Virus record (IMG/VR): IMGVR_UViG_2563366920_000001 | Origin: a virus | Lineage: Duplodnaviria; Heunggongvirae; Uroviricota; Caudoviricetes | Reading direction: 5' to 3' (one strand) | DNA length: 36,963 bases | Shown: piece by piece, positions 1 to 36,963 of the stretch | Layout of the letters: each line of letters opens with the position of its first letter | Position numbering within the stretch: the first letter of the stretch is position 1 | Made by a program: the position numbers and the translations under genes | Notes under the pieces: model-generated | Databases searched by the model: none | What the model was told of the DNA's origin: nothing | Seen by the model: only the letters and a program-made list of their open reading frames with translations

Positions 1-1254
1 ATGCTGGAACAAATGGGCATTGCCGCGAAGCAAGCCTCGTATAAATTAGCGCAACTCTCCAGCCGCGAAAAAAATCGTGTGCTGGAAAAAATCGCCGATG
101 AACTGGAAGCACAAAGCGAAAGCATCCTCAACGCTAACGCACAGGATGTTGCAGACGCGCGTGCCAATGGCCTTAGCGAAGCGATGCTTGACCGTCTGGC
201 ACTGACGCCCGCACGGCTGAAAGGCATTGCCGACGATGTGCGCCAGGTGTGCAATCTCGCCGATCCGGTGGGGCAGGTAATCGATGGCGGCGTACTGGAC
301 AGCGGCCTGCGTCTTGAGCGTCGTCGCGTACCGCTGGGGGTGATTGGTGTGATTTATGAAGCGCGCCCGAACGTGACGGTTGATGTTGCTTCCCTGTGCC
401 TGAAAACCGGTAACGCGGTGATCCTGCGCGGCGGCAAAGAAACCTGTCGCACTAACGCTGCAACGGTAGCGGTGATTCAGGACGCCCTGAAATCCTGCGG
501 CTTACCGGCGGGTGCCGTGCAGGCAATTGATAATCCTGACCGTGCGCTGGTCAGTGAAATGCTGCGTATGGATAAATACATCGACATGCTGATCCCGCGC
601 GGTGGGGCTGGTTTGCATAAACTGTGCCGCGAGCAGTCGACAATCCCGGTGATCACAGGCGGTATAGGCGTATGCCATATTTACGTTGATGAAAGCGCAG
701 AGATCGCTGAAGCCCTGAAAGTAATTGTCAACGCGAAAACTCAGCGTCCGAGCACGTGTAATACGGTAGAAACGTTGCTGGTGAATAAAAACATCGCTGA
801 TAGCTTCCTGCCCACATTAAGCAAACAAATGGCGGAAAGCGGCGTGACGTTACACGCTGATGCAGCCGCGCTGGCGCAGTTGCAGGCAGGCCCCGCGAAG
901 GTGGTGGCTGTTAAAGCCGAAGAGTATGACGATGAGTTTCTGTCATTAGATTTGAACGTCAAAATCGTTAGCGATCTGGATGACGCCATTGCCCATATTC
1001 GTGAACACGGCACGCAACACTCCGATGCGATCCTGACCCGCGATATGCGCAACGCCCAGCGTTTTGTTAACGAAGTGGATTCCTCCGCTGTTTACGTTAA
1101 CGCCTCTACGCGTTTTACCGACGGCGGCCAGTTTGGACTGGGGGCGGAAGTGGCGGTAAGCACACAAAAACTCCACGCGCGCGGCCCAATGGGGCTGGAA
1201 GCACTGACCACTTACAAGTGGATCGGCATTGGTGATTACACCATTCGTGCGTAA
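1..1254 (+). CDS. proA: Gamma-glutamyl phosphate reductase, complete (417 aa)
   Basis: ATG at 1, stop at 1252-1254. Translation matches E. coli ProA over its full length as I recall it. Host core gene. Confidence 0.95.
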
Positions 1255-1368
1255 ATAAAACCGGGTGATGCAAAAGTAGCCATTTGATTCACAAGGCCAT
1301 TGACGCATCGCCCGGTTAGTTTTAACCTTGTCCACCGTGATTCACGTTCGTGAACATGTCCTTTCAGG

Positions 1369-1444
1369 GCCGATATAGCTCAGTTGGTAGAGCAGCGCAT
1401 TCGTAATGCGAAGGTCGTAGGTTCGACTCCTATTATCGGCACCA
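1369..1444 (+). tRNA. thrW: tRNA-Thr (anticodon CGU)
   Basis: 76-nt cloverleaf GCCGATATAGCTCAGTTGGTAGAGC...GGTTCGACTCC...TATCGGCACCA with anticodon loop TTCGTAA and encoded CCA end. Lies downstream of proA as in E. coli. Confidence 0.9.
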
Positions 1445-1458
1445 TTTAAATCAATAAG
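1400..1458. other. Prophage left junction (attL), overlapping the 3' part of thrW; exact core not resolvable from one junction
   Basis: The integrase stop codon lies 14 bp beyond the tRNA 3' end. P22-type integrases use the 3' segment of thrW as core (established knowledge). Confidence 0.35.
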
Positions 1459-2622
1459 TTACACATCATTAGTACCTTCCTTATTTTTTGACTGGGACAA
1501 ATTTGGGACCGATGGGTTCAGGATCGAGTCTATTTGCCGTGCGTGTTCGGTAAGGTGATTAGGTGCAAGGTGAGCATATCGACGAACCATTTCGATAGAC
1601 TCCCAGCCTCCCATTTCCTGTAACACTGACAACGGGACTCCGGCTTGAACCAGCCAACTTGCCCAGGTGTGTCTCAAGTCGTGAAATCTGAAATCATCAA
1701 TACCAGCCCGTCTCAGCGCCGCTTTCCAGGCTGTGTTTGCGTCATACCGCATCTTCCTTACTGTTGGCGCTTTCGTTCCGTCTGGTTTGGTACAGCTTTC
1801 CTTGTACACAAATACCCAACGGTGATGATTCCCGATTTGTTTTTTCAATACGCGACATGCAGTATCATTCAGCGCAACGCCAATTGCGCGGTTTGATTTA
1901 CTCTCTTCCGGGTTTATCCATGCCACCCGGCGCTGCATATCTATTTGTTGCCATTCAAGGTTGATGATGTTCGAGCGTCTTAAGCCTGTTGCCAGTGCAA
2001 ATTCAACAACAGACTTTAATGGCTCCGGACATTCATCAATCAGCCTTTGTGCTTCATGGGGCTCCAGCCAGCGGATCCGTTTATTCTTTGGTTGAGGCAC
2101 TTTAATAATTGGTGCCTTATCCAGCATTTTCCATTCACGCTCTGCGGCTCTTAGTAGGGCCTTTATAAATGAAAGATGCGTAGCCTTCGTTGCAACGGAC
2201 GCTGGTTTTGGCGTGTATTCTGGAACAGGTTTCCCTTTTTTTCTGCATGCTTCTGCCCTGAGTTTCCAGTTTTCCTCATGACGCCGGTTCGTCATTTTCT
2301 GCATTGCTGAATAAATTTTTGATTCAGTAATGTCTCTTAGTTGCATTCCTGCGAAATGTTGAAGCCAGAATCCGATCCGGCTTTTGTCATCGTCCAGTGA
2401 TTTTTTATGTGCTTTCTCTTCAAGCCACCTGACACACGCTTCCTCGAACGTTATATCAGGTATTTCACCAAGTTTGCTGACCCGCCATGCTTCAGCCTTT
2501 AGCTTGTCATGGAGTTCTGTCGCCTGCCTTTTGTCCTTTGTTCCAAGAGACTGTTTAAATCTTTTACCGTTCGGCAATGTGAAACTGGCGTACCATATTT
2601 CACCTCTGCGGAAGAGTGACAT
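1459..2622 (-). CDS. int: Tyrosine integrase, P22-type (387 aa)
   Basis: ATG at 2622-2620 with GAGGAAAG Shine-Dalgarno. N-terminus [46 protein letters not shown] and C-terminal [39 protein letters not shown] match the P22 Int family catalytic region. Confidence 0.9.
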
Positions 2623-2849
2623 TTTCTTTCCTCTGTTATGCCATCACCCGCGCTCACCTGGACAGTATGCAGCGGAGACTGAAGAGCCGCAATGCAGGCT
2701 TGTCGTGTTGTGAGGTAAGGAGATTTATTCTTAGTGGGATCTTTGCGTGTTGCCTGAAGACGCCCTGTGCGTATCCAGTTAATGGCAGTCGGTCTGGATA
2801 TCTTGAGAAAATGACAGGCCTCATCGAGTGTGAGGCTGTATGGCTCCAT
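2499..2849 (-). CDS. xis: Excisionase (Xis, about 116 aa)
   Basis: Start taken at the internal ATG ([32 protein letters not shown]), which overlaps the upstream gene stop as TAATG. HTH-like N-terminus; C-terminus overlaps int 5' end in another frame as in P22-like xis-int. Confidence 0.65.
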
Positions 2850-3154
2850 TATTTCACCTCTTGCTGTGACATTGTTGAGAAATGGATACCAGCTCGTTGC
2901 TGCCAGACGATCCAACCGAGAGTCATATCCCATGCCATGTATTCGTTATCGCCGTTTTTTGCTCTCCGACGATCTACTAAGTCACCAAAACGCTTTTCCA
3001 TGAATAATTCATAAGCTTCGCGTTCATCTGGTTCTACTTCCAGAGATAGGAGTGCGATTTCATAAGCACGGCGCTCAATATCGTCTCGCACGTCAAGGCT
3101 GCTGATACGCTCTTTAATTTCTTTAATCAGTTCTTTGTCGGTAAAAGTGGTCAT
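2849..3154 (-). CDS. Hypothetical early-left protein (101 aa), possibly YfdT-like
   Basis: ATG at 3154-3152, overlapping the upstream stop as TAATG. Acidic, protein-like composition. Same position and size as yfdT in K-12 CPS-53 (recollection, not verified). Confidence 0.55.
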   Translation of the reverse strand: MTTFTDKELIKEIKERISSLDVRDDIERRAYEIALLSLEVEPDEREAYELFMEKRFGDLVDRRRAKNGDNEYMAWDMTLGWIVWQQRAGIHFSTMSQQEVK

Positions 3155-3516
3155 TATGCTCCAGCCTCCGGTGCTTTTGGCATTACTGCCCAGTGAGTGA
3201 TATTGACGTTTTCAAGGTCCCCGATCTGAAATGTCCACTGCCATTCTCCGGTTTCTTTTTGTCCCCAGGTGTACCAGAGAGAACGCCAGCCAATTAGCCA
3301 GCCTTCTCCGTTAGCATCGAATAACAAAACACTTTCATTTGCTGGTGGCAGTTCAGTTGACACTGGTATTACTTTGTTTTCCTGTGCTGCACATTTAGCT
3401 TCAAGCGCATCGAATTTACGCACCAGGTATTCAGCATCCGTTTCATTCACTTTCAGATCTCGCGGTACACATCTCCCACGAAGAAACCCTTCCATTTCGA
3501 AAACATTCATGCGCAT
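3154..3516 (-). CDS. Hypothetical early-left protein (120 aa), possibly YfdS-like
   Basis: ATG at 3516-3514 with GGAG 8 nt upstream. Trp-rich C-terminal half. Translationally coupled to the downstream gene. Confidence 0.55.
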   Translation of the reverse strand: MRMNVFEMEGFLRGRCVPRDLKVNETDAEYLVRKFDALEAKCAAQENKVIPVSTELPPANESVLLFDANGEGWLIGWRSLWYTWGQKETGEWQWTFQIGDLENVNITHWAVMPKAPEAGA

Positions 3517-4043
3517 TTGCGTAACTCCGATAATTCGTTAAAGCGTTCCATAAACATCCCGTAGGCATGGCCTGGAGCCAGTGGAATCACGTTGAACATC
3601 TCTGTTGCCGGGATACCTTCCAGCACAGGCCAGAAAGAGCCATCATCAAGCCCGAGATCGCGGCGTTCGGTTGCCAGCATAATGAGATCGGCATATTTCA
3701 CTGGCGTGCTCATAACAGGAGGTAACCCGTATTTCTCACGGATTACGGCGTCTATTTTTTCTTCCATCCGTTTATAGTCAGGAAGAAGTCGTTTCAGTTG
3801 TGCGGGGATGTCCTGGCAATATGCTTCTGTTGCATCATGCATTAAAGCTTCAAAAGCAAATTCCTGCGGCACCAGCTGGCTGCAAAGCACCGCATGTTGG
3901 GCGACACTGTAGAAGTGTGAAAGATGTCCTGCAAAGCGACAGATATTTGAAAGGGAAACCGCGATATCGTTAATAACGATGTCGTCTTTATTTATCCTGT
4001 CATAATAAAAATGCTTCCCGGAAAAAGTTTTAATAAATGACAT
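3507..4043 (-). CDS. HD-domain phosphohydrolase-like protein (YfdR-like, 178 aa)
   Basis: ATG at 4043-4041 preceded by GGAGAA. Sequence MSFIKTFSGKHFYYD...NICRFAGHLSHFYSVAQHAVL...LMHDATEAY has HD-motif character and resembles YfdR of prophage CPS-53 as I recall it. Confidence 0.7.
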   Translation of the reverse strand: MSFIKTFSGKHFYYDRINKDDIVINDIAVSLSNICRFAGHLSHFYSVAQHAVLCSQLVPQEFAFEALMHDATEAYCQDIPAQLKRLLPDYKRMEEKIDAVIREKYGLPPVMSTPVKYADLIMLATERRDLGLDDGSFWPVLEGIPATEMFNVIPLAPGHAYGMFMERFNELSELRKCA

Positions 4044-4139
4044 TTTGTTCTCCACGTATATGCGCTGCACCGCGCTGAATTCGGGTAAAAGGAAGCCCTC
4101 ACCGTCCGGCGGTTATTGAGTCAATTACATTTCCATAAA

Positions 4140-4520
4140 TGCCCCCGTAGGGGCGGTTAGTTTCTCCACAAAACAGAGAAGAACACCTGCGGTGGCAGCC
4201 GCCCGGATGGATTGGGTTATGAGCCCGTCGTCCGGTGATGCTCTTCTCTGTTTTGTAAAAAGGACGGTACCAGCCGGAAGCAAGGGTACAAACTGGTACC
4301 GCCAGGACTACACACAGCATAAAGTTGTGGTGCCGGGTGCCTCCCGGTGCCTGGCGAAGGTTGCACACCAGGCGGGTGGGTATCCACAGAAGGTCGACTG
4401 TCAGCCTCAACCTTAACCCGCGTGCGCTGAGCCGCATTCACCACAACGCTAAGGATTCTCTCTGGTTGAAAATACTTAGCTGTTATGTGCCTGCTTTTAG
4501 CCACATCAGGCGAGGTGGAC
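4140..4520. other. GC-rich, highly self-complementary non-coding island (candidate structured RNA or cis element)
   Basis: No protein-like ORF on either strand; the listed ORFs here are Arg/Cys/His/Pro-rich junk. Perfect 15-bp inverted repeat 4168-4182 / 4242-4256 around a GC-rich 59-nt core, plus GGTACC-containing hairpins at 4264-4303. GC content is clearly higher than the AT-rich flanks. Confidence 0.3.
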
Positions 4521-4587
4521 CTAGTTATTCCCCAACAACAAGGATTCGGTTAATCTGGTTATCCCCAACAACGCAAAAGGAAAAGAA

Positions 4588-5022
4588 ATGTCCGGTAATA
4601 TCTATACGCTGTACAAATCCCACTGTGAAAATGTTGGAAAGTATCGGGGCATTGAAATCAGTGGGGTAGTGTCATCAGTCGAAATAAGCAAAGTTGAATC
4701 AAGGGCAACATTACTTACTCTTTTGGACCTTGTCTTACATGAGCACCGGAAGAAATTCGGCACTCCCTATAATCAGTTGAATGGGAAAAAGGCTCTGGTT
4801 CACCTTATTCTGATGAAGCATCACTGGATGCCAAAACAGATTAATGAGATGAAATTTGATGAACTTCTTCTTTCAATTCAGGATGAACTCACACTTGATA
4901 AAATAAGCGTAACCGCCCAGAAATTTTTAGATTATCGAGACTGGAGATCACAAATTCATCACTTTGATGATTTTGACGAAAATGAATGGGATCCTAATTT
5001 GTCTGCACAATATCTAAAGTAA
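4588..5022 (+). CDS. Hypothetical protein (144 aa), AT-rich accessory gene convergent with the PL operon
   Basis: ATG at 4588 with AAGGAA Shine-Dalgarno. Plausible soluble-protein composition, low GC. Its 3' end overlaps the 3' end of the opposite-strand small gene by 29 bp. Confidence 0.5.
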   Translation: MSGNIYTLYKSHCENVGKYRGIEISGVVSSVEISKVESRATLLTLLDLVLHEHRKKFGTPYNQLNGKKALVHLILMKHHWMPKQINEMKFDELLLSIQDELTLDKISVTAQKFLDYRDWRSQIHHFDDFDENEWDPNLSAQYLK

Positions 5023-5200
5023 CATCCTGTGATAAAACCGTGATTTCCTGATCCAGTTTTTTTAAGGAGTCTATTGTTTCCTGTCGATAAGACAGCACTT
5101 CACGAAGCTGGTTTATAGCTGCCAGCTTCTTTGTCATCCACTCATAAATTTCCTCATCTGTGTAGCCAGGCGCGACGATTTTGGGTTCTGTTTTGTGCAT
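4994..5200 (-). CDS. Small acidic PL-proximal protein (68 aa)
   Basis: ATG at 5200-5198 with GGAG upstream (the ORF track begins at a TTG five codons earlier). First ORF downstream of the predicted PL. Coiled-coil-like C-terminus; no arginine-rich motif, so not an obvious N-type antiterminator. Confidence 0.45.
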   Translation of the reverse strand: MHKTEPKIVAPGYTDEEIYEWMTKKLAAINQLREVLSYRQETIDSLKKLDQEITVLSQDVTLDIVQTN

Positions 5201-5364
5201 TTCACATCTCCTCAAGTTATCAGTTACTTGTTGATGGGGACCAGATTGTTAAAGAGCTAAGCGTCCTGTAGGGCGCTTTTTTGTTGCTAACGAATCATCC
5301 TGGACTTCATATGCCCCAGGCGGCTACTTCGTGGGCGTCCTGCCTGTTCGTTGTTTCGCTTGGG

Positions 5365-5397
5365 TACATTATGTATCTCAAAGGTACATTGTCAAGT
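5365..5397 (-). promoter_or_regulatory. Leftward early promoter PL with overlapping operator-like palindrome
   Basis: On the minus strand: -35 TTGACA (5395-5390), 17-18 bp spacer, -10 CATAAT/ATAATG (5372-5367). TGTAT-N7-GTACA inverted repeat at 5372-5388 resembles the OR palindromes. Confidence 0.45.
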
Positions 5398-5399
5398 AT

Positions 5400-5420
5400 A
5401 AAAAAACCTGCCGAAGCAGG
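5400..5420 (-). terminator. Rho-independent terminator after cI
   Basis: Minus-strand hairpin CCTGC-TTCG-GCAGG (5407-5420) followed by a run of T residues, 14 nt after the cI stop. Confidence 0.55.
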
Positions 5421-5434
5421 TTCATAAACATTGA

Positions 5435-6109
5435 TTAGGCTTTGATTTTGTATCTTCTTGGTTTTCCTGAGAAAATCACTGTACCAATTATAGAGCAATT
5501 ACCGTTGATCTTAATGTAAGGCTCAGGCCAGTTTGGGTTTAACGCTTTGAGATAACGCTGTGTCCCATCTTCTATCAACCTTTTGAAGGTGGTTTCGCCT
5601 GTATCGTGCATCAATGCAATAACGTCGTCACCGTGGCAGGCAGGTACTTCAGGATCGACAAAAATCATGTCTCCCGGGCGGTACTCATCAATCATTGAAT
5701 CACCTATCACCCGCAAGATATAAGTCATTTCCCCACAGGGTACAGGGCAGGGATACGTTTCTGCTGTGCTCAAATCAACCTCAGAATATCCAACTTCTTT
5801 CCATGCTCCGGCCTGTACCCATGATATGACAGGGACTAATGTGATTTGTTTATTAGTGATTGAAACATCAGGTTTTTTTGTGATGTTCGTTGTCTGGTGT
5901 TCTTGATCGAGCCATCCGACAGGCAGGTCGAAACATTTTTCGATGTGTCGTGCCATGCTGTCACCGATATTTTTAGTAGCACCATCTCCCATAAACCTGC
6001 TGGTCTGGGTTGGCTCGCGATCAATCATAGTGGCAAAGGAAGAATTCCCGCCAACACCATCTCTCAGTTTTCTGGCGTTAGACCGCCGGATGTCATGGAT
6101 TGTTTTCAT
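5435..6109 (-). CDS. cI: CI-type repressor (HTH plus S24 LexA-like peptidase domain, 224 aa)
   Basis: N-terminal HTH region and C-terminal autocleavage-domain character (ILRVIGDSMIDEYRPGDMIFVDPEV...GETTFKRL). ATG at 6109 sits 6 nt after the PRM -10, so the mRNA is leaderless as in lambda cI. Confidence 0.85.
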   Translation of the reverse strand: MKTIHDIRRSNARKLRDGVGGNSSFATMIDREPTQTSRFMGDGATKNIGDSMARHIEKCFDLPVGWLDQEHQTTNITKKPDVSITNKQITLVPVISWVQAGAWKEVGYSEVDLSTAETYPCPVPCGEMTYILRVIGDSMIDEYRPGDMIFVDPEVPACHGDDVIALMHDTGETTFKRLIEDGTQRYLKALNPNWPEPYIKINGNCSIIGTVIFSGKPRRYKIKA

Positions 6110-6199
6110 AACGAAATTAAAACCCTTGTACCGTTAAGGTACAAGTATCTTGAAGGTTCATTTCAATCATGTAATATGTACACCGGAGGTACATATTGT
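6110..6199. promoter_or_regulatory. Immunity switch region: PRM, PR and operator palindromes
   Basis: PRM on minus strand: -35 TTGTAC (6144-6139), 17 bp, -10 TTTAAT (6121-6116). PR on plus strand: -35 TTGAAG (6150-6155), 16 bp, -10 TAATAT (6172-6177). Palindromes TTGTACC-GTTAA-GGTACAA (6126-6144) and ATATGTAC-N7-GTACATAT (6174-6196). Confidence 0.5.
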
Positions 6200-6400
6200 A
6201 TGAAAGCGTATTGGGACTCTTTAACCAAAGAACAGCAGGGCGAGTTGGCCGGAAAAGTTGGCTCAACACCTGGCTACTTACGGCTGGTTTTCAATGGCTA
6301 TAAAAAAGCCAGTTTTGTGCTGGCTAAAAAACTTGAGCAATGCACGTCAGGTGCAATTACGAAATCTGACTTAAGACCGGATATCTATCCGAAAGATTAG
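6200..6400 (+). CDS. cro: Cro-like HTH repressor (66 aa)
   Basis: ATG at 6200 with GGAGG 11 nt upstream. HTH stretch QQGELAGKVGSTPGYLRLVFNG. Divergent from cI. The longer ORF-track entry starting at 5897 is a read-through artefact. Confidence 0.7.
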   Translation: MKAYWDSLTKEQQGELAGKVGSTPGYLRLVFNGYKKASFVLAKKLEQCTSGAITKSDLRPDIYPKD

Positions 6401-6431
6401 CAGAACACTTTCAATTTTTAACCACAGAACG

Positions 6432-6995
6432 ATGAGGCTAACCGTGGGTAAGCATCACTGGAAAATAGAAAAACAGCCTGAGTGGTACGTGAAAGCTGTC
6501 AGAAAAACTATCGCGGCGTTGCCGGGTGGTTACGCTGAAGCGGCTGACTGGCTCGATGTAACAGAAAACGCTTTATTCAACCGCCTTCGTGCAGATGGCG
6601 ATCAGATTTTCCCGCTGGGATGGGCAATGGTTTTACAGCGTGCTGGTGGCACTCACTTCATTGCTGATGCTGTGGCGCAGTCTGCAAATGGCGTCTTTGT
6701 GTCTCTTCCTGACGTCGAGGATGTGGACAACGCCGATATCAACCAACGCCTGCTGGAAGTCATTGAACAGATCGGCAGTTATTCAAAACAGATTCGTTCA
6801 GCAATTGAAGACGGTGTAGTGGAACCGCATGAGAAGACAGCAATTAACGATGAGCTGTACCTCTCAATTTCGAAGCTGCAGGAGCATGCAGCACTGGTCT
6901 ACAAAATCTTTTGCGTTTCAGAAAGTAGTGACGCCCGCGAGTGTGCAGCTCCGGGCGCCGTGGCGTGTCGTGACTGTGGAGAAACTAACGCATGA
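6432..6995 (+). CDS. Regulatory protein in the cII position (YdaT/CII-like family suspected, 187 aa)
   Basis: ATG at 6432. C-terminal CxxC pair. Position immediately after cro. Family assignment is from memory of prophage YdaT-like proteins and is uncertain. Confidence 0.45.
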
Positions 6996-7330
6996 ACAGT
7001 TTAACAACACACTACCGTCGCTCGCAACTGATTGCGCTTCCTGTACCGGGTGGAAAAGCGAAGGTGGAGTATTGCTATGCAGTAAATGTACTAGGTGACA
7101 GGGAAATTGTAACCCACAGCTTTGCAGAGTGGGCTGTGGGTGATTTCAACCGGCAGAAGGAGACAGTCCTTTGCGACAAGTTAACCGCTGGTTCAAAGAT
7201 CACTACGGAGTGCCCGTCAGAGTCATTCGTTGGGAGCCGGAAACACAACGGGTTATCTACCTCCGTGAAGGCTATGAGCATGAGTGCTTCAGCCCGCTCG
7301 AACAGTTTCGTTGTAAATTCAGGGAAATAG
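6992..7330 (+). CDS. Hypothetical protein; 3' half of this frame looks non-coding (possible frameshifted or two-ORF locus)
   Basis: ATG at 6992 overlaps the upstream stop. First ~55 codons look protein-like, the rest is Ser/Ala-rich. An alternative frame, 7171-7350, is protein-like and has AGGAG then TTG. Confidence 0.3.
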
Positions 7331-7339
7331 AGGTCGGTC

Positions 7340-8281
7340 ATGAGCACTAAATTAACCGGCTATGTATGGGATGGTTGCGCTGCGTCAGGCATGAAATTAT
7401 CCAGCGTGGCAATTATGGCCCGCCTGGCTGATTTCAGTAATGACGAAGGTGTGTGCTGGCCATCAATTGAAACCATTGCCCGTCAGATTGGCGCGGGGAT
7501 GAGTACCGTCAGGACGGCTATCGCACGGCTGGAAGCAGAAGGCTGGTTAACGCGTAAGGCGCGTCGCCAGGGTAACCGCAATGCGTCGAATGTTTATCAG
7601 CTTAACGTTGCGAAGCTTCAGGCAGCGGCATTTTCTCAACTGTCAGATTCTGACCCGTCAAAATCTGACGCATCAAAATCTGACCCGTCAAAATTTGATG
7701 CGTCGAAATCTGGCAAAAAAGCGGGTTTTCACCCGTCAGAATCTGGCGGGGATCCGTCAGTAAAATCAAAACATGATCCGTCAGATAAAAAACCTTCTCG
7801 TCCGGACGCTTCGCAACCGGACACGCAGACGGATGAACAGGATTTTTTAACTCGCCATCCTGATGCGGTTGTATTCAGCCCTAAAAAGCGCCAGTGGGGA
7901 ACGCAGGATGATTTGACCTGCGCACAGTGGCTCTGGAAAAAAATCATCGCCCTGTACGAGCAAGCCGCCGAATGTGACGGCAAGGTGGTTCGTCCCAAAG
8001 AACCGAACTGGACAGCCTGGGCAAACGAAATTCGCCTGATGTGTGTGCAGGATGGTCGTACTCACAAACAAATCTGCGAGATGTACAGCCGCGTCAGCCG
8101 CGATCCGTTCTGGTGCCGTAACGTGCTCAGCCCGTCGAAGTTGCGGGAAAAATGGGATGAGCTTTCCCTGCGCTTATCACCGTCCGTCAGCACGTACATC
8201 GAAAAACGCGAAGACCCGTACTTCAAATCCAGTTACGACAACGTGGACTACAGCCAGATCCCGGCAGGATTCAGGGGGTGA
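7340..8281 (+). CDS. Replication initiation protein (O-like; N-terminal HTH, iteron-encoded linker, C-terminal domain)
   Basis: ATG at 7340 with GAGG Shine-Dalgarno. N-terminus MSTKLTGYVWDG...VCWPSIETIARQIGAGMSTVRTAIARLEAEGWL is typical of phage replication initiators. The central SDSDPSKSDASKSDPSKFDASKS repeat is coded by the DNA iterons. Confidence 0.7.
   Translation: MSTKLTGYVWDGCAASGMKLSSVAIMARLADFSNDEGVCWPSIETIARQIGAGMSTVRTAIARLEAEGWLTRKARRQGNRNASNVYQLNVAKLQAAAFSQLSDSDPSKSDASKSDPSKFDASKSGKKAGFHPSESGGDPSVKSKHDPSDKKPSRPDASQPDTQTDEQDFLTRHPDAVVFSPKKRQWGTQDDLTCAQWLWKKIIALYEQAAECDGKVVRPKEPNWTAWANEIRLMCVQDGRTHKQICEMYSRVSRDPFWCRNVLSPSKLREKWDELSLRLSPSVSTYIEKREDPYFKSSYDNVDYSQIPAGFRG
7646..7790. 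repeat. Iteron array (putative ori) inside the replication initiator gene
   Basis: At least six tandem copies of a 15-16 bp unit with core CCGTCA(A/G)AAT (for example CTGACCCGTCAAAAT twice, CTGACGCATCAAAAT, GATCCGTCAGTAAAAT), analogous to lambda ori iterons within gene O. Confidence 0.55.
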
Positions 8282-8283
8282 TC

Positions 8284-8772
8284 ATGAGTCTTTTGAATGA
8301 AGTTCAGAAATTCATTGAAGCCCATCCGGGATGTACTTCCGGAGACATTGCGGATGCTTTTGCAGGTTACTCACGGCAGCGCGTTCTGCAGTCAGCAAGC
8401 AAGTTACGTCAGAGTGGGCGTGTGGCTCACCGTTGTGAAGGAGATACACGCAGACATTTCCCGCGCCTGACTGAGAGAGCGCAGGAACCGGAACCACAAC
8501 CAGTTCGAGAAACCAGACCTGTGCGCAATTTCTATGTCGGCACTAACGATCCACGGGTGATTTTGTGCCTGACCCGCCAGGCTGAAGAACTGGAGTCCAT
8601 GGGCTTATACCGTCGTGCTGCAACCGTGTGGATGGCGGCATTCCGTGAAAGCCACTCCCAGCCAGAACGAAACAATTTTCTGGCGCGTCGTGAGCGGTGC
8701 TTACGGAAAAGCAGCAAGCGCGCTGCATCGGGTGAAGAGTGGTATCTGTCAGGGAATTACGTGGGGGCTTAA
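8284..8772 (+). CDS. Putative regulatory or replication-associated protein (wHTH N-terminus, PerC-like C-terminal motif)
   Basis: ATG at 8284 with GGGGG Shine-Dalgarno (a GTG at 8278 is also possible). Motif GLYRRAATVWMAAFRESH...RRERC resembles PerC-family prophage regulators (recollection). Confidence 0.45.
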   Translation: MSLLNEVQKFIEAHPGCTSGDIADAFAGYSRQRVLQSASKLRQSGRVAHRCEGDTRRHFPRLTERAQEPEPQPVRETRPVRNFYVGTNDPRVILCLTRQAEELESMGLYRRAATVWMAAFRESHSQPERNNFLARRERCLRKSSKRAASGEEWYLSGNYVGA

Positions 8773-9425
8773 TGAGTAATAAATATTGCCAGGCGCTGGT
8801 GGAATTGCGGAACAAACCAGCCCATGAACTGAAGGAAGTGGGCGATCAGTGGCGCACGCCGGACAACATTTTCTGGGGAATTAACACCCTGTTTGGCCCG
8901 TTTGTTCTGGATCTGTTTACTGACGGTGATAACGCCAAATGTGCCGCGTATTACACGGCGGAAGATAACGCGCTGGCGCATGACTGGTCAGAACGTCTTG
9001 CGGAGCTTAAAGGTGCTGCCTTTGGTAATCCCCCATACAGCCGCGCCAGTCAGCATGAGGGGCAATACATCACCGGCATGCGTTACATCATGAAACATGC
9101 CAGTGCCATGCGTGATAAGGGCGGGCGCTATGTTTTCCTGATCAAAGCTGCCACCAGCGAAGTGTGGTGGCCGGAAGATGCGGACCATATTGCTTTTATT
9201 CGCGGGCGTATTGGTTTTGAACTGCCTGCCTGGTTTATCCCGAAGGATGAGAAGCAGGTGCCGACAGGCGCTTTCTTCGCTGGTGCTATTGCTGTTTTCG
9301 ACAAGACCTGGAAGGGACCGGCAATCAGCTACATCGGGCGCGATGAACTTGAGGCATGTGGTGAAGCCTTTCTGGTGCAGGTTCGCCAGCAGGCGGAAAA
9401 ACTGGTCAGGGAGATGGCGGCATGA
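8772..9425 (+). CDS. DNA N6-adenine methyltransferase (phage Dam-like family)
   Basis: ATG at 8772 overlapping the upstream stop as TAATG. Catalytic NPPY motif (AAFGNPPYSRA). Small size and layout typical of phage Dam-like methyltransferases. Confidence 0.8.
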   Translation: MSNKYCQALVELRNKPAHELKEVGDQWRTPDNIFWGINTLFGPFVLDLFTDGDNAKCAAYYTAEDNALAHDWSERLAELKGAAFGNPPYSRASQHEGQYITGMRYIMKHASAMRDKGGRYVFLIKAATSEVWWPEDADHIAFIRGRIGFELPAWFIPKDEKQVPTGAFFAGAIAVFDKTWKGPAISYIGRDELEACGEAFLVQVRQQAEKLVREMAA

Positions 9426-9748
9426 CGACGTTAACTCAATGCCAGCAGCAGGTGCTGGATATGCTGATTTCTTACCAGAAAGAGCGTGGCTTTCCGCCAA
9501 CCAATCAGGAGGTGGCAACCATGCTGGGATACCGTTCAGTGAATGCAGCGGTAGAGCATCTTCGTGCACTGGAGAAAAAAGGCGTCATCACGATAAAGCG
9601 TGGCGTGGCCCGGGGGATAACGCTTCATACCGCGGTGAAGGACGACGACAGCGAGGCGGTCGGGATTATCCGCGCACTGCTTGCCGGTGAGGAAAACGCC
9701 AGGCTGCGTGCAGCCCACTGGTTACATGAGAGAGGCCTGAAAGTATGA
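9422..9748 (+). CDS. LexA-like DNA-binding domain protein (108 aa, no peptidase domain)
   Basis: ATG at 9422. N-terminus LTQCQQQVLDMLISYQKERGFPPTNQEVATMLGYRSVNAAVEHLRALEKKGVI resembles the LexA winged-helix DNA-binding domain. Confidence 0.6.
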   Translation: MTTLTQCQQQVLDMLISYQKERGFPPTNQEVATMLGYRSVNAAVEHLRALEKKGVITIKRGVARGITLHTAVKDDDSEAVGIIRALLAGEENARLRAAHWLHERGLKV

Positions 9749-10134
9749 AGCTGATCTTGCCTTTCCCGCCCAGCGTGAACACGTACTGGCGACACCCCAA
9801 CAAAGGGGCGTTTGCTGGTAAGAGTCTGATAAGCGCGGCGGGGCGAAAATTCCAGAGCGCGGCGTGCGCAGCAATAGTTGAGCAGTTACGTCGTCTGCCG
9901 AAACCAACGTCGGCACCTGCTTCAGTGGAGATCGTGTTGTTTCCTCCGGATAACCGGATCCGCGATCTGGACAACTATAACAAGGCGCTGTTTGACGCCC
10001 TGACCCACGCGGGTGTGTGGGAAGACGACAGTCAGGTGAAAAGAATGCTGGTGGAGTGGGGACCGGTTATCCCGGAAGGGAAGGTCGAGATCACTATCAG
10101 TAAGTACGAGAAAACGGCGGGTGCAGCCGCCTGA
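9745..10134 (+). CDS. rusA: Holliday junction resolvase RusA
   Basis: ATG at 9745 overlapping the upstream stop. LILPFPPSVNTYWRH...RDLDNYNKALFDALTHAGVWEDDSQV matches the RusA family with its catalytic aspartates. Confidence 0.85.
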   Translation: MKLILPFPPSVNTYWRHPNKGAFAGKSLISAAGRKFQSAACAAIVEQLRRLPKPTSAPASVEIVLFPPDNRIRDLDNYNKALFDALTHAGVWEDDSQVKRMLVEWGPVIPEGKVEITISKYEKTAGAAA

Positions 10135-10153
10135 TTAAGAGGAGAAACGAAGT

Positions 10154-10963
10154 ATGAATAATCTGATGGTCATTGATGGTATTGAAGTTCGTCGTGATGC
10201 TTATGGGCGTTACAGCCTGAACGATCTGCATCGCGCAGCAGTAGCATCTGGTGCAAATGCCAGAACCAAGGAGCCGGGAAAGTTTCTTTCCAGCCAACAA
10301 ACTGTTGAGCTTGTTCATGAATTGACCAACACCCAGAATTTGGGTGTTGACCCGGTGAGTGTGATTCATGGGGGAAATGAACGGGGAACGTATGTCTGCA
10401 AGGAACTGGTGTATGCCTATGCAATGTGGATCAGCCCGTCATTCCATCTGAAGGTGATCCGTACTTTCGATATGGTAACCAGCGCACCGGAAAAATTATC
10501 CGGACAGGCTGCTGACAAGATGCAGGCTGGCGTGATCCTGCTGGACTTTATGCGCCGGGAGTTAAACCTGTCTAACTCTTCAGTGCTTGGTGCCTGTCAG
10601 AAACTCCAGGAGGCTGTTGGCTTACCGAATCTGGCACCGCGCTATGCCATTGATGCTCCTGCTGACGCGCCTGATGGCTCAAGCCGCCCCACGCTATCAT
10701 TGAGTGCACTGCTGAAGCAGTATGGTATCCGCCTGACAGCTAATCAGGCATATCACCAGATGGCGAAGCTGGGGATCGTTGAACAACGTGAACGATACAG
10801 CCGCACTGCGATTAACAACATCAAAAAATTCTGGTCGCTGACGGCGAAAGGCTGCATGTTCGGCAAGAACATCACCAGTCCCGCAAATCCGCGCGAGACG
10901 CAGCCGCATTTCTTCGAATCCCGATTCCCTGAGCTGTTAAAGTTGCTCGATACCGTTCATTGA
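10154..10963 (+). CDS. KilA-N domain protein / antirepressor-like (269 aa)
   Basis: ATG at 10154 with GAGGAGAAA Shine-Dalgarno. N-terminus VIDGIEVRRDAYGRYSLNDLHRAA is KilA-N-like; the C-terminal half resembles phage antirepressor (KilAC) domains. Confidence 0.7.
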   Translation: MNNLMVIDGIEVRRDAYGRYSLNDLHRAAVASGANARTKEPGKFLSSQQTVELVHELTNTQNLGVDPVSVIHGGNERGTYVCKELVYAYAMWISPSFHLKVIRTFDMVTSAPEKLSGQAADKMQAGVILLDFMRRELNLSNSSVLGACQKLQEAVGLPNLAPRYAIDAPADAPDGSSRPTLSLSALLKQYGIRLTANQAYHQMAKLGIVEQRERYSRTAINNIKKFWSLTAKGCMFGKNITSPANPRETQPHFFESRFPELLKLLDTVH

Positions 10964-11059
10964 GGTGACCGTGAGAGCACTACTGACCCCTGAAATAGCC
11001 CCGCGTATGGGGATCGTATTGTTCAGACCAGGTTCAGAGCTGATGCCCCTGTTTATGCC

Positions 11060-12608
11060 TGTCTCTTGATCAGATCTCCTGATCAAGAGACTTCATCACC
11101 AGGTAACCCTCAACCATATCCTGAAGTCTGAACCAGCCATCCCACATGACTACCCAACCGGGGCGACCTGTGCGTTTGCTGTCATGCCATCGCCCCAGTT
11201 TCGCCAGTTTCAGACAGGCCCATTTCAGTGTCGGCATCTGTGACGGAAGCGGTTTTCCTTCCAGCTTAACCCACAGCAGTTTCCACTCTGTCGGCGTCAG
11301 TATTTTCTCACAGCTGTCATTTTGTGTTTCTTCACTGATACCGCCCTGCCGCAGGCCCAGCACCCGCACCGCGATAAACGCCTTGATAACCACCATGCGC
11401 TCGAGGTTATCCCGGGTCTGCATTCGCAGCGATTCCACACATGTACCACCACTTTTCCACGCCTTGTGGTATTCCTCTATCAGCCAGCGTCGCTCGTAAT
11501 GGCTGACGATACGTCGCGCATCGGCGGCACTCGCCACTTTTTCTGACGTCAGCAGATGCCAGCAGGCGCCGTCCTCTGCCTGCTCCCGGCAACAGACATA
11601 CGTGAGCGGGAGCGCCTGGCCGCTGTTGTCGGGATTTTTTATGCTGACTTCGCTGTAACTGATGAACATCCGGGCCTGGCGGGCTGCCCGCCCGCCTTTT
11701 TGCATCACATTTAGCGTGTGGCTTCCCGCGGTTGCTAGGACTTCCGGCAGTTCGAAGAGCTTGCCGGGTGCTTCTTCCAGCCGGCGATTCTGTGCTGCAC
11801 GCACCACGAAGCGCTGCCCGTGGCTGACTTTATAATGCAGGTAATGCCAGATATCCGCTTCCCGGTCACAGACAGTGATTACCCGTTTCTGTATCTCCCC
11901 CAGCCGTTCGGCCATGCGCTCCGAAGCCTGCTGCCAGCGGTAACTTTCTTTTTCTTCATAGGGACGTTCTTTTCGCTGGTGCTTAACACCGTAGGTGTCC
12001 GTGGCACGACTCCAGCGCTGCTGTTCGATAAGACCGACTGGCAGGGCGCTGTCGGGGGCGTACATCAGGACAGAGTGAGCCAGCAGCCCGCGCGTCTTCG
12101 GGTTAGTGGTGGTATTCCCCAGGTCATCAGATGCCGTACTGTGACTGAAGTTAATGGTGGTGGTGTCTTCCAGCGCGAGGAGCAGCGGATGAGCCTCACA
12201 TGCCCTTACAGTGGCGGTAAATCCGGCTTCGGCAATGGCTTGCGGGGACACAGACGGGTTACGTATCAGGCGGTACGCACCTTCAACCTGAGCAGTGGAC
12301 TGGGATGATTTCACAATAGAAAGACCTGCATGCTGAGCGAGAGAAGAGGCCAGTGACACAAGGCGTCGTGTACGACGCGGATCACCGAGACGGGCATGTC
12401 CAAACTGCTCGTTAGCCCATGAATAACAATCAGAAAGTACCATAACAGACCCGAAGAAAATGAAATATAAGAGAAGATCAACGGGTGAGGAAAAAGTTCA
12501 AAAAATCGCTGCCGGGGAGGAAGGAAACTACCGGATGGAAAGAGTCCCCCTAAAGCAGACTGACAGACATCACAAATCCCCGGGTGGGGATTTGTGTATA
12601 AGAGACAG
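11060..12608 (-). mobile_element. IS4-family (IS50-like) insertion sequence, about 1549 bp, with target-site duplication
   Basis: Left terminus CTGTCTCTTGATCAGATCT (11060-11078) is identical to the IS50 inside end as I recall it. Right terminus, reverse-complemented, is CTGTCTCTTATACACAAAT (ending 12608), outside-end-like. Flanking direct repeat GTTTATGC at 11052-11059 and 12609-12616. Confidence 0.8.
11070..12443 (-). CDS. tnp: Transposase (IS50/Tn5 Tnp family, 457 aa)
   Basis: ATG at 12443. Conserved blocks GDPRRTRRL, VCDREADI, RWLIEEYHKAWKSG and DSKRTG align with Tn5 transposase. ORF ends inside the inside-end-like terminus as in IS50. Confidence 0.85.
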   Translation of the reverse strand: MVLSDCYSWANEQFGHARLGDPRRTRRLVSLASSLAQHAGLSIVKSSQSTAQVEGAYRLIRNPSVSPQAIAEAGFTATVRACEAHPLLLALEDTTTINFSHSTASDDLGNTTTNPKTRGLLAHSVLMYAPDSALPVGLIEQQRWSRATDTYGVKHQRKERPYEEKESYRWQQASERMAERLGEIQKRVITVCDREADIWHYLHYKVSHGQRFVVRAAQNRRLEEAPGKLFELPEVLATAGSHTLNVMQKGGRAARQARMFISYSEVSIKNPDNSGQALPLTYVCCREQAEDGACWHLLTSEKVASAADARRIVSHYERRWLIEEYHKAWKSGGTCVESLRMQTRDNLERMVVIKAFIAVRVLGLRQGGISEETQNDSCEKILTPTEWKLLWVKLEGKPLPSQMPTLKWACLKLAKLGRWHDSKRTGRPGWVVMWDGWFRLQDMVEGYLVMKSLDQEI

Positions 12609-13535
12609 GTTTATGCAGGGGCGTGTACTGCTGGAGCCTGAGCCGGAACGTTATTCATCTTTCGCCAGTGGTGCCGTTCCCGCGGCATCACAACCGCTGG
12701 CGGATGATCCTGCTGTTCGGGCCGTGTTCCGCAATGAGGCAGTGATCCGTCGTGCTGGTGGCGTGGAATGTCTTGAAAGCTGGTTACTTCGTGAAAAAGG
12801 CTGCCAGTGGCCTCATTCCGACTGGCACAGCGAGAACATGACCACAATGCGACACGCTCCGGGCGCAATCCGTCTGTGCTGGCACTGTGATAACCAGCTG
12901 CGCGATCAGTTCACGGAACGGCTGGAATCAATGGCAACGGATAACTGTGCCCGCTGGGTGTTGTCTGTTGTGCGTCGGGATCTCGGTTTTGATGATAGTC
13001 ACGTTGTGACAATGCCGGAACTGTGCTGGTGGCTGATTCGTAATGACCTGGCGGATGCCTTACCGGAAAGTGCAGCCCGTAAGGCACTGAGATTACCAAA
13101 GCCTGTTGTGCCGTCTGTCACCCGGGAAAGTGACCTTGTGCCTTCGGTTCCTGCCACCAGCATCATCCAGGATAAGGCAAAAAAGGTGCTGGCGCTGAAA
13201 GTGGATCCGGAGTCGCCGGAGTCTTTTATGTTACGCCCAAAACGTCGCCGCTGGGTTAATGAAAAGTACACGCGCTGGGTTAAGACACAGCCGTGTGCAT
13301 GTTGTGGAAAGCCCGCTGATGATCCCCACCACCTGATAGGCCACGGTCAGGGGGGAATGGGTACAAAAGCGCATGACCTCTTTGTGTTGCCTTTGTGCAG
13401 AAAGCATCACGACGAGCTGCATGCGGATACCGTGGCATTTGAAGAGAAGTATGGCTCCCAGCTGGAGCTGATATTTCGTTTTATCGATCGCGCGCTGGCA
13501 ATTGGCGTGCTGGCCTGATTTTGTGGAGAAAGTTG

Positions 13536-13913
13536 ATGCGTGATATTCAGATGGTTCTGGATCGTTGGGGGGCATGGGCGGCGAGTGATAGTTCTGGGGT
13601 AGACTATTCGCCTATAGCTGCTGGGTTTAAAGGGCTTCTTCCCTATACAAGCAAAACACGTCAGGCTTGTTCAGATAGTGATGCATTAATTATTGAAGGT
13701 TGTCTTGCTCGTCTAAAGCAAAAAAGACCTGAAGAACACTCGCTTCTTGTTGCCCATTACCTATACGGTATCTCTAAAAGAAAGCTCGCCAAGGCTCGTA
13801 AAAAGGATGAGAAACTAATACGCATTGAGATACAGATGGCTGAGGGGTTTATTGATGGCTGCCTATCGATGTTGGAAATTAGTCTAGAGATGGACCCCGA
13901 AGTTAAAGATTGA
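13536..13913 (+). CDS. Late antiterminator Q (phage 82 / QuuD-type)
   Basis: ATG at 13536 with GGAG 7 nt upstream (ORF track starts at TTG 13521). N-terminus MRDIQMVLDRWGAWAASD...IAAGFKGL matches Q proteins of 82-like lambdoid prophages as I recall them. Confidence 0.75.
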   Translation: MRDIQMVLDRWGAWAASDSSGVDYSPIAAGFKGLLPYTSKTRQACSDSDALIIEGCLARLKQKRPEEHSLLVAHYLYGISKRKLAKARKKDEKLIRIEIQMAEGFIDGCLSMLEISLEMDPEVKD

Positions 13914-13920
13914 TTATTGA

Positions 13921-13945
13921 AGCCCGATTACTCGGGCTTTTGTTC
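13921..13945. terminator. Hairpin terminator between the convergent Q and moron genes
   Basis: AGCCCGA-TTAC-TCGGGCT stem-loop (13921-13939) followed by TTTTGTT on the plus strand. The stop codon of the minus-strand 339-aa gene lies in the loop. Confidence 0.5.
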
Positions 13946-14947
13946 CACATCTCGAACATAGAGAATTACTGCTGACTTAATGTCACCATCGACGTGTTTT
14001 GCGTTAATGCTCAAATGTACAGGCTTTCTTTCCCACTCAGCTCGCTGCAATGCTTCTTTGTTTCCGGATTCATCAAGGAAAACATCCTGAACTACGCAGG
14101 TTAGACGTTGGTCGGTATCTACGCGTCGGACCTTAACTTTGAAACTCTCTGGGTCAGTATTATTGACTTCTTCAATTCGGTAAATACCATCAATCCTCAT
14201 TTCTGATGAACGTCTACGAGCATTCGTAACCAACTCTTTCGCCATTTCAGAATCAATAGTAACGCCATCAATTTGAGCGTTATCTGAACGCACAAAGGAT
14301 TTGACCATTTGGGTTTTAGCGTCATACGACATACGGTCCATGTTATCGAGAAGTGGTTTTTCCGCAATCATTTCTGAAATAACCCGCAGGCGTTTAGTTT
14401 CTTGCTCGCTCATGATCTGCATAGTCCGGAGATGTTCTTTCTCTCCATCCTTAGCAATTTCTGCAAGGCGAATATCTTTGCGGTTGTCCAAGAACCGTTT
14501 AAATACTGTTACTCCGCCCCAGATGACTGCTGCGCCGAGAACAGTAAACATGATCTCAGTTGCGTTCATTTTACCAACAAGTTCCTGTGTGAGTTTGGTT
14601 AAAAAGCCATCAATGTTGATTTCTACTATTGAAGAACCCTGTTCTACCGTAACTTCTATTTCTAGGGCATCAAGTTCTTCTTTGGTCAGTTTGCGGACGT
14701 CAGGGACACCGTACTTGGCAAGGGCATATGATTTGTTGATTTGAGCTTGCATTTCAACAAATCCCTTCATAACTGAAGGTGTTAGCGATCTGTTGAATTT
14801 TTCACCGGTTAATCTGATGGTAAGGTTTGGCCATCCGTTGAAACTTAAACTGTCAGGTAAACCATAACCATCAAGATAGCTTTCAAGCAAATCGAAGGCT
14901 TGCTGCTCAGATTCAATGTCTACATGAATCTCATCAAACTTATCCAA
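13928..14947 (-). CDS. Hypothetical membrane protein (339 aa, one predicted TM helix); moron gene of unknown function
   Basis: Long opposite-strand ORF in a markedly AT-rich segment. TTG start at 14947 with GAGGA 7 nt upstream; first in-frame ATG is 59 codons downstream. Hydrophobic stretch IMFTVLGAAVIWGGVTVF mid-protein. No family recognised. Confidence 0.6.
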   Translation of the reverse strand: MDKFDEIHVDIESEQQAFDLLESYLDGYGLPDSLSFNGWPNLTIRLTGEKFNRSLTPSVMKGFVEMQAQINKSYALAKYGVPDVRKLTKEELDALEIEVTVEQGSSIVEINIDGFLTKLTQELVGKMNATEIMFTVLGAAVIWGGVTVFKRFLDNRKDIRLAEIAKDGEKEHLRTMQIMSEQETKRLRVISEMIAEKPLLDNMDRMSYDAKTQMVKSFVRSDNAQIDGVTIDSEMAKELVTNARRRSSEMRIDGIYRIEEVNNTDPESFKVKVRRVDTDQRLTCVVQDVFLDESGNKEALQRAEWERKPVHLSINAKHVDGDIKSAVILYVRDVEQKPE

Positions 14948-15122
14948 AAGTATGTCCTCATTCTAAGCCAACTGTCACCGTGAGGTTTGGCAACGCCTGC
15001 TTTATTTTTCGTTTTAAGTTGTGTGGCAAAAAAATAATGGAAAAACAGATAAAAATCACTAACGCGGTCCGCATTTTCTAGATTACTGTGTTAAGAGTGG
15101 TTACTTCGCCACACAGCTTAAA

Positions 15123-15145
15123 CCCGCCGCTGAGCGGTTTTTTTG
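15123..15145 (+). terminator. Candidate intrinsic terminator (possibly tR' of the late leader)
   Basis: Short GC hairpin CCGC-TGA-GCGG followed by seven T residues, in the intergenic region upstream of the late-region genes. Confidence 0.35.
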
Positions 15146-15266
15146 TACCTGTAAACTTGGTGCAGTACAGTAAACACGCTGGTGGTCGTGAATACTGACT
15201 TTTTATCTTGCTGGCTTTTTAGACAAGAGTTATTGGTATGTCATGTTAACCAGAAGGGAAAAAGAC

Positions 15267-15470
15267 ATGCTAAAACAGCAAGATATGACAGAAACCGCCG
15301 CCGTAGTCCTTCATTTCTTACCTGCTGACAAGTGGGTAACGCCACGCATGATGACGAGAACTACCGGAGTAAGCGAAGCCCGGTGCCAGTTAATACTGAC
15401 TCAGTTAGTTCTGGCGGGTCTGGCGAAGGATAACGGCGGGTATGGGAATAAATTCAGACGCTGCCAGTAA
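15267..15470 (+). CDS. Small winged-helix protein (PapI/FaeA-like suspected, about 67 aa)
   Basis: ATG at 15267 with GGGAA upstream (alternative ATG at 15243). Segment AAVVLHFLPADKWVTPRMMTRTTGVSEARCQLILTQLVLAGLAKDNGG resembles PapI/FaeA-type wHTH regulators (recollection). Confidence 0.4.
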   Translation: MLKQQDMTETAAVVLHFLPADKWVTPRMMTRTTGVSEARCQLILTQLVLAGLAKDNGGYGNKFRRCQ

Positions 15471-15620
15471 TGGCGGTTTCCTGCTGTGAAAATGGGCGGC
15501 TGGTGGGTGTTGGTAGCACCTGCCAGCCATTCGCTCATGCTTACTGGTCACAAGCGAACCACGGCCCACTGCTTTAGCGCAAAAGCAGAGTGAGCCTACC
15601 AGAGTTACGCTTACTGATCC

Positions 15621-16673
15621 ATGAAAAATACTGTAAAAATAAACAGTGTTGATTTAATCAACGCTGATTGCCTGCATTTTATTCAGTCCCTGCCTGATGA
15701 TTCCATTGACCTGATTGTTACCGATCCGCCTTACTTCAAGGTGAAACCTAACGGTTGGGACAATCAGTGGAAAGGGGACGAAGATTACCTTAAGTGGCTG
15801 GACCACTGTCTGGCCCAGTTCTGGCGGGTGTTGAAACCTGCCGGAAGCCTTTACCTGTTCTGTGGGCATCGCCTGGCATCTGATATTGAGATCATGATGC
15901 GTGAACGTTTCAACGTGCTTAACCATATCATCTGGGCGAAGCCGTCCGGACGTTGGAATGGGTGTAATAAAGAAAGTCTGCGCGCATATTTTCCTGCCAC
16001 AGAGCGCGTTCTGTTTGCTGAACATTACCAGGGGCCATATCGCGGCAAAAGTGACGGCTATGCGGCAAAAGAAAGGGAACTCAAACAGCACATAATGGCA
16101 CCGCTGATATCGTATTTCAGGGATGCTCGTGCCGAACTGGGTATAACGGCAAAACAAATTGCCGAAGCCACAGGTAAGAAAAATATGGTTTCCCACTGGT
16201 TTGGTGCCAGTCAGTGGCAGTTGCCGAATGAGGCTGACTATCGGAAGTTACAGGCACTGTTTTCCCGTATAGCGGCAGAGAAGTTTCAGGAACAACAACT
16301 GGAACAACCACACCACCAGCTGGTGGCATCTTATGATTCACTGAATCGCAAATATTCTGAATTGCTGGATGAGTTTAAATCTCTCCGGCGCTATTTCTCC
16401 GTATCAGTCTCCGTGCCTTATACCGATGTCTGGACGCATAAGCCCGTTCAGTTCTACCCGGGTAAACATCCGTGCGAGAAACCGGCGGATATGCTCCGGC
16501 AAATAATCAATGCCAGTAGTCGACCTGGTGATCTGGTTGCTGATTTCTTTATGGGATCCGGTTCCACAATAAAAGCAGCAATGGCGCTGGGGCGTCGGGC
16601 GTTAGGTGTTGAACTTGAGTCAGAGCGGTTTAATCAGACGGTGAAAGAGGTAAGTGAACTGGTGGGGAAATAA
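15621..16673 (+). CDS. DNA methyltransferase, N4/N6 family (beta-class, 350 aa)
   Basis: ATG at 15621. Motif IV DPPY near the N-terminus (DLIVTDPPYFK) and AdoMet motif I near the C-terminus (DLVADFFMGSGSTIKAA), the beta-class order. Confidence 0.85.
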   Translation: MKNTVKINSVDLINADCLHFIQSLPDDSIDLIVTDPPYFKVKPNGWDNQWKGDEDYLKWLDHCLAQFWRVLKPAGSLYLFCGHRLASDIEIMMRERFNVLNHIIWAKPSGRWNGCNKESLRAYFPATERVLFAEHYQGPYRGKSDGYAAKERELKQHIMAPLISYFRDARAELGITAKQIAEATGKKNMVSHWFGASQWQLPNEADYRKLQALFSRIAAEKFQEQQLEQPHHQLVASYDSLNRKYSELLDEFKSLRRYFSVSVSVPYTDVWTHKPVQFYPGKHPCEKPADMLRQIINASSRPGDLVADFFMGSGSTIKAAMALGRRALGVELESERFNQTVKEVSELVGK

Positions 16674-16680
16674 TTCTGGT

Positions 16681-16705
16681 GGCCACGTTGCGTGGCCTTT
16701 TTATT
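16681..16705 (+). terminator. Intrinsic terminator between methyltransferase and holin
   Basis: GGCCACG-TTG-CGTGGCC hairpin followed by TTTTTATTT. Confidence 0.5.
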
Positions 16706-16749
16706 TCCAACACAGCACCCGCAAATATCGCGAGGTGAGAGATGACGAA

Positions 16750-17085
16750 ATGTCTCATAACCCAAATACCTGGCCGGACTGGCTGGAGTTGTTTCAGAGC
16801 TGGTGGCGTGGAGACACACCGCTGGGTGCAGTGATTATGTCGATCGTTATGGCTGGTTTGCGCATCGCCTATTTTGGCGGTGGTGGTGGCTGGAAGCGAA
16901 AAACGCTCGAGATTTTGCTATGTGGCGCTCTGACGCTGACCTTTGCATCCGCTCTTGAATATGTCGGATGGCCTAAATCGCTTTCTGTTGCCATTGGTGG
17001 TGGCGTGGGGCTGATCGGTGTCGATGCTATTCGTGGGGCTGCAATGCGAGTAATCGGTAACAAATTTGGTAGCTCGAAGGAGTAA
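16750..17085 (+). CDS. Holin (lambda S-like, 111 aa, three hydrophobic segments)
   Basis: ATG at 16750 (ORF track begins at an upstream GTG). Three hydrophobic stretches and a charged C-terminus. Immediately upstream of the endolysin. Confidence 0.65.
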   Translation: MSHNPNTWPDWLELFQSWWRGDTPLGAVIMSIVMAGLRIAYFGGGGGWKRKTLEILLCGALTLTFASALEYVGWPKSLSVAIGGGVGLIGVDAIRGAAMRVIGNKFGSSKE

Positions 17086-17088
17086 TTT

Positions 17089-17565
17089 ATGCAGGCACTA
17101 AATTCCCAGCGTAAAGCTTTCCTGGATATGGTGGCATGGTCAGAAGGAACGGATAACGGGCGACAACCGACACGTAACCACGGTTATGATGTTATTGTTG
17201 GTGGCGAACTGTTCACTGATTACTCCGATCACCCTCGCAAACTTGTCACGCTAAACCCCAAACTCAAATCAACAGCTGCCGGACGTTACCAGCTTCTTTC
17301 ACGCTGGTGGGATGCTTACCGTAAACAGCTTGGCCTGAAAGATTTTTCTCCAGAAAGCCAGGACGCTGTAGCTCTGCAGCAGATTAAAGAGCGTGGTGCT
17401 TTACCGATGATTGACCGCGGCAGTATTCGTCAGGCAATCGACCGTTGCAGCAATATCTGGGCGTCGTTACCTGGTGCAGGTTACGGTCAGTATGAACATA
17501 AAATCGGTGACCTGATTGCCCGATTTAAAAAAGCTGGTGGGGTAGTAAATGAGGCTGAGATATAA
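17089..17565 (+). CDS. Endolysin, lambda R-type lytic transglycosylase (158 aa)
   Basis: ATG at 17089 with GAAGGAG. Near-identical to lambda R over NQRKAFLDMVAWSEGTDNGRQ...HGYDVIVGGELFTDYSDHPRKLVTLNPKLKSTAAGRYQLLSRWWDAYRKQLGLKDFSP (recalled). Confidence 0.9.
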   Translation: MQALNSQRKAFLDMVAWSEGTDNGRQPTRNHGYDVIVGGELFTDYSDHPRKLVTLNPKLKSTAAGRYQLLSRWWDAYRKQLGLKDFSPESQDAVALQQIKERGALPMIDRGSIRQAIDRCSNIWASLPGAGYGQYEHKIGDLIARFKKAGGVVNEAEI

Positions 17566-17941
17566 GCTGGTTATTGTTGCCTTCGTTGTTAGCGTCATTG
17601 GTTCCTTCATCTGGTCTGCTGGACATTACTACAGCAAATATCAGCACGAAAAGGAGCGTGCTGATGAGGCTGTACGAAATGCTGAATCAGCAACTGCCAT
17701 TACCCGTAACGTTCTGCAATCACTGCAAATCATCAATACAGTTATAGAGGCTAACCAGCATGCAAAACAGCAGATCGCACTGGAGTCACAGAGAACCCAG
17801 GAAGATATCAAAGTGGCTGTTGCGGATGATGATTGTGCTTCACGTCATGTGCCTGCTGCCGCTGCTGACCGGTTGCGGAAGTACGCGAACAGTTTACGTG
17901 CCGGTTCCGGCGGTACCGCTGCCAACAAGCCTGACCACTGA
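17549..17941 (+). CDS. i-spanin (Rz-like, 130 aa)
   Basis: ATG at 17549 overlapping the endolysin 3' end. N-terminal TM segment LVIVAFVVSVIGSFIW followed by coiled-coil-like sequence. Confidence 0.6.
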   Translation: MRLRYKLVIVAFVVSVIGSFIWSAGHYYSKYQHEKERADEAVRNAESATAITRNVLQSLQIINTVIEANQHAKQQIALESQRTQEDIKVAVADDDCASRHVPAAAADRLRKYANSLRAGSGGTAANKPDH

Positions 17942-18083
17942 AACGCCCCAGCCAGTCATTCCCGACCCGCTGACCTATGGGGCCAGTCTGGATCTGAATG
18001 TGAGCCTGCTTTCGGCGCTGGGCCAGTGCAACATCGACAAGGCCAGTATCAGGAAGATAGAAACGTCACGCAACTCACAGTAG
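17826..18083 (+). CDS. o-spanin (Rz1-like lipoprotein) in the +1 frame, extending past the Rz stop
   Basis: Tandem ATGs at 17826 and 17829. Signal peptide with lipobox LLTGC, then Pro-rich sequence. Starts inside Rz and ends 142 nt after it. Confidence 0.5.
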   Translation: MMIVLHVMCLLPLLTGCGSTRTVYVPVPAVPLPTSLTTETPQPVIPDPLTYGASLDLNVSLLSALGQCNIDKASIRKIETSRNSQ

Positions 18084-18084
18084 C

Positions 18085-18122
18085 CATTACAAAGCTCATC
18101 TGCGGGTGGGCTTTGTAATGGC
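18085..18122. terminator. Perfect 12-bp stem hairpin between convergent genes (bidirectional terminator or RNA stability element)
   Basis: CCATTACAAAGC (18085-18096), 14-nt loop, GCTTTGTAATGG (18111-18122). Sits exactly between the Rz1 stop and the opposite-strand gene stop. Confidence 0.4.
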
Positions 18123-18428
18123 TTATTCGTAGTTGTCACCAGGGAAGTATTCCTGAAACTTTGATTTTGGGAGCTGGGTTTTCGCGAAGTTCGCAAGCCT
18201 TCCTCTTGTAAGCATGTAGTCACACCCACCTTCTTGTTTGAGAAGGTCACCAGCTAATGTCCGATACACAACGTCACTTCGCAAAATTTCAATGGTGGAA
18301 TTCCTGATGAGAAATGTTTCACACATCGGGCATCTAATTAACCAAGCGGTATCACGGTTCTGCCAGGTCGCATCTGAATTGCAAGCCGGGCAGCATTTCT
18401 GATCTTCTTGTCCTATGACCATTGTCAT
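18123..18428 (-). CDS. Hypothetical zinc-ribbon protein (101 aa), opposite-strand moron in the bor position
   Basis: ATG at 18428-18426. Two Cys pairs (CCPAC...CPMC) about 20 residues apart. Protein-like composition. Not similar to lambda Bor as I recall it. Confidence 0.5.
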   Translation of the reverse strand: MTMVIGQEDQKCCPACNSDATWQNRDTAWLIRCPMCETFLIRNSTIEILRSDVVYRTLAGDLLKQEGGCDYMLTRGRLANFAKTQLPKSKFQEYFPGDNYE

Positions 18429-18501
18429 GCTCTCGCATAGTGAAGGAATTTTCAGATTAACTCATTTTCAGACGCATCGTAATGGCTTAAGGAAACAATT
18501 A

Positions 18502-18852
18502 ATGCCACCACGTACACCAAAAGCCTGCCGCGTTCGCGGTTGCCGCAATACCACTACTGACCCGTCAGGCTATTGCGAAAGCCACAAAAGCGAAGGCTGG
18601 AAGCAATACAAACCAGGCCTGTCACGTCATCAGCGCGGCTACGGTTCGAAGTGGGACAGTATCCGCGCGCGTGTCCTGAAGCGTGACAAAGGCCTGTGTC
18701 AGTTATGTCTGCGTGCTGGTGTGGTGCGTGAGGCGAAGACCGTTGACCACATCATCCCTAAATCGCATGGCGGCACTGATGTCGACAGTAATCTGCAGAG
18801 TTTGTGCTGGCCGTGTCATAAGGCGAAGACGGCCCGTGAACGGCTGAAGTAA
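18502..18852 (+). CDS. HNH endonuclease (terminase-associated)
   Basis: ATG at 18502 with AAGGAA. Cys-rich N-terminus plus HNH core (VDHIIPKSHGGTDVDSNLQSLCWPCH), immediately upstream of terminase as in HK97-like phages. Confidence 0.8.
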   Translation: MPPRTPKACRVRGCRNTTTDPSGYCESHKSEGWKQYKPGLSRHQRGYGSKWDSIRARVLKRDKGLCQLCLRAGVVREAKTVDHIIPKSHGGTDVDSNLQSLCWPCHKAKTARERLK

Positions 18853-18977
18853 GAACCAGTTCCCACTGCCAGAGGGGAGGGGCGGGTCAAATCCCTGTGA
18901 CCTGACGTCTTCCGGACTGCCCGCCCCATCGTTTTTTTATACCCGCGAAAAATGAAATTTAACCAGGAGTGCCGCAT

Positions 18978-19472
18978 ATGGCTGGAACGGCGGGGCGTTC
19001 CGGGCGTCGCCCCAAGCCAACGGCGCGCAAGGCGCTGGCCGGAAACCCCGGCAAGCGAGCCCTGAACAAAGATGAACCCGTTTTTACGCCCATCAAAGGT
19101 GTTGAGCCACCGGAGTGGTTCGCTGAAGAAGAGCTCCCTCTCGCCACGATCATGTGGCAACTGACAACCAAAGAACTCTGCGGTCAGGGCCTGCTGTGCG
19201 TGACTGACCTCGCAGTGCTTGAGCGGTGGTGCGTGGCCTATGAGTTCTGGCGACGTGCCGTGAAAAATATTGCCAGACAGGGCAACACCATCACCGGTGC
19301 AATGGGCGGCATGGTCAAAAATCCGGAGCTGACCGCCAAAAAAGAACAGGAGTCCGAGATGAGCAGTACGGGGGCAATGCTCGGACTCGACCCCAGCAGC
19401 CGCCAGCGTCTGATTGGCCTGGCGGGGCAGAAGAAAGCCACTAACCCGTTTCTGAAAATTATCGAATCATGA
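18978..19472 (+). CDS. Terminase small subunit
   Basis: ATG at 18978 with AGGAG 8 nt upstream (ORF track starts at GTG 18969). Basic N-terminus. Stop overlaps the large subunit start as ATGA. Confidence 0.75.
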
Positions 19473-21202
19473 GCCGGAAATCTTACCCCAACGTAAATGC
19501 TGCCAATCAGTATGCCCGGGATGTCGTGCGCGGAAAGATTGTTGCCTGCCAGTTTGTGATTCAGGCCTGCCAGCGCCATCTTGATGACCTGATGGCGGAA
19601 AAAAGTAAGTCGTTTCGTTACCGCTTCGACAAGGACCTGGCTGAACGGGCCGCCAAATTTATTCAGCTGTTGCCGCACACCAAGGGTGAGTGGGCATTCA
19701 AGAGGATGCCCATCACGCTGGAGCCGTGGCAGCTCTTTGTGATCTGCTGTGCGTTTGGCTGGGTCAATAAAGGCTCCCGGCTGCGCCGCTTCCGGGAGGT
19801 GTATACCGAAATCCCCCGTAAGAACGGCAAATCGGCAATCTCTGCCGGTGTCGCCCTGTATTGTTTTGCCTGTGATAACGAGTTTGGCGCGGAAGTGTAT
19901 TCCGGTGCCACGACAGAGAAACAGGCGTGGGAAGTCTTTCGCCCGGCGCGACTGATGTGTAAACGCACGCCCATGCTGACGGAAGCGTTCGGGATTGAGG
20001 TTAACGCCTCAAACATGAACCGTCCGGAGGATGGCGCGCGGTTTGAACCGCTGATCGGTAACCCCGGTGATGGTTCATCACCCCACTGTGCGGTGGTGGA
20101 TGAATATCACGAGCACGCCACCGATGCGCTTTACACCACGATGCTTACCGGGATGGGGGCGCGACGTCAGCCACTGATGTGGGCCATTACTACTGCCGGG
20201 TACAACATTGAGGGGCCGTGCTACGACAAGCGACGGGAAGTTATCGAGATGCTCAACGGGTCGGTACCCAACGATGAACTGTTCGGGATCATCTATACCG
20301 TTGACGAAGGCGATGACTGGACCGACCCGCAGGTGCTGGAAAAAGCTAACCCGAATATTGGCGTGTCGGTTTATCGCGAATTTTTGTTAAGTCAGCAGCA
20401 GCGTGCGAAAAATAACGCCCGTCTGGCAAACGTCTTTAAAACAAAACACCTCAATATCTGGGTGTCGGCGCGTTCGGCGTATTTCAACCTGGTGAGCTGG
20501 CAGAGCTGCGAGGATAAATCACTGACCCTTGAGCAGTTCGAGGGGCAGCCGTGCATTCTGGCCTTTGACCTGGCGCGTAAGCTGGATATGAACAGCATGG
20601 CGCGACTTTATACCCGCGAGATTGACGGTAAAACGCATTACTACAGTGTGGCCCCGCGTTTCTGGGTACCGTATGACACGGTGTACAGCGTCGAGAAAAA
20701 TGAAGATCGACGGACAGCCGAACGCTTTCAGAAATGGGTGGAAATGGGCGTTCTGACCGTTACCGATGGTGCGGAGGTGGATTATCGCTACATCCTCGAG
20801 GAGGCCAAAGCGGCGAACAAAATCAGCCCGGTCAGTGAGTCACCCATTGACCCCTTCGGGGCGACCGGGTTGTCACATGACCTTGCTGATGAAGACCTGA
20901 ACCCCATCACTATCATTCAGAACTACACCAACATGTCCGACCCGATGAAAGAGCTGGAAGCGGCAATTGAATCGGGGCGCTTTCATCATGATGGCAATCC
21001 CATCATGACCTGGTGTATCGGCAACGTGGTCGGCAAAACCATTCCGGGTAACGATGATGTGGTGAAGCCCGTCAAAGAGCAGGCGGAAAACAAAATCGAT
21101 GGTGCAGTTGCGCTGATTATGGCGGTTGGCAGAGCCATGCTGTACGAGAAAGAAGACACGCTGTCTGACCACATTGAGTCCTATGGGATCCGCTCGCTTT
21201 AA
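19469..21202 (+). CDS. Terminase large subunit (HK97-type, 577 aa)
   Basis: ATG at 19469. Walker A-like region and nuclease-domain acidic residues. Size and position typical of terminase large subunits. Confidence 0.9.
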
Positions 21203-21213
21203 CTGAGGTAATT

Positions 21214-21396
21214 ATGATCATGCTGATTCTCGCGCCTCTGGTGGGCGTGCTGGGGGCGCTTTTGCTGGCGTATGGTGCCTGGCTGATTTATCCCCCGGCG
21301 GGGGTTGTTGTTGCCGGGGCGTTGTGCCTGTTCTGGTCGTGGCTGGTGGCGCGATATCTCGACCGTACACAGTCGTCTGTCGGCGGAGGTAAATAG
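21214..21396 (+). CDS. Small hydrophobic protein (60 aa, two predicted TM segments)
   Basis: ATG at 21214 with GAGG Shine-Dalgarno. Stop overlaps the portal GTG start. Two hydrophobic stretches. Confidence 0.4.
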
Positions 21397-22637
21397 TGTT
21401 CTTTTCGGGATTATTTCAACGAAAAAGTGACGCACCGGTGACCACGCCAGCAGAGCTGGCGGATGCTATCGGGTTGTCCTACGACACCTATACCGGAAAG
21501 CAGATCAGCAGCCAGCGGGCCATGCGACTGACGGCGGTTTTTTCCTGCGTCAGGGTGCTGGCAGAGTCGGTCGGGATGTTGCCCTGCAATCTGTATCACC
21601 TGAACGGCAGCCTGAAACAGAGAGCCACCGGCGAGCGTCTGCATAAGCTGATCTCCACGCATCCCAATGGCTATATGACGCCGCAGGAGTTCTGGGAGCT
21701 GGTGGTCACCTGTCTGTGCCTGCGGGGAAACTTTTACGCCTACAAAGTGAAAGCATTTGGCGAAGTGGCTGAACTGCTGCCCGTCGATCCCGGCTGTGTG
21801 GTACCGAAGCTTAACAGTAGCTGGGAGCCGGTCTATCAGGTCACATTCCCGGACGGCTCCACGGATGTACTGAGCCAGGAGGATATCTGGCATGTGCGCA
21901 CGCTGACGCTGGACGGTCTGGTGGGGCTGAATCCCATCGCCTATGCCCGCGAGGCAATATCGCTGGCAGCTGCGACCGAAGAGCACGGGGCCAGACTGTT
22001 CAGCAATGGTGCGGTGACGTCCGGTGTGTTGCGTACAGAGCAGACGCTGTCGGATCAGGCTTATGAGCGCCTGAAGAAAGATTTTGAGGAGCGTCACACC
22101 GGGCTTGGCAATGCTCACCGCCCGATGATCCTTGAGATGGGGCTGGACTGGAAGTCGATGGCGCTGAACGCCGAGGACAGCCAGTTCCTGGAAACCCGCA
22201 AGTTTCAGCTTGAAGAAATCTGTCGTCTGTTCCGGGTGCCGTTGCACATGGTGCAGAACACCGATCGCGCCACCTTCAACAATATCGAAGAGCTGGGGCT
22301 GGGATTTATCAACTATTCACTGGTTCCGTATCTGACCCGCATCGAACAGCGGATCAACACCGGACTGGTACGAAAAAGTAAGCAGGGCGTTTATTACGCC
22401 AAATTTAACGCCGGGGCGTTACTGCGCGGGGATATGAAGTCCCGTTTTGAAGCCTACGCCACCGGGATCAACTGGGGAATTTACTCTCCCAATGACTGCC
22501 GCGACCTGGAAGATATGAATCCGCGTCCCGGTGGTGATGTCTATCTCACACCGATGAACATGACCACGAAACCCTCCGATGGCAGTAAAGCCGGTAAGCA
22601 GAAGGATAACGCCAATGCAGACGAAACAACGTCTTGA
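21396..22637 (+). CDS. Portal protein (HK97 family)
   Basis: GTG start at 21396 with GGAGG 7 nt upstream. 413 aa, follows terminase. Sequence character of HK97-family portals. Confidence 0.85.
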   Translation: MFFSGLFQRKSDAPVTTPAELADAIGLSYDTYTGKQISSQRAMRLTAVFSCVRVLAESVGMLPCNLYHLNGSLKQRATGERLHKLISTHPNGYMTPQEFWELVVTCLCLRGNFYAYKVKAFGEVAELLPVDPGCVVPKLNSSWEPVYQVTFPDGSTDVLSQEDIWHVRTLTLDGLVGLNPIAYAREAISLAAATEEHGARLFSNGAVTSGVLRTEQTLSDQAYERLKKDFEERHTGLGNAHRPMILEMGLDWKSMALNAEDSQFLETRKFQLEEICRLFRVPLHMVQNTDRATFNNIEELGLGFINYSLVPYLTRIEQRINTGLVRKSKQGVYYAKFNAGALLRGDMKSRFEAYATGINWGIYSPNDCRDLEDMNPRPGGDVYLTPMNMTTKPSDGSKAGKQKDNANADETTS

Positions 22638-23265
22638 TGTACCGCTGAGTCTGAAATCTGTCAGTGACTCCGGTGAGTTTGAAGGGTATGGCTCCGTCTT
22701 TGGTGTAAAGGACAGCCACGATGATGTGGTGATGTCCGGGGCATTTGCTGCTTCCCTGCGGGTGTGGAGTGACAGAAAAGCGTTACCTGCGCTGCTCTGG
22801 CAGCACCGCATGGATGAGCCCATCGGTGTTTACACTGAAATGAAGGAAGACGATGTCGGGCTTTACGTCAGGGGGCGGTTGCTCATTGATGATGATCCCC
22901 TGGCAAAACGCGCACATGCACACATGAAGGCCGGTTCGTTAACCGGCCTTTCTATTGGGTACGTCCTGAAGGACTGGGAATACGACCGGACGAAAGAAGC
23001 CTTTCTGCTGAAAGAAATCGACCTCTGGGAAGTCAGTCTGGTGACGTTCCCGTCTAACGACGAAGCGCGGATCAGCGACGTCAAGAACGCACTGGCCCGC
23101 GGGGAAATCCCCGAACAGAAAAAAATCGAAAGAGTCCTGCGTGATGTCGGACTCTCCCGTTCCCAGGCCAAAGCATTCATGGCCGGGGGCTATGGCGCAC
23201 TGTCCCTGCGCGACGCTGAGGATGTGGGCTCTGCACTGAATGCACTGAAAAATCTGAACTTCTAA
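22615..23265 (+). CDS. Prohead maturation protease (HK97-type, S78)
   Basis: ATG at 22615 with AAGGA upstream, overlapping the portal 3' end. Lies between portal and major capsid protein. Confidence 0.8.
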   Translation: MQTKQRLDVPLSLKSVSDSGEFEGYGSVFGVKDSHDDVVMSGAFAASLRVWSDRKALPALLWQHRMDEPIGVYTEMKEDDVGLYVRGRLLIDDDPLAKRAHAHMKAGSLTGLSIGYVLKDWEYDRTKEAFLLKEIDLWEVSLVTFPSNDEARISDVKNALARGEIPEQKKIERVLRDVGLSRSQAKAFMAGGYGALSLRDAEDVGSALNALKNLNF

Positions 23266-23279
23266 TCAGGAGAAATACG

Positions 23280-24485
23280 ATGGCGGTTGATATTAAAGAT
23301 GTCGAACAGGTCGCGCAGGAGCTGCAGCAGAAGTTTGACGACTTCAAAGCAAAGAACGACAAGCGCGTGGATGCGATTGAGCAGGAAAAAGGCAAACTTG
23401 CCGGGCAGGTGGAAACCCTGAACGGGAAACTCAGCGAGCTGGAAAACCTCAAAAGCGATCTTGAAAAAGAGCTGCTTGAGCTGAAACGTCCGGCAGGTGG
23501 TGCGCAAAATAAACTGGCCACCGAGCATAAAGAAGCGTTTGTGGGCTTCCTGCGTAAAGGCCGTGAAGATGGTCTGCGCGATCTGGAGCGCAAGGCATTG
23601 CAGGTGGGCACCGATGAAGACGGTGGCTACGCCGTGCCGGAAGAACTGGATCGCAACATTCTTAACCTGCTGAAAGATGAAGTGGTGATGCGTCAGGAAG
23701 CCACGGTGATCACCGTTGGCGGTTCCGACTACAAAAAACTGGTGAATCTGGGCGGTACGGCTTCCGGATGGGTGGGGGAAACGGATACGCGATCCCAGAC
23801 TGCCACCTCCAGACTGGAGCTGATTGAACCTCTCATGGGGGAAATCTACGGCAACCCGCAGGCTACCCAGAAAATGCTGGACGATGCCTTCTTCAACGTG
23901 GAGGCCTGGATCAACAGCGAGCTGGCAACCGAATTTGCCGAACAGGAAGAAATTGCCTTTACCACCGGCGATGGTACCAAGAAGCCGAAAGGGTTCCTGG
24001 CGTATGAATCCACGGATGAAACCGATAAGGTCCGGGCGTTCGGCAAACTTCAGCATATTGTATCCGGCGACGCGACGGCGGTGACCGCAGACGCCATTAT
24101 CAAACTGATTTACACGCTGCGTAAGGCACACCGCACAGGCGCGAAGTTCATGATGAACAACAACAGCCTGTTTGCCATCCGTCTGCTGAAAGACAGCGAG
24201 GGTAACTATCTGTGGCGTCCGGGGCTGGAGCTGGGGCAGCCGTCCTCTCTGGCGGGGTACGGTATCGCTGAAAACGAACAGATGCCGGATATCGCCGCTG
24301 ATGCGAAAGCCATTGCATTTGGTAACTTCAAACGGGGTTACACCATCGTTGACCGTATCGGCACCCGCATTCTGCGTGACCCGTACACCAATAAACCGTT
24401 TGTCGGTTTTTATACCACCAAGCGCACCGGCGGGATGCTGGTCGATTCGCAGGCCATCAAACTGCTGAAGATTGCAGCGGCGTAA
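23280..24485 (+). CDS. Major capsid protein (HK97 fold) with N-terminal coiled-coil delta/scaffold domain
   Basis: ATG at 23280 with GGAG. First ~100 aa are coiled-coil (KLAGQVETLNGKLSELENLKSDLEKELLELK), followed by the capsid domain. A strong GC hairpin follows the stop at 24493-24512. Confidence 0.9.
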   Translation: MAVDIKDVEQVAQELQQKFDDFKAKNDKRVDAIEQEKGKLAGQVETLNGKLSELENLKSDLEKELLELKRPAGGAQNKLATEHKEAFVGFLRKGREDGLRDLERKALQVGTDEDGGYAVPEELDRNILNLLKDEVVMRQEATVITVGGSDYKKLVNLGGTASGWVGETDTRSQTATSRLELIEPLMGEIYGNPQATQKMLDDAFFNVEAWINSELATEFAEQEEIAFTTGDGTKKPKGFLAYESTDETDKVRAFGKLQHIVSGDATAVTADAIIKLIYTLRKAHRTGAKFMMNNNSLFAIRLLKDSEGNYLWRPGLELGQPSSLAGYGIAENEQMPDIAADAKAIAFGNFKRGYTIVDRIGTRILRDPYTNKPFVGFYTTKRTGGMLVDSQAIKLLKIAAA

Positions 24486-24534
24486 TCACTCAGGGGCGCG
24501 GAACCGCGCCCCCTGTTCTGACGGGTGAAGAATC

Positions 24535-24735
24535 ATGATCCTGAAACAAGATCTGAAATGGTCACCGGACGGTATGCGTGTTGAGGTCATTCGGGCCGGT
24601 GAGTATGACGATGGGGCGCTTCCTGCCCGGGTGCAGGAGATTGCACTTCAGGCCGGGTTAGCAGAGCGCGGAACCAGTGCAAAAAGCAGTAAAGCGACAA
24701 AAGAGAAAAAAGCCACGACCAGTAAAGAGGGCTGA
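24535..24735 (+). CDS. Small Lys/Ser/Thr-rich protein (66 aa)
   Basis: ATG at 24535. Sits between capsid and connector genes. Weak Shine-Dalgarno and low-complexity C-terminus. Confidence 0.3.
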   Translation: MILKQDLKWSPDGMRVEVIRAGEYDDGALPARVQEIALQAGLAERGTSAKSSKATKEKKATTSKEG

Positions 24736-24737
24736 GT

Positions 24738-25061
24738 ATGCTTCTGACAATGGAAGAGATTAAAGCCCAACTCCGGCTGGATGAGGATTTCGATGCTGAT
24801 GACCGCCATCTGCAACTGCTGGCCTGTGCGGCGCAAAAGCGGACGGAAACGTATCTGAACCGGAAGCTCTATGCACCGGATGAAACCATTCCGGACAGTG
24901 ATCCAGACGGGCTGTACCTGCCGGATGATATTCGCCTGGGGATGCTGATGCTTATCAGCCATTTTTACGAAAACCGCTCGTCGGTTACGGAAGTGGAGAA
25001 ACTCGACATGCCGCAGAGTTTTGGCTGGCTTGTCGGCCCGTACAGGTACTTTCCGCAATGA
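24738..25061 (+). CDS. Head-tail connector protein (gp6-like)
   Basis: ATG at 24738 with GAGG. Size and position typical. Acidic N-terminus MEEIKAQLRLDEDFD. Confidence 0.65.
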   Translation: MLLTMEEIKAQLRLDEDFDADDRHLQLLACAAQKRTETYLNRKLYAPDETIPDSDPDGLYLPDDIRLGMLMLISHFYENRSSVTEVEKLDMPQSFGWLVGPYRYFPQ

Positions 25062-35328: not shown

Positions 35329-35903
35329 CAAACGATGATTACATCCGTCTGTTGTCGGCACTGTTGCCACCCGGTCCGGCGTGGTCAGCCAGAGATCCGG
35401 CGATTGCCGGTGCGGCACCGTCATTAACCCGCGTTCATCAGCGTGCGGATGCCCTGATGCGGGAGCTGGATCCGCGCACCACTACTGAACTGATAAACCG
35501 CTGGGAGCGTCTGTGCGGTCTGCCGGATGAATGTATTCCCGCAGGGACACAGACCCTTCGCCAGCGTCAGCAACGACTGGATGCGAAGGTTAACCTGGCG
35601 GGCGGCATCAATGAGGATTTTTACCTTGCACAGCTTGCTGCCCTGGGCAGACCAGACGCTACCATCACGCGATACGACAAAAGCACGTTCACCTGCTCAT
35701 CTGCCTGTACTGACGCGGTGAATGCGCCGGAATGGCGGTATTACTGGCAGGTCAACATGCCAGTCGCCACCAACACCACCTGGATGACATGTGGCGATCC
35801 CTGTGATTCCGCGCTGCGCTTCTGGGGGGACACCGTTGTCGAGTGTGTGCTTAACAAACTCTGCCCGTCGCATACCTATGTGATTTTTAAATATCCGGAG
35901 TAA
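35319..35903 (+). CDS. Tail protein (Mu gp48-like, DUF2313; YmfQ-like)
   Basis: ATG at 35319. 194 aa. Resembles e14 YmfQ-type tail proteins (recollection). Confidence 0.7.
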
Positions 35904-35906
35904 TCC

Positions 35907-36557
35907 ATGCATCGTATAGACACGAAAACCGCGCAGAAGGATAAGTTCGGCGCGGGTAAGAACGGTTTTACCCGTGGTAACCCCCAGACTGGCACGCCTG
36001 CCACCGATCTGGATGATGACTACTTTGACATGTTGCAGGAGGAGCTTTGCAGCGTGGTGGAGGCATCCGGTGCCAGCCTGGAGAAGGGGCGGCACGATCA
36101 GTTGCTTACCGCACTTCGCGCGCTGCTGTTAAGCCGCAAGAATCCGTTTGGCGATATCAAATCGGATGGCACGGTGAAAACGGCTCTCGAAAACCTTGGT
36201 TTGGGAGAAGCAGCTAAAAGGAATGTAGGTACAGGGGCGAATCAGATACCTGATATGAGCCTGTTCGCGTCAAGTAATACCGCAACGGCTGCTGCGCAAA
36301 AATTTCCGTCTGGATTAATTTTACAGTGCGGTCAGTTGAATGGCTCCCCTAATGTATCTTCAACATACGGGATGAGGTTCCCGATGACATTCTCAAGAGT
36401 CCTTGCTGTCACAGTTACATTGAACGTTACTGGCGCGTCAGGGCAGCCGACTGTATCGGCGACAAATGTCCATAACACTGGATTTGATATTACAGTGTCG
36501 CCCGGTTCAGGATATGGTTCATCTGCTGATGCGTATTACATTGCAATGGGATATTAA
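35907..36557 (+). CDS. Tail fibre protein (short, 216 aa) with conserved N-terminus and AT-rich variable C-terminus
   Basis: ATG at 35907 with GGAG. N-terminus [47 protein letters not shown] is the conserved fibre N-terminal domain. Composition switches to AT-rich after about codon 100. Confidence 0.7.
36184..36209. promoter_or_regulatory. Candidate DNA-invertase crossover site (hix/gix-like) inside the tail fibre gene
   Basis: CTCTCGAAAACCTTGGTTTGGGAGAA has the AAACC-NN-GGTTT core and left arm TCT(C/T)GAAAACC, similar to hixL TTCTTGAAAACCAAGGTTTTTGATAA as I recall it. Coincides with the GC-to-AT switch in the fibre gene. Confidence 0.4.
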
Positions 36558-36561
36558 CGAA

Positions 36562-36963
36562 ATGTCATATTTTTATTCTGCATCGACAAACGGATTTTAT
36601 TCGACTGAATTTCACGGCACCAATATTCCTGATGATGCAGTGGAAATCTCGGAATCAGAGTGGAAAACACTGATTAATTCGCAGAGTGTAACAAAAATGA
36701 TTACCTGTGGTGAGAATGGTCACCCTGTCATTGTTGACCGTCCTTCTCCAACACCAGAACAATTAGCCTTAATAAATAATGAAAAGAAATCTGCACTGAT
36801 AGCAGAGGCAACGAATGTAATAGCGCCGCTTCAGGATGCGGTTGATTTAGATATGGCAACAGATGATGAAACGAAACTGTTACTGGCATGGAAAAAATAT
36901 CGGGTGCTGCTTATGCGTGTTAATGTAGTAAAACCCGAGTGGCCTATGCATCCAAATAAATAG
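36562..36963 (+). CDS. Tail fibre assembly protein (Tfa, 133 aa)
   Basis: ATG at 36562 (ORF track begins upstream at 36466). C-terminus IAPLQDAVDLDMATDDETKLLLAWKKYRVLLMRVN matches the conserved Tfa motif (TfaE-like). Stop at 36961-36963, the last bases of the window. Confidence 0.7.
   Translation: MSYFYSASTNGFYSTEFHGTNIPDDAVEISESEWKTLINSQSVTKMITCGENGHPVIVDRPSPTPEQLALINNEKKSALIAEATNVIAPLQDAVDLDMATDDETKLLLAWKKYRVLLMRVNVVKPEWPMHPNK

Follow-up and report, generated by a model that had tools for sequence, protein, structure and literature searches.

A convergent pair of ECs1072-family and YdfC-like genes, conserved in lytic operons of enterobacterial phages, as a possible reciprocal-expression module

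What role could be served by two small convergent genes located directly beside the early promoter PL of a lambdoid prophage, and in which state of the phage would each of them be expressed? The question is raised by a stretch of 36,963 nucleotides (the window, that is, the whole of the DNA analyzed here), which is a lambdoid E. coli prophage resembling SfIV, SfV and e14. Shigella phage SfIV and many E. coli chromosomes match the region concerned with 98–99.9% identity. A first-pass annotation, made from the letters alone, described an AT-rich plus-strand gene for 144 aa with a good Shine-Dalgarno sequence, which converges on, and overlaps by 29 bp, a minus-strand gene for 68 aa that is the first open reading frame (ORF) downstream of a predicted PL. 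All of these features are borne out (Table 1). The large gene has a GC content of 37.9%, compared to 52.5% for the window, and the predicted PL is a near-consensus promoter accompanied by two repressor operators. The extent given for the pair, 4588–5215, holds at its left end; the 68-aa length corresponds to the ATG at 5200, while 5215 belongs to an upstream in-frame TTG. The 144-aa gene was also said to be antisense to leftward early transcription, which is correct, and the same arrangement is kept in three different lytic operons, as described below. The tRNA gene of the window is possibly the prophage attachment site.

Table 1. Features of the convergent gene pair, its surroundings and its relatives.
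Feature	Sequence	Position	Strand	Remarks
tRNA gene	window	1369–1441	+	71.8 bits; sole Rfam match at gathering score within the window
Annotated protein gene over STnc100-like stretch	window	4125–4444	-	
STnc100-like sRNA element (RF02076)	window	4255–4477	-	43.1 bits (gathering score 47), E=1.3e-7, full-length model
Annotated protein gene over STnc100-like stretch	window	4325–4669	+	
Exchangeable cassette	window	4520–5352		41% GC (window, 52.5%)
Leader of 144-aa gene	window	4529–4572	+	two TCCCCAACAAC copies (4529–4539, 4562–4572); second preceded by AATCTGGT
144-aa ECs1072-family ORF	window	4588–5022	+	AAGGA Shine-Dalgarno 8–12 nt before ATG
68-aa YdfC-like ORF	window	ATG 5200, stop 4994	-	GAGGAG 7 nt before ATG
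Coding 3'-end overlap of large and small ORFs	window	4994–5022		29 bp, convergent
Terminator-like hairpin + TTTGT, inside small ORF	window	5104–5137	+	9 bp, -14.2 kcal/mol; codons KKLAAINQL (5104–5129)
Motif copy AATCTGGTCCCCATCAACAAG in sense leader of small gene	window	5227–5247	-	27 nt before ATG
Strong hairpin + T6 between PL start and small gene	window	5259–5284	+	hairpin 5259–5278
PL operators	window	5352–5368, 5372–5388		17 bp, TGTAYC-N5-GGTACA
PL promoter, TTGACA-16-CATAAT	window	-35 5395–5390, -10 5373–5368	-	near-consensus
cI terminator	window	5423–5404	-	
cI-type S24 repressor gene	window	5435–6109	-	
Operators between cI and cro	window	6127–6193		three; 6127–6143 is a perfect palindrome
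ECs1072-family gene, Salmonella phage ST64B	L004	3281–3715	+	absent from GenBank annotation; antisense, Q-like gene/holin interval
ECs1072-family gene, Klebsiella phage KPP5665-2	L005	3318–3791	+	absent from GenBank annotation; antisense, Q-like gene/holin interval
DicF, then STnc100-like element, PPompW	L006	4695–4953	+	DicF 76.7 bits, directly followed by STnc100-like 38.7 bits; downstream of ydfC
Plus-strand (anti-PL) gene of alternative cassette, PhiR29_1	L173	1726–2454	+	
Plus-strand (anti-PL) gene of alternative cassette, SfII	L174	2059–2250	+	
Large gene of another prophage	L176	3001–3456	+	56% identical; no YdfC-like partner
Archetype ECs1072 (now ECs_5703), Sakai prophage Sp4	L178	29361–29816	-	antisense within PR operon
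ORF facing ECs_5703, Sakai prophage Sp4	L178	29117–29677	+	overlap 317 bp; unannotated

The 144-aa protein is a full-length member of the ECs1072 family. It matches NF033230 ('ECs1072 family phage-associated protein') with 157.8 bits, above the curated cut-off of 70, with residues 4–144 aligned to profile positions 2–142 of 142, and it matches phrog_5286 at 1.5e-90. Its homologues reach down to 26–30% identity, and the relative in phage ST64B is detected in a pairwise comparison at E=5e-16. The family is small, with only 113 cluster representatives found among 1.84 billion proteins by an exhaustive profile search. Full-length members have about 145–155 residues and a single domain, the remainder being shorter fragments. 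An AF2 model based on an alignment of 40 sequences is all-α, with seven helices (pLDDT 89, pTM 0.86). The protein has a pI of 6.4 and a maximum Kyte-Doolittle value of 0.84 in a 19-residue window; both proteins of the pair are predicted to be soluble and mildly acidic, without a hydrophobic segment.

The first-pass annotation had proposed a search for remote homologues and structural relatives. For the 144-aa protein this gave a confident model but no relative in the PDB, BFVD, Pfam or PADLOC. Foldseek returned no match of the model to the PDB or BFVD at E<=0.001, a profile search of PDB sequences returned none at E<=10, and no Pfam family was found at E<=0.1. For both proteins, the defense models of PADLOC-DB 2.0 gave zero families at E<=1. 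Two candidate assignments were discarded. A HEPN toxin fold appeared only at E>=0.8 with a TM-score of about 0.2, and the family lacks the Rx4-6H motif. A Pfam search with 40 family members gave only matches to Acyl_CoA_thio, which are spurious, as they clash with the all-α model. In the literature searched, ECs1072 occurs in only one table, that of a 2007 microarray study, whose entry for the distant Sakai homologue is the sole datum on expression. No mention of WP_000016389 or WP_000549623 was found.

The 68-aa protein is a YdfC-like member of phrog_1744, which it matches at 6e-35 over residues 1–68 of 68. By tblastn, it shares 39–41% identity over 97% of its length with genes annotated as ydfC in Qin-like and PPompW prophages, while Pfam gave only sub-threshold noise. 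In the AF2 model (pLDDT 87), an N-terminal PGYTxEEIxEW motif is followed by one long helix (residues 15–67), and the maximum 19-residue Kyte-Doolittle value is 0.29. In the Qin-like and PPompW prophages, ydfC immediately precedes the DicF sRNA in the leftward operon under dicA control. YdfC is described in the literature as having no known function, and we found no natural function for it. Both ORFs are thus genes rather than chance ORFs, given the homologues, the 113 representatives and the AF2 model of the large protein and the phrog_1744 match of the small one. The statement that neither protein matches a recognized family no longer holds; both belong to families (NF033230/phrog_5286 and YdfC-like/phrog_1744) without known function.

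The convergent pair is a conserved module, and we found no earlier description of the pairing in the literature. A convergent partner matching the HMM of the small protein is present in 170 of 171 fetched loci that carry the large gene, which comprise 39 distinct large proteins and are phylogenetically non-independent; in the remaining locus, the sequence is truncated by the end of its contig. Large and small ORFs share 29 bp in the E. coli/Shigella type and 53–98 bp in other distinct intact pairs. With tblastn, ORFs for relatives of the large protein (29–32% identical) were found in Salmonella phage ST64B and Klebsiella phages, where they had not been annotated. These genes lie between a Q-type late regulator gene and the holin gene, all annotated genes there being on the other strand; each converges on a small gene (sb50, GP45) and overlaps it at the 3' end. 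The same Q-holin layout is found in Serratia, Photorhabdus and Providencia genomes. The small partners in the Q-holin loci are related to the 68-aa protein of the window (hhalign probability 94%, E=1.3e-7), and they have the N-terminal motif and the coiled-coil region in common with it.

The module occupies three contexts. In the first, as in the window, it lies beside a cI-type repressor gene at PL, with yfdR on the other side. In the second, it is located between a Q-like gene and a holin or lysozyme gene. The third is the PR operon of Sakai prophage Sp4, where the archetype of the large family is placed between a cII-like gene and a replication gene. The small-protein HMM has a single match in 49 kb, the ORF that faces the archetype there (E=5e-4). 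The orientation is the same in each of the three operons, the small gene being co-directional with lytic transcription and the large gene opposed to it.

The pairing is not obligatory, as indicated by exceptions of both kinds. Apart from the contig-end case, locus L176, from another prophage, is the only one found without a partner, and YdfC-like genes without the large gene are present in Qin and PPompW. Decay of one partner also occurs. Four Klebsiella-type loci have a nonsense-truncated small gene beside an intact large gene; the stop replaces a Lys codon within the T tract of the terminator in two of them (L125 and L129) and is located further upstream in the others (L148 and L156). The large protein is therefore tolerated in lysogens without its partner. 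In L113 the reverse is seen, the large gene being split and the small gene intact.

A distinctive feature of the module is a terminator-like hairpin of the plus strand that is embedded in the small ORF. A hairpin followed by a T tract was found there in all 14 distinct loci, 11–81 nt past the stop codon of the large gene and always at the homologous codons (K/Q)EKAALxxRL. Its stability ranges from -9 to -15 kcal/mol, compared to means of -1.4 to -5.9 kcal/mol after synonymous recoding (p between 0.003 and 0.06 per locus, and 0.003 for the window). The paired positions are kept in 84% of cells, as opposed to 36–62% in slid controls, and include one C-G to U-A double change; these loci are related, and the same hairpin forms in the small gene's own mRNA, which possibly shares in its conservation. 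Since the hairpin exceeds the synonymous expectation, the codon choice of the small gene is constrained to keep a terminator on the opposite strand. The hairpin is likely the 3' end of the 144-aa mRNA and, as a selected element, is indirect but real evidence both for this plus-strand mRNA and for its end at this site. In the window, the two mRNAs are predicted to overlap by about 145 nt as sense and antisense.

A second plus-strand terminator, between the PL start and the small gene, would stop read-through into PL and cI; an A-run opposite to it makes weak bidirectional action possible. This hairpin is kept in E. albertii. Most of the Q-holin loci examined have an intrinsic terminator no more than about 25 nt from the Shine-Dalgarno sequence of the small gene, and in ST64B a promoter is present at the end of the Q-like gene. 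This layout is that of lambda PR'-tR', so the small gene should need an antiterminated polymerase. PL of the window is judged genuine because its two operators are of the same type (TGTAYC-N5-GGTACA) as the three between cI and cro, which makes five in total. In the two contexts whose upstream signals were examined, PL and Q-holin, the small gene is thus a gene of the lytic phase, as it is the first transcribed from an operator-controlled PL in the former and follows a tR'-like terminator behind the Q-like gene in most loci of the latter.

The signals that would drive the large gene are less clear. Neither a consensus scan nor a lenient scan found a sigma-70-like promoter upstream of position 4588 in the window, which is the main weakness of the idea that this cassette is expressed in lysogens. 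Several Q-holin loci have a candidate promoter in common, TTGATA-N18-CACAAT, about 20 nt before the Shine-Dalgarno sequence of the large gene. The leaders of both genes in the window contain the motif TCCCCAnCAAC. It occurs in three copies in the window, compared to 0.05 expected by chance, and all of them are within the cassette, as part of the sense leader of one gene or the other; two follow AATCTGGT. The motif could be the site of a shared regulator. The inverted TCCCCAACAAC copies were also considered as transposon ends and rejected, since their positions miss the cassette boundaries at 4520 and 5352. The large protein of E. albertii is only 72% identical to that of the window, yet the leaders are about 96% identical.

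The pair is carried on an exchangeable cassette whose right edge abuts the PL start. In SfV, SfII, PhiR29_1 and mEp460, the cassette is swapped for unrelated genes, while both flanks are about 97% identical. The cassette type of the window is present in 397 of 5,426 complete E. coli genomes. Variable presence between conserved flanks and atypical composition are both properties of a moron. As for signals of its own, the cassette has a predicted terminator and, in the window, no recognizable promoter. Among the alternative cassettes, those of PhiR29_1 and SfII also carry a plus-strand gene, and the PL-proximal site may host anti-PL genes generally. No known defense model matched the alternative cassettes at this site; mEp460 gave a weak HTH_17/mad1 match.

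Downstream of the pair in the direction of PL, and divergent from the 144-aa gene, an STnc100-like sRNA element is part of a conserved, GC-rich stretch that separates the cassette from yfdR. STnc100/PasD is a known family of prophage sRNAs that is expressed in uninduced EHEC. Of 5,426 E. coli genomes, 3,053 contain part of the stretch bearing the element, at a median of two matching places per genome, and Klebsiella phage KPP5665-2 has STnc100 (108 bits) at the same relative position. The order of a YdfC-like gene followed by an sRNA element in PPompW matches that of the window. A very weak DicF-like match (E=2.9) is located inside the stretch. Protein genes have been annotated over it on both strands, as 'frameshifted hypothetical protein' in RefSeq and as SfIV_34/SfIV_35 in KC814930. 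Their translations look non-protein-like, and they are probably a mis-annotated sRNA locus.

We infer reciprocal expression of the two genes, in lysogeny and in lytic growth, from the presence of two real genes, their head-on geometry in three operons, the lytic-only signals of the small gene and the selected terminator; judged from the sequence, this reading is well motivated. In the lysogen, with the lytic promoters off or terminated, the 144-aa protein would be made and the small protein would not. After induction, heavy lytic transcription would collide with, and be antisense to, the transcript of the large gene and shut it off, and the small helical protein would appear as transcription from PL, PR or PR' floods the locus. 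Such mutually exclusive expression implies that the 144-aa protein is most likely an accessory protein of the prophage state, of the moron type and cytoplasmic. We tentatively favor the view that the two genes form a conserved reciprocal-expression module inserted into a lytic operon at its promoter-proximal end, which we rate at somewhat below an even chance. Our leading guess at the function, and only a guess, is that the 144-aa protein could exclude or abort other phages, and that the small protein could counteract it on behalf of the resident phage in the lytic phase.

The same observations can be read in ways in which the two proteins have no joint function. The association could be structural hitch-hiking, in which an ordinary lytic YdfC-like gene and an unrelated moron are held together by the embedded terminator and their products never interact. 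Each gene is found without the other, decay of either partner is tolerated and the terminator lies physically within the small ORF, all of which fit this explanation. We nevertheless consider it rather unlikely, because the association outlasts relocation among three operons and divergence to 26–30% identity, and a terminator would be far easier to re-evolve or replace. The unit could also act mainly as a transcriptional insulator, with antisense transcription blocking leaky lytic transcripts in lysogens and the protein being secondary. The module is indeed always promoter-proximal and upstream of harmful genes (holin, replication and kil-like genes), and terminators bracket it in the Q-holin loci. 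However, a conserved, well-folded single domain with 113 representatives and a pLDDT of 89 argues for selection on the protein, which makes an insulator very improbable as the main role.

Two further readings keep a role for the 144-aa protein and assign it differently. It could be a lytic-cycle protein expressed from a promoter of its own, for example in host takeover, with the head-on layout tuning its timing. The absence of a clear promoter in the window agrees with this, and the leader motif that both genes share would fit co-regulation better than reciprocity. For a lytic gene, a position head-on to the strongest lytic promoters (PL, PR and PR') in every context would be a poor design, and we regard this reading as improbable. 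The pair could also be a self-immunity module, in which the 144-aa protein is a cytoplasmic blocker of lytic development made in the lysogen, and the YdfC-like protein, appearing only when the lytic promoters of the resident phage become active, binds and neutralizes it; the head-on overlap and the embedded terminator would then enforce mutually exclusive expression. To this, too, we give a low probability. Under the reciprocal-expression reading that we prefer, the large protein would act in the prophage state and the small one in the lytic state.

Relatives of the module are spread through prophages of Salmonella, Klebsiella, Serratia, Proteus, Providencia and Photorhabdus, and are often unannotated. 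The recurrence of the same geometry across PL, PR and PR' operons provides a natural test case for the use of convergent transcription to separate prophage-state and lytic-state functions, and the pair is also a test case for the role of the orphan YdfC family. If the 144-aa protein proved to be an exclusion or abortive factor, it would add a fold and a regulatory layout that are absent from defense catalogues. Self-immunity, if true, would give the YdfC family its first function and represent a new kind of prophage self-immunity.

The pair does not resemble a type II toxin-antitoxin system, as the genes are convergent and gave no toxin-antitoxin matches in Pfam or PADLOC. A likeness to rexAB and sieB had been suggested by the first-pass annotation; it stands for position and, in the case of sieB, for antisense layout, and fails for homology, for membrane segments and for matches in PADLOC, Pfam or structure searches. 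In lambda, the transcript of cI also carries rexAB, running in the direction of PL, and RexB is a polytopic membrane protein. As with rexA-rexB, a putative accessory function adjoins the repressor gene in the window, and the map position is the same. However, the 144-aa gene runs opposite to cI and PL, and the pair is convergent, soluble, not homologous and free of transmembrane segments. Lambda sieB is oriented against PL, and Esc is an in-frame internal product of sieB. Like the lambda and P22 sieB genes with esc, the window has a PL-region gene that would be expressed from the prophage and whose action the phage itself might escape. The proteins of the window have no sequence or family match to SieB in Pfam; SieB is a membrane protein, while they lack a hydrophobic segment, and the partner is a separate convergent gene rather than an internal in-frame one. 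SieB halts the macromolecular synthesis of superinfecting P22-like phages, but not that of P22 itself (PMC10883804).

The lambda oop RNA and cII also have convergent transcripts that overlap at their 3' ends, as predicted here from the ORF overlap and the terminator, and the overlap places a lytic-side gene under antisense control. However, oop is a short non-coding RNA, whereas the antisense partner in the window is the mRNA of a conserved 144-aa protein. The dicB operon of Qin and PPompW (ydfA-ydfB-ydfC-dicF-dicB) likewise has a repressor-proximal leftward YdfC-like gene followed by an sRNA element, but operons of the Qin type have no antisense gene of the ECs1072 family. Lambda bor lies opposite to late transcription and is expressed in lysogens. 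The window differs from bor and other classic morons in being a two-gene convergent module with its terminator inside the ORF of the partner and no promoter found in the window; it shares with them the character of an AT-rich exchangeable insert that has its own terminator and is directed against lytic transcription.

Follow-up and report, generated by a model that had tools for sequence, protein, structure and literature searches.

Genes, promoters and the leaderless cI transcript

The stretch of DNA analysed here (36,963 bp, hereafter the window) carries two divergent genes, cI and cro, separated by a 90-bp intergenic region (6110-6199), with the gene of a CII-like regulator located after cro. 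The genes of the region are:

5435..6109, minus strand: cI-type repressor, 224 aa; ymfK/cohE of e14, cI of SfV and SfIV, annotated as ymfK in E. coli genomes
6200..6400, plus strand: cro, 66 aa; YdaS-type helix-turn-helix (HTH) protein, phrog_35 (transcriptional repressor); ymfT/croE of e14
6432..6995, plus strand: CII-like regulator, 187 aa; Pfam Phage_CP76 (1.4e-13) and phrog_101, CII-like activator (1e-70); ymfL

The C-terminal domain of the repressor is of the S24/LexA type (Pfam Peptidase_S24, PF00717, E 1.5e-26) and aligns to the C-terminal domain of lambda cI (1F39/3BDN). Its N-terminal HTH-type domain aligns to Rep of Salmonella phage SPC32H (5D50, E 5e-4). A putative cleavage site, Ala100-Gly101, is found together with Ser138 (in GDSM) and Lys176 (in FKRL). 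Genes for int, xis and replication are also present in the window. Gene content and layout support the assignment of this locus as a lambdoid immunity region; together with the operators overlapping PR, PRM and PL described below, they bear out the lambda-like immunity switch proposed in the initial annotation.

The comparison with known lambdoid immunity regions, which had also been proposed there, gave close matches. The whole cI-cro intergenic region, including OR, is 100% identical to its ymfK-ymfT counterpart in the E. coli K-12 prophage e14; for the wider region, the identity to Shigella phages SfV and SfIV is 98-99% (98.2-98.8% over 1.2-1.3 kb). Of 5426 complete E. coli genomes, 1324 carry the region, i.e. 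about one quarter. In the GenBank record of SfV, a "putative operator region" of 69 bp corresponds to positions 6126-6194 of the window, and YmfK has been listed as an SOS-sensitive repressor of e14 (PMC8249747). The immunity switch is, therefore, already known, and its immunity specificity, being of the e14/SfV/SfIV type, is not new.

The promoters and the terminator of the switch were located as follows:

5368..5395, minus strand: PL, TTGACA-16-CATAAT, 11/12 match to consensus; predicted start near 5361
5404..5423, minus strand: cI intrinsic terminator, 8 pairs followed by a T run that abuts the PL -35 hexamer
6109, minus strand: PRM transcription start, at the A of the cI ATG (published dRNA-seq on the identical K-12 e14 sequence)
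6116..6121, minus strand: PRM -10 hexamer TTTAAT, separated from the cI ATG by 6 nt
6139..6144, minus strand: PRM -35 hexamer TTGTAC, 17-bp spacer; within the right arm of OR3, in the invariant GGTACAAG
6150..6155, plus strand: PR -35 hexamer TTGAAG; CTTGnnG is conserved in relatives
6172..6177, plus strand: PR -10 hexamer TAATAT, 16-bp spacer; TAATAT, CATAAT or TAGAAT in relatives

For comparative purposes, a set of 18 lineages with a cI identity of 73-100% was used. PL is invariant in the relatives, and a promoter is annotated at its position in the Ayreon record. Agreement with the sigma-70 consensus is weak for PR (8/12) and PRM (7/12); both fell below the threshold of the consensus scanner and were not called, but they are conserved in the relatives nevertheless.

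The layout of these elements is the one first read from the sequence. The -35 hexamers of PRM (6144..6139) and PR (6150-6155) are back to back, 5 bp apart, and exactly 6 nt (TTCGTT) lie between the PRM -10 hexamer and the cI ATG at 6109. An intrinsic terminator (5423..5404, minus strand) is indeed located between cI and PL, and in the relatives its stem displays, by inspection, compensatory changes, for example from CCTGC/GCAGG to CCCGC/GCGGG and GCCCG/CGGGC.

The initial annotation had also claimed that the cI mRNA is leaderless. In the dRNA-seq study of E. coli MG1655 by Romero et al. 2014 (PMC4681348), five leaderless mRNAs are listed, and e14 ymfK is among them; its class I transcription start (RVS_(I)-1202156) coincides with the start of the gene, giving a leader length of 0 nt. 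This start was mapped on an identical sequence, and the leaderless nature of the cI transcript is therefore supported by experiment. The comparative data concern the same few nucleotides: the motif TnTAAT of the PRM -10 hexamer is found at a fixed distance in 16 of the 18 lineages, the consensus fraction is 0.89 for the hexamer vs. 0.44 for the 6-nt gap, and no positioned Shine-Dalgarno sequence was found in this gap across the lineages.

Putative operators at OR and OL

The sites proposed as operators, none of which is assigned to a strand, are listed below:

5352..5368: candidate OL2, direct repeat D1; sixth in the matrix ranking, overlapping the PL start
5372..5388: OL1, putative operator TGTATCTCAAAGGTACA, between the -35 and -10 hexamers of PL; top matrix score in the window (27.0)
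6127..6143: OR3-like putative operator TGTACCGTTAAGGTACA, perfect palindrome extended to 6125-6145; within the spacer of PRM, with its centre at -26 relative to the PRM start
6144..6160: candidate weak OR2 AGTATCTTGAAGGTTCA, overlapping the PR -35 hexamer; centred at -43 from the PRM start
6177..6193: OR1-like putative operator TGTACACCGGAGGTACA, palindrome extended to 6174-6196; over the edge of the PR -10 hexamer and the start region

The pattern TGTACNNNNNNNGTACA, with at most one mismatch, has exactly three matches in the 36,963-bp window. The core TGTAC-N7-GTACA, already proposed as the operator motif at OR and near PL, was confirmed in all of them, being exact at 6127-6143 and 6177-6193 and having one mismatch at 5372-5388. 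In shuffled controls, the same pattern gave a mean of 0.61 matches, and three or more matches were obtained in 4 of 100 shuffles; by itself, the match count is only modestly unusual. The placement of the sites outweighs their count, because all three sit on promoters flanking the repressor gene; the repeated partial palindromes overlap PR and PRM at OR, and PL at OL.

The strong sites of 17 diverged relatives, and no site of the window, served to build a weight matrix. When all the positions of the window (about 37,000) were ranked with this matrix, OL1, OR1 and OR3 occupied ranks one to three with scores of 22.8-27.0, followed by the OR2 candidate at rank four (12.5). An inverted-repeat search extended the arms of OR3 to CTTGTACC/GGTACAAG, which are 100% complementary, and returned 15-nt arms around 6167-6203 for OR1. 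Conservation of the half-sites across the 18 lineages is 0.90-1.00; in OR3, the consensus fraction is 0.97 and 1.00 for the two half-sites and 0.49 for the central 5 bp. The spacing from OR3 to OR1 is strictly conserved, with no indels in any of the 18 lineages. OL1 is a perfect TGTACC-N5-GGTACA in most relatives. At the OL2 candidate, only the half-site GGTACA (5363-5368), 20 bp from the centre of OL1, is conserved, and the left half is not. The Shine-Dalgarno sequence of cro, GGAGG (6185-6189), lies inside OR1. A further palindrome, TTGAA-N7-TTCAA at 6150-6166, resembled by eye the operators of HK022, but was rejected, as the relatives do not conserve its right arm.

The operators were assigned from their symmetry, position and conservation, and the sites are accordingly referred to as putative. 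A literature search for published binding of YmfK or CroE (repressor or Cro) to these putative operators found none, although the system is present in K-12.

Another conceivable role of the palindromes is that of RNA hairpins or terminators in the main. For example, a hairpin at 6145..6125 followed by GGTTTTAATT (minus strand) might attenuate leftward transcripts into cI, and our terminator scan did list a terminator-like structure of 8 pairs, 4 of them GC, at 6145..6125 (minus strand). However, the T-rich tail after this hairpin is the PRM -10 hexamer, and the same half-site is present at OR1 and OL1 without a T run. Moreover, the arms of the palindromes are invariant, with no compensatory changes, and the loops are variable, a pattern which fits sequence-specific contacts with a protein and not an RNA stem. 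A role of this kind is therefore very unlikely, and the palindromes are better regarded as putative protein-binding sites.

Equally, the motifs could be conserved through recent common descent only, in a region that is nothing but an inactive remnant. The e14 prophage of K-12 is annotated as defective, and many copies of the region are more than 95% identical. Yet half-sites, promoter hexamers and spacing are kept, and neighbouring positions have diverged, in relatives that have 73-88% cI identity and belong to at least 15 genera; the region is carried by isolated viable phages (SfV, SfIV, cdtI and Stx2c phages); ymfK is transcribed in K-12; and the window has its own int, xis and replication genes. 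We consider the remnant hypothesis as having almost no chance of being correct.

As for the number of operators at OR, the initial annotation had recognized only two clear palindromes. This is correct for perfect palindromes, but it does not take into account the degenerate third candidate at 6144-6160, which adjoins OR3 with 17 bp between the two centres. One could maintain that OR has two operators only, and that the conserved CTTGnnGGTTCAT block is just the PR -35 hexamer with its spacer, or the site of some other factor (Cro only, CII/YmfL or a host protein). Indeed, the left half of the candidate is variable among the relatives where the strong sites are invariant (AGTAT, AGTAC, AGTGT, AGGTC and AGTTC were found, the consensus fraction being 0.90), 9 of 12 half-site positions are matched in the window, and the score is far below the values of the strong sites. 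In addition, a centre-to-centre distance of 17 bp is unlike that of the operators of lambda, 434 or P22; it could give a steric clash instead of cooperativity. On the other hand, only three positions in 37 kb score better than the candidate, which falls within the 33 bp separating two strong sites; all 18 lineages share its GGTTCA half without change, whereas promoter spacers normally drift, even if this conservation might reflect another purpose; and, being centred at -43 relative to the PRM start, it reproduces the geometry of lambda OR2. Taking all this into account, a two-operator OR appears rather unlikely, while keeping some weight, and OR probably comprises three sites, the third being a degenerate candidate.

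The leader RNA of the PL transcript

Beyond positions 5365-6199, but in the same control region, two elements were found on the PL transcript:

5282..5359, minus strand: structured leader RNA, 78 nt, at the 5' end of the PL transcript, with strong covariation
5246..5257, minus strand: rrn-type boxA GCTCTTTAACAA, single exact match in the window

The leader RNA begins at 5359, almost at the predicted PL start (5361), in a phage with no N. It has three covarying helices and a near-invariant 26-nt core. The evidence for its structure is covariation and not folding energy, because the fold of the single sequence is not significant (z = -1.0). Many temperate phages whose repressors and operators are unrelated carry the same RNA immediately after the early-left promoter, and it is present in e14 of K-12 as well. 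Rfam 15 contains no family for it (a search of 4 kb at E <= 1 was empty, and one of 151 nt at E <= 10 produced only noise), and a literal text search of the searchable literature gave no match to its core sequence.

As regards antitermination, no ORF of the left operon matches an N family. The first ORF of the PL transcript (5200..4994, 68 aa) has no Pfam hit, belongs to phrog_1744 (function unknown) and is not Arg-rich. A hairpin at 5278..5259 (minus strand) precedes boxA, whereas a boxB of the lambda type would follow it. Further along the PL transcript, a terminator-like hairpin lies near 4260. In the N-less phage HK022, the structured RNA begins almost at the PL transcription start (PMC9378689), and the same is observed here; the leader RNA may be a put-like antitermination leader. 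The put RNAs are about 70 nt long, and their read-through of terminators depends on the zinc-binding domain of the RNA polymerase beta' subunit. Homology to HK022 put was considered and rejected: our covariance model of the leader RNA (R1) finds nothing in the PL/PR region of HK022, and a blastn-short comparison with putL and putR returned only an 8-mer. The architecture also differs, with a closing helix and two internal hairpins here and two adjacent stems in put. A putR-like second copy was not found downstream of PR, the leader RNA being present in a single copy in the window and once per locus in 63 viral contigs.

It is conceivable, as a tentative proposal that we would not yet favour, that this leader represents a second family of cis-acting RNAs, far more widespread than put, which would make RNA polymerase resistant to termination in N-less phages, either alone, like put, or together with boxA and host Nus factors. 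If it were an antitermination element, it would explain the expression of the early-left operon in a large group of N-less lambdoid phages, and E. coli K-12 would offer a ready model for its study.

Proposed switch and comparison with known systems

In all likelihood, the region is the lysis-lysogeny switch of a lambdoid prophage inserted at thrW, with e14/SfV/SfIV immunity. In the lysogen, the S24-family repressor is expressed from PRM through a leaderless mRNA starting on its own ATG, as mapped on the identical sequence, and this transcript would end at the terminator at 5423..5404. Repressor dimers are expected to bind the 17-bp sites, whose consensus is TGTACC-N5-GGTACA. Occupancy of OR1, over the PR -10 hexamer and start, and of the weak OR2 candidate, over the PR -35 hexamer, would shut off cro and the rightward operon, while binding at OL1, between the PL -35 and -10 hexamers, and at the adjacent half-site at the PL start would keep the leftward operon off. 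Positive autoregulation is plausible, because the centre of the OR2 candidate, at -43, is in the position from which lambda CI bound at OR2 activates PRM. OR3, in the PRM spacer, would repress PRM upon binding of Cro, or of repressor when this is abundant. It should be noted that such a perfect and highly conserved OR3 is hard to reconcile with an active PRM in K-12 lysogens, unless repressor affinity for it is low or occupancy is partial.

Upon DNA damage, RecA would stimulate self-cleavage of the repressor at Ala100-Gly101, and Cro, translated from the Shine-Dalgarno sequence inside OR1, would then presumably bind the same sites. The CII homologue of the YmfL type may serve the establishment of lysogeny. 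Along the PL transcript, the conserved structured RNA and boxA probably replace the missing N/nut system.

The re-identification of an annotated e14/SfV immunity region adds little to present knowledge, and the leaderless repressor mRNA had already been published. What is added here is a map of operators and promoters with comparative support, which includes a weak OR2 candidate at the activator position, a conserved half-site beside OL1 and a strictly conserved operator spacing across lineages. Next to the known switch, the PL leader RNA is the item worth following up.

Among known systems, e14, SfV and SfIV match the window in genes, terminator, PL and leader RNA. In e14, OR is identical, and the K-12 cI gene differs by 5 nt; however, the prophage of the window is located at thrW, and its downstream left operon is not that of e14. 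SfV differs by a TGTAT in the left half of OR1 and by other bases in the OR3 spacer. The only solved structure matching residues 1-75 of the repressor is that of SPC32H Rep (PDB 5D50), and the similarity is weak (E 5e-4). SPC32H Rep has no S24 autocleavage domain and, partly according to the description of the entry, is inactivated by an antirepressor.

Coliphage HK022 is likewise an N-less lambdoid phage with OL and OR less than 1 kb apart; in the window, the OL and OR site centres are separated by 805 bp. The operator geometry of HK022 is the same, with half-sites of 5-6 bp around a 5-bp centre (HK022 OR, TTGAACCATAAGTTCAA); nevertheless, its half-site is TGAAC instead of TGTAC. The DNA-binding domain of the repressor was rejected as a homologue of that of HK022 cI, as the N-terminal domains have no similarity and only the C-terminal domains align.

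Neither the N-terminal DNA-binding domain nor the operator sequence is related to its lambda counterpart. Also in contrast to lambda, the sites are spaced by 17 and 33 bp instead of 23-24 bp, OL consists of one full site and a half-site, the CII protein is of the CP76/YmfL family, there is no N gene, and only a terminator separates cI from PL, with no rexAB. A leaderless repressor mRNA from the maintenance promoter is a feature of lambda that is not universal, and it is shared here. Also in common with lambda are the divergent cI and cro genes, an S24 repressor with an alignable C-terminal domain, the CII-type gene after cro, 17-bp partially symmetric putative operators overlapping PR, PRM and PL, and a candidate weak middle site centred at about -42/-43 from the PRM start.

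Genes and control elements of the immunity switch

The reading of this region as a lambda-like immunity switch, put forward in the initial annotation, is correct. Its genes and control elements are as follows.

Elements of the immunity switch (window positions)
5435-6109, minus: cI-type repressor gene, 224 aa, C-terminal Peptidase_S24 domain (Pfam, E 1.5e-26)
6200-6400, plus: cro-type HTH gene, 66 aa, divergent from cI
6432-6995, plus: CII/CP76-family gene, 187 aa, divergent from cI (Pfam 1.4e-13; phrog_101 1e-70)
6144..6139, minus: PRM -35, TTGTAC
6121..6116, minus: PRM -10, TTTAAT
6150-6155, plus: PR -35, TTGAAG
6172-6177, plus: PR -10, TAATAT
5423..5404, minus: stem-loop with T run, between cI and PL
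5395..5368, minus: PL, TTGACA-16-CATAAT, 11/12 match

The C-terminal domain of the repressor can be aligned to the solved structures of its lambda cI counterpart (1F39, 3BDN), and residues 1-75 show a weak match to the part of the Salmonella phage SPC32H repressor that binds DNA (5D50, E 5e-4). The sequence motifs Ala100-Gly101 (the putative cleavage site), Ser138 and Lys176 are all present. The gene directly after cro is annotated ymfL in E. coli. CII was described as absent from SfIV, SfV and SfII in the SfIV genome paper (PMC3851460), whereas the gene found here at 6432-6995 is a clear member of the CII/CP76 family.

Pattern and inverted-repeat searches found the TGTAC-N7-GTACA operators that had been claimed at OR and near PL. 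The motif is exact at 6127-6143 (OR3) and 6177-6193 (OR1) and has one mismatch at 5372-5388 (OL1), with no further matches in the 37 kb (expected 0.61; three reached in 4 of 100 shuffles); the sites fall in the 90-bp cI-cro intergenic region or just past the 3' end of cI. OR3 extends to a perfect palindrome at 6125-6145 (8+5+8). OL consists of a single full site, which lies between the -35 and -10 elements of PL, and a conserved GGTACA half-site at the PL start, 20 bp from the full site; OL and OR are 805 bp apart. The PRM and PR -35 hexamers do stand back to back, with 5 bp between them, and the stem-loop at 5423..5404 provides the intrinsic terminator expected between cI and PL.

The cI ATG follows the PRM -10 by exactly 6 nt, as annotated, and the proposal of a leaderless cI mRNA is supported by published data. 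Romero et al. (2014) mapped the transcription starts of MG1655 by differential RNA-seq, and found leaders shorter than 10 nt in just five mRNAs; among them is ymfK, the cI of the K-12 prophage e14, whose class I start coincides with the first base of the gene, i.e. a leader length of 0, rather than far upstream of the ATG (PMC4681348). Because the sequence is identical, this start applies to the window cI as well.

Operator conservation and a candidate third OR site

The OR region was aligned over 18 lineages with 17 diverged relatives, namely Hafnia phage yong2 and 16 prophages (of Pseudocitrobacter, Klebsiella, Atlantibacter, Leclercia, Phytobacter, Enterobacter, Pantoea, Trabulsiella, Kluyvera, Limnobaculum, Rahnella, Edwardsiella and other hosts), whose cI is 73-88% identical to that of the window. 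The half-sites of OR3 (consensus fraction 0.97 and 1.00) and of OR1 (0.90 and 1.00) are kept, the central 5 bp of OR3 are free (0.49), and no lineage has an indel between OR3 and OR1. This is the pattern predicted for protein-binding operators, unlike an RNA stem, which would predict compensatory change. The PRM -10 (TnTAAT) is also conserved (0.89); the 6-nt gap between it and the ATG is less so (0.44), and contains no positioned Shine-Dalgarno sequence in the alignment.

A weight matrix trained solely on the strong sites of the relatives was scanned across the whole window. OL1 (score 27.0), OR1 (26.9) and OR3 (22.8) took the first three ranks, followed in fourth place by 6142-6162 (12.5; core 6144-6160, AGTATC-TTGAA-GGTTCA); 5350-5370 ranked sixth (7.4). 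The right half of the fourth site, GGTTCA, is invariant in 18/18 lineages, and its left half is variable. The site overlaps the -35 of PR and is centred on 6152, at -43 relative to the PRM start; this is the position at which lambda CI bound to OR2 activates PRM. On these grounds (matrix rank, invariant half-site and position), we think that OR holds three sites, the middle one, at 6144-6160, being a weak putative operator. The earlier count of two clear OR palindromes rather than three therefore stands for the exact sites, but a weak third candidate has to be added. The candidate OR2 abuts OR3, with centres 17 bp apart, a spacing unlike that of lambda.

In the working of the switch that we propose, repressor dimers on OR1 and OR2 would block PR, while OL1 and the neighbouring half-site would block PL. 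PRM might be stimulated from OR2, and OR3, situated in the PRM spacer, would exert negative control through Cro or excess repressor. The cro Shine-Dalgarno sequence GGAGG is situated within OR1, and Cro would be translated from it. Induction of the prophage would proceed through RecA-stimulated cleavage at Ala100-Gly101, with which the listing of YmfK as an SOS-sensitive repressor is consistent (PMC8249747). OL-OR looping occurs in lambda and HK022 (PMC8053113). A literature search found no binding study on this repressor.

A conserved leader RNA of the PL transcript

On the PL transcript as predicted, a 78-nt leader RNA (5282-5359, minus) occupies positions +3 to +80. In a distant blastn search, window 5291-5355 proved to be conserved in many phages with otherwise unrelated immunity regions, including ST64B, SfII, ZF40, YeP1-3, mEp237, mEp460, SPN3UB, SEN34, Pantoea AH07, Aeromonas pAEv1818 and, in the terminal repeat, a T5-like Providencia phage; the records of the matching phages contain no annotation of it. 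In all cases examined, the repressor gene stands 100-200 nt upstream of it on the same strand, and the early-left genes follow. At each of about 59 distinct loci a strong TTGACA-type promoter stands directly upstream, while the operator sequences differ and there are at least 5 different first downstream genes. It is found in K-12 e14 between ymfJ and ymfK (locus L159, 4606-4684) and in SfV (locus L001, 1494-1571).

The consensus structure shows compensatory changes at 9 of 13 pairs in an alignment of 17 sequences. The outer helix occurs as GCGAA/UUCGC, CCACC/GGUGG, UCAUC/GAUGA or GGAAC/GUUCC, and a 5-bp hairpin, bearing the conserved loop GGCAUAYGAA, as CCUGG/CCAGG, CCGGU/ACCGG, CUACC/GGUAG or CCCGA/UCGGG; a 26-nt core, AGGCAGGACGCCCACGAAGUAGCCGC, is near-invariant. 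Among the 80 IMG/VR contigs with a core 14-mer, the covariance model gave full-length matches (63-97 bits) in 62 and a weaker one (35.6 bits) in one more, one per locus (63 loci). In their alignment, 96.6% of cells pair (73% in shuffles; only 20-47% in slid controls), and 184 cells carry double changes (64 in shuffles). Rfam 15 contains no match to the leader RNA, the covariance model does not match HK022 put, and a literal search of the searchable literature for the core gave no occurrence.

From its position and conservation, we propose that the RNA may be a put-like or Nus-assisted antitermination leader; rival readings are that it stabilises the 5' end or antagonises Rho.

Features of the left operon and prophage left end (window positions)
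1-1254: host Aldedh-family gene, proA-like, at the prophage left end (window 1-1460)
1369-1444: tRNA-Thr(CGT), thrW, the usual SfV-type attachment site
1459-2622, minus: int
2499-2933, minus: HTH_17 xis-like ORF
5278..5259, minus: hairpin AAGCGCCCTACAGGACGCTT, after the leader RNA
5257..5246, minus (PL transcript): perfect rrn-type boxA GCTCTTTAACAA, after the hairpin

The left operon extends to xis and int, beside thrW, and contains no N-like gene. The order hairpin-then-boxA is that of rrn leaders, not of lambda nut sites; on the plus strand, the hairpin reads as an intrinsic terminator. In a second phage group (loci L080, L086, L042, L057, L048 and others), boxA is replaced 3' of the leader RNA by a conserved, hairpin-containing module, TTAACGCGCAGCAGG..AAACGTTCCGCCAGCCTGGCGAyAAGGGCA, which in loci L084 and L055 stands before the leader RNA instead. 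Within the PL operon, 4255-4477 (minus) matches the Rfam sRNA STnc100 (RF02076) with 43.1 bits (E 3.3e-7), just below the gathering score of 47; its terminal hairpin and U run would terminate PL transcripts. A 144-aa ORF opposed to the operon (4588-5022, plus; phrog_5286, no Pfam match) reaches into the 3' end of the first PL ORF, and plus-strand terminators stand beyond it at 5104-5129 and 5259-5278; the ORF resembles a moron-type insertion that is expressed from the prophage. Elsewhere, repeated DNA at 7560-7720, inside the replication-initiator gene (7340-8281), encodes a run of DPSKSD/ASKSD repeats and yields spurious 'mir-5880' hairpin matches; these repeats are probably origin iterons within an O-like gene, as in lambda.

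Relation to known immunity regions

The immunity type is already known and annotated, and the PL leader RNA is a more promising lead than the switch itself. Over the 1.3 kb of the region, identity is 98.8% with Shigella phage SfIV, 98.2% with SfV, and about 96% with cdtI, Ayreon, 2H10 and a dozen Stx2c-converting phages. The 'putative operator region' of the SfV record U82619.2 coincides with window 6126-6194 to the base, from the first through the second palindrome, and the same record annotates the cI terminator. The region is present in 1324 of 5426 complete E. coli genomes, with the repressor annotated as ymfK, which in K-12 is the repressor gene of the cryptic prophage e14. In MG1655, window 6110-6199 is 100% identical, as is the OL/PL/terminator region, and there are 5 substitutions within cI. 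Mehta, Casjens and Krishnaswamy (BMC Microbiol 2004) reportedly used the similarity to SfV to identify the repressor and Cro of e14, as well as the sites that they bind.

Of the 6 substitutions that distinguish the 90-bp OR region from that of SfV or Ayreon, 5 affect operator centres or outer positions (6125, 6134, 6137, 6181, 6183), and one of these gives OR1 a perfect TGTAC in place of TGTAT in SfV. Such substitutions may fine-tune affinity between otherwise homoimmune phages. In HK022, whose repressor has an N-terminal domain without detectable relation to that of the window repressor, OR reads TTGAACCATAAGTTCAA, with the same half-site geometry as here and TGAAC replacing TGTAC.

Follow-up and report, generated by a model that had tools for sequence, protein, structure and literature searches.

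How does a temperate phage with a single replication gene start to copy its DNA, and does the row of short repeats in the middle of that gene mark the place where replication begins? The question is raised by a window of 36,963 nucleotides (i.e., the whole stretch of viral DNA that was analysed, IMG/VR record IMGVR_UViG_2563366920_000001), which belongs to an SfII/SfIV-like temperate phage of E. coli/Shigella. The gene at 7340–8281 on the plus strand encodes a replication initiator of 313 amino acids and is 98–99.5% identical to its counterparts in the Shigella phages SfIV and SfII and in several E. coli phages; these counterparts, that of vB_EcoM-689R6 included, bear the label “replication protein O” or “primosomal protein”. 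It is the sole replication gene of the phage; no helicase, loader or primase is annotated in a phage genome that is 99.5% identical. The genes around it make up an early-right operon of the lambdoid kind, running from an S24-type repressor (5435–6109, minus strand) through a Cro-like open reading frame, CII of the CP76 type (6432–6995), a DUF4222 protein (7171–7350) and the initiator to a PerC/ANR-like protein (8278–8772), which is followed, in this order, by a Dam methylase, a LexA-N-like protein and RusA.

The initial annotation had proposed an origin-like array of iterons in this gene, and the comparisons described here support that reading: the segment 7642–7822, in the linker-coding part of the initiator gene, is probably the replication origin of this SfII/SfIV-like phage. 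Exact and testable origin coordinates would thereby become available for a group of temperate phages and prophages that is widespread in Enterobacterales; its members include relatives of e14 and CPS-53, two cryptic prophages of K-12, as well as SfII and SfIV, which convert the serotype of Shigella. Searches of the literature gave no publication on this origin, and the “Eru” papers on the replication regions of Stx phages do not mention iterons.

Anatomy of the repeats and the adjoining DNA

The array proper (7642–7714) consists of five near-palindromes of 13 bp with the core TCARAWTCTGA, separated by 2-bp spacers and repeated with a period of 15 bp. Its units start at 7642 (GTCAGATTCTGAC, a perfect dyad), 7657 (GTCAAAATCTGAC), 7672 (ATCAAAATCTGAC), 7687 (GTCAAAATTTGAT) and 7702 (GTCGAAATCTGGC), and a sixth, isolated unit (GTCAGAATCTGGC, 7735–7747) stands beside an AT-rich tract, 33 bp past unit 5. 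Tandem Repeats Finder places the repeats at 7649–7712, where the initial annotation had seen them, with a period of 15, 4.3 copies and 81% matches, and a period of 30 fits the same repeats at 88%. The repeats are real and not due to chance, as confirmed by counts that were reached in 0 of 100 shuffles: CCGTCAR has 25 hits in the window against 10.2 expected, and TCARAWTCTGA, with at most one mismatch, has 10 strand-hits in 37 kb against 2.35 expected. All 10 of the latter lie inside 7643–7746, with none elsewhere in the 37 kb, and the operators of the cI–cro region differ in sequence from the iterons.

The repeats had initially been described as six or more tandem copies of 15–16 bp with the core CCGTCA(A/G)AAT. 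The 15-bp period holds and five units are indeed tandem, but the sixth is isolated at 7735, and the occurrences of CCGTCAG at 7754 and 7778 (GTCAG at 7756 and 7780) are half-site-like, lie 21 and 24 bp apart in the conserved AT-rich tract described below, and are not tandem. The proposed core describes the iteron in a shifted register, combining the spacer with the left arm, whereas the real core is the palindrome. The description of the array as coding for a repetitive Ser/Asp/Lys linker was accurate: it is in frame and encodes SD(P/A)SK pentapeptides.

Plasmid-type iterons are direct repeats of about 17–22 bp, roughly helically phased, to which Rep monomers bind. The array is not of this direct, non-palindromic type with a spacing of ~22 bp, its units being palindromic, 13 bp long and arranged with a 15-bp period. 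A centre-to-centre spacing of 15 bp, far closer than the ~21–24 bp of lambda or phi80, would put neighbouring dimers on nearly opposite faces of the DNA, so that full occupancy is uncertain, and the dense packing of dyad sites poses the question of how an initiator complex is assembled on them.

Between unit 5 and the isolated unit lies a spacer (7715–7734) whose sequence contains an A6 tract (7715–7720) and a T4 tract (7726–7729) and which is possibly bent. In 76 distinct sequences, TTTT(C/G)ACCC at the spacer is at least 90% conserved; the same level is reached by CAGAATCTGG of unit 6. The AT-rich tract that follows (7748–7800), with conserved GATC sites at 7751 and 7775, is the candidate unwinding element. 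Its GC content at 7760–7799 is 32.5%, and 7759–7800, immediately downstream of the last repeat, where the initial annotation advised looking for such an element, is the least stable stretch of 30–40 bp within the initiator gene and in the top 0.7–1.2% of the 37-kb window; it is modest in comparison with intergenic regions, several stretches near cI/cro being less stable. Within the tract, GGGGATCCGTCAGTAAAWTCAA...GATCCATCAG is about 90–100% conserved, and the best-conserved DNA of the locus reads TTTT(C/G)ACCCGTCAGAATCTGGnGGGGATCCGTCAGTAAAWTCAAAACAnGATCCATCAG, a stretch that also codes for the conserved peptide ESGGDPSV, so that its conservation could be partly at the protein level. GATC is not enriched overall (145 sites against 142 expected), and what stands out is only that both sites of the AT-rich tract are conserved.

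A 22-bp palindrome, GTCCGG-acgcttcgca-CCGGAC (7801–7822), closes the element on its right. Most relatives have GTCnGGTTGC-nnn-GCAACCnGAC at this place, with compensating variants in the two arms (GGTTGCC/GGCAACC, GGTTGCG/CGCAACC, GGTTGCT/AGCAACC and GGTTCCG/CGGAACC). No DnaA boxes were found near the element, and a promoter scan of 6900–8400 gave no promoter-like site. A terminator-like hairpin on the minus strand (7735–7722) was discarded, being absent from the family consensus.

The initiator and the proposed recruitment of the helicase

The initiator is laid out as an N-terminal winged helix, a disordered linker and a helical C-domain, and it matches PHROG 391 (“replication initiation O-like”) over its full length with an E value of 4e-135. 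Residues 1–100 (7340–7639, plus strand) form the DNA-binding winged-helix domain, identified by the Pfam family HTH_36 (PF13730; E 4e-11, 42.9 bits against a cut-off of 25) and modelled by AlphaFold as helices with a beta wing at a pLDDT of 65–88. It is the presumed reader of the iterons, and Foldseek matches it to dimeric wHTH regulators of the MarR/PadR type, which read palindromes. Residues 103–163 are modelled without structure (pLDDT below 50), and the repeats at 7642–7747 encode residues 101–136, within this linker that is predicted to be disordered. The helical C-terminal domain (residues 169–278; 7844–8173, plus strand) is of the phi80 gp15 type, with 37% identity over 112 residues to the C-domain of gp15 (BLASTP, E 1e-25), PHROG matches named “DnaD-like helicase loader” and “replisome organizer”, and a confident helical model at 185–280 (pLDDT 85–92). 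Its assignment was made by sequence (phi80 gp15 and PHROGs) and not by fold search, as the only PDB structures that Foldseek matched were wHTH proteins aligned with the N-domain (E of at least 1.8e-3), with none for the C-domain.

The gene had been called O-like, which fits the PHROG and HTH_36 matches, though not the lambda O family of Pfam: the Pfam scan lists HTH_36, GntR, HTH_29, PaaX and DnaD_N, and Phage_rep_O has no match in the initiator at E ≤ 0.01. The initiator being outside that family, the analogy with lambda is one of architecture. The initial annotation was also right that no loader gene follows and that the next gene encodes a small wHTH protein: it is PerC/ANR-like with a MarR-like N-terminus, and it is absent from most relatives.

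The initiator ends in the tail SQIPAGFRG (8252–8278, plus strand), eight of whose nine residues are those of the C-terminus of E. coli DnaT (SQIPPGFRG). It is because of these last nine residues that homologues are annotated as “primosomal protein”; beyond them no similarity to DnaT was found by alignment, by Pfam (no PF17948 match) or in the PDB (no DnaT match). In DnaT itself the tail is nearly invariant: IP.GFRG closes 99 of 107 full-length homologues and IP.GFRGAK a few others, and the two endings are met again on phage initiators, across three types of C-domain. About 54 of 86 related initiators carry it, and a DnaC-like, gp14-like or helicase gene lies downstream of 1 of the 54 with the tail versus 9 of the 32 without (p = 4.5e-4, uncorrected for relatedness). 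Removal of residues 154–179 from DnaT lowered its affinity for ssDNA (PMC4132743). At least three unrelated C-domains bear the tail, and it is conceivable, as a tentative proposal from the sequences, that IPxGFRG is a portable short motif which recruits the helicase-loading machinery of the host (DnaB–DnaC or a PriA-type primosome). If this were true, one gene with its embedded origin would constitute a complete loader-less replicon, and the phage would give a clue to what the conserved tail of DnaT does; such one-gene, DnaT-tailed replicons would offer a genetic handle on the recruitment of DnaB–DnaC without DnaA or a phage loader.

Initiation could proceed as follows. Dimers of the winged-helix N-domain would bind the 13-bp dyad iterons, five of them abutting and one beside the AT-rich tract. 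The resulting nucleoprotein complex, together with rightward early transcription and supercoiling, would open the AT-rich tract at 7748–7800, by analogy with lambda, and the C-domain with its DnaT-like IPxGFRG tail would recruit DnaB, the helicase of the host, presumably in the form of DnaB–DnaC, given that the phage itself encodes no loader.

Selection on the DNA and the alternatives

A scan of one genome per species found 80 further loci in Enterobacterales, with N-domain identities of 52–100%. Functional homologues without the repeats, which the initial annotation had named as the finding that would speak against an origin, were not seen: the array is kept in 79 of 79 intact homologues, with 3–10 contiguous units (most often 5), and in the two loci where repeats are missing the gene is disrupted. 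The isolated unit is kept as well, and its distance from the last unit of the array is 33 bp in 49 genomes and 48 bp in 26. The linkers of database homologues range from 26 to 61 residues in steps of five, and the array grows and shrinks by whole units of 15 bp (5 amino acids), much as lambda differs from the Stx phages (PMC7466680).

Exchange between initiators follows domain borders. The N-domain and array of the window are found with at least three types of C-domain, among them the Phg_2220_C type in Eeyore, YeP2, phiNP and KpnBHU6. Conversely, the C-half of mEp460_4F5 is 96% identical to that of the window, while its N-domain and repeats are different. The more distant HTH_36 initiators phi24B O, SI5, mEp460 and Vibrio phage D75 have palindromic repeats of their own at the same gene position, as do phi80 and, with yet another N-domain, mEp460_4F5, and the repeats of phi24B, SI5, mEp460, mEp460_4F5 and D75 are spaced by 21–24 bp. 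As judged from these genomes, the lambdoid rule applies, i.e., the N-domain and its iterons are passed on as a single module, to which different C-domains can be joined. In a search of the plasmid collection for natural mini-replicons, no record showed autonomous replication; OR902851 proved to be the excised e14 circle, CP148542 an incomplete prophage of 16 kb that carries a DnaC-like gene, and the larger records prophages in megaplasmids or chromosomes.

Whether the DNA or the peptide is conserved was addressed with a codon test, which scores the share of identical codons at identical amino acids in 7 genes (21 pairs) with N-domains 58–88% identical to that of the window. Pooled over the 21 pairs, this share was 42% in the N-domain (568/1362) and 82% in the linker (451/550), and the linker exceeded the N-domain in every one of the 21 pairs, including those with 58–64% N-domain identity. 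For the initiator of Klebsiella phage 1 LV-2017, whose domain types match those of the window throughout, identical codons numbered 33/79 in the N-domain, 44/49 in the linker and 45/91 in the C-domain (Fisher p = 3e-8 for linker versus N-domain, 1e-6 for linker versus C-domain); the two genes share a conserved DNA block at about 7610–7840 despite a lower amino-acid identity there than in the flanking domains. In a logo of 403 units from 79 genes, the third-codon positions in the palindrome carry 1.15–1.70 bits and the 2-bp spacer (codon positions 1–2) 0.49–0.72 bits, the spacer position being that of the variable residue (P/A/T/G) of the pentapeptide. Of the two Ser codons in a unit, one is TCA in 95% and the other TCT in 81% of units. 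In a clade with 58–69% N-domain identity, the outer bases change together (GTCA...TGAC to TTCA...TGAA), and a synonymous change of CCG to CCT in every unit is part of this symmetric change. The T..A outer pair occurs only in initiators with a changed wing motif, a match that represents one or a few evolutionary events and is suggestive only. In KpnBHU6 the peptide is very different (SGRSE/SEPSE), and the core CAGAATCTG is kept. Conservation follows the palindrome and not the codon frame, with synonymous sites constrained, which argues that the DNA is selected and not the peptide. The linker, being disordered, would tolerate any peptide dictated by the origin sequence, and the coincidence of the disordered segment with the DNA-constrained block would explain why an origin can lie inside coding sequence. 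The locus cleanly illustrates how a cis-acting element can override the pattern of codon conservation in the very protein that reads it.

Selection at the DNA level is silent on what the DNA is selected for, and dyad sites bound by wHTH dimers are typical operators. The repeats might accordingly be a protein-binding array with another job than origin firing, i.e., autoregulation, a transcriptional roadblock set by the initiator, or sites for another regulator such as the PerC-like wHTH protein, CII, Cro or CI. Some plausibility comes from the Rep proteins of plasmids, which repress their own genes through inverted repeats as well. It is nevertheless unlikely: the array is co-inherited with the N-domain of the initiator and not with neighbouring genes, the PerC-like gene accompanying it in only about 24 of the ~95 loci with the array; the cI–cro operators differ, and the window has no copy of the motif elsewhere; no promoter-like site is nearby; and the combination of repeats, AT-rich tract and palindrome in the linker-coding region matches the origins of lambda and phi80 (PMC7466680).

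Two further explanations do without binding sites altogether. That the repeats are a by-product of a Ser/Asp/Lys linker expanded by slippage, the DNA having no function of its own, would account for an in-frame array of SD(P/A)SK that varies by whole units within a linker predicted to be disordered. It is strongly disfavoured by synonymous sites whose conservation is roughly double that found in the structured domains, by Ser codons fixed as described above while amino-acid changes concentrate at the 2-bp spacer, by palindromic units whose outer bases changed symmetrically in one clade, and by the retention of CAGAATCTG in KpnBHU6 under a greatly different peptide. The similarity of the linkers might also reflect a recombination joint, a recent mosaic exchange, or a structure in mRNA or ssDNA. 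N- and C-domains are exchanged at the linker, ssDNA of 7636–7830 folds far better than shuffles (z = -4.68), and the same self-complementarity produces a weak match to an Rfam microRNA precursor. This explanation, too, is very improbable. Exchange would equalise all positions, but the differences are confined to spacer positions, for which reason a recent mosaic exchange was rejected; linker amino-acid identity is below that of the flanking domains, and the pattern is found in all 21 pairs, down to 58–64% N-domain identity. As to structure, hairpins of single 13-bp units would have loops of 1 nt, and the Rfam match (mir-5880, the sole one in 5000–10500) scores 30.7 bits against a gathering score of 97 and was dismissed as a chance reflection of the self-complementarity of the palindromes.

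Comparison with known systems

The likeness to E. coli DnaT (primosomal protein I) is limited to the extreme C-terminus, SQIPAGFRG in the window and SQIPPGFRG in DnaT, which acts in replication restart and, unlike the initiator, is not a sequence-specific origin binder. In gene 18 of P22 and of phage L, in-gene repeats have likewise been inferred to be the origin, a short unit of 11 bp being present in phage L in six imprecise copies (PMC8022706); these phages differ in having other initiator families and repeats and a DnaB-type helicase of their own (gp12). Gene 15 of phi80 is closer, as gp15 has a homologous C-domain and the gene contains four annotated gp15 sites, an AT-rich stretch and then a palindrome, at the same relative place as the one at 7801–7822 in the window. 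The N-domain and iterons of phi80 are unrelated to those of the window and its sites are spaced by 21 bp; it encodes the P-like gp14 directly downstream, and gp15 is without the IPxGFRG tail.

The closest model in architecture is ori-lambda in gene O, together with its variants in the Stx phages P27 and 933W, where dyad iterons followed by an AT-rich tract form a mid-gene origin, the N-domain reads the iterons and the C-domain handles helicase loading. The number of iterons varies, six instead of four adding 13 residues to the linker (PMC7466680), and the placement of origin repeats in the interdomain linker of the initiator gene is a general rule (PMC7466680, PMC8022706). The likeness to lambda in placement that was noted at the outset extends to phi80 gene 15 and is borne out in the window, where several dyad-symmetric repeats lie within the initiator gene between two domains, an easily melted AT-rich tract adjoins them, and the repeats are co-inherited with the N-domain while the C-domain is swapped. 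The differences are that the N-domain is HTH_36 and not of the lambda O family, that lambda iterons are 19 bp long and about 21–24 bp apart whereas the units of the window are 13 bp at a 15-bp period, and that the window has no P-type loader gene and an initiator with a DnaT-like tail. By this comparison, the element would be an origin of a known type, lambda-style inside the initiator gene and in the expected arrangement; distinctive are its 13-bp dyads at a 15-bp period and its loader-less, DnaT-tailed initiator.

The DnaT-like tail and the genes around the initiator

The O-like initiator terminates in the sequence SQIPAGFRG (8252-8278), eight of whose nine residues are the same at the C-terminal end of E. 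coli DnaT, and the corresponding IP.GFRG ending is nearly invariant among the DnaT homologues themselves (99 of 107). The same tail was found on the related initiators at loci L003, L006, L007, L009 and L011, and on most of those at L015-L090, the tailed proteins having C-domains of three different types. Its occurrence is almost exclusively restricted to initiators that are not followed by a DnaC-like, gp14-like or helicase gene; such a gene lies downstream of one of the 54 tailed initiators, versus nine of the 32 untailed ones. The next gene here (8278-8772, plus strand) encodes a MarR-like winged helix (aa ~6-68) fused to a PerC/ANR-type domain (aa ~96-150), and is not an obligatory replication partner, since only about one related locus in four has it downstream of the initiator.

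Elsewhere in the phage, a minus-strand gene for an HD-domain hydrolase (~3535-4043), with 94% DNA identity to its counterpart in vB_EcoM-689R6, is a homologue of the cryptic-prophage gene YfdR and possibly ties the phage to host replication control. YfdR is reported to bind DnaA, and the yfdQ-T cluster to inhibit chromosomal initiation (PMC4776307).

Two plasmid records contain prophage DNA. The 15.2-kb “plasmid” OR902851.1 (L096) is e14 in its excised form, carrying mcrA, pin and a fragment of icd, and its initiator homologue is broken. The 16-kb circular record NZ_CP148542.1 (L097) consists of one piece of a related prophage, covering the early region plus lysis and including a DnaC-like gene; it could be a plasmid of the lambda-dv kind or else an artefact of assembly.

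Array size and an adjacent hairpin

Extreme expansions of the array were seen in a Providencia MAG (L075), where ten contiguous 15-bp units occupy gene nt 312-460, and in an E. coli protein (P0130) with a 61-aa SD(T)SK linker; the array is therefore free to grow and shrink in whole-unit steps. In the gap that separates the sixth iteron from the array, the minus strand carries a terminator-like hairpin (7722-7735), CGGGTGAAAACCCG followed by a T-run, which is probably a mere by-product of the A/T tracts because its stem is absent from the family consensus.

AT-rich tract of the putative origin and its right flank

Directly to the right of the AT-rich tract lies a palindrome of ~22 bp (7801-7822), which is found at homologous positions in L015-L090 and shows compensating base changes among relatives (GGTTGCC/GGCAACC, GGTTGCG/CGCAACC, GGTTGCT/AGCAACC and GGTTCCG/CGGAACC). 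In phi80 (L094, 9775-9800), by contrast, the equivalent place is taken by a different palindrome, TTCGTC...GACGAA, which is shared by the Providencia/Proteus relatives.

The AT-rich part itself contains two GATC sites (7751-7754 and 7775-7778), both conserved at ~90% or more among 76 distinct homologous sequences. A Dam methylase gene is located at 8739-9425, and many of the phages with these GATC sites likewise have a Dam methylase gene of their own, located one or two genes further downstream. The conserved pair of sites, together with a phage-encoded Dam nearby, suggests that the putative origin may be under methylation-sensitive control, by analogy with oriC or P1 oriR.

Follow-up and report, generated by a model that had tools for sequence, protein, structure and literature searches.

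Two unrelated predicted adenine methyltransferases without a recognisable restriction partner in an SfV-like prophage

Why one temperate phage should carry two DNA methyltransferase genes, and whether these belong to restriction-modification systems or act alone, are the questions raised by the locus described here. An earlier note on the window (the whole stretch of DNA analysed, 36,963 nucleotides, IMG/VR record IMGVR_UViG_2563366920_000001) had claimed two unrelated methyltransferases, the first in a nin-like region and the second in the late region. Both open reading frames were found, at 8772–9425 and 15621–16673, and both were intact. The local alignment score between the two proteins was 40, compared with 32 ± 4.5 for shuffled sequences; similarity was thus not detectable. 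The proposed locations also held, the first gene lying in a delayed-early operon and the second downstream of the late terminator and ahead of the lysis genes. Alignment, which the note had suggested as a means of detecting disrupted catalytic motifs, revealed that motifs and invariant residues were intact.

The window starts with a 417-aa gene of the aldehyde dehydrogenase family, its size and family being consistent with proA, and contains the thrW tRNA-Thr(CGU) gene at 1369–1444; the remaining sequence represents most of an SfV-like temperate phage. The tyrosine integrase was encoded on the minus strand (1459–2622). Beyond it, genes for an S24-peptidase repressor, a CII-like regulator, and a helix-turn-helix replication-type protein were present, and genes for an HNH protein, the small and large terminase, portal, tail sheath, tape measure, and baseplate J proteins were found further downstream. 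The phage is temperate, with lambda-type regulation and a contractile tail. Positions 8000–17000 shared approximately 97% nucleotide identity with Shigella phage SfV, coliphages mEp460 and cdtI, and several Stx2c phages.

The gene of the early nin-like region (8772–9425, plus strand) encoded an uninterrupted orphan methyltransferase of 217 aa, equal in length to its phage homologues. The protein matched Pfam PF05869 (‘Dam’) with an E value of 9.7e-46 and 156 bits (cut-off 28.1; profile positions 3–167 of 169) as well as the NCBIfam equivalog TIGR01712 (phage_N6A_met) with 255.6 bits (cut-off 97.05; positions 1–165 of 165). The NPPY motif occupied residues 86–89. In an alignment with homologues from Klebsiella, Aeromonas, Vibrio, Staphylococcus, and Lactococcus phages, down to 30% identity, the enzyme retained every family-invariant residue (W27, T29, P30, D47, N54, K56, C57, N66, L68, W72, N86–Y89, G145, R146, and F149); the distant homologues were drawn from phage records, the matches listed by the protein search being at least 77% identical. 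We failed to find a match to PF02086 (MethyltransfD12, the family of E. coli and T4 Dam) at E ≤ 0.01, and none of the solved structures, including that of Dam, matched the enzyme by sequence at E ≤ 1. Of the earlier description as a Dam-like N6-adenine enzyme with an NPPY motif, the motif and the N6-adenine assignment (PF05869/TIGR01712) stood, while membership in the PF02086 Dam family did not: judged by its sequence, the protein is ‘Dam’ by name and reported activity alone and falls outside the E. coli/T4 Dam family.

Compared with SfV Dam, 3 of the 217 residues were different (98.6% identity), and the copies of mEp460_4F5 and of a UPEC E. coli prophage were 99–100% identical to the enzyme. 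The SfV genome paper (Allison et al. 2002, J Bacteriol 184:1974) is reported to describe multiple encoded DNA methylases and an experimental confirmation of orf41 as a Dam methylase. In GenBank U82619, the SfV homologue is annotated as ‘dam, DNA adenine methylase’. From the near-identity to SfV dam, its annotation, and this reported confirmation, we infer GATC as the probable target of the early enzyme. The window contained 145 GATC sites compared with about 143 expected from base composition, and the observed/expected ratio for the prophage minus the insertion sequence was 0.74 by a Markov estimate, several other 4-bp palindromes giving similar values; no selection signal tied to the phage Dam was seen in the GATC frequency of the window or the prophage.

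In many RefSeq phage records, homologues of the early gene are labelled ‘phosphoadenosine phosphosulfate reductase’. Two enzymes considered as possible relatives were discarded: Hia5, first considered a member of PF05869, is related to the alpha-class Dam (PMC3299994), and M.EcoGIX, considered a phage Dam-like enzyme, is plasmid-borne, single-strand-specific, and irrelevant to the early enzyme. Regarding a kinship with M.EcoVT2Dam, phage VT2-Sa was absent among the best 60 matches to the early enzyme, all of which were at least about 67% identical.

The start of the early gene overlapped the stop codon of a PerC-like gene (TAATG, 8770–8774), and its stop codon overlapped the start of the next gene (ATGA, 9422–9425). 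These overlaps at both ends indicate that the gene is a member of a delayed-early operon located between the replication gene and Q, in the order PerC-like regulator, methyltransferase, LexA-DNA-binding-domain protein, and RusA.

The late-region gene (15621–16673, plus strand) encoded an uninterrupted orphan methyltransferase of 350 aa, also equal in length to its phage homologues and 99% identical to the product of SfV orf48. It matched Pfam PF01555 (N6_N4_Mtase) with an E value of 1.3e-42 over profile positions 1–220 of 221. The DPPY motif (motif IV, residue 35) preceded FMGSG (FxGxG, motif I, residue 310 of 350), as in the beta class, and both motif regions aligned to the solved beta-class enzymes RsrI, MboIIA, and CcrM. 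Identity to M.EcoGII over the full length was 80.6% (283 of 349 residues, 2 gaps), with higher values for the N-terminal catalytic part (89%) than for the C-terminal part (77%), and identities to the reconstructed active ancestor Anc291 and to SUPREM were 88% and 70%, respectively; the M.EcoGII and ancestor sequences used in these comparisons were taken from a machine-read PDF of Supplementary Table S1 of PMC11551740 and contained a few reading errors. The beta-class assignment of the earlier note with its motif order was upheld, and its N4/N6 alternative could be narrowed: these similarities place the protein in the M.EcoGII family as a predicted N6-adenine, not N4, methyltransferase.

M.EcoGII methylates adenine in any sequence context (PMC5778455), and Anc291 and SUPREM are active and largely non-sequence-specific (PMC11551740), the lack of site specificity having been experimentally demonstrated for M.EcoGII, Anc291, and SUPREM (PMC5778455, PMC11551740). 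The late enzyme is probably non-specific as well, methylating most or all adenine contexts. Its target-recognition region (residues 160–237) was 76.9% identical to that of M.EcoGII, and 18 of the 78 positions differed, so the enzyme may keep some sequence preference.

Upstream of the late gene, a Q-type late antiterminator was encoded at 13521–13913 on the plus strand (phrog_79, anti-termination protein Q-like, E 2.5e-47; the RefSeq name of its homologue is ‘antiterminator Q family protein’). A terminator-like hairpin with a T run (15121–15148, plus strand; stem at 15126–15138 followed by TTTTTTT) was conserved with a segment downstream of Q to which the SfV annotation assigns a putative rho-independent terminator, and is a candidate for the late terminator that Q overcomes. 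From Q to this conserved hairpin, the sequence differed from that of SfV, which fits an exchange of the Q/late-promoter module. Between the hairpin and the methyltransferase gene, directly upstream of the latter, a small ORF of 67 aa was found (15267–15470, plus strand; 75 aa from the ATG at 15243; phrog_331). Its homologues, 56–97% identical, occupy the same position in SfV (orf47), mEp460_4F5, and an Stx2a phage; its structure model comprised three predicted helices at low confidence (pLDDT 56). A further terminator-like hairpin followed just after the methyltransferase stop codon and before the holin gene (16681–16707, plus strand; GGCCACGTTGCGTGGCC then TTTTTATTTC), and SfV has an annotated putative rho-independent terminator at the equivalent place. 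Hairpin-plus-T-run sites at 15126–15138 and 16681–16697 thus bracket the small ORF and the late methyltransferase gene. In the Stx2a phage, Q, the small ORF, and the methyltransferase gene have the same order, ahead of tRNAs and stx2AB, and in a Vibrio phage the gene for a 56%-identical methyltransferase is located directly ahead of the lysis genes. The location of the late gene between the conserved late terminator and the lysis genes indicates that it is probably expressed only after antitermination by Q.

Published data on relatives of the late enzyme fit this timing. M.EcoGI and M.EcoGII are prophage-borne, are unexpressed or give no methylation signal in the lysogen, and are harmful when constitutively expressed; phage 1720a-02 was named as a carrier of an enzyme very similar to M.EcoGII (PMC5778455). 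A 99% homologue of M.EcoGI in ST131 was transcriptionally inactive (PMC4659465), and in published work on ST131 and O111 strains close homologues were transcriptionally inactive or went undetected. In a 2025 review, M.EcoGII is grouped with Mu Mom among the modification enzymes of temperate phages that are expressed on induction and silent in the lysogen (PMC12707154).

The early operon and Q are separated by an insertion sequence, ISEc13 (IS4 family, IS50-like; 1550 bp, 11059–12608, minus strand), which was 99.9% identical over 1550 bp to copies annotated as ISEc13. Its transposase (11070–12443, minus strand) contained Tnp_DNA_bind, DDE_Tnp_1, and Dimer_Tnp_Tn5 domains and matched NF033590 at 514 bits; together with the terminal inverted repeats CTGTCTCTT, these features identify the element as ISEc13. 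The transposase of IS50 of Tn5 likewise has Tn5-type DNA-binding, DDE, and dimerisation domains, but the two are separate elements. The insertion is flanked by the 8-bp repeat GTTTATGC, and the empty site is present in SfV. It splits a DUF968 gene after codon 29 (GTG start, as in the RefSeq homologue): the first 29 codons are located at 10971–11057, on the other side of ISEc13 from the 3′ part at 12613–13518. At this site, ISEc13 was found in none of 5,426 complete E. coli genomes (best coverage 82%), which suggests a recent event.

The transposase-distal 19-bp end of ISEc13 (11059–11077) has the sequence CTGTCTCTTGATCAGATCT, which matches that of the IS50 inside end, both GATC sites included. 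The IS50 inside end is Dam-regulated, Dam methylation inhibiting IS50 transposition. As the earlier note had observed, this end carries two GATC sites (11068 and 11073); a third was found at 11081. That these sites are connected with the phage enzyme, and not with host Dam, had no support beyond co-location.

Both methyltransferases occurred together in 37 of the best 60 phage records for each enzyme, and each was found without the other in 23 of its own best 60, where weaker homologues may be hidden; among these records, SfII carries the early gene only and phiP27 the late gene only. The pair recurs in mEp460, cdtI, 1720a-02 (99.1% identity for the early and 81.4% for the late enzyme), Stx2 phages, and phages of other Enterobacterales, and in Citrobacter, Klebsiella, Hafnia, and Providencia phages both proteins have diverged to 65–82% identity. 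The whole 8.8-kb arrangement minus the insertion sequence was present in 18 of the 5,426 complete E. coli genomes. Shared descent of the phage lineage is the simplest reading of this distribution. That the pair is kept in lambdoid phages of Escherichia, Shigella, Citrobacter, Klebsiella, Hafnia, and Providencia despite divergence at the 65–80% level points to a more speculative reading, which we consider doubtful: the early PF05869 and the late M.EcoGII-type enzymes would form a co-selected two-stage methylation programme, with the small ORF (phrog_331) as a possible controller or partner restraining or directing the non-specific enzyme.

With good confidence, the locus is best explained as an SfV-like prophage with two stand-alone, unrelated N6-adenine methyltransferases, an early one probably acting on GATC and a late, probably non-specific one, which would guard progeny DNA and take no part in restriction-modification. 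The integrity of both genes, their families and motifs, the gene order, the flanking hairpins, and the lack of a recognisable nuclease partner were observed directly; the sequence specificities, the timing of expression, and the protective role are proposals. The early enzyme would be made soon after induction or infection, translationally coupled within the delayed-early operon, and would top up GATC methylation on fast-replicating phage DNA left under-methylated by host Dam. In P22 and lambda, replication is reported to outrun host Dam, which leaves the virion DNA under-methylated (PMC8022706), and there are other phages that depend on a GATC enzyme of their own or encode one (PMC12707154). 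The late enzyme would be transcribed when Q antiterminates, remaining silent in the lysogen, where such an enzyme would be toxic; it would methylate adenines in most or all contexts on progeny genomes shortly before packaging, and the released phage would gain broad protection against adenine-methylation-sensitive restriction systems of the next host. The most likely role of both enzymes is thus self-protection of progeny and exported phage DNA. The rationale is weaker for the early enzyme than for the late one, since the E. coli or Shigella host already has Dam. The assumed role of M.EcoGII-type prophage orphans is the overcoming of host restriction (PMC5778455; review PMC12707154), so this literature supports the earlier suggestion of orphan enzymes acting in anti-restriction or epigenetic control.

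A role of either methyltransferase, or of both, within a restriction-modification or similar defence system, with the 339-aa ORF, the DUF968/HNH protein, or the small ORF as the nuclease, is very improbable. The early gene is surrounded by genes for the PerC-like regulator, the LexA-DNA-binding-domain protein, RusA, a KilA-N protein, and the DUF968 protein, and the late gene by those for the Q-type antiterminator, the 339-aa protein on the opposite strand, the small ORF, holin, lysozyme, and Rz. In agreement with the earlier note, which had seen no restriction partner, comparison of these flanking ORFs with PADLOC, Pfam, PHROGs, and NCBIfam gave no restriction-enzyme match, while both methyltransferases matched the Type II methyltransferase models of PADLOC. 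The low GC content and opposite orientation of the 339-aa ORF (13928–14947, minus strand; function unassigned) are typical of a lysogen-expressed moron and made it a candidate partner; however, its predicted model was a membrane protein with an OB fold and no nuclease fold, which answers the search for nuclease folds proposed in the earlier note, and SfV has the late methyltransferase without this ORF. The 3′ part of the DUF968 gene (YdfU-like, HNH-type; 12613–13518, plus strand; PF06147, E 4e-81; phrog_96) gave a weak HNHc_6 match but matched no restriction-enzyme model of PADLOC. The only nuclease-type matches of PADLOC in the window were weak (E ≥ 2.6e-5) and concerned the HNH protein encoded at 18415–18852. 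This gene adjoins the terminase genes, where packaging HNH proteins normally sit. The occurrence of each methyltransferase in phages without the other, among the best 60 records for each, also argues against such a system. An adjacent cognate endonuclease, as expected for a Type II restriction-modification system, was found for neither gene; neither gene appears to belong to a restriction-modification system, and the nuclease-neighbour alternative is largely refuted.

It is also unlikely, if less so, that the main function of the enzymes is epigenetic regulation during lysogeny, with effects on host or prophage expression or the stability of lysogeny instead of protection of exported DNA. A putative phage Dam was expressed in Phi24B lysogen cultures, and 933W lysogeny requires host Dam for its stability (PMC3342100). 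In other species, some prophage methyltransferases have regulatory effects, and in SfV a separate promoter is annotated for dam. The hexamers of that promoter are, however, poor, and its −35 element has one more mismatch in the window (TGGCGC), which gives no support to expression in the lysogen; Dam is already supplied by the host, lysogens show no methylation signal from M.EcoGII-type enzymes, whose expression is toxic, and the late gene sits behind a terminator. No evidence supporting a regulatory role in the lysogen was found in this analysis. Slightly less probable again is the view that the intact genes are dead cargo, the late enzyme never being made because ISEc13 upstream of Q blocks late transcription. 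The element splits the DUF968 gene between the early operon and Q, its insertion at this site is shared by none of the genomes compared and appears recent, and on the phage-sense strand it contains a strong terminator-like, GC-rich hairpin followed by T’s (11678–11696), which could reduce transcription into Q. Owing to ISEc13, Q and hence the late methyltransferase may be unexpressed in this prophage. Yet this hairpin is a match of a consensus scan alone, lambdoid early transcription is usually antiterminated and able to pass intrinsic terminators, both methyltransferase ORFs and Q are intact, and in a related Stx2a phage record a hypothetical-protein gene next to the methyltransferase gene is also interrupted by an insertion sequence.

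Protection of phage DNA by two stand-alone enzymes thus remains the preferred explanation, and it leads to the prediction that phage DNA induced from a lysogen would be heavily m6A-modified, which would affect restriction mapping, cloning, nanopore base-calling, and the host range of released phage. For annotation, we suggest that the early gene be named phage N-6-adenine methyltransferase, not ‘phosphoadenosine phosphosulfate reductase’, and the late gene M.EcoGII-family, probably non-specific, adenine methyltransferase. EcoGII is a commercial reagent. The gene pair was reportedly published with the SfV genome in 2002. It is annotated in SfV (U82619) and many other phages and is real but ordinary; the features specific to the window are limited to the inserted ISEc13 and the mosaic Q region, which contains the extra 339-aa ORF.

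Of the known systems, SfV (U82619) is the closest: its dam (orf41) and orf48 correspond to the two genes of the window in both order and context, with 98.6% and 99% protein identity, respectively. The flanking genes for the PerC-like regulator, LexA-DNA-binding-domain protein, RusA, KilA-N and DUF968 proteins, small ORF, holin, lysozyme, and Rz are shared, and so is the integration site next to proA/thrW. The window differs from SfV in the ISEc13 copy in the DUF968 gene, in another Q/late-promoter module, and in the extra minus-strand 339-aa ORF between Q and the late terminator.

M.EcoGII and M.EcoGI from E. coli O104:H4 prophages (PMC5778455) resemble the late enzyme in being prophage-borne without a nuclease partner and in having beta-class architecture, in which the target-recognition region is central, between DPPY and FxGxG; M.EcoGII is 349 aa long, compared with 350 aa here. 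By sequence comparison, the late enzyme appears nearer to Anc291 of PMC11551740 (88%) than to M.EcoGII, from which it has diverged by approximately 19%. The alpha-class E. coli and T4 Dam enzymes (PF02086) share with the early enzyme the reported GATC N6-adenine target and an (N/D)PPY motif, whereas the early enzyme belongs to another family, is much smaller (217 aa), and has its invariant acidic residue, D47, at a distance of only about 40 residues from the downstream NPPY. The same strategy is represented by Mu Mom and by the non-specific Hia5/Hin1523 methyltransferases of Mu-like prophages (PMC3299994), i.e., late, low-specificity adenine modification against many restriction enzymes. However, Mom belongs to the acyltransferase superfamily and Hia5 is related to the alpha-class Dam, both being unrelated to the proteins of the window, and the Com/Mom regulatory circuit of the Mu type differs from that of the window.

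The early methyltransferase gene (8772–9425), encoding a phage N-6-adenine methyltransferase, is labelled "phosphoadenosine phosphosulfate reductase" in many RefSeq phage records; this name looks like a propagated mis-annotation. Its source appears to be the phrog_33262 profile, which spans 495 positions and corresponds to the methyltransferase in its C-terminal half only. The gene overlaps both of its neighbors: the PerC-like gene at TAATG (8770–8774) and the gene for a LexA DNA-binding domain protein at ATGA (9422–9425). Fusions of the same partners—PerC with the methyltransferase (380 aa) and the methyltransferase with the LexA domain (292 aa)—were called in public protein sets; they probably reflect either frameshifts or errors in gene calling.

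The DUF968/YdfU-like gene was cut past codon 29 by the insertion sequence ISEc13 (11059–12608), leaving parts at 10971–11058 and 12609–13518. The 8-bp repeat flanking the element (GTTTATGC) contains an ATG that could serve as a translation restart for the interrupted gene. Inside the element, a GC-rich hairpin followed by a T run was found on the phage-sense strand (11678–11696), which might be polar on the antiterminator gene Q and the late operon. An ISEc13 insertion at this site was present in none of the 5,426 complete E. coli genomes searched. The transposase-proximal end of the element (12590–12608, ...TGTGTATAAGAGACAG) has 16 of 19 bases in common with the Tn5 mosaic end, which is part of the Nextera adapters, and its mis-flagging by adapter-trimming or contamination filters is possible.

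Upstream of the late methyltransferase gene, a small ORF (15267–15470 or 15243–15470) was assigned to phrog_331. It is kept immediately 5' of M.EcoGII-type methyltransferase genes in the Shigella phage SfV, in mEp460_4F5, and in an Stx2a phage. Three helices were predicted for its product (15267–15470) in a structure model of low confidence, and a putative role as a DNA-binding or controller protein is only a guess. Another ORF, encoding a 101-aa cysteine-rich protein (CPAC...CPMC), lies on the minus strand at 18123–18428, opposite to the surrounding Rz and HNH/terminase genes; it had no match in Pfam or PADLOC.

The prophage is integrated at the thrW site, as shown by a proA-like gene, tRNA-Thr(CGU) (1369–1444), and a minus-strand integrase gene within positions 1–2622. 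The window stops within the tail-fibre genes; the right end of the prophage and any O-antigen modification genes fall outside it. The thrW site is also that of SfV. SfV lacks the 339-aa ORF located in the window on the minus strand between Q and the late terminator (13928–14947), in a stretch of low GC content (about 43%). This ORF matched phrog_6191, with no family annotation. Sequence inspection revealed a centrally placed hydrophobic helix, and the predicted structure model has an OB fold in the C-terminal part. The ORF may be a lysogen-expressed moron, e.g., encoding a superinfection-exclusion protein; homologues with about 30–45% identity are carried by Pseudomonas and Acinetobacter.

Follow-up and report, generated by a model that had tools for sequence, protein, structure and literature searches.

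A copy of ISEc13 in the DUF968 gene of an SfV-like E. coli prophage, very probably inserted at a palindrome of the kind that the element prefers

The locus considered here raises three linked questions: which element splits a prophage gene lying between positions 10971 and 13518, what did this gene look like beforehand, and why does the element sit at this particular nucleotide? The window, meaning the whole stretch of 36,963 nucleotides that was analysed, carries an SfV-like lambdoid prophage integrated at thrW, a tRNA gene of E. coli, with proA, tRNA-Thr(CGT) and the integrase at 1-2622. Over its whole length, Rfam models matched tRNA only. The answer defended below, which we hold with high confidence, is that the known element ISEc13 transposed into the DUF968 gene of this prophage at a palindrome of its preferred type. 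The insertion itself is an already known kind of event, one more IS eroding a prophage, and the main use of describing it is correct annotation. The target preference of the element is a modest side finding.

The sequence identifies the element as ISEc13, which was already catalogued under that name. Positions 11059-12608 form a complete copy of 1550 bp, assigned to the minus strand according to its transposase gene and belonging to the Tn5/IS50-like part of the IS4 family. The name comes from the RefSeq/PGAP annotation 'IS4-like element ISEc13 family transposase'. The ISfinder convention for copies of the same IS (at least about 95% nucleotide identity, at least 98% for the transposase) was applied against RefSeq-annotated ISEc13 copies, among which those of E. 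coli O127:H6 E2348/69 are near-identical to the window element. Identity to other copies is 99.7-99.9% over the full 1550 bp, copies occur in 874 complete E. coli genomes, to which the window copy is 99.9% identical, and only 1-4 nucleotides separate it from other copies, among them a synonymous T at IS position 654 that is private to this copy. In the phage records that were searched, no ISEc13 was found apart from a 33-nt fragment.

An earlier note on this DNA had placed a 1549-bp element at 11060-12608. The IS is real and its right boundary stands; its first base has to be moved to 11059, which gives 1550 bp. Indeed, position 11059, a C, is part of the element, as other full-length copies begin with CTGTCTC whatever base precedes them. 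Twenty-one other genomic copies measure 1549-1550 bp (two of them 1549) and share their first and last 15 nucleotides. The comparison of the terminal repeats with other copies, proposed in that note, thus shows common termini in more than 20 copies.

The left terminal repeat, CTGTCTCTTGATCAGATCT (11059-11077, plus strand), is identical at 19/19 positions to the IS50 inside end, as had been claimed. The right one, CTGTCTCTTATACACAAAT when read inward (12590-12608, minus strand), adjoins the start of the transposase gene and matches the outside end at 17/19 positions, in line with the resemblance noticed before, and the mosaic end also at 17/19; the outside-end and mosaic-end sequences were verified against oligonucleotides given in PMC3347997. 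The two ends agree with each other at positions 1-9, and each is present once in the window, with 0 occurrences expected by chance. The left end lies within a palindrome with 13-bp arms (11061-11091) containing three GATC sites, at 11068, 11073 and 11081, and a subterminal hairpin with 11-bp arms is found near the right end (12571-12596).

The transposase gene occupies 11070-12443 on the minus strand. Its 457-residue product is identical at 457/457 positions to RefSeq WP_000244358.1 and aligns with the Tn5 transposase with E = 6e-84. Predicted catalytic residues D93, D193 and E323, together with the YREK signature Y316/R319/E323/K330, fall opposite D97/D188/E326 and Y319/R322/E326/K333 of Tn5. 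The description as an intact Tn5-family transposase is borne out by these alignments and by profile searches: NCBIfam NF033590 scores 514 bits (cut-off 160), Pfam Tnp_DNA_bind 70.1 bits (cut-off 24) and DDE_Tnp_1 30.9 (cut-off 23). Dimer_Tnp_Tn5, at 24.1 bits, lies below its cut-off of 26.7, and the corresponding region still aligns up to Tn5 residue 469. ISEc13 is a single-ORF DDE transposon that would move by cut-and-paste; homology with the Tn5 transposase suggests that this involves hairpin intermediates within a dimeric synaptic complex.

What preceded the insertion can be read from the flanks. The element is bordered by an exact 8-bp duplication, GTTTATGC, at 11051-11058 and at 12609-12616, of which the uninterrupted site possesses a single copy, as in the intact locus L001. 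ATG 12613 falls within the right-hand copy. The exact 8-bp form of the duplication reported earlier is retained, but the alternative reading as 9 bp with one mismatch was discarded: the supposed ninth base at the left is where the IS begins, and the empty site, which reads CCCCTGTTTATGCAGGGG, has a single C. At the occupied site, the two junction k-mers combine an IS end with GTTTATGCAGGGG. Deletion of 11059-12616 yields a 990-nt ORF of 329 codons that starts at GTG 10971 and stops at 13518, the continuity of which had been predicted; its product is identical at 329/329 positions to WP_001360050.1, the RefSeq DUF968 protein of L001. The comparison with related prophages devoid of the IS points the same way, with a continuous gene and an identical product. 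The intact protein is encoded by thousands of E. coli prophages. The uninterrupted junction was matched, with identities reaching 99.6%, in 2,264 complete E. coli genomes, where one 990-nt DUF968 CDS is annotated, and also, at about 98%, in phages SfV, cdtI and mEp460 and in Stx2c phages.

The 5′ fragment of the gene (10971-11058, plus strand) comprises 29 codons and one nucleotide; its frame continues into the IS and ends at TGA 11067-11069, giving a 32-residue peptide. The GTG start is the one used by RefSeq in L001 and is preceded by a Shine-Dalgarno sequence, GAGGTGA, at 10962-10968. Since all four variable positions in this fragment (4/4) are synonymous in the DUF968 frame, the 5′ extension is coding. 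The 3′ fragment (12609-13518, plus strand), 301 codons from ATG 12613, retains the whole Pfam DUF968 domain (PF06147, 272 bits for a cut-off of 27.8, residues 132-298 of the fragment) and an HNH-like motif. The match to HNHc_6 is borderline (27.1 for a cut-off of 26.6), and one phage record labels a homologue 'HNH endonuclease' by annotation. That the insertion splits a DUF968/HNH-like prophage gene is hence confirmed by the identity of the rejoined product with the RefSeq protein. The insertion of ISEc13 falls in codon 30 of this gene, which belongs to the 'nin-region', and would abolish the full-length protein. The interrupted gene is non-essential to the prophage. For annotation, two DUF968 fragments together with an 'IS4 family transposase' should be recorded as one disrupted gene plus ISEc13.

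Why the element lies at this nucleotide may be approached from its other insertion sites. In 48/56 distinct flanks, the target fits the motif CCCC-N10-GGGG, with a GGG starting at +8 to +13, compared with 6.6% in the background (p about 2e-48). G is found 41, 43, 52 and 44 times at +10, +11, +12 and +13, respectively, and the G-run is missing from 8/56 flanks. Many ISEc13 sites are terminator hairpins. The yccJ-agp terminator was struck repeatedly and in both orientations, and insertion in both orientations at the same site is observed at two loci. Among the 19 copies that have a duplication, its length is 7 bp in two, 8 bp in nine, 9 bp in six and 10 bp in two, within the range given for the IS4 family (PMC2266710). 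Duplication length does not follow simply from arm spacing: the fixed rule that was tried fails for L003 and L008.

The DUF968 site conforms to this motif. Its left half, an arm GCCCCTG plus the loop, occupies 11043-11058 and, together with AGGGGC at 12617-12622, rebuilds GCCCCTG-TTTATG-CAGGGGC, which the codons P-L-F-M-Q-G of the gene spell; the 22-bp target is GCCCCTGTTTATGCAGGGGC. The folding energy of this site as a single strand is -8.8 kcal/mol (z = -4.5), and these hairpin-like codons appear to mimic a terminator hairpin. The choice of site is non-random: ISEc13 favours the centres of GC-rich palindromes, and many of these palindromes are hairpins of intrinsic terminators. Target selection may be due to the transposase itself and, by analogy with Tn5, a dimeric synaptic complex would read both symmetric arms, either as duplex sequence or as an extruded hairpin.

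The same site is occupied elsewhere. The window's orientation is found at the DUF968 site in L015, L017 and L177, and the opposite IS end occurs at the same DUF968 nucleotide in L014, L016 and L018. In L024 (complete genome CP148541.1), both junctions were recovered; there, the IS is inverted relative to the window and flanked by the same duplicated 8 bp. Comparison of these loci indicates that the same nucleotide is hit independently, in the other orientation and in other strains. In principle, one ancestral insertion might have been spread among prophages by recombination, so that no target hotspot would be needed. Recombination could indeed produce L015 and L177, which keep the window's orientation and differ in downstream modules or alleles, and L017 is simply the window's own prophage, identical over 2900/2900 nucleotides. 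However, the opposite orientation combined with the same duplication, in L024 as in L014, L016 and L018, would require swapped flanks. Moreover, the site fits a motif drawn from dozens of unrelated loci, and the yccJ-agp terminator behaves alike, again in both orientations. A single origin is therefore hardly credible. On the reading preferred here, the DUF968 site was hit at least twice because ISEc13 strongly prefers short GC-rich palindromes.

Recurrence does not mean frequency. In the window's orientation, the insertion was found in none of the 5,426 complete E. coli genomes that were searched, a synthetic query for the opposite orientation found none in complete E. coli genomes, and 0 of the 2,264 complete E. 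coli genomes that have the site are occupied. The DUF968 site would therefore be a hotspot relative to random DNA, yet one that is seldom occupied. The earlier view that the insertion is recent is a reasonable one, given the very few differences that separate the IS from other copies and the lack of the insertion in this whole set of complete genomes.

The downstream consequences of the insertion bear on a further explanation of its recurrence. The KilA-N domain gene (10154-10963, plus strand) lies directly upstream of the DUF968 gene, an order that is unchanged in prophages without the IS. The gene of antiterminator Q (13536-13913, plus strand; Pfam Phage_antitermQ, 177 bits) begins 18 nt past the DUF968 stop; its call, 125 residues long, was taken from L017. 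Further downstream, a 339-residue ORF (13928-14947) gave no PADLOC match and no Pfam match above the cut-off. Because the transposase gene is antisense and terminator-like hairpins occur on the phage-sense strand, transcription reaching Q is probably reduced, and late-gene expression of the prophage would weaken. Within the IS, the plus strand carries five terminator-like sites for 1.5 expected, all of them matches at pattern level. A polar effect deduced from such matches would fall most likely on Q, and phage antitermination could read through.

It may accordingly be imagined that insertions just upstream of Q disable the late genes and that selection favours lysogens carrying them, the prophage being domesticated in this way. 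The position directly upstream of Q, the hairpins that the IS carries on its phage-sense strand and the existence of occupied sites in several lineages would all suit such selection. However, selection alone predicts insertions scattered over the region upstream of Q, whereas one exact nucleotide is hit; the site-bearing complete genomes are uniformly unoccupied; and the motif accounts for the position without selection. As the cause of recurrence, selection appears unlikely, although it could act alongside target preference, the explanation that we retain.

Another proposal was that the 3′ fragment is expressed from an outward promoter. The 301-codon ORF is indeed open from ATG 12613, but the same frame reaches back to ATG 12460 inside the IS, so that the ORF starts there and has 352 codons. 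A crude scan of 10900-12800 on both strands detected no sigma-70-like promoter, the transposase promoter being missed as well, and no hybrid -35/-10 arrangement was seen by eye across the right junction. The AGG stands only 3 nt ahead of ATG 12613, a poor spacing that leaves no usable Shine-Dalgarno sequence. The outward promoter thus found no support.

An adaptive version of this proposal would have the outward promoter and the duplicated ATG 12613 provide a functional truncated DUF968/HNH protein of 301 residues. Its appeal lies in the open frame with its complete DUF968 domain, in the location of the ATG 4 nt outside the IS and in the fact that gene callers at times choose this same ATG in intact genes (e.g. 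L013). Against it stand not only the missing promoter in the scanned region and the missing ribosome-binding site, but also the absence of the 352-residue IS-DUF968 fusion ORF from records of called genes. In addition, at least four other loci have the opposite orientation at the identical nucleotide, where a different end faces the gene. Since the element occurs in the opposite orientation at this nucleotide elsewhere, an orientation-specific benefit is not needed to explain its retention. An adaptive origin of this kind is very unlikely, and plain transposition into a preferred target is the reading kept here.

Compared with IS50/Tn5, ISEc13 shows a transposase homologous across the DNA-binding N-terminus and the DDE/YREK core and alignable in the C-terminal dimerisation region. 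It likewise has a single ORF, 5′-CTG termini, a perfect inside-end match that includes the Dam GATC sites and a close outside-end match. Nevertheless, its transposase has clearly diverged (457 residues as against 476 in Tn5, with a dimerisation domain below the Pfam cut-off), its duplication is modally 8 bp (7-10) rather than fixed at 9 bp as in IS50, and it strongly prefers palindromes, unlike Tn5. Tn5 is used precisely because its insertion is almost random. Another IS4-family member, IS231A, reportedly has the target consensus GGG-N5-CCC. ISEc13 shares with IS231A an IS4-family transposase and a short symmetric motif of G/C runs around the duplicated bases; it differs in arm polarity, in arm spacing and in subgroup, IS231A having 5′-CAT ends, duplications of 10-12 bp and Gram-positive hosts. 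The target specificity of IS231 is noted in a review of the IS4 family, in which ISEc13 is not mentioned (PMC2266710). Like IS1397, ISKpn1, IS621 and the IS4-family ISRm22 (PMC1525189), all of which target REP sequences or palindromes, ISEc13 has its insertions concentrated in extragenic GC-rich palindromes. Its targets do not form a single repeat family, however: it accepts any palindrome of the form CCCC-N10-GGGG, whether a unique terminator or, as here, coding sequence. In the searchable literature, which ISfinder and subscription journals lie outside, no description of the target preference of ISEc13 was found, and on terminator targeting only the REP-targeting elements were retrieved. Ten papers name ISEc13 and, by their titles and abstracts, appear to mention it only incidentally.

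Such a preference could help predict where ISEc13 lands, namely in terminators and palindromes, and could help explain prophage genes broken repeatedly at one nucleotide. A target-selective relative of Tn5 could also help explain how synaptic complexes of the Tn5 type read target DNA. More tentatively, and with some doubt on our part, ISEc13 may sit in a Tn5-like clade that selects GC-rich palindromes and terminator hairpins, the DUF968 hairpin being a hotspot for either orientation. For ISEc13, the target would then be CCCC-N10-GGGG, perhaps cut symmetrically to give duplications of 7-10 bp. If this is true, recurrent insertion in the DUF968 gene could repeatedly cripple the late genes of SfV-like and lambdoid prophages. 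The exact 38-nt right end has 0 matches among GTDB species representatives, and its 23-nt version matches there only a single E. coli contig besides relatives from other genera. This 23-nt end, adjoining the transposase gene, is shared by the wider clade, which includes elements of Vibrio, Shewanella, Neiella, Alishewanella and other genera. The marine relatives occupy terminator hairpins whose T-run faces the start of the transposase gene.

The insertion sequence that splits the prophage DUF968 gene occupies 1550 bp (11059-12608), with its transposase gene on the minus strand. Its left end, CTGTCTCTTGATCAGATCT, matches the IS50 inside end at 19/19 positions. The right end, read inward as CTGTCTCTTATACACAAAT, agrees at 17/19 positions with the IS50 outside end and equally with the Tn5 mosaic end (17/19). 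The outside-end and mosaic-end reference sequences were confirmed against printed oligonucleotides (PMC3347997), and the inside-end sequence is also present in a primer for the Tn5 nptII promoter (PMC5458577). A single occurrence of each end is found in the window (none predicted by chance). The earlier note had recognized these Tn5/IS50-type ends, but it placed the left boundary one base inward (1549 bp, 11060-12608). All 21 other genomic copies, of 1549-1550 bp, begin with CTGTCTC whatever base precedes, and the C at 11059 is therefore part of the element. Hence the target-site duplication is an exact 8-bp direct repeat, GTTTATGC, at 11051-11058 and 12609-12616, as had been proposed. The alternative version of 9 bp with one mismatch is rejected, its ninth base being the first base of the IS; the empty site reads CCCCTGTTTATGCAGGGG.

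Over its full length, the element is 99.7-99.9% identical to copies annotated by RefSeq as "IS4-like element ISEc13 family transposase". Judged from this annotation, it is ISEc13 itself, more than merely an IS50-like element. A near-full-length copy is found in 874 of 5,426 complete E. coli genomes, and the O127:H6 strain E2348/69 carries about 30. Relative to others, the window copy has 1-4 nt differences, one of them private and synonymous. Perfect subterminal palindromes are observed at both ends. On the left (11061-11091), the arms measure 13 bp and three Dam GATC sites are present. On the right (12571-12596), the arms measure 11 bp, CACAAATCCCC/GGGGATTTGTG, and the palindrome's core, CCCC...GGGG, resembles ISEc13's own target motif.

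The transposase gene (11070-12443, minus strand) encodes 457 aa, identical at every residue to WP_000244358.1. The protein matches the Pfam families Tnp_DNA_bind and DDE_Tnp_1, with a sub-threshold match to the Tn5 dimerisation domain, and scores 514 bits with the NCBIfam IS4 model (cut-off 160). It aligns end to end with the Tn5 transposase (E = 6e-84) and conserves the catalytic residues D93, D193 and E323 and the YREK motif (Y316, R319, E323, K330), in keeping with the earlier description of an intact enzyme of the Tn5 family.

Removal of 11059-12616, that is, of the IS and one repeat copy, fuses GTG 10971 with the stop codon at 13518 in a 990-nt ORF, as expected from the first reading of the sequence. 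The product is identical over 329/329 aa to WP_001360050.1. Comparison with related prophages lacking the IS, which had been suggested as a check, shows the junction uninterrupted in 2,264 complete genomes of E. coli (identity up to 99.6%) and, at about 98%, in phages SfV, cdtI, mEp460 and Stx2c-converting phages. In the E. coli empty-site loci, the annotation gives one CDS, "DUF968 domain-containing protein", starting at the same GTG. This start is preceded by GAGGTGA. In the 5' 29 codons, the four positions that vary among related loci are all synonymous in the GTG frame and not in the other two, a pattern that supports the upstream start. With such a coding 5' region, the IS splits a real CDS. 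The 5' stub ends at a TGA (11067-11069) within the IS end, and the 3' remnant retains the entire Pfam DUF968 domain (272 bits). Some gene callers choose the internal ATG as the start of the intact gene. For instance, the uninterrupted gene at 3001-3906 of locus L013 (GCA_000249415.2) is called as a 301-aa product. Therefore, truncated-looking DUF968 entries in databases are not all IS-disrupted.

The target choice of ISEc13 was derived from the flanks of the 21 genomic copies and of 51 metagenome loci (L002-L028, L137-L187), numbered outward from either end with +1 as the first base outside the IS. Among 56 distinct flanks, G occupies +10, +11, +12 and +13 in 41, 43, 52 and 44, respectively. 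GGG beginning at +8 to +13 is found in 48 of the 56, versus 6.6% of random window positions (p about 2e-48). From these G-run positions, the target is CCCC-N10-GGGG, cut with a roughly symmetric stagger. Duplications measure 8 bp in nine copies, 9 bp in six, 7 bp in two and 10 bp in two. Many of the sites are intergenic (intrinsic) terminator hairpins. That of yccJ-agp, CTCCCCCGCTTCACGCGGGGGAGTTTT, is occupied in five loci (L006, L007, L021, L010, L153), in both orientations and with 8- or 9-bp duplications. Same-orientation copies at this terminator show 8 bp in L006 and 9 bp in L007 and L021, a difference explained by separate, independent hits or by a 1-bp change arising later. The DUF968 codons GCCCCTG-TTTATG-CAGGGGC (window 11043-11058 and 12609-12622) fit CCCC-N10-GGGG exactly. 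They form a 7-bp stem with a 6-nt loop, and as single-stranded DNA the site folds at -8.8 kcal/mol (z = -4.5).

In genome CP148541.1, the flanks of two copies, L025 and L026 (about 2.30 and 2.37 Mb), have been exchanged. Sequence to the left of L025 finds its partner to the right of L026 (CTGGTTCG), and the other two flanks together yield TTGGGGAG. This swap implies that recombination between the two copies has rearranged about 60 kb, probably by inversion. L011, in E2348/69, is also without duplication.

Occupied DUF968 sites were located by looking up the 301-aa remnant, which leads to contigs breaking within an ISEc13 end. These break at exactly the window's junction, AGAGACAG|GTTTATG. L015 and L017 carry the IS in the window's orientation, and L017 represents the same prophage since it is identical for 2900 nt downstream. 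L014, L016 and L018 show the opposite IS end at that nucleotide, followed by different downstream phage modules. In L024 (complete genome CP148541.1), both junctions are available and reveal an opposite-orientation insertion at the identical position, with the same 8-bp duplication. A metagenome contig (L177) provides one more occupied site; among 5,426 complete RefSeq E. coli genomes, no insertion at the DUF968 site was found. Because orientation cannot flip without exchanging the flanks, these sequences indicate that this nucleotide has been struck independently at least twice.

Elements of about 1.48-1.5 kb (L029-L136) in Vibrio, Neiella, Shewanella, Alishewanella, Aliagarivorans, Photobacterium and others share with ISEc13 the 23-nt end next to the transposase gene start, GGGGATTTGTGTATAAGAGACAG. 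These relatives sit within terminator-like hairpins, with a half stem and then a T-run flanking the end nearest the start of the transposase gene. T is found at +15 to +17 in 75-85 of 103 of their flanks, an orientation bias measured from one end only. Seven of nine full copies have 8-10-bp duplications corresponding to the loop and inner stem of such hairpins. The preference for palindromes and terminators looks clade-wide. The relatives also have an inward-facing terminator-like hairpin just within the shared end (AAAAAAATCCCC...GGGGATTT).

Insertions of this kind are already known, and the element responsible already has a name. A preference for symmetric or palindromic targets is likewise known in the IS4 family and elsewhere, as illustrated by the target specificity of IS231, of the IS4 family (PMC2266710), and by REP-targeting elements including the IS4-family ISRm22 (PMC1525189). 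No statement on ISEc13 target choice was found in open-access literature text. At most, the preference adds a new example of a known behaviour, though one of some note: Tn5 itself is prized for near-random insertion, whereas ISEc13 strongly prefers palindromic targets. Only this palindrome/terminator preference and the recurrent DUF968 hotspot merit follow-up.

The host element is an SfV-like prophage at thrW. The window starts in proA, followed by thrW, encoding tRNA-Thr(CGT) (1369-1444), and a tyrosine integrase gene (1459-2622, minus strand); this arrangement (1-2622) marks the prophage's left attachment junction. The remainder joins a lambdoid early region (RusA, KilA-N, DUF968, Q) to a late region of the contractile-tail type. 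The antiterminator gene Q (13536-13913) begins 18 nt past the DUF968 stop codon. Because the transposase gene runs antisense to early-right transcription of the phage and the phage-sense strand within the IS has five terminator-like hairpins (1.5 expected in a pattern scan), it may reasonably be inferred that the IS would reduce transcription into Q; phage antitermination could override these terminator-like sites.

The earlier note had also imagined expression of the 301-codon C-terminal ORF from an outward promoter. This ORF is indeed open from ATG 12613 and reaches back to ATG 12460 inside the IS. However, the promoter was speculative, and a crude scan found no sigma-70-like site on either strand. 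An AGG 3 nt upstream is the only purine-rich stretch before ATG 12613, and the 352-aa IS-DUF968 fusion corresponds to no called gene on record. An orientation-specific benefit is not needed since the same site elsewhere carries the IS in the opposite orientation. Apart from this promoter, the initial observation is confirmed and its interpretation supported.

Finally, each related prophage carries a different reverse-strand cargo in the slot separating Q from the DNA methylase/holin genes. In the window, this cargo is a 339-aa ORF (13928-14947, minus strand) with no PADLOC match and no Pfam match above cut-off. The equivalent slot encodes, on the reverse strand, a 1050-aa protein with Metallophos and weak NACHT matches in L015, a 392-aa protein and an NA37 protein in L016, and 182-aa and 308-aa proteins in L018. 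The slot has the look of a variable hotspot of accessory-gene (moron) or defence type.

Follow-up and report, generated by a model that had tools for sequence, protein, structure and literature searches.

A gene for a 339-aa protein lies between the antiterminator Q gene and the late operon of the caudoviral sequence IMGVR_UViG_2563366920_000001 (36,963 nucleotides, here called the window). This gene is real, conserved and mobile: it belongs to a family with a uniform domain architecture, it occupies a slot in which cargo genes are exchanged and, among the contexts examined, its relatives are found only in temperate phages. We predict that its product is a single-gene anti-phage factor that is expressed in the lysogen, is probably tethered to the membrane and acts by exclusion or abortive infection, a prediction to which we give even weight. 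A role in phage defence or lysogenic conversion is suggested by gene position and protein architecture.

The cargo gene and its signals

The gene and the elements that surround its 3' and 5' ends are as follows.

13521..13913, + strand: antiterminator Q gene (PF06530 type; Pfam E = 1.1e-52; phrog_79), convergent with the cargo gene
13919..13940, both 3' ends: hairpin common to the Q gene and the cargo gene (folding energy compared with shuffles)
13928..14947, - strand: cargo gene, a TTG-started ORF encoding the 339-aa protein (phrog_6191 member, function unannotated)
14955..14959, - strand: Shine-Dalgarno sequence GAGGA, 7 nt 5' of the TTG, read from the sequence

A sequence-only reading of this DNA had described a gene on the strand opposite to all of its neighbours, in an AT-rich segment, with a strong Shine-Dalgarno sequence before a TTG start and a stop codon embedded in a hairpin shared with the end of Q. 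Each of these observations was borne out. The DUF968/HNH, Q (PF06530), phrog_331, DNA methylase, holin and lysozyme genes are all on the + strand; both 13914-15242 (41.8% GC) and the ORF (42.1%) are well below the window (52.5%); GAGGA is found 7 nt before the TTG; and the TAA (13930-13928) is located in the GUAA loop of the hairpin. The Q gene is AT-rich as well (44% GC), and its RefSeq start lies a few codons downstream of the one listed above; in E. coli APEC O78, its product carries the annotation "antiterminator Q family protein".

The Q stop codon is at 13911-13913, and the hairpin that follows has a predicted folding energy of -13.8 kcal/mol on the + strand and -13.6 kcal/mol on the - strand (z = -4.0 and -4.3, respectively, relative to shuffles). 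On the + strand it is followed by UUUGUU. The left arm of this hairpin codes for the conserved C-terminal K-P-E of the cargo protein, a C-terminus seen in the alignment of its homologues. In a cross-genus comparison, both the GAGG and TTG start and the TAA followed by TCGGGCT are kept in the Enterobacter, Serratia and Pantoea copies. Five enterobacterial genera and Moraxella use TTG as the start codon, and Pseudomonas uses GTG; weak start codons are thus common in the family, consistent with expression at a low level that is tolerated. Rfam and tRNA scans of the window produced no match in the region of the cargo gene, and no IS boundaries were found by repeat search.

An exchangeable cassette upstream of the putative Q target

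Comparison with E. coli loci placed the break points of the cassette at approximately 13895 and 15050.

13895..15050, no strand: exchangeable cargo cassette, containing the last Q codons, the hairpin, the gene for the 339-aa protein and approximately 100 bp upstream
14948..15050, - strand: cassette-specific upstream region, the presumed site of the gene's own promoter, absent from loci with other cargo
15051..15108, + strand: conserved block AAAAATCACTAACGCGGTCCGCA...TGTGTTAAGAGTGGTTAC, which accompanies PF06530-type Q regardless of cargo
15126..15145, + strand: terminator-like hairpin GCCGCTGAGCGGT, followed by TTTTTTT (terminator scan)
15243..15470, + strand: first gene of the late-strand operon, 75 aa, phrog_331 (E = 1.9e-26)

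The cassette has a GC content of 41.7%. Homology to E. coli loci that have the same type of Q but other cargo ends at 13894 (L019) or 13864 (L020) and, for L019, picks up again at 15051, while homology to loci with another Q type begins at 15121. In E. coli, with the same Q and downstream genes, the slot may instead carry a DUF6731 gene together with a 147-aa gene, a gene for an SDH-type ClpP-like protease or a 132-aa gene; in E. coli loci with another type of Q, the slot is without cargo. The interval between PF06530-type Q and its putative target is a cargo-exchange slot. The alternative E. coli cargos offer little guilt by association, as none matches PADLOC and three belong to PHROGs without known function.

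The proposal that the gene is a self-contained moron is therefore upheld: it has its own Shine-Dalgarno sequence, start and hairpin, its GC content is deviant and it is swapped as a cassette between collinear phages. The proposal that it also has its own upstream region extending from 14948 to 15242 holds for 14948-15050, which is moderately conserved among the copies in Q slots; the sequence at 15051-15145 tracks the type of Q rather than the cargo and then gives way to the terminator-like hairpin. A search for a sigma-70 promoter upstream of the cargo gene found six promoter-like sites, compared to 4.0 +/- 2.1 in shuffles, of which none was well placed, and the two best candidates would initiate within or past the Shine-Dalgarno sequence. 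Cross-genus alignment of the upstream region showed conserved AT-rich sequence without clear hexamers.

The sequence TTAAGAGTGG is found in the E. coli loci with this type of Q (L001, L019, L020 and L021) and in Enterobacter, is represented by TTATCAC-type variants in Serratia and Pantoea, and is absent from L022 and L023, which have the other type. Based on this distribution, we infer that the block at 15051..15108 contains the late promoter and Q-binding region. The hairpin at 15126..15145 would then be tR', the terminator overridden by Q; hairpins with different stem sequences are found at the same place in Enterobacter and Serratia. The phrog_331 protein (WP_000917724) is identical across L001, L019, L021 and L022, and as its gene is present with any cargo, a partnership with the cargo gene is rejected. 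Because the cassette is upstream of the putative Q target site, late Q-dependent transcription should never cross it.

The position of the gene had previously been likened to that of Shiga toxin genes. This analogy is valid in that both are found in the same broad Q-to-lysis interval, but the cassette is upstream of the putative pR' block and reversed. The stx genes are downstream of pR'/tR' on the late strand and are Q-dependent, whereas the cassette would not be crossed by Q-dependent transcription.

Protein family and selective constraint

The sequence-only reading had recognized no family for the product. The protein in fact matches phrog_6191 over its full length (E = 1.6e-152, 508.5 bits; residues 3-337 aligned to positions 2-337 of a 338-position profile), a family to which PHROGs assigns no function. 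We collected 101 homologues with 26-100% identity, and the full-length ones are mostly 327-348 aa in length. In a representative library the family comprises at least 1,510 clusters at 50% identity, of which the best 150 are nearly all full-length. Across homologues, pN is 0.08-0.33 and pS is saturated at 0.75 or more; as this saturation precludes a dN/dS estimate, the two values are given instead. The gene is real and under strong purifying selection.

No other source that was searched provided a name for the protein. No Pfam or NCBIfam model reached threshold. In PADLOC-DB 2.0, zero families matched at E ≤ 1, so the protein corresponds to no defence-family model in that library. PHROGs that have an assigned function, exclusion families among them, gave no match at E ≤ 0.1, and the Pfam Imm_superinfect model did not match. 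A search of PDB chains with the family profile gave only noise (E ≥ 0.14), Foldseek against viral structures returned just uncharacterised proteins with low TM-scores, and a search of a paper library for six protein or family identifiers, as well as DUF6731, found no mention. Two sub-threshold Pfam matches were rejected: MetS, which covers the hydrophobic helix alone, and FNIII-A_GpJ, which scored 18.6 bits against a cut-off of 27.

Domain architecture and the membrane question

A single architecture is found throughout the family: an acidic N-terminal domain, a short and marginally hydrophobic helix, a helical region and a C-terminal OB fold.

14573..14947, - strand: N-terminal domain, residues 1-125, acidic alpha/beta, no known fold
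14501..14557, - strand: hydrophobic helix, residues 131-149, EIMFTVLGAAVIWGGVTVF, putative single membrane anchor
14213..14500, - strand: helical region, residues 150-245, starting with the basic sequence KRFLDNRKDIR
13931..14212, - strand: C-terminal OB-fold domain, residues 246-339, mildly acidic

Six of the eight family-invariant residues (G48, T56, Q67, L87, G104 and S105) are in the N-terminal domain. In the AlphaFold model (mf34e2736e570), which has a fairly high whole-chain pTM of 0.67, the helical region consists of helices at 146-163, 167-174, 181-196 and 198-218, followed by a small beta hairpin and a helix. The OB domain has a pI of 5.4 (family median 5.7). Its top structural match is SilF, a periplasmic metal-binding protein, followed by sugar-binding toxin B subunits. 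The protein sequence contains neither a signal peptide nor a lipobox, and a role similar to that of a secreted toxin B subunit or a Cor-type lipoprotein was rejected on this basis.

The product had been described as having one central TM helix between two soluble parts. In support of this description, the hydrophobic segment (approximately residues 131-149; Kyte-Doolittle 1.77 over 19 aa) keeps its place in the family: in most of 45 aligned homologues, a hydrophobic peak falls near the same column of the alignment, with a basic cluster after it. Against it, the segment is short, its crude Hessa insertion sum is marginal (+0.4 kcal/mol for 17 aa) and the AlphaFold model kinks or breaks the helix at G144-G145. 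As the segment is short, marginal and kinked in that model, the designation "membrane protein" is only likely, and both anchoring and topology are predictions. The topology is ambiguous. In the 339-aa protein, the flank on the C-terminal side of the helix has five K and R residues and the N-terminal flank two; the positive-inside rule would place the C-terminal half in the cytoplasm; this orientation would require export of the 125-residue N-terminal domain without a signal peptide.

A soluble cytoplasmic protein with the helix buried in the core of an oligomer, whether involved in defence or otherwise, seems improbable to us. It would account for a hydrophobic segment of 16-18 residues that is glycine-rich and marginal, for the break in the modelled helix in a model of this quality, and for two flanking domains that are acidic like cytoplasmic proteins and have no signal peptide. 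It would explain less well why the position of the hydrophobic peak is kept, next to a basic cluster, in most of the homologues, and why the crude insertion energy is negative in 11 of the 45.

Genomic contexts of the family

All contexts examined for the family are cargo positions of temperate phages. Directly 3' of a cI-type repressor gene and on the same strand, relatives are found in Salmonella Typhi, Morganella, Moraxella phage Mcat17 and E. coli phage phi458; in Acinetobacter, the relative is in the same repressor-side cargo tract with one or two genes intervening. In Escherichia, Enterobacter, Serratia and Pantoea the gene is tail-to-tail with Q, and the linkage to PF06530-type Q holds from 100% to 68% protein identity across these four genera. 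In P. aeruginosa, the relative is between tail genes I and J, immediately upstream of J, and in one such case a T4 Imm-type superinfection immunity gene is one gene (I) away. Relatives are also found in Mu-like and P2-like prophages. Hosts come from soil, plant, water and clinical sources and include Pantoea, Serratia, Acinetobacter and Burkholderiales as well as a compost metagenome. Among complete E. coli genomes, approximately 1.6% have the exact gene, and the carriers include isolates of avian pathogenic, uropathogenic and ESBL types.

The GC content of the cargo gene is below that of its locus in 13 of 13 loci (in P. aeruginosa, 46% versus 60-61%), and most of the loci that were read, namely those of Salmonella, Pseudomonas, Acinetobacter, Morganella and phi458, have a terminator-like hairpin 3' of the gene. 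The family gene has no constant neighbour. A 100-aa ORF (phrog_15679) precedes it in Acinetobacter-type copies alone, while in enterobacteria it is a single gene. A partner gene was rejected, as phrog_331 is independent of cargo and phrog_15679 is confined to the Acinetobacter-type copies. In two cargo tracts, the neighbours include the Imm-type immunity gene and an HSDR_N nuclease-like gene.

The moron interpretation is further strengthened by these comparisons: the gene is intact, under purifying selection and found in the cargo slots of unrelated temperate phages, and it matches no structural or lysis family. A lysis or structural role was rejected because the gene runs against the late operon, can be missing from otherwise collinear phages and has no match to such a family.

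Comparison with known systems

The closest architectural parallels are AbiP of Lactococcus and PdpSau of S. aureus prophages, membrane-anchored OB-fold abortive-infection proteins; PdpSau is encoded by a prophage accessory gene near the lysis genes, in a slot that otherwise carries the toxin PVL (PMC10127798). Compared by architecture, these proteins and the 339-aa protein are alike in being encoded by a single gene and in combining an OB fold with one hydrophobic helix, which in the 339-aa protein is a marginal, putative anchor. There are also differences. AbiP and PdpSau carry their anchor at the N-terminus and have a basic C-terminal part, whereas here the helix is central, the OB domain is acidic (at pI 5.4, unlike typical nucleic-acid-binding OB folds) and a conserved acidic domain of 125 residues is found ahead of the helix. 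Furthermore, AbiP and PdpSau are from Gram-positive hosts, while the family described here is from Gram-negative hosts.

With respect to position, a precedent is BstA, a single-gene prophage defence directly 3' of cI that has its own terminator, in a slot that uses the repressor's promoter (PMC8585504). The location of bstA in prophage BTP1 and its relatives is that of the family in Salmonella, Morganella, Moraxella and phi458. The proteins themselves differ: BstA is cytoplasmic with a KilA-N-like N-terminal domain and is not known to have a hydrophobic helix, while the 339-aa protein is without any Pfam domain. RexA/RexB, SieA/SieB of P22, HK97 gp15 and T4 Imm are likewise phage- or prophage-encoded, made in the lysogen and membrane-associated, and the slots of rexAB (after cI) and HK97 gp15 (a moron in the tail genes) are like those of the phrog_6191 family. 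However, the exclusion proteins described so far either are small, such as HK97 gp15 with its 62 aa, or span the membrane several times, in contrast to a protein with two large soluble domains, and hhalign showed no profile similarity of the 339-aa protein to RexA (0.10% probability) or RexB (0.13%).

TaiEcA, of the Tai/Ati system of phi80, is encoded by a defence gene antisense to the surrounding operon, and its expression drops when Q is expressed (PMC11364771). TaiEcA (phi80 orf63) is 204 aa and is encoded after the lysis genes; no overlapping counter-defence gene was seen for the 339-aa gene. The two proteins gave an hhalign probability of 0.2%, and a tblastn search of a phage collection with the 339-aa protein found no match in phi80.

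Proposed mechanism and alternative explanations

We infer lysogen expression, membrane insertion and topology, anti-phage activity and its mechanism as follows. The moron product would be made at a low level in the lysogen and would act on superinfecting phages. The short central helix would tether the protein to the inner membrane, leaving two conserved soluble domains, one of which may recognize a component of an incoming phage. The outcome could be a block to genome entry (superinfection exclusion) or a membrane-linked abortive infection similar to that of AbiP and PdpSau. A position convergent with Q and upstream of the Q target would keep the cassette off the late transcript, and head-on early transcription after induction would shut the cargo gene off during the prophage's own growth. 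In the Mu-like phages, the relative is co-oriented with adjacent late-region genes, an arrangement that fits lysogen-only expression less well.

The family may have a broader role, although we regard this extension as doubtful: a widespread single-protein defence that signals across the inner membrane. The exported acidic N-terminal domain would sense phage ejection machinery in the periplasm, the cytoplasmic half with its helical region and OB fold would block the genome or trigger membrane failure, and convergence with Q or placement behind cI would serve as a silencing switch on induction.

Lysogenic-conversion factors such as Bor, Lom and Iss offer another model, in which the protein would be tethered to the membrane but would alter envelope physiology, stress tolerance or host interaction rather than provide defence. 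The moron positions, the apparently self-contained gene and the structural matches of the OB domain to SilF and then toxin B subunits are consistent with such a role, as is the presence of iss in another opposite-strand slot of the same prophage in APEC O78. We consider it rather unlikely, as the protein lacks both a signal peptide and a lipobox, phage-related genes (the Imm-type and HSDR_N nuclease-like ones) adjoin the gene in two cargo tracts and the family is found in soil, plant, water and clinical hosts alike, a breadth of habitats that argues against a niche-specific virulence role. It is also unlikely, and somewhat more so, that the protein is tethered to the membrane and serves the phage itself by modulating the choice between lysis and lysogeny, induction, replication or lysis timing. 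Secondary life-cycle roles have been proposed for RexB, and the gene adjoins cI or Q in most lambdoid contexts, with a linkage to PF06530-type Q that extends down to 68% identity in four genera. In addition, a cargo transcript passing the hairpin would be antisense to Q, and lambda uses the antisense promoter paQ within Q comparably. The gene is dispensable, however, as other cargo, or no cargo at all, accompanies the same Q and late genes in other phages, and relatives are also found between tail genes and in Mu-like and P2-like phages with unrelated regulatory circuits. If antisense transcription alone mattered, conservation of both soluble domains would be unnecessary.

The alternative that we consider least probable, and very much so, is interference with virion assembly, in which the C-terminal beta domain would mimic a domain of the tip protein J and poison the tail assembly of competitors. 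The P. aeruginosa gene is immediately upstream of J, residues 247-291 have a sub-threshold Pfam match to FNIII-A of J (E = 0.0022), and Tai and Tab provide a precedent (PMC11364771, PMC10884400). That match is under the gathering score, with no single stretch passing, and the protein has no similarity to TaiEcA as assessed by hhalign.

Significance

The 339-aa protein is a good, though not exceptional, anti-phage candidate. If the prediction of an anti-phage factor is true, a large family would be added to the repertoire of prophage-encoded anti-phage proteins, one that spans lambdoid, Mu-like and P2-like prophages of Enterobacterales, Pseudomonas, Acinetobacter, Moraxella and Burkholderiales, is currently without annotation and includes one domain of unknown fold. 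As all four alternative cargos of the E. coli slot are uncharacterised, this slot could be mined for further candidates. Given the frequency of the exact gene in complete E. coli genomes, pathogens included, a protein with the predicted activity could affect host range in phage therapy.

Organization of the cargo gene locus

The sequence-only reading had described an AT-rich ORF on the strand opposite to its neighbours, with a TTG start, a Shine-Dalgarno sequence and a stop codon within a hairpin, and this description was correct with respect to the ORF, the sequence, the folding and the GC content. The cargo gene and its neighbours are as follows:

13928..14947, minus strand: cargo gene, 339 aa, TTG start (ORF list)
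13521..13913, plus strand: Q, late-gene antiterminator of the PF06530 type (Pfam E = 1.1e-52)
plus strand: DUF968/HNH gene (domain match)
plus strand: 75-aa phrog_331 gene (PHROG match)
plus strand: N6/N4 DNA methylase gene (family match)
plus strand: lambda-S-type holin and lysozyme genes (family matches)

The TTG codon (14947-14945) is preceded by GAGGA (14959-14955) with a spacer of 7 nt. The TAA stop codon (13930-13928) falls inside the four-base loop of a hairpin at 13919-13940, GAAGCCCGA-TTAC-TCGGGCTTT, which begins six bases beyond the Q stop codon (13911-13913). The folding energy of this hairpin is -13.8 kcal/mol on the plus strand and -13.6 kcal/mol on the minus strand, a stability matched by at most 1 of 200 shuffled sequences. 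UUUGUU lies directly 3' of it on the plus strand, and a U-run after the hairpin is absent on the minus strand. The GC content of 13914-15242 is 41.8% (42.1% for the ORF), as compared to 52.5% for the whole window. In some complete E. coli genomes, two annotated proteins, P0023 (280 aa) and P0027 (274 aa), are 100% identical to the cargo protein where aligned, with annotated starts at M60 or M66; these short annotations reflect either gene callers avoiding the TTG start or genuine 5' disruptions.

A cargo-exchange slot between Q and the late genes

Between the PF06530-type Q and the conserved block downstream of it lies a slot in which cargo is exchanged. Where other E. coli genomes share this Q type and the genes that follow, the position is occupied by different minus-strand cargo, all of it uncharacterised and none with a PADLOC match:

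L019 843-2242, minus strand: DUF6731 gene (phrog_7651) and a 147-aa gene
L020 2204-3199, minus strand: SDH-type ClpP-like serine protease gene (phrog_11747)
L021 887-1285, minus strand: 132-aa gene (phrog_3152)

Where the Q is instead of a different, 250-aa type, the locus has either no cargo or a plus strand gene. Pairwise blastn places the limits of the cassette (the exchangeable unit carrying the cargo gene) at about 13895-15050. The gene had been credited with its own upstream intergenic region of 295 bp; because the cassette ends at about 15050, only ~100 bp of this is the cassette's own, and the remainder lies outside it.

Immediately beyond the cassette, a 58-bp block (15051-15108) is conserved across four genera, from Escherichia to Pantoea. 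Its core, TTAAGAGTGG, occurs irrespective of cargo in Enterobacter and in L001, L019, L020 and L021, the E. coli loci that have this Q type, with close variants in Serratia and Pantoea, and is absent from loci with the other Q type. The block also contains TGTGTTAAGAGTGG and the palindrome GCGGTCCGC; it shows no obvious -10/-35 pair of the canonical type. Homology to loci with the other Q type starts only at 15121, at a terminator-like hairpin (15126-15145) whose stem sequence varies between genera. Because the block co-varies with Q type, we infer that 15051-15145 probably comprises the late promoter, Q-binding region and tR' of the PF06530-type Q. The cassette would then separate Q from its target and lie outside the predicted Q-dependent transcript, in contrast to Shiga toxin genes, which are on the late strand downstream of pR'/tR'. 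The late strand opens (15243-16673) with the 75-aa phrog_331 gene and a 350-aa N6/N4 DNA methyltransferase, followed by the holin, so the methylase is placed for production under Q control.

A widespread family in temperate phages

The cargo protein matches phrog_6191, a PHROG annotated as unknown function, from end to end (E = 1.6e-152), while Pfam, NCBIfam and PADLOC gave nothing above threshold. A search of 5.8 billion proteins identified 101 homologues (26-100% identity), the full-length ones mostly of 327-348 aa, in Escherichia, Salmonella, Klebsiella, Enterobacter, Serratia, Pantoea, Yersinia, Morganella, Providencia, Xenorhabdus, Pseudomonas, Acinetobacter and Burkholderiales; wherever any source names them, it is as "hypothetical protein". 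When 1.84 billion cluster representatives were searched with a profile, 1,510 clusters matched at E ≤ 0.001, 586 of them at E ≤ 1e-30, and the best 150 are nearly all full-length matches to proteins of about 320-370 aa. Compared with orthologues sharing 50-85% identity, the gene has 0.08-0.33 non-synonymous differences per site and its synonymous sites are saturated (at least 0.75), indicating strong purifying selection. Of 5,426 complete E. coli genomes, 87 contain an intact copy (≥ 99%), and its annotation is "hypothetical" in every case. No mention was found in a literature search with six protein and family identifiers.

Every context retrieved is a temperate phage, but the slot differs. 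In Escherichia (the window and strain APEC O78), Enterobacter, Serratia and Pantoea (68-100% identity), the gene is tail-to-tail with a PF06530-type Q and divergent from the lysis/late genes. This clade conserves the TTG start, a GAGG Shine-Dalgarno and the stop codon within the hairpin loop, with the left arm of the hairpin encoding a conserved C-terminal K-P-E. Elsewhere the gene is downstream of a cI-type repressor on the same strand: immediately behind it in Salmonella Typhi (345 contigs), Morganella, Moraxella phage Mcat17 and E. coli phage phi458, whose Orf11 is a distant full-length member (hhalign probability 98.2%), and after one or two intervening genes in a repressor-side cargo tract in Acinetobacter. 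Cargo in the slot after cI shares the repressor's promoter, and this slot is known to host the defence protein BstA (PMC8585504). P. aeruginosa prophages have the gene between the I and J tail genes, once with a T4 Imm-type superinfection immunity gene one gene (I) away; a Mu-like prophage has it upstream of the late genes, and in a P2-like prophage it adjoins gpD and a BrnT/BrnA pair. Thirteen loci were compared, and in each the gene has a lower GC content than its surroundings; a terminator-like hairpin lies 3' of it in most loci read. Such slot-hopping, AT-richness and possession of a terminator are moron behaviour by definition.

In the two Acinetobacter prophage tracts (L013 5308-9193 and L016 6550-9700), a conserved 100-aa ORF (phrog_15679) is always upstream-adjacent to the family gene and could be its lineage-specific partner. 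A gene for an HSDR_N nuclease-like 390-aa protein precedes this ORF in L013, and a GGDEF-domain protein gene lies downstream, directly after the family gene in L013 and one gene further in L016.

Protein architecture

An AlphaFold2 model built from an alignment of 45 sequences was confident (pLDDT 82.8, pTM 0.67). It comprises an N-domain (residues 1-125) without a known fold, a hydrophobic helix kinked at G144-G145, a helical region (residues 150-245) and an acidic C-terminal OB domain (residues 246-339); no catalytic motif is apparent. The chain has just one hydrophobic segment, residues 131-149 (EIMFTVLGAAVIWGGVTVF), and the hydrophobic peak holds a roughly constant alignment position in most of the 45 homologues. 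The segment is short, glycine-rich and marginal: a crude Hessa insertion sum is +0.4 kcal/mol for the cargo protein, while 11 of the 45 homologues have a negative sum and 36 have one under 2. With five K/R residues flanking the C-terminal side of the segment in the cargo protein and two its N-terminal side, the positive-inside rule predicts a cytoplasmic helical/OB half, which would require export of the 125-residue N-domain, though without a signal peptide.

Other features of the prophage

A tRNA-Thr (CGT) gene (1369-1444) directly adjoins a 387-aa minus-strand ORF (1459-2622) in the putative integrase position; together these mark the prophage's left end and its probable attachment site. An IS4/Tn5-type insertion sequence (10970-12520) lies between the KilA-N and DUF968 genes. 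Its 457-aa transposase ORF (11070-12443, minus strand) has Tnp_DNA_bind, DDE_Tnp_1 and Dimer_Tnp_Tn5 domains, and the element supplies a spurious N-terminal extension to the DUF968 ORF; a repeat search did not find its ends. APEC O78 lacks it. Given its location within the early rightward operon, upstream of Q, the element may abolish Q expression and so leave the prophage defective. A second opposite-strand ORF (18123-18428, minus strand, 101 aa), between the Rz and HNH/terminase genes, has two zinc-ribbon-like CxxC pairs and no Pfam or PHROG match, and may be another moron. Immediately behind the lysis genes, APEC O78 and one other E. coli prophage carry iss on the opposite strand.

Proposed function

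We give roughly an even chance to the cargo gene being a single-gene accessory function, expressed in the lysogen, that acts against other phages by exclusion or abortive infection. This is the best supported reading because the family is seen only in temperate phages, hops among cargo slots, forms part of the repressor operon in numerous lineages, frequently has weak start codons and combines a putative hydrophobic anchor with two conserved soluble domains. Early transcripts reading through Q would run head-on into the gene, a plausible off-switch upon induction. Such a switch-off has been reported for taiEcA, an opposite-strand defence gene of phi80, when Q is expressed (PMC11364771). The nearest working analogues are AbiP and PdpSau, membrane-anchored OB-fold abortive-infection proteins (PMC10127798), and membrane exclusion proteins such as SieA, HK97 gp15 and Imm. 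Every named exclusion or Abi protein that was tested differs from the cargo protein in architecture.

Confidence in a defence role is lowered because the OB domain is acidic, a promoter search found none, the hydrophobic helix is marginal and neither the cargo protein nor the alternative cargos match known defence families. A conversion factor serving some purpose other than defence is unlikely, and a modulator of the phage's own life cycle slightly more so. It is improbable that the protein is soluble and outside the membrane, a reading that overlaps with the others, and interference with virion assembly is very improbable indeed.

The element is of a well-known kind, a prophage moron that is probably defensive, and the only catalogue entry for its family is a PHROG of unknown function. 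Prophages commonly carry cargo genes that have yet to be characterised, so this one would hardly surprise specialists. What makes it a good experimental target is how broad the family is, how it moves between slots and how clean its single-gene design is.

Follow-up and report, generated by a model that had tools for sequence, protein, structure and literature searches.

Gene content and neighbourhood

The window, by which we mean the whole 36,963-nucleotide stretch of Caudoviricetes DNA analysed (IMG/VR record IMGVR_UViG_2563366920_000001), carries between its antiterminator gene Q and its holin gene a small ORF, a 350-aa beta-class methyltransferase, and two terminator-like hairpins. An earlier note, made from the sequence, had described a late-region cassette here. 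That description holds: Q upstream and the lysis genes downstream are identified by profile matches and RefSeq annotation, and the small ORF, the methyltransferase, and both terminators lie at or within a few bases of where the note had placed them. The arrangement is a common late-gene cassette of lambda-like prophages: of 5426 complete E. coli genomes, 1880 have a match to it, and existing annotations cover it in SfV, cdtI, mEp460, and Ayreon; the same gene order is found in SfV, Ayreon, cdtI, phiP27, Stx2a and Stx2c phages, and phages of Hafnia and Providencia. The features are as follows.

13533..13913, + strand: antiterminator Q, Q21 family (PF06530, E 1.1e-52; RefSeq annotation of the identical locus)
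13928..14947, - strand: moron-like 339-aa ORF that separates Q from the putative late promoter region (phrog_6191, a family without assigned function, E 1.6e-152)
15059..15104, + strand: putative PR'/Q-loading region (block conserved among Q21-family loci only)
15123..15144, + strand: tR'-like intrinsic terminator, hairpin 15126-15138 then T7 (homologous position annotated in SfV and Ayreon)
15207..15241, + strand: block CTTGCTG...CA(A/G)AGTTAY 5' of the small ORF (conserved in alignment from E. coli to Providencia and Hafnia)
15267..15470, + strand: small protein of 67 aa, predicted winged helix (phrog_331, E 1.9e-26; the alternative start at 15243 gives 75 aa)
15484..15620, no strand assigned: conserved structured element, ~135 nt (covariation and covariance-model matches)
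15621..16673, + strand: M.EcoGII-family beta-class N6-adenine methyltransferase, 350 aa (PF01555, E 1.3e-42)
16681..16705, + strand: strong intrinsic terminator in the methyltransferase/holin gap (annotated in SfV and Ayreon; same position in N15)
16750..17085, + strand: lambda-S-family holin, start of the lysis cassette (PF05106, E 6.1e-27; RefSeq annotation)
17089-17565: lysozyme R, 3' of the holin

The Q protein has a distant match to the Q21 structures 6P18/6JNX (E 4.6e-4). For the reverse-strand 339-aa ORF, Pfam and NCBIfam searches gave no assignment; in cdtI and Stx2a_WGPS2, other reverse-strand genes occupy its position. The proposal that PR' lies within 14948-15120 fits the comparative data: just 5' of the terminator, a block at ~15059-15104 (CTAACGCGGTCCGCA at 15059-15073, a -10-like TAGATT at 15079-15084, and TGTTAAGAGTGGTTAC at 15089-15104) is common to loci with a Q21-family Q and is replaced at loci with other Q types, and the tR'-like terminator that follows is kept across Q types in the comparative locus alignment; this block is the putative late promoter and Q-loading site. 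The candidate terminator noted at 15123-15145 is conserved in position, but its hairpin is weak in the window (five pairs), with stronger hairpins at the homologous position in relatives. The second terminator deserves the description "strong" that it had been given, its hairpin at 16681-16697 having seven pairs, six of them G-C, followed by TTTTTATTT.

When loci were retrieved via the small protein alone from one-genome-per-species contigs, 30 of 33 carried the small ORF and the methyltransferase as a pair, and their association is therefore not due to chance. In phiP27 and the Stx2a and Stx2c phages, the two genes lie directly upstream of tRNAs and stx2. In N15, a methyltransferase homologue lies between an annotated promoter and terminator on one side and a second terminator before the holin on the other. 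Between methyltransferase and holin, no restriction-endonuclease ORF is annotated or was detected.

The methyltransferase belongs to the M.EcoGII family

The methyltransferase matches PF01555 (N6_N4_Mtase) with 146.6 bits (cutoff 26.7) over residues 29-341, and its DPPY motif (motif IV, residues 35-38) lies N-terminal to FxGxG (motif I; FMGSG, residues 310-314), which is the beta-class order. Both motifs are intact here and invariant in an 11-member alignment reaching from E. coli to Vibrio, in keeping with the beta-class amino-methyltransferase proposed earlier. The enzyme is identical to M.EcoGII at 283 of 349 positions (~81%, two gaps), the reference being the sequence printed in PMC11551740, machine-read from the supplement with a few reading errors. 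M.EcoGII is prophage-borne and methylates adenine in any context, as well as RNA; it is unexpressed in lysogens, harmful if constitutive, and active alone both in vivo and in vitro (PMC5778455), from which it follows that neither of the elements accompanying the gene here, the small protein and the structured spacer, is needed for catalysis. By its sequence similarity, the window's methyltransferase would likewise be non-specific for adenine context. E. coli prophages and the phages of enterobacteria harbour a very large family of such enzymes, one member being that of 1720a-02 (PMC5778455), which is also among the matches to the window's methyltransferase. Many methyltransferase homologues have no small protein beside them. 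The earlier note had missed both the relationship to M.EcoGII and the structured element in the 150-nt gap.

The small protein is a predicted winged helix

RefSeq annotates the small protein in the same frame from the second ATG, at 15267 (67 aa, WP_000917724.1); a purine-rich stretch (GAAGGGAAAAAGAC-ATG) lies upstream of this ATG only, and most homologues begin there. The small protein has 87 homologues, and the invariant residues of its unusually hydrophobic helix 3 (RCQLILTQLxxAGL) each draw on 2-7 synonymous codons. This marks the small ORF as a genuine gene under protein-level selection, and the conservation at homologous loci that the earlier proposal called for is seen both in these homologues and in the pairing with the methyltransferase.

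The earlier note had called the protein PapI/FaeA-like with a weakly assigned winged helix, and of this the fold survives but the family does not. An AlphaFold model (pLDDT 83.8) predicts a three-helix bundle followed by a beta-hairpin wing, and the proteins closest to it in structure are winged helices of a generic kind, with Zalpha ranking first. The protein matches no Pfam family (best DnaD_N, 0.081, and TrmB, 0.26), FaeA being absent at E<=1; no PapI chain appears in its PDB profile search at E<=10; and PapI is not preferred in the fold ranking. Membership of PapI/FaeA (PF04703) is thus ruled out by profile, PDB sequence search, and fold ranking. There is also no HTH_3 match in Pfam that would mark a restriction-modification controller (C) protein, and the window's protein has no zinc ribbon of the kind that defines Mu Com (PF10122). 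The gp51-like ORFs of N15 align with it in hhalign (91%, E 1e-6) and are, on this sequence comparison, probable distant homologues. The 64-aa p54 of Aeromonas was examined as a relative and rejected.

A conserved structured element precedes the methyltransferase

The spacer between the small ORF and the methyltransferase (150 nt, 15471-15620) is 134-154 nt long in 36 of 37 loci and has a mean column identity of 75%, with the small protein down to 43-67% identity. Coding potential in the spacer was rejected, given 1-nt indels and no 3-nt periodicity. Its conserved element consists of five helices: P1 (15493-15497/15564-15568), which closes a three-way junction enclosing P2 (15498-15509/15517-15528) and P3 (15530-15539/15549-15558), then P4 (15569-15575/15582-15588) and a weak P5 (15589-15595/15609-15615), with which the element ends 5 nt before a methyltransferase AUG that has no Shine-Dalgarno sequence.

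The fold is recorded in compensated changes. In an alignment made with MAFFT only, 81.5% of cells are paired, against 31-46% with partners slid; 17 pairs have changed on both sides, and none of 500 shuffles reaches the observed pairing. In a wider, model-fitted alignment, 79% are paired (32-43% slid), 38 of 41 pairs have changed on both sides, and the covariation score, 0.413, does not exceed 0.113 once partners are slid. Aeromonas and Mixta lineages carry compensated changes in the long-range helix P1, and the arms of P4 (GCTTT/AAAGC) are strongly conserved; the start-codon-adjacent P5, 56% paired in the model-fitted alignment, is poorly supported.

A covariance model of the element matches directly upstream of M.EcoGII-family genes in N15, PY54, Serratia OS31, VHML, Val-yong3, and phiARM81ld, and in 69 of 100 IMG/VR loci fetched by divergent methyltransferases, always on the gene strand. 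With a single exception among those loci, a start codon can be placed at the 3' end of the match, belonging either to the methyltransferase or to a Com-like ORF of 36-71 aa. The Com-like ORF of Aeromonas phiARM81ld matches PF10122 with 27.9 bits (cutoff 22.9), and Cys-x2-Cys ORFs are present in Vibrio-type loci. Since the element also occurs with neither a winged-helix nor a Com-like gene, for example in Serratia OS31, the small protein is not its obligatory ligand. Rfam 15 has no match to the window at the gathering threshold or at E<=10, nor to the N15, VHML, Val-yong3, phiARM81ld, and Providencia loci at E<=1, and a literature search found nothing relevant on a described RNA motif, on regulation of N15 gene 52, or on EcoGII in connection with lambdoid phages.

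Two further interactions were considered and rejected. Kissing between the P2 and P5 loops (UGGUAG/CUACCA in the window) fails on the variability of the P2 loop, which elsewhere reads UGUCAC, CGGGAA, or CUGGAA. A helix pairing CAGUA, where the small ORF ends, with UACUG in methyltransferase codons 3-5 is predicted in a single-sequence fold, but its duplex energies across 33 loci do not improve on those of shuffles (mean z -0.09).

A model for control of the methyltransferase

The spacer element is the most interesting feature of the locus, and together with the small protein it suggests an undescribed control on a toxic enzyme. We think it rather probable that the locus is an accessory module in which a toxic methyltransferase, made only late, is gated post-transcriptionally by the element and a small-protein partner. 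The module, comprising the small winged-helix protein, the ~135-nt element, and the M.EcoGII-family N6-adenine methyltransferase, would be widespread and would open the Q-dependent late operon of lambdoid prophages. Transcription would start from PR', which we place at ~15060-15100, and in the lysogen would halt at tR' (15123-15144); after induction, Q-modified polymerase would pass both tR' and the second terminator at 16681-16705 into the lysis genes. With a stop at tR' in the lysogen and Q-dependent read-through after induction, the methyltransferase would therefore be made only late, when it would presumably hypermethylate replicating phage DNA before packaging and so protect it from restriction.

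Because the enzyme is toxic, we propose a second, post-transcriptional control. Lying a few bases 5' of a start codon that lacks a Shine-Dalgarno sequence, the element may gate or limit translation. It could be an mRNA leader that folds, or else serve a cis-antisense RNA as target or template. The trans-acting partner could be the adjacent small nucleic-acid-binding protein, the winged helix in this case; in Vibrio and Aeromonas phages it would be a zinc ribbon resembling Mu Com. We favour this reading, in which a toxic late enzyme is gated post-transcriptionally. A bolder proposal, which we advance tentatively, is that the element represents a new class of phage regulatory RNA (leader, cis-antisense, or sense/antisense pair) that acts as a translational safety switch dedicated to M.EcoGII-family hypermethylases and works with interchangeable small nucleic-acid-binding proteins.

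Alternative readings

Signals for the strand that carries the structure are mixed. On the gene strand, A.C mismatches in paired columns (182) outnumber G.U pairs (99), most sharply in P3 (93 A.C against 10 G.U cells), and on the minus strand A.C becomes G.U. The element could be a minus-strand cis-antisense sRNA over the initiation region of the methyltransferase that would keep lysogens from expressing the toxic gene, much as type I toxin-antitoxin systems or CopA/CopT do, the covariation reflecting the antisense RNA or both partners; this is possible, though we are inclined to doubt it. RNAalifold energies are lower on the minus strand than on the plus strand (-40.3 against -18.9 kcal/mol for one alignment, -28.3 against -14.3 for a second), as is the single-sequence minimum free energy in 42 of 52 element sequences, but composition-corrected shuffle z-scores are close between strands (-4.15 against -3.7), and G.U pairs occur on the plus strand in P5 and, in Enterobacterales, in P2. 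P1/P2 on the minus strand are followed by a conserved U-rich tract, which in N15 receives a terminator-like site score, but the tract is short and 5 nt from P2. Also in favour of this reading, methyltransferase codons 2-9 show near-zero synonymous variation (ACT in 37 of 37, AAA in 29 of 29, ATA in 23 of 23) and carry minus-strand TAnnnT hexamers in 60-69% of 84 loci; codons from 12 onwards vary freely. The hexamers may, however, just reflect the conserved coding of MKNTV(K/N)(I/L), inspection by eye revealed no conserved -35/-10 pair at a workable spacing, and a consensus scan of the window, N15, VHML, and Providencia yielded no minus-strand promoter. A conserved sigma-70 promoter for an antisense RNA was rejected on grounds of spacing and of this confounding by the N-terminal coding sequence.

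It is unlikely, if somewhat less so than the alternatives below, that the small protein joins the methyltransferase as a subunit or adaptor and alters its choice of substrate or restrains it, as PNB-2 does for the methyltransferase of Stx phage PA8. This would account for the tight synteny (30 of 33 loci) and for a hydrophobic, invariant helix 3 under protein-level selection; PNB-2 is a precedent (PMC10810198), and methylation of RNA by M.EcoGII fits as well. The best sequence and Foldseek matches of the small protein, though weak, are N-terminal winged-helix dimerisation domains of SAM-dependent O-methyltransferases, but they are not significant (E 0.019; Foldseek E>=2.8e-3). Against this reading, M.EcoGII is fully active alone (PMC5778455), the small protein is absent beside many methyltransferase homologues, and PNB-2 and its methyltransferase are unrelated proteins from a different phage locus. 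In N15-like phages, moreover, the homologous ORF lies upstream of the promoter and terminator, and co-expression with the methyltransferase is therefore not required.

The spacer could also act at the DNA level, by offering operators or palindromes to a dimeric DNA-binding protein that controls a local promoter; the winged-helix protein of the neighbouring gene is a possible candidate. In most lineages P4 is palindromic through its apical loop (GCGC, GUGCAC, ACGCGU, UGCGCA, CUGCAG, AUCGAU, GUCGAC, UGCA; the palindrome in the window is GCTTTAGCGCAAAAGC), which fits a double-stranded operator, as do its strongly conserved arms. The rest of the element does not: P1 pairs segments ~70 nt apart around P2 and P3, with compensated changes, and the stems of P2 and P3 covary freely while their long loops are not palindromic, features that call for single-strand folding rather than operators. 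The element exists, too, where the winged-helix gene is absent, and we regard a DNA-level role as improbable.

The methylation-dependent switch that the earlier note found suggested by the gene pair, with a PapI/FaeA-type regulator and the adjacent methyltransferase forming a site-specific epigenetic switch, is compatible with the size and predicted fold of the small protein and with the adjacency of the genes, but is very improbable, since the protein lacks FaeA/PapI similarity in the profile, PDB sequence, and fold comparisons, both genes occupy what is probably a lytic late operon rather than a context for heritable phase variation, and an enzyme ~81% identical to an any-context methylase, its family being sequence-non-specific, would be unable to write a site-specific mark.

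Significance

M.EcoGII is a widely used tool enzyme for non-specific m6A footprinting of DNA and RNA. We know of no description of how phages silence and then deploy such a toxic methylase. The relationship of the enzyme to M.EcoGII places it in a known family; what is new here is the conserved folded element at the start codon and the small, predicted winged-helix protein. The cassette is present in about one third of complete E. coli genomes and lies directly upstream of stx2 in several Shiga-toxin phages. If the proposed control exists, a genome-wide adenine methylase would be produced solely in the final minutes of the lytic cycle, and a single class of element would span lambdoid, N15-like, VHML-like, and Aeromonas/Vibrio temperate phages. 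The element, a candidate RNA family absent from Rfam, and its alternative small nucleic-acid-binding proteins offer a testable handle on methylase control. Should either also alter substrate choice or timing, this would bear on anti-restriction and on expression of the late operon, hence of Stx.

Comparison with known systems

The closest characterised enzyme is M.EcoGII/M.EcoGI from a prophage of E. coli O104:H4 C227-11 (349 aa against 350 aa here, ~81% identity), with which the window's methyltransferase shares beta-class motif order, DPPY, FxGxG, and a prophage location (Murray et al., 2018, PMC5778455). In the published work the ORF was cloned alone, and the searched text of that paper makes no mention of an upstream small ORF, a leader element, or a position between tR' and the holin (PMC5778455). 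In the lambdoid Q/PR'/tR' arrangement, the cassette sits where Stx phages have their stx and tRNA genes, after tR' and before the lysis genes (PMC7547250; Q21 structures, bioRxiv 10.1101/651190). Unlike the stx morons, it carries a DNA-modifying enzyme, together with a terminator and a leader element of its own, and a reverse-strand gene splits Q from the putative PR'; the StxS paper does not mention the methyltransferase. PNB-2 of Stx phage PA8 is a winged helix that forms a 1:1 complex with the MT-A70-type M.EcoPA8orf6770P and redirects it to 16S rRNA (PMC10810198). As here, a small winged-helix protein is encoded just upstream of a phage methyltransferase, but that enzyme is of the MT-A70 family and at another phage locus; PA8 is absent among the 56 phage records matching the small protein, and no sequence relation to PNB-2 was detected. 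PapI/FaeA (PF04703) shares small size (~70 aa) and the winged-helix fold with the small protein and differs in genomic context and partner enzyme.

A further parallel in organisation is Mu com-mom, in which a small zinc-ribbon protein binds an mRNA leader and activates translation of a toxic DNA-modification gene, although Mom is not a methyltransferase. The likeness lies in a late enzyme that modifies DNA and is toxic, in a gene just upstream for a small protein that binds nucleic acid, and, on the predicted fold, in a structured translation start. In Aeromonas and Vibrio relatives it goes further, the small ORF there encoding a true zinc ribbon of the Com family and either preceding the methyltransferase or overlapping it. 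Unlike in Mu, the window's small protein is, by its structural model, a winged helix and not Com, and in place of the short Mu hairpin there is a ~135-nt multi-helix element, which stands upstream of the Com-like ORF where that ORF exists.

The late cassette and its distribution

The window is a lambdoid prophage, and every element listed in the earlier note (small ORF, methyltransferase, two terminator hairpins, and holin) was located in it, in the following layout:

12460-13518, DUF968/HNH gene
13533-13913, antiterminator Q (PF06530, E 1e-52)
13928-14947, minus strand, 339-aa ORF of unknown function (phrog_6191), between Q and the inferred late promoter PR' and converging on Q
intergenic region of 295 nt, with a short hairpin and T7 at its 3' end (15126-15144)
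15267-15470, plus strand, small ORF, 67 aa, start most likely at the second ATG (15267)
15471-15620, gap of 150 nt, containing the structured element (15484-15620)
15621-16673, plus strand, methyltransferase, 350 aa
16681-16705, strong hairpin with T-run
downstream of that hairpin, lambda-S holin, lysozyme, and Rz

The small ORF had been proposed to start at 15243; it is present, but RefSeq annotation and most homologues make the second ATG the likelier start. Different reverse-strand genes take the place of the 339-aa ORF in cdtI and Stx2a_WGPS2, so the site between Q and the inferred PR' looks like a moron hotspot. The sole Rfam or ARAGORN match in the window, a tRNA-Thr (CGU) at 1369-1444, may mark the prophage integration site. 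A 145-aa ORF 3' of the lysis genes (18415-18852), with an HNH motif (DHIIPKSHGG...N...CWPCH) and a counterpart in SfV orf53, is probably a terminase-associated HNH endonuclease.

The 1.86-kb segment has matches in 51 phage records, among them SfV (orf47/orf48, where the annotation covers both terminators), cdtI, mEp460, Ayreon, and Stx2c phages, and in 1880 of 5426 complete E. coli genomes. The gene pair lies directly 5' of tRNAs and stx2 in phiP27 and Stx2a phages. In N15, PY54, phiKO2, Serratia OS31, VHML, and Vibrio and Aeromonas phages, methyltransferase homologues at 48-65% identity adjoin the holin or lysis genes. With the small protein as the sole query against one-genome-per-species contigs, 33 loci were retrieved (genera including Mangrovibacter, Plesiomonas, Buttiauxella, Providencia, Proteus, Mixta, Kluyvera, Salmonella, Citrobacter, Klebsiella, and Scandinavium), and the methyltransferase is directly 3' of the small ORF in 30 of them. 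Decayed copies also occur: in Mangrovibacter yixingensis (L012, 3501-3569) an early stop codon interrupts the small ORF and both element and methyltransferase are intact, a Providencia locus (L027) has an in-frame stop at methyltransferase codon 46, and in an enterobacterial locus (L042, 3462-3787) the methyltransferase has been lost, leaving the element and a truncated small ORF.

A conserved structured element 5' of the methyltransferase

The earlier note described the genes on either side of the gap and missed the element between them. In 36 of 37 loci the gap measures 134-154 nt (mostly 149-151), and its nucleotide sequence is better conserved than the amino-acid sequence of the small ORF. 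The fold has a three-way junction, formed with P2 and P3 and closed by helix P1; two hairpins, P4 and P5, come after it. In a MAFFT-only alignment of 35 gap sequences, 81.5% of cells are paired, compared with 31-46% after a shift of the partners by 1-3 columns, and 17 pairs have changes on both sides; none of 500 shuffles reaches the observed values. A covariance model trained on the same sequences finds the element 5' of methyltransferase homologues in loci without the small ORF: PY54 (E 4e-14), Serratia OS31 (4e-13), VHML (6e-10), Val-yong3 (3e-9), N15 (1e-8), YDC107_1 (3e-7), and phiARM81ld (1e-5). VHML- and Aeromonas-type methyltransferases were used to collect 100 IMG/VR loci, and the model matches 69 of them, always on the strand of the gene and with an ORF directly 3' of the match. 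The wider, model-fitted alignment has both-side changes in 38 of 41 pairs, up to five or six pair types at P2 positions, and a covariation score of 0.413 (at most 0.113 for slid partners); substitutions on one side of the long-range P1 are matched on the other in Aeromonas (AUGGGC/GCCCAU to CGUGGC/GCCACG) and Mixta. Rfam 15 gave no match at the element, even at permissive thresholds and with divergent loci included.

A start codon can be placed at the 3' end of the element in all but one locus examined. It is the start of the methyltransferase (MKNTV...) or, in phages of Vibrio and Aeromonas, of a 36-71 aa ORF with a Cys-x2-Cys...Cys-x2-Cys pattern, located before the methyltransferase or overlapping it; the Aeromonas version scores above the Pfam threshold for Mu Com. 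No recognizable Shine-Dalgarno sequence precedes the methyltransferase start in the window (GCUUACUGAUCC-AUG) or in most lineages. Synonymous sites in methyltransferase codons 2-9 (15621-15647) are nearly frozen over 37 distinct loci (Thr4 ACT 37/37, Lys2 AAA 29/29, Ile7 ATA 23/23, Asn8 AAC 26/26) and are free from codon 12 on, which could reflect a translation-initiation constraint, an antisense promoter (minus-strand TAnnnT hexamers), or an extension of the structured element.

The small protein and the enzyme

The small protein, a member of phrog_331 (function unknown), had been called PapI/FaeA-like. The fold class holds, since AlphaFold models it as a confident winged helix (pLDDT 83.8); membership in that family is not supported, as Pfam and NCBIfam profile searches return no assignment. 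Its 87 homologues, down to ~50% identity, come from Escherichia, Salmonella, and Plesiomonas, and a few are labeled TrmB-family regulators. Across 36 distinct genes, helix 3 residues (C-Q-L-I-L-T-Q-L..A-G-L) are invariant or nearly so with 2-7 codons per residue, and therefore selection acts on the protein. In the divergent sets, 76 loci carry the element; at 15 of these, a gene clearly homologous to the winged-helix ORF stops 3-30 nt (mostly 3-15 nt) 5' of the model match. N15/PY54-like loci carry a 75-78 aa ORF (N15 gp51) 5' of an annotated promoter and terminator; it is probably a distant homologue, with the MTE.A motif and helix-3 pattern in common (hhalign 91%, E 1e-6). In Vibrio and Aeromonas loci, the place of the winged-helix gene is taken by the Com-like ORF, and a few loci (e.g. 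Serratia OS31) carry neither type of gene. What stays constant is thus the pairing of element and methyltransferase; a small nucleic-acid-binding protein is their frequent, replaceable companion.

The beta-class amino-methyltransferase assignment was confirmed by the Pfam N6_N4_Mtase match (E 1.3e-42) and by DPPY lying N-terminal to FxGxG; the closest solved structures are beta-class enzymes (e.g. M.RsrI, M1.MboII, and CcrM). Residues ~160-260, between the catalytic and SAM motifs and including a predicted coiled stretch, form a putative target-recognition region; residues 158-193 have weak HTH_3/Pou-like matches (E 0.04-0.15). Identity to M.EcoGII is 283/349 (81%), using a reference machine-read, with a few errors, from the SUPREM paper supplement (PMC11551740); the enzyme thus adds a member to a known, characterized family. 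M.EcoGII methylates adenine in any context in both DNA and RNA, and is prophage-borne, unexpressed in the lysogen, and deleterious if constitutive; its authors noted a very large family among E. coli prophages and suggested an anti-restriction role after induction (PMC5778455).

A candidate Q-type-specific late promoter

The window Q is a distant relative of Q21. When the 300 nt 5' of the small ORF were aligned across loci with different Q families, those with a Q21-family Q shared a block consisting of CTAACGCGGTCCGCA, a -10-like hexamer (TAGATT/TATTGT), and TGTTAAGAGTGGTyAC, followed by the terminator; in loci with other Qs (SfV, Ayreon, Hafnia, and Providencia), the block is unrelated and the terminator position is kept. 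Because the block tracks the Q family while the terminator stays put, we place a candidate PR' and Q-loading site at ~15059-15104 and the terminator tR' at 15123-15144. This supports the earlier suggestion that, if PR' lay within 14948-15120, both genes would be Q-dependent late genes.

Just 5' of the small ORF, CTTGCTG(N11-13)CA(A/G)AGTTAY (15207-15241) is kept from E. coli to Providencia and Hafnia despite diverged flanks, and its outer bases could pair (CUUG/CAAG, CUGG/CCAG). A sub-threshold Rfam match to the Salmonella sRNA STnc130 on the minus strand (15112-15248; 25 bits, E 0.52), using the tR' hairpin reversed, is probably chance or a bidirectional terminator. Sub-threshold matches to the Hfq-binding sRNA isrJ (25-29 bits, gathering score 37) occur in a Providencia locus (L006, 2487-2573), between Q and the small ORF and overlapping the terminator at 2551-2572, and in Vibrio Val-yong3 (L047, 2093-2160), ~70 nt 5' of the element; RNAs of the IsrJ type may represent late-promoter transcripts that ended at a terminator.

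Alternative readings and proposed mechanism

The element region could instead encode a cis-antisense RNA. On the gene strand, A.C mismatches in paired columns outnumber G.U pairs (182 vs 99; 93 vs 10 in P3 alone), and these become G.U pairs if the opposite strand is read; RNAalifold energies are -40.3 kcal/mol (reverse complement) and -18.9 kcal/mol (gene strand), and reverse-strand P2 with its U-run scores as terminator-like in N15. On the other side, G.U pairs occur on the gene strand in P5 and in enterobacterial P2, shuffle-normalized z-scores are about -4 on both strands, and no conserved antisense promoter was found. The small protein could also be a specificity subunit of the methyltransferase. 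The element could be a DNA operator, for which P4 (15569-15588 and homologues) is relevant: its apical loop is palindromic in most lineages (GCGC, GUGCAC, ACGCGU, UGCGCA, CUGCAG, AUCGAU, GUCGAC, UGCA), as could suit either kissing-loop dimerization or an uninterrupted palindrome in double-stranded DNA. However, P1 is long-range and the P2 and P3 loops are non-palindromic, and we therefore argue that at least the P1-P3 junction is a single-strand fold. A PapI-type, site-specific methylation-dependent switch, hinted at in the earlier note, is unlikely because the enzyme belongs to the non-specific M.EcoGII family.

The enzyme family and the existence of the cassette are already known; in the literature searched, we found no account of strict pairing of the methyltransferase with a conserved winged-helix gene, nor any of a conserved, folded element whose covariation spans several phage lineages. 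The reading we favor as most likely is that of a late module under Q control: its enzyme would hypermethylate progeny DNA, and toxicity would be held in check first by tR' and Q and, as a second layer, by the conserved fold where translation begins. The winged-helix or Com-like protein may act on the element or on the enzyme, by analogy with Mu com/mom and with the PNB-2-methyltransferase complex of phage PA8 (PMC10810198).

Follow-up and report, generated by a model that had tools for sequence, protein, structure and literature searches.

Phage lambda carries the moron bor between Rz/Rz1 and cos, in the orientation opposite to the late operon; the gene is expressed in the lysogen and its product is an outer-membrane lipoprotein. 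The lysis/packaging junction has repeatedly yielded conversion and conflict genes, and in P22 a small antisense ORF (phrog_16546, unannotated in NC_002371) is found in the gap between the lysis and terminase genes. In T4-type phages, short conserved stem-loop and promoter motifs flank the ORFans of the PeSL cassettes, located in a plastic part of the genome, and give homology for shuffling (Arbiol et al. 2010, PMC2839356). Terminator-like structures are also known to exist inside the late operon of phage L, where their role is unknown (PMC8022706).

Here we have analysed the lysis/packaging junction in a 36,963-nt stretch of DNA (IMG/VR record IMGVR_UViG_2563366920_000001), which is called the window in its entirety and whose positions are used as coordinates throughout. 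As with lambda bor, a single small gene, opposite in strand to the late operon, separates the spanin genes from the packaging region. Unlike Bor, its product is a predicted zinc-ribbon protein without sequence similarity to Bor, signal peptide or lipobox, and is cytoplasmic. The antisense gene of P22 similarly lies just past a member of the same hairpin family, but it encodes an unrelated helical protein without the Cys motif. The PeSL cassettes are comparable in that a conserved hairpin and its duplicated arm bound an ORFan cassette, and in that homology between phages ends at those motifs. In contrast to PeSL, the locus belongs to another phage group, its motif is unrelated, and its hairpin lacks a U-tract, with selection acting on the strand that does not encode the ORFan; the promoter and the recombination considered below are putative. 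A description of this gene or of this hairpin was not found in the literature.

The opposite-strand gene and its slot

The region is part of the late operon of a prophage, which several E. coli chromosomes match at 100% identity. The prophage that hosts the cassette is an SfV/HK97-like E. coli prophage, and its relevant features are collected in Table 1. The identities of the lysis genes (holin, endolysin, Rz and Rz1) and of HNH, TerS and TerL were confirmed. The 101-aa minus-strand ORF with two Cys pairs that the preliminary description had reported is also present, with CPAC and CPMC motifs, and converges on Rz1 across the hairpin as described. The distance between the ORF start and the HNH start codon, put at less than 75 bp earlier, was found to be 74-80 bp, and the position and strand of the ORF, following Rz/Rz1 and opposite to the late operon, are indeed those of lambda bor.

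Table 1. Features of the lysis/packaging junction and its surroundings, in window coordinates
Feature	Position	Strand	Remarks
Antiterminator Q	13521-13913		
Antisense gene, function not assigned	13928-14947		Q-lysis gap
N6/N4 DNA methyltransferase	15621-16673		
Holin	to 17085		
Endolysin	17089-17565		
Rz	17549-17941		
Rz1 (o-spanin)	17760-18083	+	last lysis gene; stop codon adjoins hairpin
Late-strand hairpin, member of a lambdoid intercistronic family	18082-18123	+	fold energy, covariation, strand bias
Cassette	18084-18494		hairpin, antisense zinc-ribbon gene and conserved upstream region
Direct repeat, copy 1, GTAATGGCTTA	18115-18125		exact 11-mer; hairpin right arm and ORF stop codon
Zinc-ribbon CDS, 99 aa and stop	18123-18422	-	homologue starts, Shine-Dalgarno sequence, dN/dS
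Same frame from alternative upstream ATG at 18428, 101 aa	18123-18428	-	
Shine-Dalgarno sequence GAGAG	18430-18434	-	7 nt before ATG at 18422; read from sequence
Conserved upstream region (5' UTR and candidate promoter)	18429-18494	-	blocks conserved in window, L003, L005, L006
-10-like TAATCT	18454-18459	-	candidate; 17-nt spacer to -35-like hexamer
-35-like TTACGA	18477-18482	-	candidate
Direct repeat, copy 2, GTAATGGCTTA	18479-18489		orphan right arm directly before HNH Shine-Dalgarno sequence
HNH Shine-Dalgarno sequence AAGGA	18489-18493		
HNH endonuclease	18502-18852	+	first gene of packaging block; Pfam HNH E 7.6e-17
P27-type TerS	to 19472		
TerL	19469-21202		

The ORF likely starts at 18422 rather than at the upstream ATG, giving a product of 99 aa. 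This start was chosen because all homologues begin at the third codon of the longer frame (MVIGQ...) and because GAGAG is located 7 nt upstream of that ATG; the Shine-Dalgarno sequence is kept as GAGA(A/G) in the loci L003, L005, L006 and L007. Five orthologues (61-91% identity) could be retrieved along with the DNA encoding them. Pairwise comparison with the homologues yields dN/dS values of 0.07-0.13 at dS of 0.6-1.7, with the differences piling up at third codon positions. By these measures, the ORF encodes a genuine protein and is subject to strong purifying selection.

It should be mentioned that RefSeq/PGAP omits the ORF in the two genomes inspected in full, and that the annotation under the match is limited to lysC and HNH for most of the others. 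One frameshifted allele, P0006, is also known. Both the omission and the frameshift would fit a non-coding spacer or an antisense-RNA region in which the frame happens to be open without being a protein gene. That reading is effectively refuted. A chance ORF is excluded by a dN/dS of ~0.1 maintained over dS up to 1.7; in addition, the frame and the invariant Cys residues are intact across ~19 clusters, down to 39% identity, and AF2 folds the protein confidently from five sequences only.

The family is small. Iterated searches among 5.8 billion proteins recovered ~19 clusters at 90% identity, having given 6 at first and then 17-18. When 1.84 billion cluster representatives were searched exhaustively with an HMM, four hits were returned, the additions consisting of two true relatives and one repeat protein. 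The gene is present at 10 IMG/VR loci, the allele of the window occurs in 32 of 5426 complete E. coli genomes, and the plasmid collection contains one near-identical copy, which resides in a 1.3-Mb replicon. No family member was found in the GTDB representative genomes, and no match was obtained by tblastn of the protein against 50,697 phage records, lambda included. The C-terminal domain searched by itself revealed no other domain architecture. This is a tiny orphan family, all of its members belonging to enterobacterial temperate phages. It is a new, very small protein family, and the gene is a cargo gene of the ordinary phage kind, a moron. A very rare family, missed by the NCBI pipeline, Pfam, PHROGs and PADLOC, is thereby added to the antisense cargo genes at the lysis/packaging junction of temperate phages. 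Lack of conservation in related prophages had been named at the outset as the finding that would count against a cargo gene; the ORF is kept in related as well as unrelated temperate phages, so this objection falls away.

At all of the recovered loci, the gene is antisense to its neighbours and lies between the lysis cassette and the packaging genes. At least six types of packaging module adjoin it: P27-TerS with HNH in the window, portal_3 with GIY-YIG in L003, Mu_F with DUF4055 in L005, lambda-type GpA with DUF1441 in L011 and L025, ParB_N with Terminase_6 in L012 and L028, and Terminase_2 in L026. Such a strict slot and orientation across unrelated packaging modules offer a simple route to further genes of this kind. 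The constant position could also reflect a permissive insertion hot spot instead of function.

The empty site is seen in a prophage of E. coli 19-5 (L094), in which the TAG of Rz1 is followed by 26 bp and then by the ATG of HNH, with neither hairpin nor ORF. Since Rz1 and HNH are only 26 bp apart in this closely related prophage, the interval 18084-18494 is an insertion, in agreement with the cargo gene envisaged before. In another relative (L095), the slot is occupied by a late-sense GrlR-family gene, in SfI by yet another gene, and in P22 by the unrelated antisense gene mentioned above. Homology among the window, L003, L005 and L006 begins and stops at the cassette edges, 18084-18494. The GC content of the cassette is 0.448, compared with 0.525 for the window, 0.511 for the lysis genes and 0.556 for HNH-TerL. 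Of the tests for a moron in the Juhala/Hendrix sense, extra DNA between otherwise adjacent genes and a differing base composition are thus both found, and the insertion has the position and the composition of a moron. The empty site also gives clean deletion coordinates. We consider the interpretation as a cargo gene in the bor position reasonable but incomplete.

The protein and its distant relatives

Four cysteines, C11, C14, C31 and C34 (99-aa numbering), are invariant in the eight aligned members and present in all 17. Other invariant residues are W20, N22 and D24, which lie between the knuckles, the DLLK motif, LT, A80, F89 and P94. The AF2 model, obtained from an alignment of five sequences with a pLDDT of 80.7, consists of four strands (residues 6-10, 17-22, 26-30 and 36-40) followed by four helices. 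The stretch of residues 6-40 is the zinc ribbon: in the model, two CxxC-type knuckles carry the invariant Cys residues on beta-hairpins, and metal binding is a prediction from this arrangement. The product is a 99-aa cytoplasmic protein in which a zinc ribbon with four Cys residues, at the N-terminus, is followed by a small C-terminal domain of four helices. By residue count, its charge is near neutral, not basic. The N-terminus, MTMVIGQEDQKCC, has no hydrophobic h-region and no lipobox as read from the sequence, and neither a signal peptide nor a membrane segment is found in the protein. The Bor family is absent from the Pfam matches at E<=1, in agreement with the earlier impression that the protein is unrelated to Bor.

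The preliminary description had pointed to remote homology and structure prediction as a check. The structure prediction gave the model above; the homology searches revealed no relative above threshold in Pfam, PHROG, PADLOC or PDB. Below threshold, the best Pfam, PHROG and NCBIfam matches of several divergent members are always Lar families, with E values of 1e-4 to 5e-3, and two family members have a precomputed match to PF14354. PF14354 (Lar), with a cut-off of 28.6 bits, is matched at 17.6-22.7 bits, TIGR03655, with a cut-off of 39.6, at 14, and several 'Lar-like' PHROGs at E values of 0.003-0.03, in each case over the ribbon. The proteins of these Lar families (PF14354, TIGR03655, phrog_6422/599/38103) are also small phage accessory proteins with an N-terminal CPxC...CxxC ribbon of similar spacing. 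They differ in that only ~30 residues align, and the present family adds a conserved 60-residue helical domain.

These matches raise the question of Lar-type restriction alleviation, in which a distant, extended Lar relative would shield incoming or induced phage DNA from type I restriction by the host. For such a role, the gene would be expressed from the genome end that enters first. The last-packaged right end of lambda is injected first, and the gene in the window is located ~430-850 bp from the presumed cos (between HNH and TerS), near the DNA end that is presumably injected first. The recurrence of Lar families as best profile matches of divergent members over the zinc ribbon, including the two precomputed PF14354 matches, points in the same direction, as do DNA-modification genes in the neighbourhood: an N6_N4 MTase in the window and L025, TAGT in L028 and DndB in L026. 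However, these modification genes are encoded opposite to the ORF and are commonly found in this region anyway. All of the scores are under the curated cut-offs, the alignment is limited to the generic CxxC...CxxC ribbon, for which the ribbons of YacG, PaaD, primase and RNAP subunit P score similarly, and the 60-aa C-terminal domain is absent from Lar. We consider the protein quite improbable as a Lar-type alleviator.

The C-terminal 60 residues have no Pfam or PDB match, and PDB sequence profiles gave nothing informative for either the whole protein or its C-terminal half. When compared with HTH families, the C-terminal domain produced no match and does not qualify as an HTH. In the C-terminal part, a motif of 27 residues (LT..LA.FAK..LP...F..FPG) is similar to the unit repeated in an 869-aa protein (P0009), the repeats of which score just under the threshold for homeodomain-like HTH. 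An HTH assignment of the C-terminal domain from this 27-residue motif was set aside as insufficient, the motif being a lead and not evidence of DNA binding. A toxin-antitoxin or MqsA-like function was rejected as well, with no partner gene in any context and no profile match.

The hairpin at the Rz1 junction

The hairpin had been described as a perfect 12-bp stem. It is real and the stem is perfect, but the stem has 14 bp and the coordinates were off by ~1: 18082-18095 pairs with 18110-18123 by Watson-Crick pairs. In RNA of the + strand, the helix extends to 19 bp including two G·U pairs and is capped by a UGCG loop (18101-18104). The minimum free energy on the + strand, -31.9 kcal/mol (z -6.6), is lower than that on the - strand (-23.1 kcal/mol). 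The base of the stem takes in both stop codons, that of Rz1 (18081-18083) and that of the ORF (18123-18125, minus strand).

The hairpin had also been described as separating the two genes. It is not private to them, being one copy of a widespread family that is selected on the late strand. Members were found in ~150-240 lambdoid phage records (147 and 97 for two sequence types), the carriers including P22, Sf6, HK620, HK022, HK97-like mEp phages, Stx phages and phages of Salmonella and Klebsiella. The hairpin nearly always occurs once per genome, in the interval between lysis and terminase genes, and a pattern scan of IMG/VR added ~22 further true loci and 14 further variants of the inner stem. 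Typically, a late-sense stop codon is located at its 5' edge, and an RBS and a start codon come after its 3' edge.

Covariation was evaluated from 26 distinct copies, aligned in the sense of the late transcript. Base pairing is found in 97.2% of the cells, with double changes, affecting both sides, in nine of the 15 pairs (54 cells). The observed values were not attained in any of 500 shuffles, and pairing in slid controls amounts to 35-52%. The late strand has 46 G·U cells, compared with two on the ORF strand, where pairing drops to 85.8%; one stem position is U·G in 19 of the 26 copies, and 25 of the 26 fold better in the late sense. Sequence conservation is seen in the outer arms, CAUUA/UAAUG, and in an internal loop of 2x2 nt (CA/GA), with the inner stem covarying. 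The copy in the window is the only one of the 26 in which this internal loop is closed, by two substitutions, which is the reason why its stem looked 'perfect'.

The T count in the 10 nt past the stem ranges from 0 to 6 across 30 copies, with an RBS often directly next. No terminator-like site was found at the hairpin on either strand, and no Rfam family matches it. A canonical terminator was rejected as a description of the hairpin for want of a U-tract, as was a known RNA family for want of an Rfam match. Strand-specific covarying hairpins between a stop codon and an RBS within a long operon, with a conserved internal loop and without a U-tract, are comparable to the E. coli REP/BIME elements and the T7 RNase III sites, by which polycistronic mRNA is stabilised or processed. 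There is, however, no sequence relation to them and no Rfam family, and a role in cleavage or stabilisation is putative here. By this analogy, we regard the structure as an intercistronic hairpin of the late mRNA, most likely a 3' stabiliser or a processing structure; it may also act as single-stranded DNA. The hairpin directly follows the stop codon of the ORF, but with its lack of a U-tract and its poorer folding on the ORF strand it is probably not the ORF's own terminator. The hairpin may matter more than the gene. It is covarying, strand-specific and outside Rfam, and is found in P22, HK022, HK620 and Sf6.

The hairpin accompanies the ORF even at ~50% protein identity, and the stop codon of the ORF adjoins it in most loci. 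The exceptions are L012 and L028, where the stop is 30-40 nt off, and L025, where the hairpin is displaced upstream. In L026, a canonical bidirectional terminator takes the place of the hairpin, pointing to a requirement for a 3'-end or insulator function at this position. The tight junction of ORF and hairpin, seen down to ~50% identity, could mean a functional link between protein and hairpin.

One form that such a link might take is regulation by binding to nucleic acid. The conserved CATTAC arms, either in DNA or in RNA of the late strand, would then be the target of the zinc-ribbon/helical protein, which would control its own promoter. Late mRNA at the lysis/packaging junction could likewise be under its control, in read-through, stability or translation. 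The upstream region contains a third copy of the arm, and the CATTAC half-site there overlaps the -35-like hexamer. The invariant sequence of the outer arms next to a covarying inner stem would suit a binding site, as would the adjoining of ORF stop and hairpin in subfamilies down to ~50% identity, and the 27-residue C-terminal motif is common to this protein and the near-threshold homeodomain-like HTH repeats. However, the hairpin is found in well over 100 phage genomes without the gene, and hence does not need the protein; conversely, L026 has the gene without the hairpin, and in L025 the hairpin is displaced. The lack of an HTH family match for the C-terminal domain and the near-neutral, not basic, charge of the protein also speak against binding of this kind, and regulation through the hairpin seems unlikely to us.

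Proposed expression, role and movement of the cassette

The ORF is preceded by ~65 bp of conserved DNA with weak -35/-10-like hexamers. A scan for consensus sigma-70 promoters over 17900-18700 found no site reaching the threshold, and on inspection by hand the candidate hexamers are weak and subfamily-specific, differing among three subfamilies. We infer from the sequence that the ORF may have a promoter of its own. The divergent promoter region implied by the preliminary description did not hold up in the same way. In the empty-site relative, HNH simply follows Rz1, 26 bp downstream and cotranscribed, and therefore needs no promoter of its own; a divergent promoter is thus needed for the ORF alone, and the scan gave no consensus sigma-70 site in the interval.

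The best explanation as a whole, which has in our judgement a little better than an even chance of being right, is that 18084-18494 represents a self-contained accessory moron encoding a binding protein expressed in the lysogen or early in infection, and that the hairpin is a pre-existing element of the late strand. The zinc-ribbon gene would be transcribed against late transcription, starting at a weak promoter of its own within the ~65 bp conserved ahead of it. Transcription against the late direction would imply that the product is made when the late operon is silent, which would be in the lysogen or right after DNA entry, and head-on late transcription would shut the gene off during lytic growth. 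The protein would be a small binding module whose zinc ribbon contacts protein or nucleic acid. Its role could be in conflict between host and phage or between phages, such as restriction alleviation, exclusion or anti-defence, and would be neither structural nor in lysis. The hairpin could double as the 3' boundary of the antisense gene, and together with its duplicated 11-bp right arm it could supply short homology for the shuffling of cassettes between phages.

Among such conflict roles, prophage defence or superinfection exclusion by a single small protein made in the lysogen would block other phages, e.g. at packaging or at their DNA. The slot and orientation are those of lysogen-expressed morons such as lambda bor, other antisense genes are found in the same slot of P22 and in the Q-lysis gap of this prophage, and a KwaB-like gene is located nearby in a sister prophage. 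However, PADLOC returned no match beyond noise for the protein, which is also without an enzymatic or membrane domain, and exclusion as its specific function is doubtful.

Returning to the moron of the preferred explanation, its edges bear on how it may have moved. The two copies of the 11-bp direct repeat (Table 1) bracket the ORF and its upstream region. The homology among the window, L003, L005 and L006 runs from the outer edge of the hairpin to the half-site upstream of the ORF, and the homologous half-site of L003, L005 and L006 is found ahead of the RBS of the late gene that comes next. In the simplest model, lambdoid phages would recombine at the hairpins as short shared sequences, and the cassette would travel in this way from one hairpin-bearing site to another; the closest analogy described is the shuffling of the PeSL cassettes. 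The hairpin marks exact points of module exchange and is, besides a candidate element of mRNA processing or stability, a candidate for the sort of recombination linker that has long been postulated to explain lambdoid mosaicism.

A bolder joint reading, to which we attach a very small probability, would combine both parts of the locus: the cassette would be a 'first-in' counter-defence unit, and the hairpin family an undescribed RNA or single-stranded-DNA motif and portable recombination site. If this were true, the gene would lie ~0.4-0.9 kb from the first-injected end of the virion DNA, pointing inward from a host-type promoter. The zinc-ribbon protein would then be the first phage product, neutralising a host restriction or defence system, and the hairpin family would both shape the fate of the late mRNA and move such cassettes between phages.

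Hairpin arms are also found at edges other than those of the zinc-ribbon cassette. In L095, where the slot holds the GrlR-family gene, a mini-hairpin that includes the same arm directly precedes HNH, and in L005 and L006 two full hairpins bracket a small late-sense DUF2560 gene.

Occupants of the lysis/terminase interval

In the P22 reference (NC_002371), an 86-aa ORF, antisense to the late genes, lies between the hairpin (record 40312-40352) and orf80. It is matched over its full length by phrog_16546 (E 9e-51), and it is a second antisense gene, unrelated to the zinc-ribbon gene, in the same lysis/terminase slot and beside a hairpin of the same family. Coordinates are collected in the table. 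In E. coli PBS4, the slot between Rz1 and HNH contains a GrlR-family regulator gene. Behind this gene come a canonical terminator and, just ahead of the HNH ribosome-binding site, a mini-hairpin of the form GCCATTAC-N16-GTAATGAT. In two further loci, the zinc-ribbon gene itself has late-sense neighbours, which are DNA-modification modules located just ahead of the terminase genes: in L028, a TAGT protein, which resembles tRNA-guanine transglycosylase, together with a ParB_N protein; in L026, a DndB-like protein.

The 339-aa antisense gene in the Q-to-lysis gap of the window has a match in phrog_6191, of unknown function, and none in Pfam. This gene is probably another moron; in a sister prophage, the same gap is occupied by a KwaB-like gene.

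Features of the window and of retrieved loci (L, own coordinates)
Feature	Position	Strand	Remarks
tRNA gene; integrase gene	window 1369-1441; 1459-2622		immediately adjacent
IS4/Tn5-type transposase	window 11070-12443	-	Tnp_DNA_bind, DDE_Tnp_1, Tn5 dimerisation domain
339-aa gene	window 13928-14947	-	antisense, directly after Q antiterminator gene
Rz	window 17549-17941; L001 2650-2919		L001, strain KSC1031
86-aa ORF, P22	L029 1019-1279	+ in locus	antisense to late genes; unannotated in NC_002371
Rz1-HNH slot features, E. coli PBS4	L095 509-829; 850-915		GrlR-family gene late-sense
TAGT and ParB_N genes	L028 2234-3100; 3093-3878	late-sense	
DndB-like gene	L026 4383-5522	late-sense	
Paired hairpins	L005 4303-4339; 4670-4705		
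Paired hairpins	L006 692-728; 999-1034		
Conserved ~150-bp block	L029 ~1419-1560; L030 ~1288-1434; L008 ~1560-1720		P22; HK620; HK022

Hairpins and adjoining DNA

Two retrieved loci, L005 and L006, each carry two hairpin copies of differing sequence types, and in both the pair encloses one small gene (DUF2560 / 75 aa) in the late sense. Such an arrangement suggests that the hairpins mark the limits of exchangeable single-gene modules.

In P22, HK620 and HK022, the hairpin is adjoined by some 150 bp of conserved DNA without an annotated gene, revealed by a common spurious ORF ('MSFHQSATTKNLFCH...'). This block has no Rfam match, and might thus represent an RNA or a regulatory element not yet described.

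Annotation, a broken allele and the prophage edge

The zinc-ribbon ORF was never called by PGAP among the genomes inspected. In strain KSC1031, the Rz gene is flagged by PGAP as an incomplete pseudogene, although over 17900-18600 the region and the window show 100% identity. One allele of the zinc-ribbon gene is frameshifted: in P0006, a 148-aa protein from an ENA metagenome contig, identity extends up to and including residue 57 and is followed by an out-of-frame reading through the hairpin.

The early-right region of the prophage carries an inserted IS4/Tn5-type transposase. At its left edge, the prophage is likely to have its attachment site at the tRNA gene immediately beside the integrase gene.

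Follow-up and report, generated by a model that had tools for sequence, protein, structure and literature searches.

An orphan pixL crossover site in the tail fibre gene of an SfII-like prophage, probably the remnant of an invertible segment locked in one form

The stretch of DNA analysed here, 36,963 nucleotides long and referred to below as the window, holds most of an SfII-like prophage whose tail fibre gene carries an orphan copy of the pixL crossover site. It is very probable that the distal half of an invertible segment has been deleted from this prophage and that the fibre is now locked in one form. The distal half was presumably lost rather than never present, and the site is now most likely functionless in cis. 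The conclusion about the DNA downstream of the window rests on proxy contigs that are identical to the window's last 6 kb. The underlying system is already known, being the P-segment/Pin member of the Din family described in e14, and the locus is nothing new in kind.

The prophage and its boundaries

The prophage in the window is SfII-like: an O-antigen-converting myovirus inserted at thrW, of a kind already in public databases. Its left boundary is made up of four features:

1-1254, at the window start: 417-aa open reading frame of the aldehyde dehydrogenase family
1369-1444: tRNA-Thr(CGT) gene thrW
1399-1446, plus strand: attL core of 48 bp, the 3′ part of tRNA-Thr thrW
1459-2622, minus strand: tyrosine integrase (PF00589)

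The first reading frame is probably proA, judging by its position beside thrW, and with this positional assignment the prophage shows the thrW integration beside proA and the adjacent tyrosine integrase of an SfII-like prophage. The attR site, a 48-bp direct repeat of 1399-1446, was found about 5.5 kb past the window end, at 11928-11975 of the proxy contig L055. The att repeats delimit a prophage of ~41.1 kb, of which the window covers all but the last ~5.5 kb, and the location of attR in this proxy means that the whole ~41-kb prophage is accounted for. The gtrA-gtrB-gtrII genes and an acyltransferase gene, as in SfII-like prophages, lie between tfa and attR in three proxies, outside the window.

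The late region encodes a Mu-type contractile tail, composed of the tape measure, a DNA circularisation protein, gp45, gp46, gp47 and gp48/YmfQ. The nearest phages are the Shigella flexneri serotype-converting myoviruses SfII, SfI, SfIV and SfV, which have the tail module, fibre, cassette and thrW integration in common with the window, and the nearest prophages are the e14-type elements of Escherichia coli. The match of SfII to the window extends as far as the tfa stop, and beyond it SfII has the gap, acyltransferase and gtrII that follow tfa in the proxies; SfII carries ISSfl9 between oac and gtrII, whereas the proxies do not. Unlike the Sf phages, the window has an IS4/Tn5-family insertion sequence in the prophage early region (11045-12622). 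This element is bordered by 23-bp imperfect inverted repeats ending ...CTGTCTCTT and encodes a 457-aa transposase on the minus strand (11070-12443; PF14706, PF01609, PF02281).

A pixL-identical site within the tail fibre gene

The features at the right end of the window are the following:

35907-36557, plus strand: tail fibre gene, 216 aa, from the list of open reading frames
36184-36209, no strand assigned: Din-family crossover site identical to pixL, CTCTCGAAAACC TT GGTTTGGGAGAA
36184-36195: left (outer) half-site
36196-36197: core dinucleotide TT
36198-36209: right (inner) half-site
36198-36924, plus strand: AT-rich host-range cassette, comprising the variable fibre C-terminus and most of tfa
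36529-36963, plus strand: tfa, tail fibre assembly (chaperone) gene, 144 aa as annotated in relatives
36925-36963, plus strand: SfII-type replacement of the tfa 3′ end, as seen when the tfa 3′ ends of the decay series described below are aligned

The site is identical at 26 of 26 positions to pixL of the E. coli e14 P segment (MG1655 1207778-1207803), and the pixL sequence tabulated in PMC3241671 (Table 3) matches it, in reverse complement, at 26/26. It is composed of two imperfect 12-bp inverted half-sites around a 2-bp core, as in the dix consensus. Inversion in e14 has been mapped experimentally to TTGGTTTGGGAGAAGG and its complement (PMC12529663); the counterpart of this stretch in the window is TTGGTTTGGGAGAAGC, at 36196-36211. 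The 25-bp stretch 36185-36209 is present as a single copy in the window, with no other copy at up to three mismatches and no match in 100 shuffles, and the core AAACCNNGGTTT is found once (0.04 expected). Within the fibre gene, the site is in frame and encodes A-L-E-N-L-G-L-G-E.

The original prediction had pointed to a 26-bp site with an AAACC-TT-GGTTT core in the fibre gene, and this site has proved to be a 26/26 pixL that is unique in the window; its proposed kinship with the Hin/Gin/Cin/Pin crossover sites is borne out by the pixL identity. The stretch 36184-36209 is a genuine Din-family crossover site. The switch in composition described at the site is likewise real, with a GC content of 0.559 for 35907-36196, as in the upstream tail module, and of 0.432 for 36197-36963. 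The AT-rich fibre C-terminus and tfa were also correctly taken for a cassette of the invertible-segment type, which is found elsewhere in such segments beside a recombinase gene.

The N-terminal ~101 aa of the fibre form a constant part of the StfP/YcfK type that differs from K-12 StfP by one residue, and the C-terminus (aa 132-216) is a gp53-like receptor-binding domain (PF21882, Gp53-like_C). The tfa product belongs to PF02413 (Caudo_TAP, E=2e-25), and an alternative internal start is present at 36563 (MSYFYSA...). The left boundary of the cassette coincides with the site core, and its right boundary lies at ~36924, where the window departs from the version found in invertible segments: the last 13 tfa codons encode VVKPEWPMHPNK followed by the stop, as against ...TSTALDIEWPTPPAVQAR and stop in the invertible-segment version.

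Two further observations concern the mosaic structure of this region. The tfa 3′ end occurs with three Tfa C-termini in Sf-type phages (SfIV/invertible, SfI and SfII/window), with breakpoints near 36924 and 36944. Upstream, a 79-bp block (36132-36210) that consists of the site and the ~52 bp at the end of the constant part is 96-100% identical to otherwise unrelated genes annotated as 'phage tail protein' or 'tail fiber protein', including those of O157:H7 strains, which suggests a second mosaic boundary near 36132.

The same site and cassette in intact invertible segments

An identical left site, together with an inverted partner and an adjoining recombinase, is found in L003, L006, L007, L016 and K-12 e14. 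In all of these, a pixR-type partner (TTCTCCCAAACC AA CGTTTATGAAAA) is situated 1.8-1.9 kb further downstream, immediately next to the start of a serine recombinase gene, and the DNA between the two sites holds tail-to-tail tfa genes and an inverted fibre tip. The window cassette itself is present, at 95-98.5% identity, in four independent invertible segments beside a serine recombinase gene:

L043: e14/SfV-type prophage, cassette silent, beside pinE
L038 and L039: two P2-like prophages, cassette silent
L040: phage-plasmid of 48.7 kb, cassette expressed on a 630-aa fibre

In an alignment of these four with the window, no relationship is seen in the DNA before the site. The three silent copies have a pixR-type outer half-site, and their identity to the window sets in at the core dinucleotide and extends across the cassette; in L040, identity starts inside the outer half-site. 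The half-site switch at the core in the silent copies reads as the footprint of site-specific exchange. Because of the pixL identity, and because the same cassette occurs in real segments with boundaries at the core dinucleotide, the site is taken to be a true crossover site and the cassette to be half of an invertible segment.

The junction recurs on a larger scale. The fibre gene has matches in 1,885 E. coli records; of 60 taken from these at even spacing, 59 lose similarity to the window between 36193 and 36265. Half of the sample (30/60) does so at 36207-36211, the right edge of the site, the inner half-site being common to all cassettes, and a further 16 of the 60 do so at 36257-36265, the end of a linker common to a subset of cassettes. 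In the SfI genome paper (Table 1), homology to e14 ends at SfI position 17,234, which maps to 36210 of the window.

The DNA between tfa and attR

The DNA downstream of the window was taken from proxy contigs that carry the window's exact fibre and Tfa, obtained by exact-protein look-up. In three of these contigs (L046, L048 and L055), window positions 30963-36963 (6,001 bp) recur with 100% identity, with no mismatch or gap, and the downstream DNA is the same in all three save for one base. After tfa come a 775-bp AT-rich non-coding gap, an acyltransferase gene (PF01757), GtrII, GtrB, GtrA and attR. The acyltransferase arrangement was found in all 25 contigs examined that carry the exact Tfa, and no recombinase gene was called in the 15 loci examined. 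The same layout follows tfa in SfII and in E. coli SCU-124, both of which match the window up to the end of tfa.

The searches for the missing parts gave a consistent picture. With PinE as the tblastn query, the window returned only a 14-aa match (E=6.8), and it contains no serine recombinase; the proxies, searched up to attR, hold no homologue beyond a 19-aa fragment (E=0.018). StfE found no match in the proxies, and TfaE only a 24-aa relic on the plus strand. No second crossover site is present in the window, no inverted site-like 26-mer and no inner half-site lies between the tfa stop and attR in the proxies, and no pixR-like partner at up to three mismatches occurs in SfII or SCU-124. The window and proxies were also scanned with a 20-position half-site consensus; the only other hits, at window 4528 and L055 12210 (14-15/20 of the consensus), have no AAACC/GGTTT cores and were treated as chance.

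The original prediction placed the partner site, an alternative fibre segment and an invertase beyond the window end. These are absent as far as attR in the 100%-identical proxies, where inspection for an inverted site, an oppositely oriented tfa or tip and an invertase yielded none of them. Of the proposed invertible segment, therefore, the real site and a cassette that is half of such a segment stand, and the partner, the alternative tip and the invertase do not. The Fis-dependent recombinational enhancer is probably absent as well, there being no invertase gene to carry it. As the second site, the invertase and the alternative half are all lacking, the locus is a degenerate (locked) derivative of the family and not a member of it.

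Among 32 cassette-bearing E. coli genomes, the SfII-type tfa 3′ end never occurs in invertible segments, and the cassette is always in the expressed orientation where gtr or oac genes follow.

Intermediate states and relics of the lost half

Relatives of the window show intermediate states between the intact segment and the state found here. L043 has the full segment with a frameshifted pinE. In SfIV and CFSAN061762, the window cassette, in the expressed orientation, is followed by an overlapping, tail-to-tail tfa of opposite orientation that an IS3-family element (ISEhe3) has cut short, with gtr coming next; this layout of an inverted tfa′ cut by an IS and followed by gtr is that of SfIV, L042 and L062. 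In SfI-type loci (SfI/L044), gtr comes directly after tfa. The window and SfII represent the last step, in which the last 13 codons of tfa (from 36925) have another Tfa-type ending, followed by the gap and the acyltransferase module. The inverted remnants are located as follows:

L062 5154-5678: SfIV gp22, in opposite orientation, overlapping gp21 tail-to-tail and cut by ISEhe3
L042 5243-5758: counterpart of gp22

SfIV gp22 has been described as a unique additional tail fibre assembly protein (PMC3851460). From the sequences compared here, it is most plausibly what is left of the lost segment half after truncation by an IS, and not an extra functional chaperone. SfIV thus differs from the window in keeping an inverted tfa remnant.

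In the lineage of the window, the gap after tfa holds a relic of ~155 bp (L055 6764-6917, 329-482 bp past the window end) that resembles a P-type tail-to-tail tfa junction. One part of it is a peptide like the TfaE C-terminus (E=0.014) and the other a ~65-bp antisense tfaP-like match with a local score of 37-43, against 23±2 (maximum 29) for shuffles, and both parts are colinear with e14. The orientation of the relic is opposite to that expected from a single deletion, and more than one event must therefore have taken place. The 775-bp gap as a whole was considered as a remnant of the inverted half and rejected, as it contains only the ~155-bp relic, in an unexpected orientation.

Two short stretches with weak similarity were noted between the acyltransferase and gtrII genes: a PinE-like stretch of 19 aa, GIYFRSTTDSIDIKSACGR (L055 8385-8441, E=0.018), and a Tfa-end-like DVIWPE followed by a stop (L055 8678-8701). 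They could stem from a pin/tfa module since lost, or be fortuitous. At the DNA level, the only matches of this interval were to SfII-type loci and to non-coding sequence in L010, and neither stretch was counted as evidence.

A locked fibre and the alternatives to it

Site-specific inversion of this type is well established for Gin, Hin, Cin and Pin. It also rests on experiments carried out with e14 (PMC12529663). The fibre gene of the window appears to be built like e14 stfP, with a conserved baseplate-attachment N-terminus, pixL, an exchangeable receptor-binding tip and tfa. In intact relatives, a Pin-type serine invertase would cut both strands, in staggered fashion, at the central TT of both pixL and pixR (TTTTCATAAACG TT GGTTTGGGAGAA), the latter being inverted and abutting the invertase gene. 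The flip of the ~1.8-kb segment would then fuse the constant part of the fibre to the alternative tip and bring the matching chaperone gene into the transcribed orientation. In the lineage of the window, the distal half, composed of the inverted tfa′, the alternative tip, pixR and pin with its enhancer, would have been deleted, and an O-antigen modification module (acyltransferase and gtrII-gtrB-gtrA) would now occupy that position, beside attR. The site would persist as an orphan after a recent loss; its survival can be explained by that recent loss and by its being coding sequence, which specifies LENLGLGE in the conserved part of the fibre. With only pixL and one tip with its tfa left, no inversion can occur in cis and the fibre is locked.

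It is unlikely that the orphan pixL is still in use, with Pin-family invertases of the host or of co-resident prophages acting on it in trans to exchange the tip or to invert a chromosome segment. For recombination, Din invertases such as Hin and Gin need both crossover sites and an enhancer with bound Fis in cis, on the same supercoiled molecule, and have a strong preference for sites in inverted orientation. These requirements argue against use in trans, as does the lack of any second site, and of an invertase gene with its enhancer, in the neighbourhood. On the other side, PinQ, PinR and PinE have all been shown to invert the e14 P segment in trans (PMC12529663), the site is fully intact, and the movement of the cassette among four unrelated fibre genes has left junctions at the site. 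In principle, selection that still operates, instead of recent loss, might account for the intact 26/26 site; at the 2-3% divergence seen among these phages, less than one change is expected in 26 bp, and the intactness of the site therefore does not separate the two. A specific form of trans use, in which the orphan pixL would serve as a docking site at which PinE, PinQ and PinR of co-resident cryptic prophages swap the receptor-binding tip of the phage for tips kept in other prophages, is quite improbable. If it were true, a phage with no invertase of its own would gain access to its host's library of fibre cassettes.

Very little room is left for the reading that the window simply stops in the middle of a functional invertible segment, and that the partner, the alternative tip and its tfa, and the invertase follow in the next few kb. 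In its favour, the last position of the window is that of the tfa stop, the site matches pixL at every position, and just such an arrangement is present in many relatives that share the fibre N-terminus. However, the three proxies and every contig examined with the exact Tfa run into acyltransferase/gtrII and then attR, the PinE, TfaE and StfE searches and the site scan gave nothing beyond short weak fragments, and the tfa 3′ end of the window is of the SfII type that was never seen in invertible segments among the 32 cassette-bearing genomes.

It is hardly credible that the palindrome is a by-product of coding for LENLGLGE and that the composition shift is ordinary homologous-recombination mosaicism: the peptide motif and a degraded site do persist in other genera with no recombinase within 7 kb (L009, L010, L013, L014, L019, L023 and L026), so that coding constraint must preserve part of the motif, but this reading is opposed by the 26/26 identity to an experimentally used site, by the silent copies in which the outer half-site turns to the pixR type exactly at the core as the inner half and cassette stay identical, and by the presence of the same cassette in four bona fide invertible segments.

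Comparison with known systems

Among known systems, the P segment/Pin system of e14 (stfP-tfaP / tfaE-stfE, pixL, pixR and pinE) is one of the closest to the locus. The pixL site of e14 is identical to that of the window, and both have the same upstream genes (gp47/ymfQ) and the same order of constant part, site, tip and tfa. Compared to e14, the window has a different cassette of tip and tfa, and its lineage is devoid of the inverted tfaE-stfE half, pixR and pinE, with O-antigen modification genes and attR in their place, as seen in the proxies. The G segment/Gin of Mu, the C segment/Cin of P1 and the Min system of p15B follow the same logic, in that alternative tips, together with their chaperones, are joined to a constant part of the fibre. 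These three systems and H/Hin of Salmonella are complete, with two or multiple sites, an adjacent invertase and an enhancer, in contrast to the one site and one cassette found here.

The SfI and SfIV genome papers contain no word starting with 'invert' and mention neither the site nor an ancestry by inversion. What the present analysis adds is only small: this site and ancestry, unmentioned in those two papers, and the explanation of SfIV gp22 as a remnant. In practice, fibre genes of the SfII/SfI/SfIV/SfV type should be annotated with an orphan pixL at the junction of the constant and variable parts, and prophages of this type would be regarded as having a fixed, not a switchable, host-range tip; there is little import beyond annotation. 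The locus also serves as a clear example of two processes: cassettes of invertible segments pass from one phage to an unrelated one at the crossover site, and morons (gtr/oac) take the place of a prophage's invertase end.

Other arrangements of the cassette and site were encountered in related elements. In the phage-plasmid pGMI14-004_3 (L040 2954-7404), the expressed cassette is followed by an inverted tfa, two inverted fibre-tip fragments and a recombinase gene, a layout that looks like a multi-cassette, Min-like arrangement. The plasmid search also returned one P1-like context, in which a truncated copy of the cassette lies beside IS3. In an E. coli locus (L037 7056-7081), the last 26 codons of the constant part, the left half-site and the core are kept, and the right half-site diverges after GGTTTGG (…GGTTTGGCTTAT), which places the junction inside the site.
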